DNA of 64,000 nucleotides from Octopus vulgaris (Eukaryota). The DNA lies in contig OX597837.1 of the NCBI GenBank assembly GCA_951406725.2, forward strand, positions 45,136,001 to 45,200,000, read 5' to 3'. The notes under the pieces were generated by a model. The model searched no databases, was not told where the DNA came from, and saw only the letters and a list, made by a program, of their open reading frames with translations. A program made the position numbers and the translations under genes. Below, in pieces: positions 1 through 64,000 of the stretch (the first letter of the stretch is position 1; every line of letters begins with the position of its first letter).

Positions 1-310
1 AGCAGTAACTCTTACTTTGATAATAGACCCCAGCGTTTGGTGCGAATGGTTGGTCTAAGTTTGTTCATCAACATTTTACTGCTGCTTACACTGGTGACCG
101 TAGACTGCTTTATCAGGTAAAGTTTCTGTATAGTCTTCCCCCCACCAAAAAAGGAGATAAAAAACAGGTTGGCGTCACTTTTTCGACTTTACGTTCTGAG
201 TTCAAATTCCACCGAGGGCTAAACAAAGAGAGGACAAACAAGGATAGACAAACGAATTAAGTCGATTACATCGACCCCAGTGTGTAACTGGTACTTAATG
301 TTATCGCCAA

Positions 311-700
311 GGCGGCGAGCTGGCAGAATCGTTAGCACGTCGGGTGAAATGCTTAGCGGTATTTCGGCTGCCGTTATGTTGTGAGTTCAAATTCCGCCGA
401 GGTCGACTTTGCCTTTCATCCTTTCGGGGTCGATTAAATAAGTACCAGTTACGCACTGGGGTCGATGTAATCGACTTAATCCGTCTGTCTGTCCTTGTTT
501 GTCCTCTCCGTGTTTAGCCCCTTGTGGGTAGTAAAGAAATAGGTATTTTGTCTGTCTTTATGTTCTGAGTTCAAATTCCGCCGAGGTGGACTTTACCTTT
601 CATCCTTTCGAGGTCGATAAATTAAGTACCTGTACTAGAGTCGATCTAATCGACTGGCTCCCCTCGCCCCAAATTTCGGGCCTTGTGCCTATTGTAGAAG
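311..700 (+). mobile_element. SINE family A (tRNA-derived), head-to-tail dimer: full monomer 311-541 plus 5'-truncated second unit with an alternative tail
   Basis: Head GGCGGCGAGCTGGCAGAATCGTTAGCA (A-box-like), B-box-like GAGTTCAAATTCC, central GTCGACTTTGCCTTTCATCCTTTCGGGGTCGA..AAGTACCAG domain (resembles the MetaSINE-type core, from memory), tail CCCTTGTGGG..AAAGAAATA. More than 15 related copies in the window. Flanking fragments at ~170-305 and ~715-870 (-). Confidence 0.9.
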
Positions 701-1329
701 AGAATAATAATGATGGTTGCAAATTTTGGTACCAGTTCAGCGGTTTTATCGGGAAACTGGTTGGTCAATTATATCAAGACCATCATGCTTAACTGATACT
801 TATTTTATCGACCCCAAAGAATGAAAGACAAAATCGACCTCGGCAGAAGTTGAACAGAGCCGGAAGTAAAACCATTGAGCACTTTATTTGACGCGTTAAC
901 GACTCTGCCAGTTTACTGCCTTAAAAAGAAGAATATTGAAGTTAAGAAGTGTAAGAATAAGACTGTGAATGACGTGAGAAATGTTGAAATAGAATTGGTA
1001 AAGGAAAAAAGCATACGAAAAAAAACAGCAACAAGAACTGGTAAAAAAAGTCATTGTAAACCCATAAAATGAAAACAATATAAACATATAAATACATATG
1101 CAACAATTGCAATAACGACTACATTGACGACATCGAGGACAACGATGATGATGATGGTGATGATGATAGGTGAAGAAGATGGTGGCAGTGGCGATGGTGG
1201 TGGTGGTGGTGGTGGTGGTGGCGGTGGCGGTGGTGGTGGTGATAATAAAAACACGTAATAAAACGAAATCGAATAACATTGACAAAGTAAGTGGTATTAC
1301 GCAAAATAATACAAATGACAACTATAAAA

Positions 1330-1452
1330 GAAATAATAATAATAATAATAATAATAAGAAGAAGAAGAAGAAGAAGAAAAATGATAACAATGATAATAAT
1401 AATAATAATAATAATAACAATAAAAATGATAACAATGATAATAATAATAATG

Positions 1453-1492
<40 letters not shown>

Positions 1493-1511
1493 TAATAATA
1501 ATGATGATGGT

Positions 1512-1573
<62 letters not shown>

Positions 1574-1592
1574 TGGTAATAATAATAATAAC

Positions 1593-1624
<32 letters not shown>

Positions 1625-1643
1625 TAATAATAATGATGATGGT

Positions 1644-1702
<59 letters not shown>

Positions 1703-1724
1703 TAATAACAATAATAATAATAAC

Positions 1725-1764
<40 letters not shown>

Positions 1765-1848
1765 TTAATAATAATAATAAAAATAATAACAATAAAAATG
1801 ATAACAATGATAATAATAATAACAATAATAATAATAATGATGATGATG

Positions 1849-1888
<40 letters not shown>

Positions 1889-1896
1889 TGATGATG

Positions 1897-1965
<69 letters not shown>

Positions 1966-1990
1966 GTAATAATAATAATAGTAACAATGG
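1330..1990. repeat. Compound (AAT)n/(GAT)n microsatellite with internally duplicated variant blocks
   Basis: Direct reading; AAAAATGATAACAATGAT occurs three times and AATGATGATGGTTAT twice. Confidence 0.97.
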
Positions 1991-2319
1991 CAGAAAAATG
2001 CAATAATGCAAACACAAAATCCAAAAATCAAGAAGGCAAAAGGGAGAAAAAAAAAAGTTTCAGCTTTTTACGCCACAACCTTTACGACATTGCTTAGCAC
2101 CACCGCCGCCCCCGCCGCCATCGAACGACACCATCTTCAACCTGTGCTAAACAAACATACAAATATACAAATATCCACAGATCAGTTGTGAAGAGGTGGG
2201 GGGGTGGGGTGGATGTCTTGTCGTCGCTGTTTACAAAGCTTAATGTACGAGATTAAACTTTCTGCTCCTCGAACTAACATTTGCTGTCTTTTGTTGGTGT
2301 ATTTTCGTTTTTGTTTTAC

Positions 2320-2530
<211 letters not shown>

Positions 2531-2682
2531 TGTATATATATATTCCTTGTTTTATGTTATTCTATTGAATTTTATTTTATTTTATTTTTGGCAATTTGTC
2601 AGTTGGAACATGTCAAGAGTTCAGTTTATTTCCGTTTTAAAAGCTTTTGTTCTGCATCAACTACCAACAACTGCTACTACTA

Positions 2683-2720
<38 letters not shown>

Positions 2721-3101
2721 TCTTCTTCTGCTGCTGCTGCTGCTGCTATCAATGTTATGTCGGTAGTGACGGCGATTTTTTGTTATGGTTCTTGTACATC
2801 TCTTACGATTTAACTCAGAGTCAGCTTTGAGCAGGTAGACTTATGATTAAAGGTCCCTCCGTCCGGTGTTACCTCGGTGGTTTATCATTGTTTTTATATT
2901 TTTTATCAACAAACATAATAGCGACAGGTAGCTGTGGCTGTGTAGCTAACATGTGTTAGGGTTCAGTCTCACTACGTGACATTTTGGGCCGGTATCTTAT
3001 ACTATAGCCACGGGCCGGCCAAAGCCTTGCTGATTTGGTAGCGGAAAAATATGCGGTAGCCCGTGGTATATACAAACACACACACACAGATATGGGTGTA
3101 T

Positions 3102-3263
3102 AGGCGCAGGCATGGTTATGCAGTAAGAAGTTTGCTCCCCTACTACATGGTTCTGGGTTCAGTCCCACTGCTTGGCACCTTGGACAAGTGTCTTCTACTA
3201 TAGCCTCAGACCAGCCAAAGCCTTGTAAGTGGATCTGGTAGACAGAAACTGAAAGAAGCCCCT

Positions 3264-3325
<62 letters not shown>

Positions 3326-3342
3326 CATACATATACATACAT

Positions 3343-3396
<54 letters not shown>

Positions 3397-3790
3397 GGAG
3401 AGAGAGGGGAAGGGGGAGAGAGAAAATGTGTATGTGTGTGTGTGTGAGAGAGAAAGAAAGAGAGAGAGAGAAAAGAAAAGGGCGCTTAACCGATTTGGTC
3501 GAAGTTATATATATTATTATTGAAAGCGGTCTGATGGCGCCGTGCAGCATTGGTCCGACGGGACAGGTCTCTTCAACGAGCCTACGAAGCTTGAAGTTGC
3601 ATGGGCCCCGCCCTCCACCGCTTGGTAACCGGCCTTCATGTGTTTATGTACCCGTCAACTAGCGTTTCAGCAAAAGAAACCGACGGAATAAGTATTAAGC
3701 TTTAGAAAGAAATTGCTCGGAATGATTCTTCAAGGTTGTGCCCCAGCATGGTCGCAGTCTAAGACTGAACCGAGTAAAAAAGAAAATAAA
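3102..3790 (+). mobile_element. SINE family B (tRNA head plus CORE-like domain); head 3102-3262, tail ~3610-3790, separated by microsatellite and inserted sequence
   Basis: GGCGCAGGCATGG..GGGTTCAGTCCCACTG..GGCACCTTGGACAAGTGTCTTCTACTATAGCC matches the copy at 19341-19760. An older copy lies at ~2925-3065. Confidence 0.8.
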
Positions 3791-4173
3791 AAAGAATAAA
3801 AAAAGAAGAGTGTATCACGATCCAATTCCTTCGGGCTAATTCATCCGGGGGACCACTCTGACTAATTTCTCCGGGCCCACTCTGACTCTCATCCTTTCGA
3901 GGTCGATAAAATAAATACCAGTTGAACACCGGGGTTGATCTAATCAACTTACTTCCTCCCCCGAAATTGCTGGCCTTGTTTCCACACTTGCAAGCAATAT
4001 AAAATAATTATATATCAGAGAATAATTCGGTATGAAACTTCGCTGCTATTTTCCGCAGCTAAATTAGCCACATAGAAGTTACGTTGTTGGTACGAACTTC
4101 TGTCGTGGCTATCGCTATTTTGTTGTTGTTGTTGACGCTGTTCTTGCTGTCGTTTTTGTTTATACTCATTTCA

Positions 4174-4560
4174 GTGGAGGCGCAATGGCCCAGTGGTTAG
4201 GGCAGCGGACTCGCGGTCATAGGATCGCGGTTTCGATTCCCAGACCGGGCGTTGAGAGTGTTTGTTGAGCGAAAACACCTAAAAGCTCCACGAGGCTCCG
4301 GCAGGGGATGGTGGTGATCCCTGCTGTACTCTTTCACCACAACTTTCTCTCACCCTTACTTCCTGTTTCTGTTGTACTTGTATTTCAAGGGGCCGGCCTT
4401 GTTGCTCTCTGTCTCACGCTGAATATCCCCGAGAACTACGTAAAGAGTACACGTGTCTGTGGAGTGCTCAGCCACTTACACGTTAATTTCACGAGCAGGC
4501 TGTTCCGTTGATTCGGATCAACCGGAACCCTCATCGTCGTAACCGACGGAGTGCTTCCAG
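4174..4560 (+). mobile_element. SINE family C (tRNA-derived head), full length with 12-bp TSD
   Basis: A box TGGCCCAGTGG, B box GGTTTCGATTCCC; ATACTCATTTCA duplicated at 4162-4173 and 4561-4572; second copy of the head at 17372. Confidence 0.9.
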
Positions 4561-5079
4561 ATACTCATTTCAACAATTATCCAGTAGATATATCCTGAAA
4601 GATTATTCCGCGTATCTAAGATGCCATTAACTAAGATGTCCATCCATTCTTTATACGATAAAACTTATCATTTTTCATCAGTAAACATCCCTAATAATCA
4701 TACCATTCTCCCTAATTAAGTTCGAAGCATAACAAACAACAATAGCAACTGCAAATACAGTTTTACTATGGCTGTAAATATACAAAATTCGATTACAGAT
4801 GAAAGTTAATAAACGAGCGAAGGCGGCATCCAATCGATCCTCCTCATTCCATCCACGGTGAAGTTATAATTAGAATGACAGACCTTTACGACTCACTCAA
4901 CTATCTATTAAATGTAATTAACTTATTTAATGAATTTACTTCGTAATAGTTGAATTATTTGCATATTGCCCGAAGCAAACTTTAGTATGGAAAACGTACA
5001 CTAATGGCGCGACAGTAGCATAAGTCGAAACATATATATATATATGTAGTGTGCGACTTTTTTATCTTTAATTCATCTT

Positions 5080-5425
5080 TTTTATCCGTGTCAGTCATTA
5101 GAGTGCGGCCATGCTGTAGCACCGCCCTTCAAGAAGTTTTGGCTGAATGAATCGACTTCAGTAATTTTTTTTTAAGGCTTAGTACTTATTCTTTCGATTT
5201 TTTTTGCCAAAACGCTATACTACGGGGATGTAAACAAAGCTAAACCGGTTGTCAACCAGTAGTGACGGACAAACACAGAACAAACACACACACACTTACA
5301 CACACATACACACTCATACACATGTACATATACGACGGGCTTCTTTTCGTTTCCTTTTATAAAGTACACTCACAAGGCTTTGGTCAGCCCGAGGTTATTG
5401 TAGAAGACACTTTCCCAAGGTGCCA
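5080..5425 (-). mobile_element. SINE family B, 5'-truncated
   Basis: Reverse complement of the family B body and tail (GCGGCCATGCTGTAGCACCGCC; AAGGCTTTGGTCAGCCCGAGG..CCCAAGGTGCCA). Confidence 0.8.
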
Positions 5426-5449
5426 TGCACTAACATTAAACATATAATG

Positions 5450-5507
<58 letters not shown>

Positions 5508-5510
<3 letters not shown>

Positions 5511-6170
5511 GAGTTGGACAAAATAATGAAAACACCTAGCATCATAGCATCATAATTTTGAAATATCTATAAAACTGTCAAAAGCTTATTTTTATGTTTT
5601 TGATTTATTATTAATGTTGCTTAATATGTTTTCCTAAAATTGCTATTTCTTTTCAGATAATGCTAATTAAAATTCATTAAAATGACAGATCTATCAGACT
5701 TTCAAAGAGGTCAAATTGTTAGTGCTCATATGTCAGGCGCTACTAAAACGAAAACAGCCGAAATGTTTGGTGTATCAAGTACCGTCTCGAAAGTAATGAC
5801 AGCCTTTGAGAAAGCGAAGCAAATATTCTCGTCGAAACAAAACTCCAGAAGAAAACCAAGACATTCAGATAGGGACCGTCGGACTATTACCCGGACTGCT
5901 ACAAAAGATCACAAAAGTACAACTCCCAAAATTACTGCAGAGCTTAATGACCACCTAGAGAACACAGTTTCCCAAAAAACTGTTCACCGGGAACTGCACA
6001 AAGCGGGATTTCACGGGAGAGCTGCAATCATAAAATCACTACTTTAAAAAACTAACGTTGCAAAGCATTTAGAGTGGAGTAAAAACTTACAAAATTGGTT
6101 CCTAGAGCAGTGGAAGAATGTTATTTTCTCGGACCGTCGGCCGAGTATACGTGTGGATACAGCCAGAAGA
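5508..6170 (+). pseudogene. Tc1-family transposon, 5' half (left TIR plus frameshifted transposase N-terminus to the first catalytic Asp)
   Basis: TA|CAGGAGTTGGACAAAATAATGAAAACACC TIR; ORF 5682-6047 has HTH-like MTDLSDFQRGQIV..AEMFGVS..TVSKV and TVHRELHKAGFHGRAA; continues after a frameshift as LEQWKNVIFSD and GRVYVW. Confidence 0.9.
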
Positions 6171-6530
6171 AGCAGGAGAATGCAGTCATGGCTCTCCTGG
6201 CCACCAAACTCACCCAAACTGCAACCCCTTCATGATTACGTGTGGGCCGCAGTTGAGCGAGAGACCAACAAAACTCCTTGTAACACCAATAATGAACTGG
6301 AGGCAAAGATTAAGGCAATATTGACCAACTTAAACAAGGAGACCGTCCAGAAGAGTAGCAGGAAGTTCCAAAGTTGTCTGGAGGCCGTAGTTGAAGCCAA
6401 TGGCGATTTTATTGAATAAATTTATTCTTTTAATATTTCAAGATATTTTTATGTAACTTTGGCAAAAATATATCTGTTAAAATGAGAAGTCAGTGTTATT
6501 TTCCTTTTTGCGTAATTTAGACGACACCCT
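6171..6530 (+). pseudogene. maT-like (DD37D-type) Tc1/mariner transposon, 3' part
   Basis: ORF 6153-6419 WPPNSP..DYVWAAVERETNK..LEAVVEANGDFIE*; co-linear with 27420-27826; ends in an internally deleted TIR (TTAGACGAC-ACCCT). Confidence 0.88.
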
Positions 6531-7335
6531 ATGTATATGTATGAGTGTGTGTGTGTGTGTGTGTTTGTGTGTACATCGACGCATATGTGTTTTTGTGTGT
6601 TTGAATGTGTGGTTTTATGTTTATACATCCACACATAAACACAGACATGCACAGAAACACTTGCACACAGAAAATATATACACACGCTCATATATACTTG
6701 CAGAGACACATACAAATATACACGCATAGGTACATACATACATACATATTGACACTTGGATTATTTGTCTAAAGCTTAAATGGAAATTATAGAACGACAT
6801 GTAAGCAAACGCTTAATATCACCTACAAATGTGTATACAGCAAAAGTGAATGTTTAAAGTGCGTGTATATATATACTCTCACAATCGGTGAAAGGGAAAC
6901 AGTTATGAAGAGTTGTTTCTTTAAATCTAAGACTAATGTTTACCAAATATTTTCCATTTTAAAGAAACAACACTGCGCCTGCGTTAGCAAGATATTTTTT
7001 GATTTATGCTATTACATTATGTGAAATATTTTTGCTTGCATATATGTAAACACAAATACATGCATGTATACATATATAAACATACATACACACACGGGTG
7101 CGCGCACGCACACACTCACTCATATTAATATACATATGTATGTATGTATATATATATATATATATATATATACGTGTTCAATTTGTAAATGCATATACAA
7201 GGATAAGTCCTGGGGTCGATTAGCTCAGCTAAAGGCGGTGCTCCAGCATGGCCACAGTCAAATTACTGAAACAAGTTAGTGAACAAAAGAATAAAAGAAT
7301 ATATATGTAAAAAACATGACTGCATGTATGTGTGT

Positions 7336-7374
<39 letters not shown>

Positions 7375-7445
7375 TGTGTGTGCGTATATACTCACATACA
7401 TTATATGCATGTGATGGTGGGCTCCAGGTCTGTTAATTTATATAT

Positions 7446-7675
7446 ATTTCTTTACTACCCACAAGGGGCTAAACACAGAGGGGACAAACAAGGACAGACA
7501 AACGGATAAAGTCGATTACATCGACCCCAGTGCATAACTGGTACTTAATTTATAGACCCCGAAAGGATGAAAGACAAAGTCGACCTGGGCGGAATTTGAA
7601 CACAGAACGTAACGGCAGACGAAAAACGGCTACGCATTTCGCCCGGCGTGCAAACGTTTCTGCCAGCGCGCCGCC
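7446..7675 (-). mobile_element. SINE family A, full length with ~18-bp TSD
   Basis: Reverse complement of the family A consensus; GTCTGTTAATKTATATAT at 7428-7445 and 7676-7693 (one mismatch). Confidence 0.92.
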
Positions 7676-8119
7676 GTCTGTTAATGTATATATGTTTGTA
7701 TTTCTGCGCAATAAGCCATTTGAAATGTGGTTACTTTTGCTACAAAAGTTTAAATGAATTTTGCAGAATAAGAAAGAGAGAATGAGAGAGACAGAGATAC
7801 AGAGACAGAGACAGAGAGACAGAGAGAATGAAGGTGGATAAACAGAAAACTACGCCAGTCTCTCGTCATACACATACCTATACGTACCTATAATGAAGTA
7901 TATAGGCTGTATAAGAAACAGAGATGTATGGAAAGGACAATCGCCATAGTGAAAAGAAGATGTAGAATTATTTACGAAGATTTATTTCTCGAAATCTGGC
8001 GCCAATGTTTAACAAATATTTTTTCATTTTAAAAATCAACAATACGTGCCATTCTTTCTTATCTGGGTTGATGTTAATTTTGAAAAAAATTGAATTGATT
8101 GGTATTTACACACACATAG

Positions 8120-8156
<37 letters not shown>

Positions 8157-8317
8157 TGCAATCATTTACACACACACAAAGTCAAACAGTTGTATACAAA
8201 TGGTTATATATATACGCAAAGAGATAGACGGATGTATGTATAAAACAGAGATCTTTCAGTCTCACGGTATATATATATATATACATACATACATACATAC
8301 ATACATACATACATACA

Positions 8318-8348
<31 letters not shown>

Positions 8349-8369
8349 GTGCGTGTATGTATATAAATA

Positions 8370-8525
8370 TATTTCGTCTGTCTCTACATTCTGAGATCAA
8401 ATTCGAATTTGCTTTTCATCCTTTCGGGGTCGATAAATTAAGTACCACTTGAGTACTGGGATCGATCTAATCGACTGGACCCCCTTCCCAAAAATTTCGG
8501 GCCTTGTGCCTAGAATAGAAAAGAA
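8370..8525 (+). mobile_element. SINE family A, 5'-truncated, alternative tail
   Basis: TTTCATCCTTTCGGGGTCGATAAATTAAGTACC core, then AATTTCGGGCCTTGTGCCTAG tail. Confidence 0.85.
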
Positions 8526-8559
8526 CATCAATTCCTATAATGGGTACCGTTCATATTGG

Positions 8560-9210
8560 GGTCGAGACTGACGCATTTCGGTAGCTCTGTTGTCGTTCAT
8601 TGGAACACATTAATAGAATCAGTTTTAACATGGAAGTAGCAAAATTTAGTGGCATTGGGTTACAATATAGGTTGCCTGACCAACACGGATGGGCTATAAT
8701 CTTTATGGATTGCAGGAATTAAATACATAACCCTTGTATGTGAGACTGCTAGGGTTACAGTGGTATATCTTGGTTGTCAACAGCCAGTAGCTTGAAATTT
8801 ATTAACCGAGCGTACCTTCGGTGGCAGCAATAAGATAGTTCATTCTTTCTGTTGATGGATACAGCAGGTTGATGGATTATGTATGTGTAGTTTCTTTCGG
8901 AGACAGAGTTTACAAGTTGAACCTCCAAGTGAGCAAGGGATGGGCCCTGCTAATGATAATCCATTTGATGTCCGGGAAGTTATTTCGATTGTCACGGTGT
9001 TAATGCTCTTGCCTTTCAAATCCTAAATGCATTTACTAAGACCTAAATTTAATAGAAGATTATGGAATCTAGACTTCCAAATTGAAACAGAACTTATGTA
9101 ATAATATATGCGATCCCCTACAATTGCCTTTCATTGATATACTATATTCTTCCTTAAACAATCATTTCTTAAAAGACACAAATTTAGTTTTGAAATTACA
9201 AAGACATTTA
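8560..9210 (-). pseudogene. Penelope-like element GIY-YIG endonuclease fossil (not in ORF track)
   Basis: Manual minus-strand translation: CNFK../LCLLRNDCLRKNIVYQ*KAIVGDRIYYYISSVSIWKSRFH (9200-9062), GGSTCKLCLRKKLHI, SINRKNELSYCCHRRY (~8815). It parallels the element at 49876-50310 motif by motif. Stops and frameshifts present; degenerate GAAA-TGC-GTC near 8570. Confidence 0.8.
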
Positions 9211-9892
9211 TTCTCACGTAACACTCATTGTTAAAAGAATTAGTACCAATTCTACTCTGAGAATTAGGTGTTAAACCAAAATTATTAGTAATATTATCAT
9301 CAATATTATTACTTAGGTGTTATCTTAAAGATACTATGAATTTCACAGTTGGAATTGCCTATCAAAAACTAGTTCAGAAAAATCATCAGAGAAAGAAAAG
9401 AATTAAAATTTATCTTACAACTGACGCTATCGGTTCTACTAATTTTGAACTGAGATACTATCTAATTTCAGCCAAAATTTCAGCCAAATTTTTGGTGGTT
9501 GAATAGGAAGATTTTATTCTATGGCGCTTTTTATTCTGCTAAAAACTGTTATGCTATACTTCATCAGTGAATTTTATGATGTACTCTGCCTTATTGTGAC
9601 GTGACTTACTCTGTGGTACAAAGTGATATTGGTACACTTAAACTGATGGTCTGTTTTTACCTATTCTCTTGTATACTCTCTCTCCCCCCCTTTCTCTCTC
9701 TCTCTTTCTTTCTCTCTCTCTCTAACGTATTTATACAGGAATGATGTAAGTTCTCCTTGCCAGTAATGATATTCATTAACAATTACCAATTACAGCTTCA
9801 GACTAATTATTTTCTCATATTTCATTCAGTTTTCTTGATATAAAACACTTGATGTGCACTCAGGAACCTAAAAGAAAAGGAGGGATGAGACG

Positions 9893-9946
<54 letters not shown>

Positions 9947-10502
9947 CAGAGAGACAGAGAGATAGACAGACAGGCAGACGGACCAGACCAGACCGAAAGA
10001 GAGTGAGAGAACGGTAGGAAGAAGAACAACAACAACCAGGACAACCATGCCAAGTTCTTGGACAAGCAAATAAAACCAGCACCAAGCACCCAGCACCTAA
10101 ACCTACCCACCCCAGAAAACAACACAGCACCTGAAATATAACCGAATGACACGAAACATAACTCGGTGAGACCAAAATGCAATTCAACAACAACAACAAC
10201 AACAGCAAAGATCACGAACCAACAAAGCAAAAACAAAAATAAACAAACAGCTAAGCCAAAACTAAATAGATACTTTCTTTTATTCTTCTATTATGTATTG
10301 TTGTTGTTGTTTTTTTTCATTTCTTTTCCTTCTTCGAAAGTTTTTTTTTATTCCTTAAATATTTCTAACCACCATTTTAAGTACAATGCGGACAACATGG
10401 TCTCGAAAAAATGTCTTAGTATGGAGTCATCATGTTACGCAGTTGCCGTCATTTATCAGCATGTAGGTAGTAGTAGTGGCAGTAGTAGCAGTAGTAGTAG
10501 TA

Positions 10503-10545
<43 letters not shown>

Positions 10546-10622
10546 CAGAGAAATAATAGTATTAGTAGTGGTGATAGTGGTGGTGGTGGTGGCGGTGGTG
10601 GTGGTGGTGGCGGTGGTGGTGA

Positions 10623-10663
<41 letters not shown>

Positions 10664-11529
10664 ATGGTGGGGATGATAGCAGTTGATTTAGCTATTGTTC
10701 GTTTCGAGATACATTTTTTATTCCTTTCTTTTCTTCAGAAAAGTTAAAAAGCAAAAAAAAAAAAAAAAAAAAAAAAAGGCATGATGATTTTATTTTGTGT
10801 TTTTGTGTTTTCTGCTCAATTTTCATTCTTGTTTTTGTCTTTGGTATTTTATATTCTTTTATTAAAGTTTAAGTTTACATTCGTACAAAACACGGAAAAA
10901 AAGAAACACACACACAAATACCTGCGTACGTGAATTCAAATTCAAATATGTCAGAGTTTACGAATAATACACAAATACACATACACAAATACACAAATAC
11001 ACATACACAAATACACAAATACACATACACACATATATATACATATACATATACACATATACGCAAATACACACATGTATACATATAAATGGAGCTGATG
11101 TTGTGAGTGTCTTTTTAACGATTTGTTGATGTTTTTTAATGGAATTACGCTCAAGAATTCCAAGAATCTTTGGCTGACAATTGAGAGAGACGTGCAGACG
11201 GCAACGGGCGGGAAGAATACGCATCAGACATTGAAATATTAAGTGCAGAGGTCCGCCGCTCCGTTTTCCTCGTTCCCTATTTAACTGTCCTTTGTGGCTC
11301 TTTCTCTCTGATCCCTCTTTCCATTCCCCCTGTCTCTCTCTCTCTCTCTGTCTCTCTCTGTCTCTGTCTCTTCCTTATTTAAATCTACGCCTGAGCCACA
11401 AGCAAACGTGAACTCCTTGGGTTGTTGACGTAAACCAAGGATACACCCAGCCATGTTATTCTGATTTAGATTTTTGAATGTTTTTCAAAACAAACTAACC
11501 TTTCCCACCCCCACTCTTTCTTTTTCACA

Positions 11530-11609
11530 TCATACACACATGCACATGCTTTCACACACACAGTCGTATACACATTCACGAACACACGCACACATGTACA
11601 CACACATGC

Positions 11610-11644
<35 letters not shown>

Positions 11645-12035
11645 TACACACTCACGAACACACACACATGCTTTCACACACAGTCATATACACACACACG
11701 AACACACACTCACGAACACACACACACATGCTTACACACACATGCTTACACACACACACACACACATGCTTTCACACGCACAGTCATATACACACACACG
11801 AACACACACACACATGCTTACACACACACACATGCTTACACACACACACTCACGAACACACACACACATGCTTTCACATGCACAGTCATATACACACACA
11901 CACGAACACACACACACATGCTTACACACACACGAGTACACAGTCACGAACACACACATACACACACATGTTTTCAGTCATATACACATACACACGAACA
12001 CACACGAACACACACTCACGAACACACACACACAT
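11530..12035. repeat. Complex CA-based minisatellite with recurring words (CATGCTTTCACA, CAGTCATATACA, CACGAACACA)
   Basis: Direct reading; the words recur in a repeated order. Confidence 0.9.
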
Positions 12036-12179
12036 TTTTTTTCTAGTTTCAGCTCAGAGCTGCGGCCATGCTGATGCACCGCTGTTGATATGTACATATC
12101 TTTTTTACCTGAGTCAGTTATTGGTGCTGGGGCACCGCGTTAAAGGGCTTAGTCGAACAGATCAACGCTCATGAAATCT

Positions 12180-12380
12180 TTGTTTCCAGCAACTGTCCTG
12201 CTTCTGGAAGTCGTCAGCAACGAAGGGGATGCCACGCCTCCTCACTTCTTTTACCAAGCTTAAGAATCAATATGCGCTGGAGAAAATAGGGAGGCCATGG
12301 ATGGACAGTACACAACAAAAGAACGTACGTCTTCTAACAAGATTGCGCCATTTCATAAGGCTAGGGCAACGCGAGTGAGG
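12180..12380 (+). pseudogene. Degraded maT-like transposase fragment (second subfamily)
   Basis: Translates FPATVLLLEVVSNEGDATPPHFF..LEKIGRPWMDS..YVF*QDCA, homologous to VFGVITSDGDIMPPYIF..WQQD at 27236. Confidence 0.7.
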
Positions 12381-12465
12381 ATGCATGGGACTGCAATGGG
12401 ACTGAACCTGGAACCATGTGGTTGGTAAGCTAGTTACTTACCACACAGCCACTCCTGCGCCTATT

Positions 12466-55020: not shown

Positions 55021-56908
55021 GTTTAATCTTGTTTTTATACCAATAAGCTATGCATTTATTTTCATTTAAAGAATGAATAGATTTGAGTGGAGGAACTCTG
55101 TATTTGTAGCAACAGAAAACTCTGTGATTTGATGAAACAGAATTTTAATAAATTTTAATAAATCATATGCATGGTGAACAGCAAGAATCAAACCAATAAC
55201 ATATATATATATATATATAGATATATATATATATATATAGGTGGGGAAGTAAGAAGAAAAATAAGCGAAAATGCACACTGGAAATCAAATAAAGTAAAAG
55301 ATTTTTTATGAAAAGTAACGATAGATACATACAATTAGATGAACAGAAGTAGGAATAAAAGTAATAAAAGTCATTATTGGAAATTGCAAAAGAGATTTAA
55401 AATCATACCGGTTTCGTAAATTTACTAATCATTTCAATTAACACCACTAGTCCCCATACATCCCATACACCTTTCACATTACAGATCTATATCTACCCTA
55501 ATTGCACCAAATCCCATACTACTTACCTCCCTTACACATAATCTTTTTACTCAGGGACTAGGAGACCTGACACCGTTCATTAATCGGTGTGCATTCAAAG
55601 CAATGATTAGACTTAGACATTCAGACATTGCATGTTTTTCTCGAGACTGCCATATTTTGACGATAAATACACAGCCATTATCCGTCAAGCGAGTCTTGAA
55701 GAGGAAAGAAACCTACAGATTGTACATTCTGGTCTCTTTATCAGCAAATTTTGGTTAGTTAACCGTTCAAGAAGCAAACAAAAAACGACAATACGTGCAC
55801 TCTGGTCAATTATCTCATCGATAAAATGGATATGTGGTCTAGAGACTACGTAATATGGCAAAGAGTCTGCAATAGGTATAGGCGGTTGCTACATCGGATG
55901 GAGTATCCTAAGACTGTGTCTGCCACATGGAATTTGTGCAGACAAAACGCGTCAATTACAAAAAAAACAAAAAAACAAGAGAAATAACTCATTGAAAATT
56001 TCACAGTCACCATAAAAATAAAAGAACGGGATACTGGTAAGTTAAGGATCATAGGGGCCATTATCATCGATTAACTGATCCCATCCGATAACAATGCGCA
56101 GGAAACAGACTGGTTATGATAACAATAACAGTCTACAGATGACGCATCACCATTTCCAGACGTCTGAGGAAAAGTTAGCAGCGGGACAACGCCTATTTTC
56201 TTTTATTAAAAGCGACTTAACATCGAAATATCGAAATATGAAATAAAGCGTAAACTGTTGTTTGTCTTCTTTCAGTTTCTACTTCTTTATTTTAAACTGG
56301 TATTGCATTGGCTTTCAATTAAGTTCAACTAGAACACACACGCACAGACACACAGACACACATACACACATACACACACACACGCGTGCTCTTTTCTCGT
56401 GAGCTATAATAAAAAATCTTCATAATTTCACGCCTTTAACGATAATATTGTTCATTTTAGTGAGGCCAACTGTGCAAAGCTGCTGGGAATAACGAGTGAA
56501 CTTTGAGGACGGCGACGAAAGAAATACGACTCATAAAATGCAAATAAAATAAACAAACTATAAAAATATAATATAGGTTGTGAGATTCAAGACAAACAAA
56601 AATATAGTAACGCAATGGAGGATGTCCTAAAGGACTTGAAAGTGGACAGAAGGAAGAGAAAAAAAACGAAAAGTGTAAAAACGAACGTGGAGAAAAAAAA
56701 CGTGTTGAAAGCAGAGAAGCGGGGGGAGATGCGTGATTAAACGAGTTGAGAGCCAATCGGGAAATGAAGTCGGACAGAGACATGCGAATTGTCGTATGTC
56801 ACATGGTAATGAAAGGAGAGACAAAAATGGTGGAAGGTAGTGAGAGACAAAGAAACTGAGAGGTAAGTTGGTGAGAGAATGAGGAAGAGAAAAGAGAAAT
56901 AAAGTAAG

Positions 56909-56960
<52 letters not shown>

Positions 56961-57529
56961 GGGCGTCTCACGAAAATTTACTGCCGAAAAGGCGGAAAAA
57001 AGATAGGTGCGTAACGTTACATTGAATTAATAAGTTTTCGACTTCGAGTTTTCGGCTAGCTAAGTTATCGTCGAACTGCCAAAACTTCGAAGTCACAGTC
57101 ATCATTCTTGTTTGAGAATAATAAATTGAGGAATTTGTTTTGCAAGATTCTTGATGTGAAATAGTGTGTTGAAACAGATATTGTTGTATTTCGGGTGTGG
57201 TCGTTTATTCTTCCTTGCCAAATAAACAAACGCACCATATATCCTTTCTTCATTCGCTTGCTAATGTTTTTATTTTATCTTACGTCCATTGTCTGAAAAT
57301 CATTCGTCACACATCTGTGACCGCTTCCCAAATAAACACACGCGCAGACAATGGACATAAAATATATATATAAGAACAATAACAAACGAGTGAAGAACGA
57401 GTATATAGTGCGTGTGTCTATTTGGCAAGAAAAAAATGACCAATCCGAAAGATAACATTAATACATTTGTACCCTAGTATAGAATAGCCCATCAGATTAT
57501 TATAAATCAACATAAAAACACATATAGAC

Positions 57530-57870
<341 letters not shown>

Positions 57871-58678
57871 ACATGCATGTGTTTGCGTACTCGTATGTAT
57901 ATGTGTTTGTATATGTATGCGACGTACTTAGCTGAAGTTGCTTGCTGTTACTTTTACTTAAGTTTCACATTTTCACACTCGTTCGGAAATCGGCCTCGTG
58001 TGTCATACGAACGTGTTCCTTTGTCCAATTACTTAGATCTCCATTTAACAGTTAATTTCCTAAAGAAGCAAACAAAGCAACGACGACAACAATAAATCGT
58101 TGACCCAAATCAGATGCTGTTCATCAAATGTACGAACTGTAGTCCTTGTCACATCTTGAGCGAAGTGTTGACAGCGTGTCAACAACGTTAGACCAATGGT
58201 GGTAATGTGTTTAAACAACACAGAATAAATATATAATTACTTACAAACGGATCTTCGTGTGTAGGAAAGATTTATCTAAACAAACAAAGCCAAAACAAAC
58301 ACTAAAATAAAAGAGCAACTACATTTAAGTAAACCAAAAACAAACGAAAATGAAAAAAATAAATGCTTGAAGGAAACTGTAGGAATAATAAAAAAGAAAA
58401 AAAATCGTCTCAGTTTGAACGAGTATTCCGGTGGCCTTGATGGTTGTCTGCCCTTGCCTCTAATAGGTAAATAATGAAGTGGTGAAGAAAGAAACTATTG
58501 TATCAACTCCTGCAAGGAAATTTAGCTTCGTTAACACTCTAGAGTCTACAAGAATAAACCTACGTTTGTTTAGATATAAAGAAAAGAAAAAGCGAAACGT
58601 TGTGTCTATTTGATGTTGACTAATGACAATGTATCTGTGTGCGCGCGCATGTGTGCGTGTGAGTGTGCGCATGTATGT

Positions 58679-58713
<35 letters not shown>

Positions 58714-59134
58714 ACTTTATATATTATACATACATACATACATACAGAATGAGACGGTGATAGAGAGACCGAGAGATATAGATATAGATAAAAATATGAA
58801 TATATACATATGAATATATATTTATGGAATTACATACTTAAACGCTCATATATCGACATACATATGAATTTCTCTCTCTCTCTCTATCTATCTTTCTATA
58901 TATGTGTCTAACTTGCTTGCATATATGCATATATGGATACAGTATGTATATGCATATATATATATATATATATATAACTTACATTCACTCGTCTACCGGC
59001 TCAAGTTCAAATTTCGTCAGCACTCCGAAATGTATTCTATGTAGAGAACAGCTGTCTCTAACCAATATTTATGTATGCGTGTGTGTGTTTGTATGATGTA
59101 TACATCTACATACACATATATATACATACACACG

Positions 59135-59504
59135 TAAATTAAGAAATGAGTTAAACGCAGGTGTTATTCAAATCTTTATATTTCCAACATATGTTTCGAA
59201 GAAAACATTGGTATTATTTTTGAGGAAATAAAATGATGTAAAACAATGTAACCAATGTAATCATCTCGTCAGGGGAAAAAGAAACAAAACACATCAATAA
59301 GCCATTTTAACTGAATCGTTTTAACCGAATTGGTTAAAATGGCTTATTGGATTGTTTTGATCCTCTTTTTCCCCTGACGAGATGATTACATTGGTTACAT
59401 TGCTTTGCATCATTTTATTCCCTCAAGAATAATACCAATGTTTTCTTCGAAACATATGTCGGAAGTATAAATAATACCTGCGTTTAACTCCATTTCTTAA
59501 TTTA
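59135..59504. mobile_element. ~370-bp palindromic element carrying an HHR core on each strand
   Basis: Arms are reverse complements about a centre near 59320. Plus: CTGACGA (59374)..GAAA-C-ATAT-G-TC (59449-59460). Minus: CTGACGA (59272-59266)..GAAA-C-ATAT-G-TT. Confidence 0.88.
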
Positions 59505-59515
59505 TCTAGTTATGA

Positions 59516-59704
59516 ATGCGGCAAGCTGGTAGAAAAGTTAGCACGCGGGGCGAAATTCTTAGCAGTATTTCGTCTGTCTTTACGTTCTGAGTTCAAATTC
59601 CGCCGAAGTCGACTTTGCATTTCATCCTTTCGGGATCGATAAATTAAGTACCAGTTGCATACTGGGGTCTAGCTAATCGACTTCCTCCTCCACTAAAATT
59701 TCGG
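59516..59704 (+). mobile_element. SINE family A, alternative tail, 3'-truncated
   Basis: Matches the consensus. Confidence 0.88.
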
Positions 59705-59884
59705 GATGGTTTTATATTTACAGATTTTTTATTAATGTCACAATGTTTTTATAGATCATATATCAGCGCTTGCATCTACTCTAATAGAAATCTGGAGAGT
59801 CTACTATAGTAGATGCAAGCGCTAATATATAATTTATAAAAACATGCTACATATTAATAAAAATCTGTAAATATAAAACCATCC
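59704..59884. repeat. ~180-bp inverted repeat
   Basis: GGATGGTTTTATATTTACAGATTTTT versus AAAAATCTGTAAATATAAAACCATCC; AGCGCTTGCATCTACT versus AGTAGATGCAAGCGCT. Confidence 0.93.
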
Positions 59885-60188
59885 AGATTTCTGACTACAT
59901 TATTTCTTGTAATATATAATACCTATACATCACCTCCAAACGTTCTAATATATATATATATATATATATATACATACACACGAACACACACATATTCACA
60001 TAGGTATATATGAATTAAAGTTGAAAATGATAAAGCATTACAGTTTTACTGTAGTTTCATCTGTCGAGTCTTCGGAAGAGTAATATCGTCGACGAAATAC
60101 TTGTTAAAGTCATTGCATAAATGTAATAGAGAATGCTAATAGAGAATGGAAAAGTAAGAGAGAACTGTGTAAATGTAGATGTAAGTAT

Positions 60189-60237
<49 letters not shown>

Positions 60238-60415
60238 GGAGAAAAGCGAGAGAGGGGGAAAGAGAAAGAATATGATAGAGAAAATGTAGCCTGTTATAGG
60301 TTGTTCATGAATGCGATTGTCTTTGATCATAGTTATGCTCAATCAGACATGACCGAGGGATAAAATGATGTGTGTGTGTGTTTTGTGTGTGTGTGTGTGT
60401 ATCTGTGTGTGTGCG

Positions 60416-60446
<31 letters not shown>

Positions 60447-60584
60447 ATAGCAAACAACAACAACAATACAACCTCATTATCTCCCTGTATTCTGAACAAT
60501 AAACCGAACCCTTTTATCTAGAACCCAAAGAAGCAATGAGTGGAAATAAGAGATGGAATCAGGAAATACCTGATGCACAACGCT

Positions 60585-60624
<40 letters not shown>

Positions 60625-60967
60625 CGCAAACACCTCGGCGATTATGAAACGTTATGCATTCATCAAAAGAAAAAAATACTATCACATAAATTAAGCATTC
60701 ATTAAGATAGAACCAAAAAAAAAAAAAATTGGGGAAAGAAACGACAATTCCAGATGAACTTGTTAAGTTCAGACACGAAAATGCAAAGACCCGCCAAAAA
60801 CGTGATCGCTAAACCCAATTTCCATCATTCAAACCTCCGCCATTGTTTCGATGTTTTCATAATGTCAACTGATGATCAGGTTTCGTGAGAGAATATTCAA
60901 ATTAAATGATTTGTATACGCGCGCGCGCGTGCACACCTACGCTAATACTTCACGCACATACACTAAT

Positions 60968-61022
<55 letters not shown>

Positions 61023-61087
61023 CATACATATATATGTATATATATAAATGTATATGTATATGTATGTGTGTGTGTATATATAATGTA

Positions 61088-61122
<35 letters not shown>

Positions 61123-61166
61123 TATATACATACATATATATGTATATATATATGCATATATAAATA

Positions 61167-61200
<34 letters not shown>

Positions 61201-61239
61201 CATATATATGCATATATATGTATATATATGCATATGTAA

Positions 61240-61272
<33 letters not shown>

Positions 61273-61328
61273 CATACATAAATATATACACACACACAAA
61301 CACACATATATAAATATATATATATATA

Positions 61329-61490
61329 GGGAGAATTCACGAAAAAAAAAAAACAAAAGACGAAGGCAGCTAGTGTAGAAAACAAACGGATGTATTAGTA
61401 TAACGCTCGGGAATTGAAAAAGTCTTTAACATTTCGAGCCTACGCTCTTCTACAGAAGGGGACACAGAAATAAACAAGGAGAGAATCAAG
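61329..61490 (-). mobile_element. HHR-bearing mini-element family D, copy 4, truncated at the adjacent SINE B
   Basis: Core CTGTAGA-A-GAGCGTAGGCTC-GAAA-TG-TT; closest to copy 3. Confidence 0.83.
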
Positions 61491-61499
61491 GAAAGTCGT

Positions 61500-61915
61500 A
61501 GGCACAGCTCTGTAGTAAGAAGCTTGCTTCCCAATCACATTCCTCCGGGTTCAGTCCCAGTGCGTGTCACCTTTGGCAAGTTTATTTTACTATAGTGTCG
61601 GACCAACCAAAATCTTGTGAGTAGAATCTGTAGTCGGAAACTGGAAGATGCACGTAGTTTATTATATGTCTGTCTGTCTCAGTGTGTGTGTTTGCATGTG
61701 TGTGTGTGTGTGTCTGTGTGTGTGGCTTCGTGTCCATGTTTGTCCCCATCACCGCTTGACAACCGGTGTTAGTGTTTTTACATCCCTGTATCTTAGCAGT
61801 TCGGCAAAAGAAACCGATTGAATGAGTTCTATGCTTAAGAAATTCCAGGGGTCGATTTATTTGGCTAAAATCCCTTGAAGGTGGTGCTGCAACATGGCCG
61901 AACCAAATGACAAAC
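61500..61915 (+). mobile_element. SINE family B, full length, diverged; old SINE A copies follow at ~61940-62255
   Basis: Co-linear with 19341-19760. Confidence 0.85.
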
Positions 61916-62385
61916 AATTAGGTGATAAAATGTATGCGGAAGCGCTTGAGTTAGTGGTTCGCAGCATTTCGTCTCTGTTTAGGTTCTGCGTTCAAACTCC
62001 GCCGAGGTCGACTTTTCTAGAGTAAAAACGAATAATGAGATGTTATAAGGGGAAAAGCTGGCAGAATCGTTACAGCAGTGGATAAAGGGCCTAGCGGCAT
62101 TTCAATTAACTTGGGTTCCAATGCCAATGAGATCCACTTTGCCTTTTATCCTCTCGGAATCGATAAAATAATTACCAGTCGTGCAGTGAGGTTGATGCAG
62201 TCGACTTTCCCCGAACCCCGAAATTGCTGGCCTTGCGCGCAAAGCTAAAGCCAATAAGAAAAATGTTTATAAGTCATTGGGTGTGTTAGTGACTTATAAA
62301 CATCCAATTATAAAAGTAGTATAATTATTAGACAGGCCATTCCAATTTATTTATTTTCATATGTATATACACTATGTATGTATGC

Positions 62386-62477
<92 letters not shown>

Positions 62478-62500
62478 ATATATATACATATATGTATATA

Positions 62501-62558
<58 letters not shown>

Positions 62559-62889
62559 GTATTTGTGGATTTATAGGGCAAGTATGCGCATATAATTATT
62601 AATGAGATATCATAGAATTATCACATGATTCACAGAAAAAAAAACCCAAAGAACATATTTATATGAACTTCTGAACTCACGACTCCCTGGACCATGTTCG
62701 GCGTCTAAAATCTATGAAATCGCATCAATAATTATACGCAAATACCCAAACAGGAACAAAATGCATGCTACGGGGTTCTGTATGTATACGTATCAATATG
62801 TACGCGTATGTGTGTGTGTGTGTGCATGTGTGTGTCTATGTGTGTATGTTTATTATTTTATCTCATACGTATGTATGAATGTGTATTTA

Positions 62890-62921
<32 letters not shown>

Positions 62922-62937
62922 ATGTGTGTGTGTGTGT

Positions 62938-62969
<32 letters not shown>

Positions 62970-63586
62970 ACATATTTATTAATATGGCAGGGCGCGACCG
63001 TTCGCGCATAAAATAATTAAAGAATTAAATTTTGGTGAACGCAATTTCTTGGAAGATCCCTGGCCTAATGCAATATTTCCGCCGCATAAGCAAGTACCGT
63101 TTACCTGCCGACAGCCAAGCGATGTTTAATGTCAGGAATGGGACCGAATCTCATGGGGAAGGAATTTCTCAAATGAAAATCACCGAAATTCTTTTAGGTG
63201 TGTGCAGCTATGCGCACGAATGTATCCCTTAATGTCCCTTAAGTTTTATTTCTTTTGCTTTTTCCCAACATCCATCTTCATGCATGGCTGTGAATACATT
63301 TGGCTTCACATCCACTAAAGTTCTCTTAGATGAATCGGTGAGATAAAGTATCAAGATATACGTTTTCGGATAATGGGAAACAAATATATATGTTAATGTG
63401 GAATATCTACCATTCGTTAGATGTAAGCCCTCAACTCGAGGCTTTAGGTAGGAGAGATTAATTCAGATGTTAAAAGAAAATTCCTTTCATAAAGAAATAA
63501 AACTCTGCCGCGAGCTGGATCCTCATAAGGCTGGAAGTTCTCAGAATTTTCGTGGTATTAGGGTCACTAAGATTGCAAGACTTTCT

Positions 63587-64000
63587 TATTTCTTTATTTC
63601 CCACAAGGGGCTAAACACAGAGAGGACAAACAAGGACAGACAAAGGGATTAAGTCGATTAGATCGACCTTTTTCGTGGTATTAGGGTCACTAAGATTGCA
63701 AGACTTTCTTATTTCTTTATTGCACACAAGGGGCTAAACATAGAGGGGACAACAAGGACAGACAAAAGGATTAATTCGATTACATCGACCTCAGTGCGTA
63801 ACTAGTACTTTATTTGTCGACCTCGAAATGATGAAAGGCAAAGTCGACCTCGGCGGAATTTGAACTCAGAACGTAACGGCAGACGAAATACCTATTTCTT
63901 TATTACCCACAAGGGACTAAACACAGGGGACAAACAAGGACAGATAAATGGATTAAGTCGATTACATCGACCTCAGAACGTAGCGGCAGACGAAATGTGG
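63587..64000 (-). mobile_element. SINE family A multimer with local tandem duplication, running off the window end
   Basis: Three A tails (at ~63587, ~63710, ~63893); tail-to-internal junction at 63892/63893. Confidence 0.88.

Follow-up and report, generated by a model that had tools for sequence, protein, structure and literature searches.

The Hydra-clade, C-terminal EN+ Penelope-like elements (PLEs) described by Craig et al. 2021 (PMC8557442), of which Penelope-13_HM and Hydra-1_Obim are examples, are the closest described systems to the locus analysed here. Penelope-13_HM is listed in the supplement of that paper with a 5′-truncated inverted copy and with hammerheads on both strands. Inverted, 5′-truncated pLTRs with a tail on one side only have been published for Pen2a_Av of Adineta (PMC3846280) and are described in the Fig. 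2 legend of PMC8557442, and in Schistosoma mansoni dual PLE hammerhead motifs occur on opposite strands at a spacing of 100–700 bp (Cervera and de la Pena 2014, PMC4209133). For Poseidon_Ac, both target strands are cleaved and extended in vitro, two RT start sites define the tail, and hammerhead cleavage is unnecessary (Frangieh et al. 2024, PMC11167929). A sequence-only reading of the present locus had put it forward as the best candidate for an undescribed system; it is not a new system. Both inverted pLTRs and opposite-strand hammerheads are known from earlier publications on PLEs, among them one on an element of the Hydra clade. In literature searches that miss Repbase and most subscription papers, PMC8557442 was the sole relevant find on octopus Penelope hammerheads, and the literature from 2021 onwards on the Hydra clade, microsatellites and zinc fingers yielded nothing new.

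The locus is a palindrome of approximately 370 bp at positions 59135–59504 of a 64-kb stretch of Octopus vulgaris DNA (the window). With high confidence, it is interpreted as two 5′-truncated ends of one Hydra-type PLE, placed head to head, each with its own pLTR hammerhead, which likely arose in a single insertion and are decaying at the background rate. The inverted-repeat arms span 59135–59311 and 59333–59504, with a centre of 21 bp and no open reading frame (ORF) between them. They differ by 11 substitutions over 169 aligned bases plus a few small indels, and the right arm additionally carries an 8-bp deletion 3′ of the hammerhead. Aligned with the family, the left arm (59135–59316, minus strand) is a 5′-truncated pLTR/3′ end covering family positions −176 to 0, the short end of which adjoins a CA/TA microsatellite; the GT/CA/TA microsatellite flank read from the sequence at 59063–59134 is likely the target site of the insertion. 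The right arm (59333–59504, plus strand) is a 5′-truncated pLTR/3′ end of the same PLE subfamily, covering positions −171 to 0. The head-to-head junction (59305–59332) lies near family position −180 and contains a doubled 12-bp stretch (59305–59316 and 59319–59330), suggesting stuttered re-priming; a like stutter is seen at the junction of another family locus, L004.

The right arm is followed by a tail remnant (59505–59513, plus strand) that preserves ~10 nt from the start of the ~155-nt family tail; the remainder is missing, and no convincing remnant of it was found elsewhere in the 64-kb window. At the tail position lies a high-copy SINE-like repeat (59510–59703, plus strand), which lacks ~25 bp of the 3′ end present in other copies and abuts a second palindromic repeat at 59701. 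The SINE insertion and a later deletion likely account for the loss of the tail; one such deletion would explain why the SINE lacks its end, the tail most of its length and the neighbouring repeat its left part. This second repeat (59701–59917) is unrelated and without a hammerhead core, and the window copy is missing its left ~27 bp. A genome search biased to the query length returned 972 candidates for it, and at the 11 loci viewed (two of which are second views of one place) its symmetric ends lie in (TA)n; the repeat may represent either a genuine MITE or a further inverted PLE end. At one family locus (L027), an arm is fused directly, just upstream of position 3171, to half of a repeat of this type. 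Self-comparison of the window shows more long inverted repeats, at 45617–46471, 13492–13883, 216–520 and 57179–57460.

Long inverted repeats are a known artefact of long-read sequencing. An assembly artefact from a fold-back chimeric read is nevertheless extremely improbable here, given the ~9% divergence and the indels between the arms and the dozens of other pairs with comparable divergence. Among the contigs of four sequencing runs the matches were short family pieces only, none of them spanning the locus.

Each strand of the palindrome carries one CUGACGA…GAAA-C-AUAU-G-U-H motif, and the two motifs point outward. The plus-strand type I hammerhead motif occupies 59367–59466, with CUGACGA at 59374–59380, GAAA at 59449–59452 and the triplet GUC, of which C17 is 59460. 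Its minus-strand counterpart (59180–59279), in which CUGACGA starts at 59272, has a ~58-nt helix II, a palindromic helix III and the triplet GUU, with U17 at 59186. The presence of a hammerhead core on each strand of a ~370-bp palindrome, as previously read from the sequence, is thereby confirmed by alignment, folding and motif positions, as is the assignment of UC to the plus and UU to the minus strand. Neither arm matched the Rfam hammerhead models, the Rfam matches listed being of the microsatellite or long-hairpin kind and below gathering scores; what supports the hammerhead call is the sequence pattern, the folding and the comparison within the family. U17 on the minus strand reflects a C-to-T substitution in the family GUC, at a CpG, and across 117 arms position 17 is C in 102, T in 13 and G in 2.

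The long stem II that had been described, CATTGG/CCAATG, does pair, though it is just the distal part of the ~58-nt helix II, and its sixth pair derives from a 9-bp tandem duplication private to the two window arms. A 19-mer across the duplication (59244–59262, minus strand, in the left arm; 59384–59402, plus strand, in the right arm, where it covers the second copy) has two exact matches in 2.8 Gb, both inside the window palindrome. Similarly, the short CC/GG stem I is present as a 2-bp, weakened form of a helix I that has 5–6 bp and further extensions in the family consensuses. All four subfamily consensuses adopt the type I hammerhead fold within 1–3 kcal/mol of the minimum, with helix I extended in three segments. 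The cost of reaching the hammerhead fold is 3.8 kcal/mol for the family consensus and 9.7 and 7.3 kcal/mol for the window arms, which are also weaker than the consensus by a helix I C–A mismatch and one GUU triplet. Elsewhere in the window there are further hammerhead-like core words (CUGAnGA), such as a CUGACGA at 20655 (minus strand) with a short stem close by and GAAAC.

The octopus motifs share with the minimal hammerheads of PLEs (PMC4209133) a type I core, the G10.1–C11.1 pair, an enlarged helix II, a short helix III with a palindromic loop and the occurrence of opposite-strand motifs at short range; they differ in a much longer helix II and in the three-segment extension of helix I. Against the ~58 nt of the octopus family, helix II measures about 10–25 nt in the Hydra hammerheads listed in PMC8557442, and the octopus hammerhead sequence differs from that given for Hydra-1_Obim, which marks a different family.

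The palindrome is predicted to fold at −234.8 (plus) and −229.7 (minus) kcal/mol, compared with −63.4 ± 4.5 kcal/mol for 30 dinucleotide shuffles, in line with the rod-like fold expected of its transcript. Within the full-length transcript, the hammerhead fold would cost ~120–128 kcal/mol; silencing of the ribozyme there is, on these folding energies, a by-product of geometry. The predicted ribozyme likely works in the tandem transcript of an active element and not in the window copy. Viroid-like RNAs (PMC10162972) likewise have hammerheads in both polarities and fold into rods. The analogy drawn earlier is superficial, because what forms the second hammerhead in the palindrome is the first one in reverse complement, as integrated DNA. 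Non-LTR retrozymes (bioRxiv 10.64898/2026.07.22.740005) likewise derive from pLTRs. Unlike viroid-like RNAs and retrozymes, the octopus family obtains its second ribozyme as an inverted DNA copy and shows no tandem array or recurring monomer. Classification as a non-LTR retrozyme was rejected on the grounds that the arms are inverted and that the single copies have variable 5′ ends running into the ORF.

The two hammerheads had also been viewed as a possible self-silenced ribozyme switch, with core decay at the neutral rate named among the marks of an ordinary inverted PLE end. Neutral decay is what the family displays: mismatches affect 55/1008 of the core (5.5%, ten non-CpG positions) and 562/10646 of the non-core, non-polymorphic positions (5.3%; P = 0.83), and in two-armed copies taken separately the counts are 34/519 and 290/5393 (P = 0.27). 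Cores are intact in 18 of 46 arms of two-armed copies and in 19 of 40 single arms (P = 0.51). Retention of the window copy by selection, as a self-silenced switch or as a source of hairpin RNA or siRNA, has in its favour that both cores match the catalytic consensus and that a read-through transcript would form a duplex of ~170 bp. We regard it as highly improbable, given that pairs with two intact cores number 3 of 18, where ~2.8 are expected from 39% per arm, that both window arms fall below the family consensus in the folding cost, helix I pairing and triplet given above, and that their divergence is average (12/131, 9.2%, compared with 262/2604, 10.1%, between arms across the family). The 11 arm mismatches likewise favour neither strand's duplex, five giving G–U pairs on the plus strand, three on the minus strand and three on neither. 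Gene conversion keeping the arms alike was considered and rejected, as the 262 arm-to-arm differences match the sum for independent copies, namely 334 less 2 × 32 that are shared. The four subfamily consensuses, in contrast, retain a complete hammerhead fold, and the 23 polymorphic sites of the family include N7 and no site of the 11 in the core (not significant alone); this pattern suggests that the hammerhead is under selection in active lineages and that inserted copies are under none.

The parent element was located by searching the octopus's own 2.8-Gb genome, which returned 2158 candidates; the 40 that were scored comprise palindromes, single arms and long-spacer pairs. Upstream, single-arm copies run on into pieces of an ORF that contain RT and GIY-YIG-type motifs, and the PLE origin proposed from the sequence is accordingly supported. 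Aligned with full-length homologues, the natural ORF fragments and the family consensus show the RT followed by a C-terminal YIG…R…E…N domain; the protein consensus contains two frameshifts in its low-depth 5′ part. A 346-residue natural RT fragment matches 82 proteins of 607–759 residues at E ≤ 1e-10, and its sole species-named match, in Argonauta hians, would fit a cephalopod host. Pfam matches are weak: RVT_1 at E = 0.022 on the natural ORF fragments, and GIY-YIG at E = 0.0023, solely on one homologue (P0003). At three loci (L124, L134 and L196), a direct upstream pLTR continues through the tail to the ORF start, forming a partial tandem; the tandems of L124 and L134 give a unit length of ~3.0 kb, borderline with respect to the <3 kb of the Hydra clade. 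The hammerhead ends ~270 nt ahead of the ATG, at variance with Poseidon_Ac, in which it overlaps the ORF start (PMC11167929). The family thus combines the features of EN+ PLEs: an ORF with RT and GIY-YIG, pLTR tandems, 5′ truncation and inverted copies, a one-sided tail and a pLTR hammerhead. At one further locus (L006, about 1150–1500 and 2851–3000), a piece of a different GIY-YIG-type ORF directly follows the family tail, with a third copy of the arm at a distance of 1 kb; the arrangement possibly represents nested PLE insertions.

Within EN+ PLEs, the family resembles the Hydra clade (PMC8557442) in its ~3-kb length, the order of RT and C-terminal GIY-YIG, the DKT and CxxC/CxH motifs and the absence of CCHH, and also in a canonical hammerhead in the 3′ end and insertion beside TA-rich microsatellites. 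The DKT motif occurs as SDKTG in the natural copies L110 and L132, and CxxC..E and N…CKH surround the endonuclease in the alignment. The family departs from the clade as published in two motifs. RWK reads RWL, while RW[KR] occurs in the first 80 residues of 57 of the 82 homologues. Across all reading frames of the linker window, none of 39 natural copies has the CxCX5C linker, compared with CxCx4-7C in 77 of the 82 homologues; in all 39 copies an Asn-rich sequence takes the place of this zinc finger (for example, L124:4428–5261 on the plus strand and L110:1711–2172 on the minus strand). An Asn-rich spacer between the RT and endonuclease also occurs in some Adineta elements (PMC3846280). Because the CxCX5C linker is absent, the family is filed as Hydra-like with a lost linker rather than as a typical member. 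Judged from sequence motifs, the parent is probably a Hydra-type PLE family. To our knowledge, as far as the search extended, this Hydra-like family was previously unlisted; the inverted-end structure itself is known. A simple repeat follows 72 of 96 ends (95 sampled copies and the right arm in the window), compared with a background of 9%, and part of this flanking could be slippage from the element's own ends.

An unbiased sample of the family was drawn with a 19-mer outside the hammerhead, which has 527 exact matches in the genome (reversed control, 0). The first 100 of these, on three contigs, gave 99 regions, a sample in which two-armed insertions are counted twice as often. Locus L181 (no alignment), the misprojected arm L162_2, pairs with fewer than 80 aligned sites, the duplicate loci L009, L013 and L018, and the five loci common to this and a similarity-picked sample were dropped before the respective counts. 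The 3′ ends of the 99 regions fall at a short site in 36, at a long site in 60 and between the two in 3, the long end lying ~155–160 nt beyond the short one (for example, L002, L012 and L033); this extension is the tail. Among 98 classified regions, 50 are single-armed. An inverted piece is adjacent in the other 48: in 37 it makes up a complete head-to-head pair, and in 11 it is partial. Every complete pair (37/37) combines one short with one long end (binomial P = 1.5e-11). Truncation varies widely, from −2066 to −21 for short arms and from −1176 to +97 for long arms. In the similarity-picked set there are 20 short + long pairs and a single short + short pair, which is the window; this exception among 21 counts against our interpretation of the locus, for which the likely loss of the tail is the explanation offered.

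Mobilisation of the palindrome as a hairpin unit had been proposed, with genome-wide recurrence at the same centre and ends as the check. Movement of the 370 bp as a whole, as a non-autonomous MITE-like unit or a retrozyme-like hairpin RNA, gained some credit from an initial search that recovered roughly twelve palindromes close to it in size and sharing its outer ends, a search that was biased by its query, and from a slight excess of window-like pairs in the sample (4/37, with 1.3 expected; P = 0.015). The sample otherwise contradicts it. About half of the regions are single-armed, and the positions of the joins vary between the tail itself and a point 2 kb upstream. Each of 52 distinct pairs has a junction sequence of its own (two lie within 4 nt of each other and differ in sequence), and the private duplication has no second locus. 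Pairs are asymmetric, with a one-sided tail, and belong to four subfamilies. Nor do the 5′ ends peak at −165 to −190, and a fixed RNA start near −180 is not apparent, 20-nt bins from −220 to −140 holding 8, 8, 9, 4 and 8 ends; at the hammerhead cut, too, no peak was seen (3 of 135 ends at −56 to −46, compared with 13 in 42 flanking positions). The same ends together with the same centre were not found in many copies, MITE status is therefore rejected, and we consider movement as a unit very unlikely. With half of the copies single-armed, widely ranging joins and neutrally decaying cores, the family behaves as the sequence-only reading had said an ordinary inverted PLE end would.

Subfamily membership agrees between the two arms of 18 of 19 pairs, compared with ~26% expected, and four subfamilies are represented. 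Together with the duplication private to the window arms, this indicates that both arms derive from one source. One subfamily (cluster 3; for example, L150, L152, L153 and L158) is the least diverged, at 4.4%, and has 3 of 20 arms in two-armed insertions, compared with 45 of 75 in the other subfamilies, counts in which arms are not independent; its variant of the helix III loop keeps self-complementarity via G–U pairs. At another locus (L030:3001–4295), a two-armed insertion is tandemly duplicated with a period of 855 bp.

In L1 twin priming, two nicks in the target prime two cDNAs, which are joined into an inverted insertion whose parts come from successive, mostly non-overlapping stretches of the RNA. 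The octopus pairs resemble this process (PMC2837659) in that two primed cDNAs appear to be joined as an inverted insertion; they differ in that both arms repeat the same 3′ region, starting at two fixed sites. No related literature on twin priming in PLEs was found within the scope covered, to which most subscription papers do not belong. A comparable published type is that of Adineta Pen2a_Av (PMC3846280), which likewise has a head-to-head inverted pLTR, a one-sided tail and palindromic junctions, and the model behind the short + long rule is Poseidon_Ac (PMC11167929), which belongs to another clade and has 30–40 nt between its start sites. The octopus tail of ~155–160 nt is four to five times longer than the 30–40 bp published.

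We lean, with moderate confidence, towards a double-priming mechanism for the inverted pair. The endonuclease would nick both strands of a TA-rich microsatellite. From one nick, reverse transcription would begin at the outer start site and from the other at the inner one, with a single RNA or source element as the template for both. The two cDNAs would stop early, and joining of their 3′ ends through microhomology, favoured by pLTR hairpins, would leave an inverted pair in which just one side has a tail. In the window, both cDNAs would have stopped near −180, just upstream of the hammerhead, which is why both cores are included. At ~20 of the 37 junctions the two alignments overlap; this is suggestive only, since BLAST over-extends, and target-site duplications are unreadable because the flanks are microsatellites. 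A broader proposition is held tentatively, at somewhat less than even confidence: that every two-armed insertion pairs an inner-site cDNA with one begun ~155 nt further out on one template, double priming being obligatory, and that the family reached microsatellites without the linker zinc finger.

Alternatively, the parent element may be the same and only the origin of the mirror half different: one cDNA may have folded back and been extended by self-primed copy-back, or an antisense template may have supplied the second arm. Self-priming has been proposed for inverted copies (PMC3846280), and an antisense template was the proposal of Arkhipova et al. 2013. Near-symmetric joins are in excess (13/37, with 4.4 expected by permutation; P = 0.00025), as copy-back would predict; they occur at many different positions, several of them on local hairpins or palindromes of the pLTR. 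The placement of joins thus departs from full randomness, and a share of them may stem from copy-back. The stuttered junctions of the window and L004 point the same way, as does the private 9-bp duplication common to both window arms, although a shared variant is equally expected when one RNA is copied twice. Copy-back gives no reason for a stop at the fixed inner site, and the tail cannot derive from the tailless arm as a template. Moreover, the tailless arm often extends far longer in the 5′ direction than the tailed one (−2066/−115, −1882/−42 and −1627/−291). Copy-back may thus explain some symmetric pairs and not those with a much longer tailless arm, and as an account of the inverted pair it seems to us unlikely, though worth retaining.

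The family bears on two matters counted among the unsolved ones by Craig et al. 2021 (PMC8557442), the formation of tandem and inverted structures and the bias of insertion towards microsatellites. The ~155-nt tail, a counted short + long rule and the linker loss were not found in the literature searched, a scope that excludes Repbase and subscription journals. The strict short + long rule (37/37) and the shared private duplication constrain models of integration, and the long tail allows the two ends to be told apart easily. The linker zinc finger was proposed to direct PLEs to (TA)n; its loss with continued microsatellite flanking argues against a linker requirement, unless another family's protein mobilised the copies. 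If double priming is indeed obligatory and microsatellites were reached without the linker zinc finger, the family would offer a natural experiment on inverted-pLTR formation and target selection. The window locus itself is an ordinary decaying transposon footprint and not a new ribozyme system, and for genome scans it carries the lesson that PLE insertion routinely produces hammerheads on both strands within a rod-like fold, a combination that is no sign of viroid-like RNAs.
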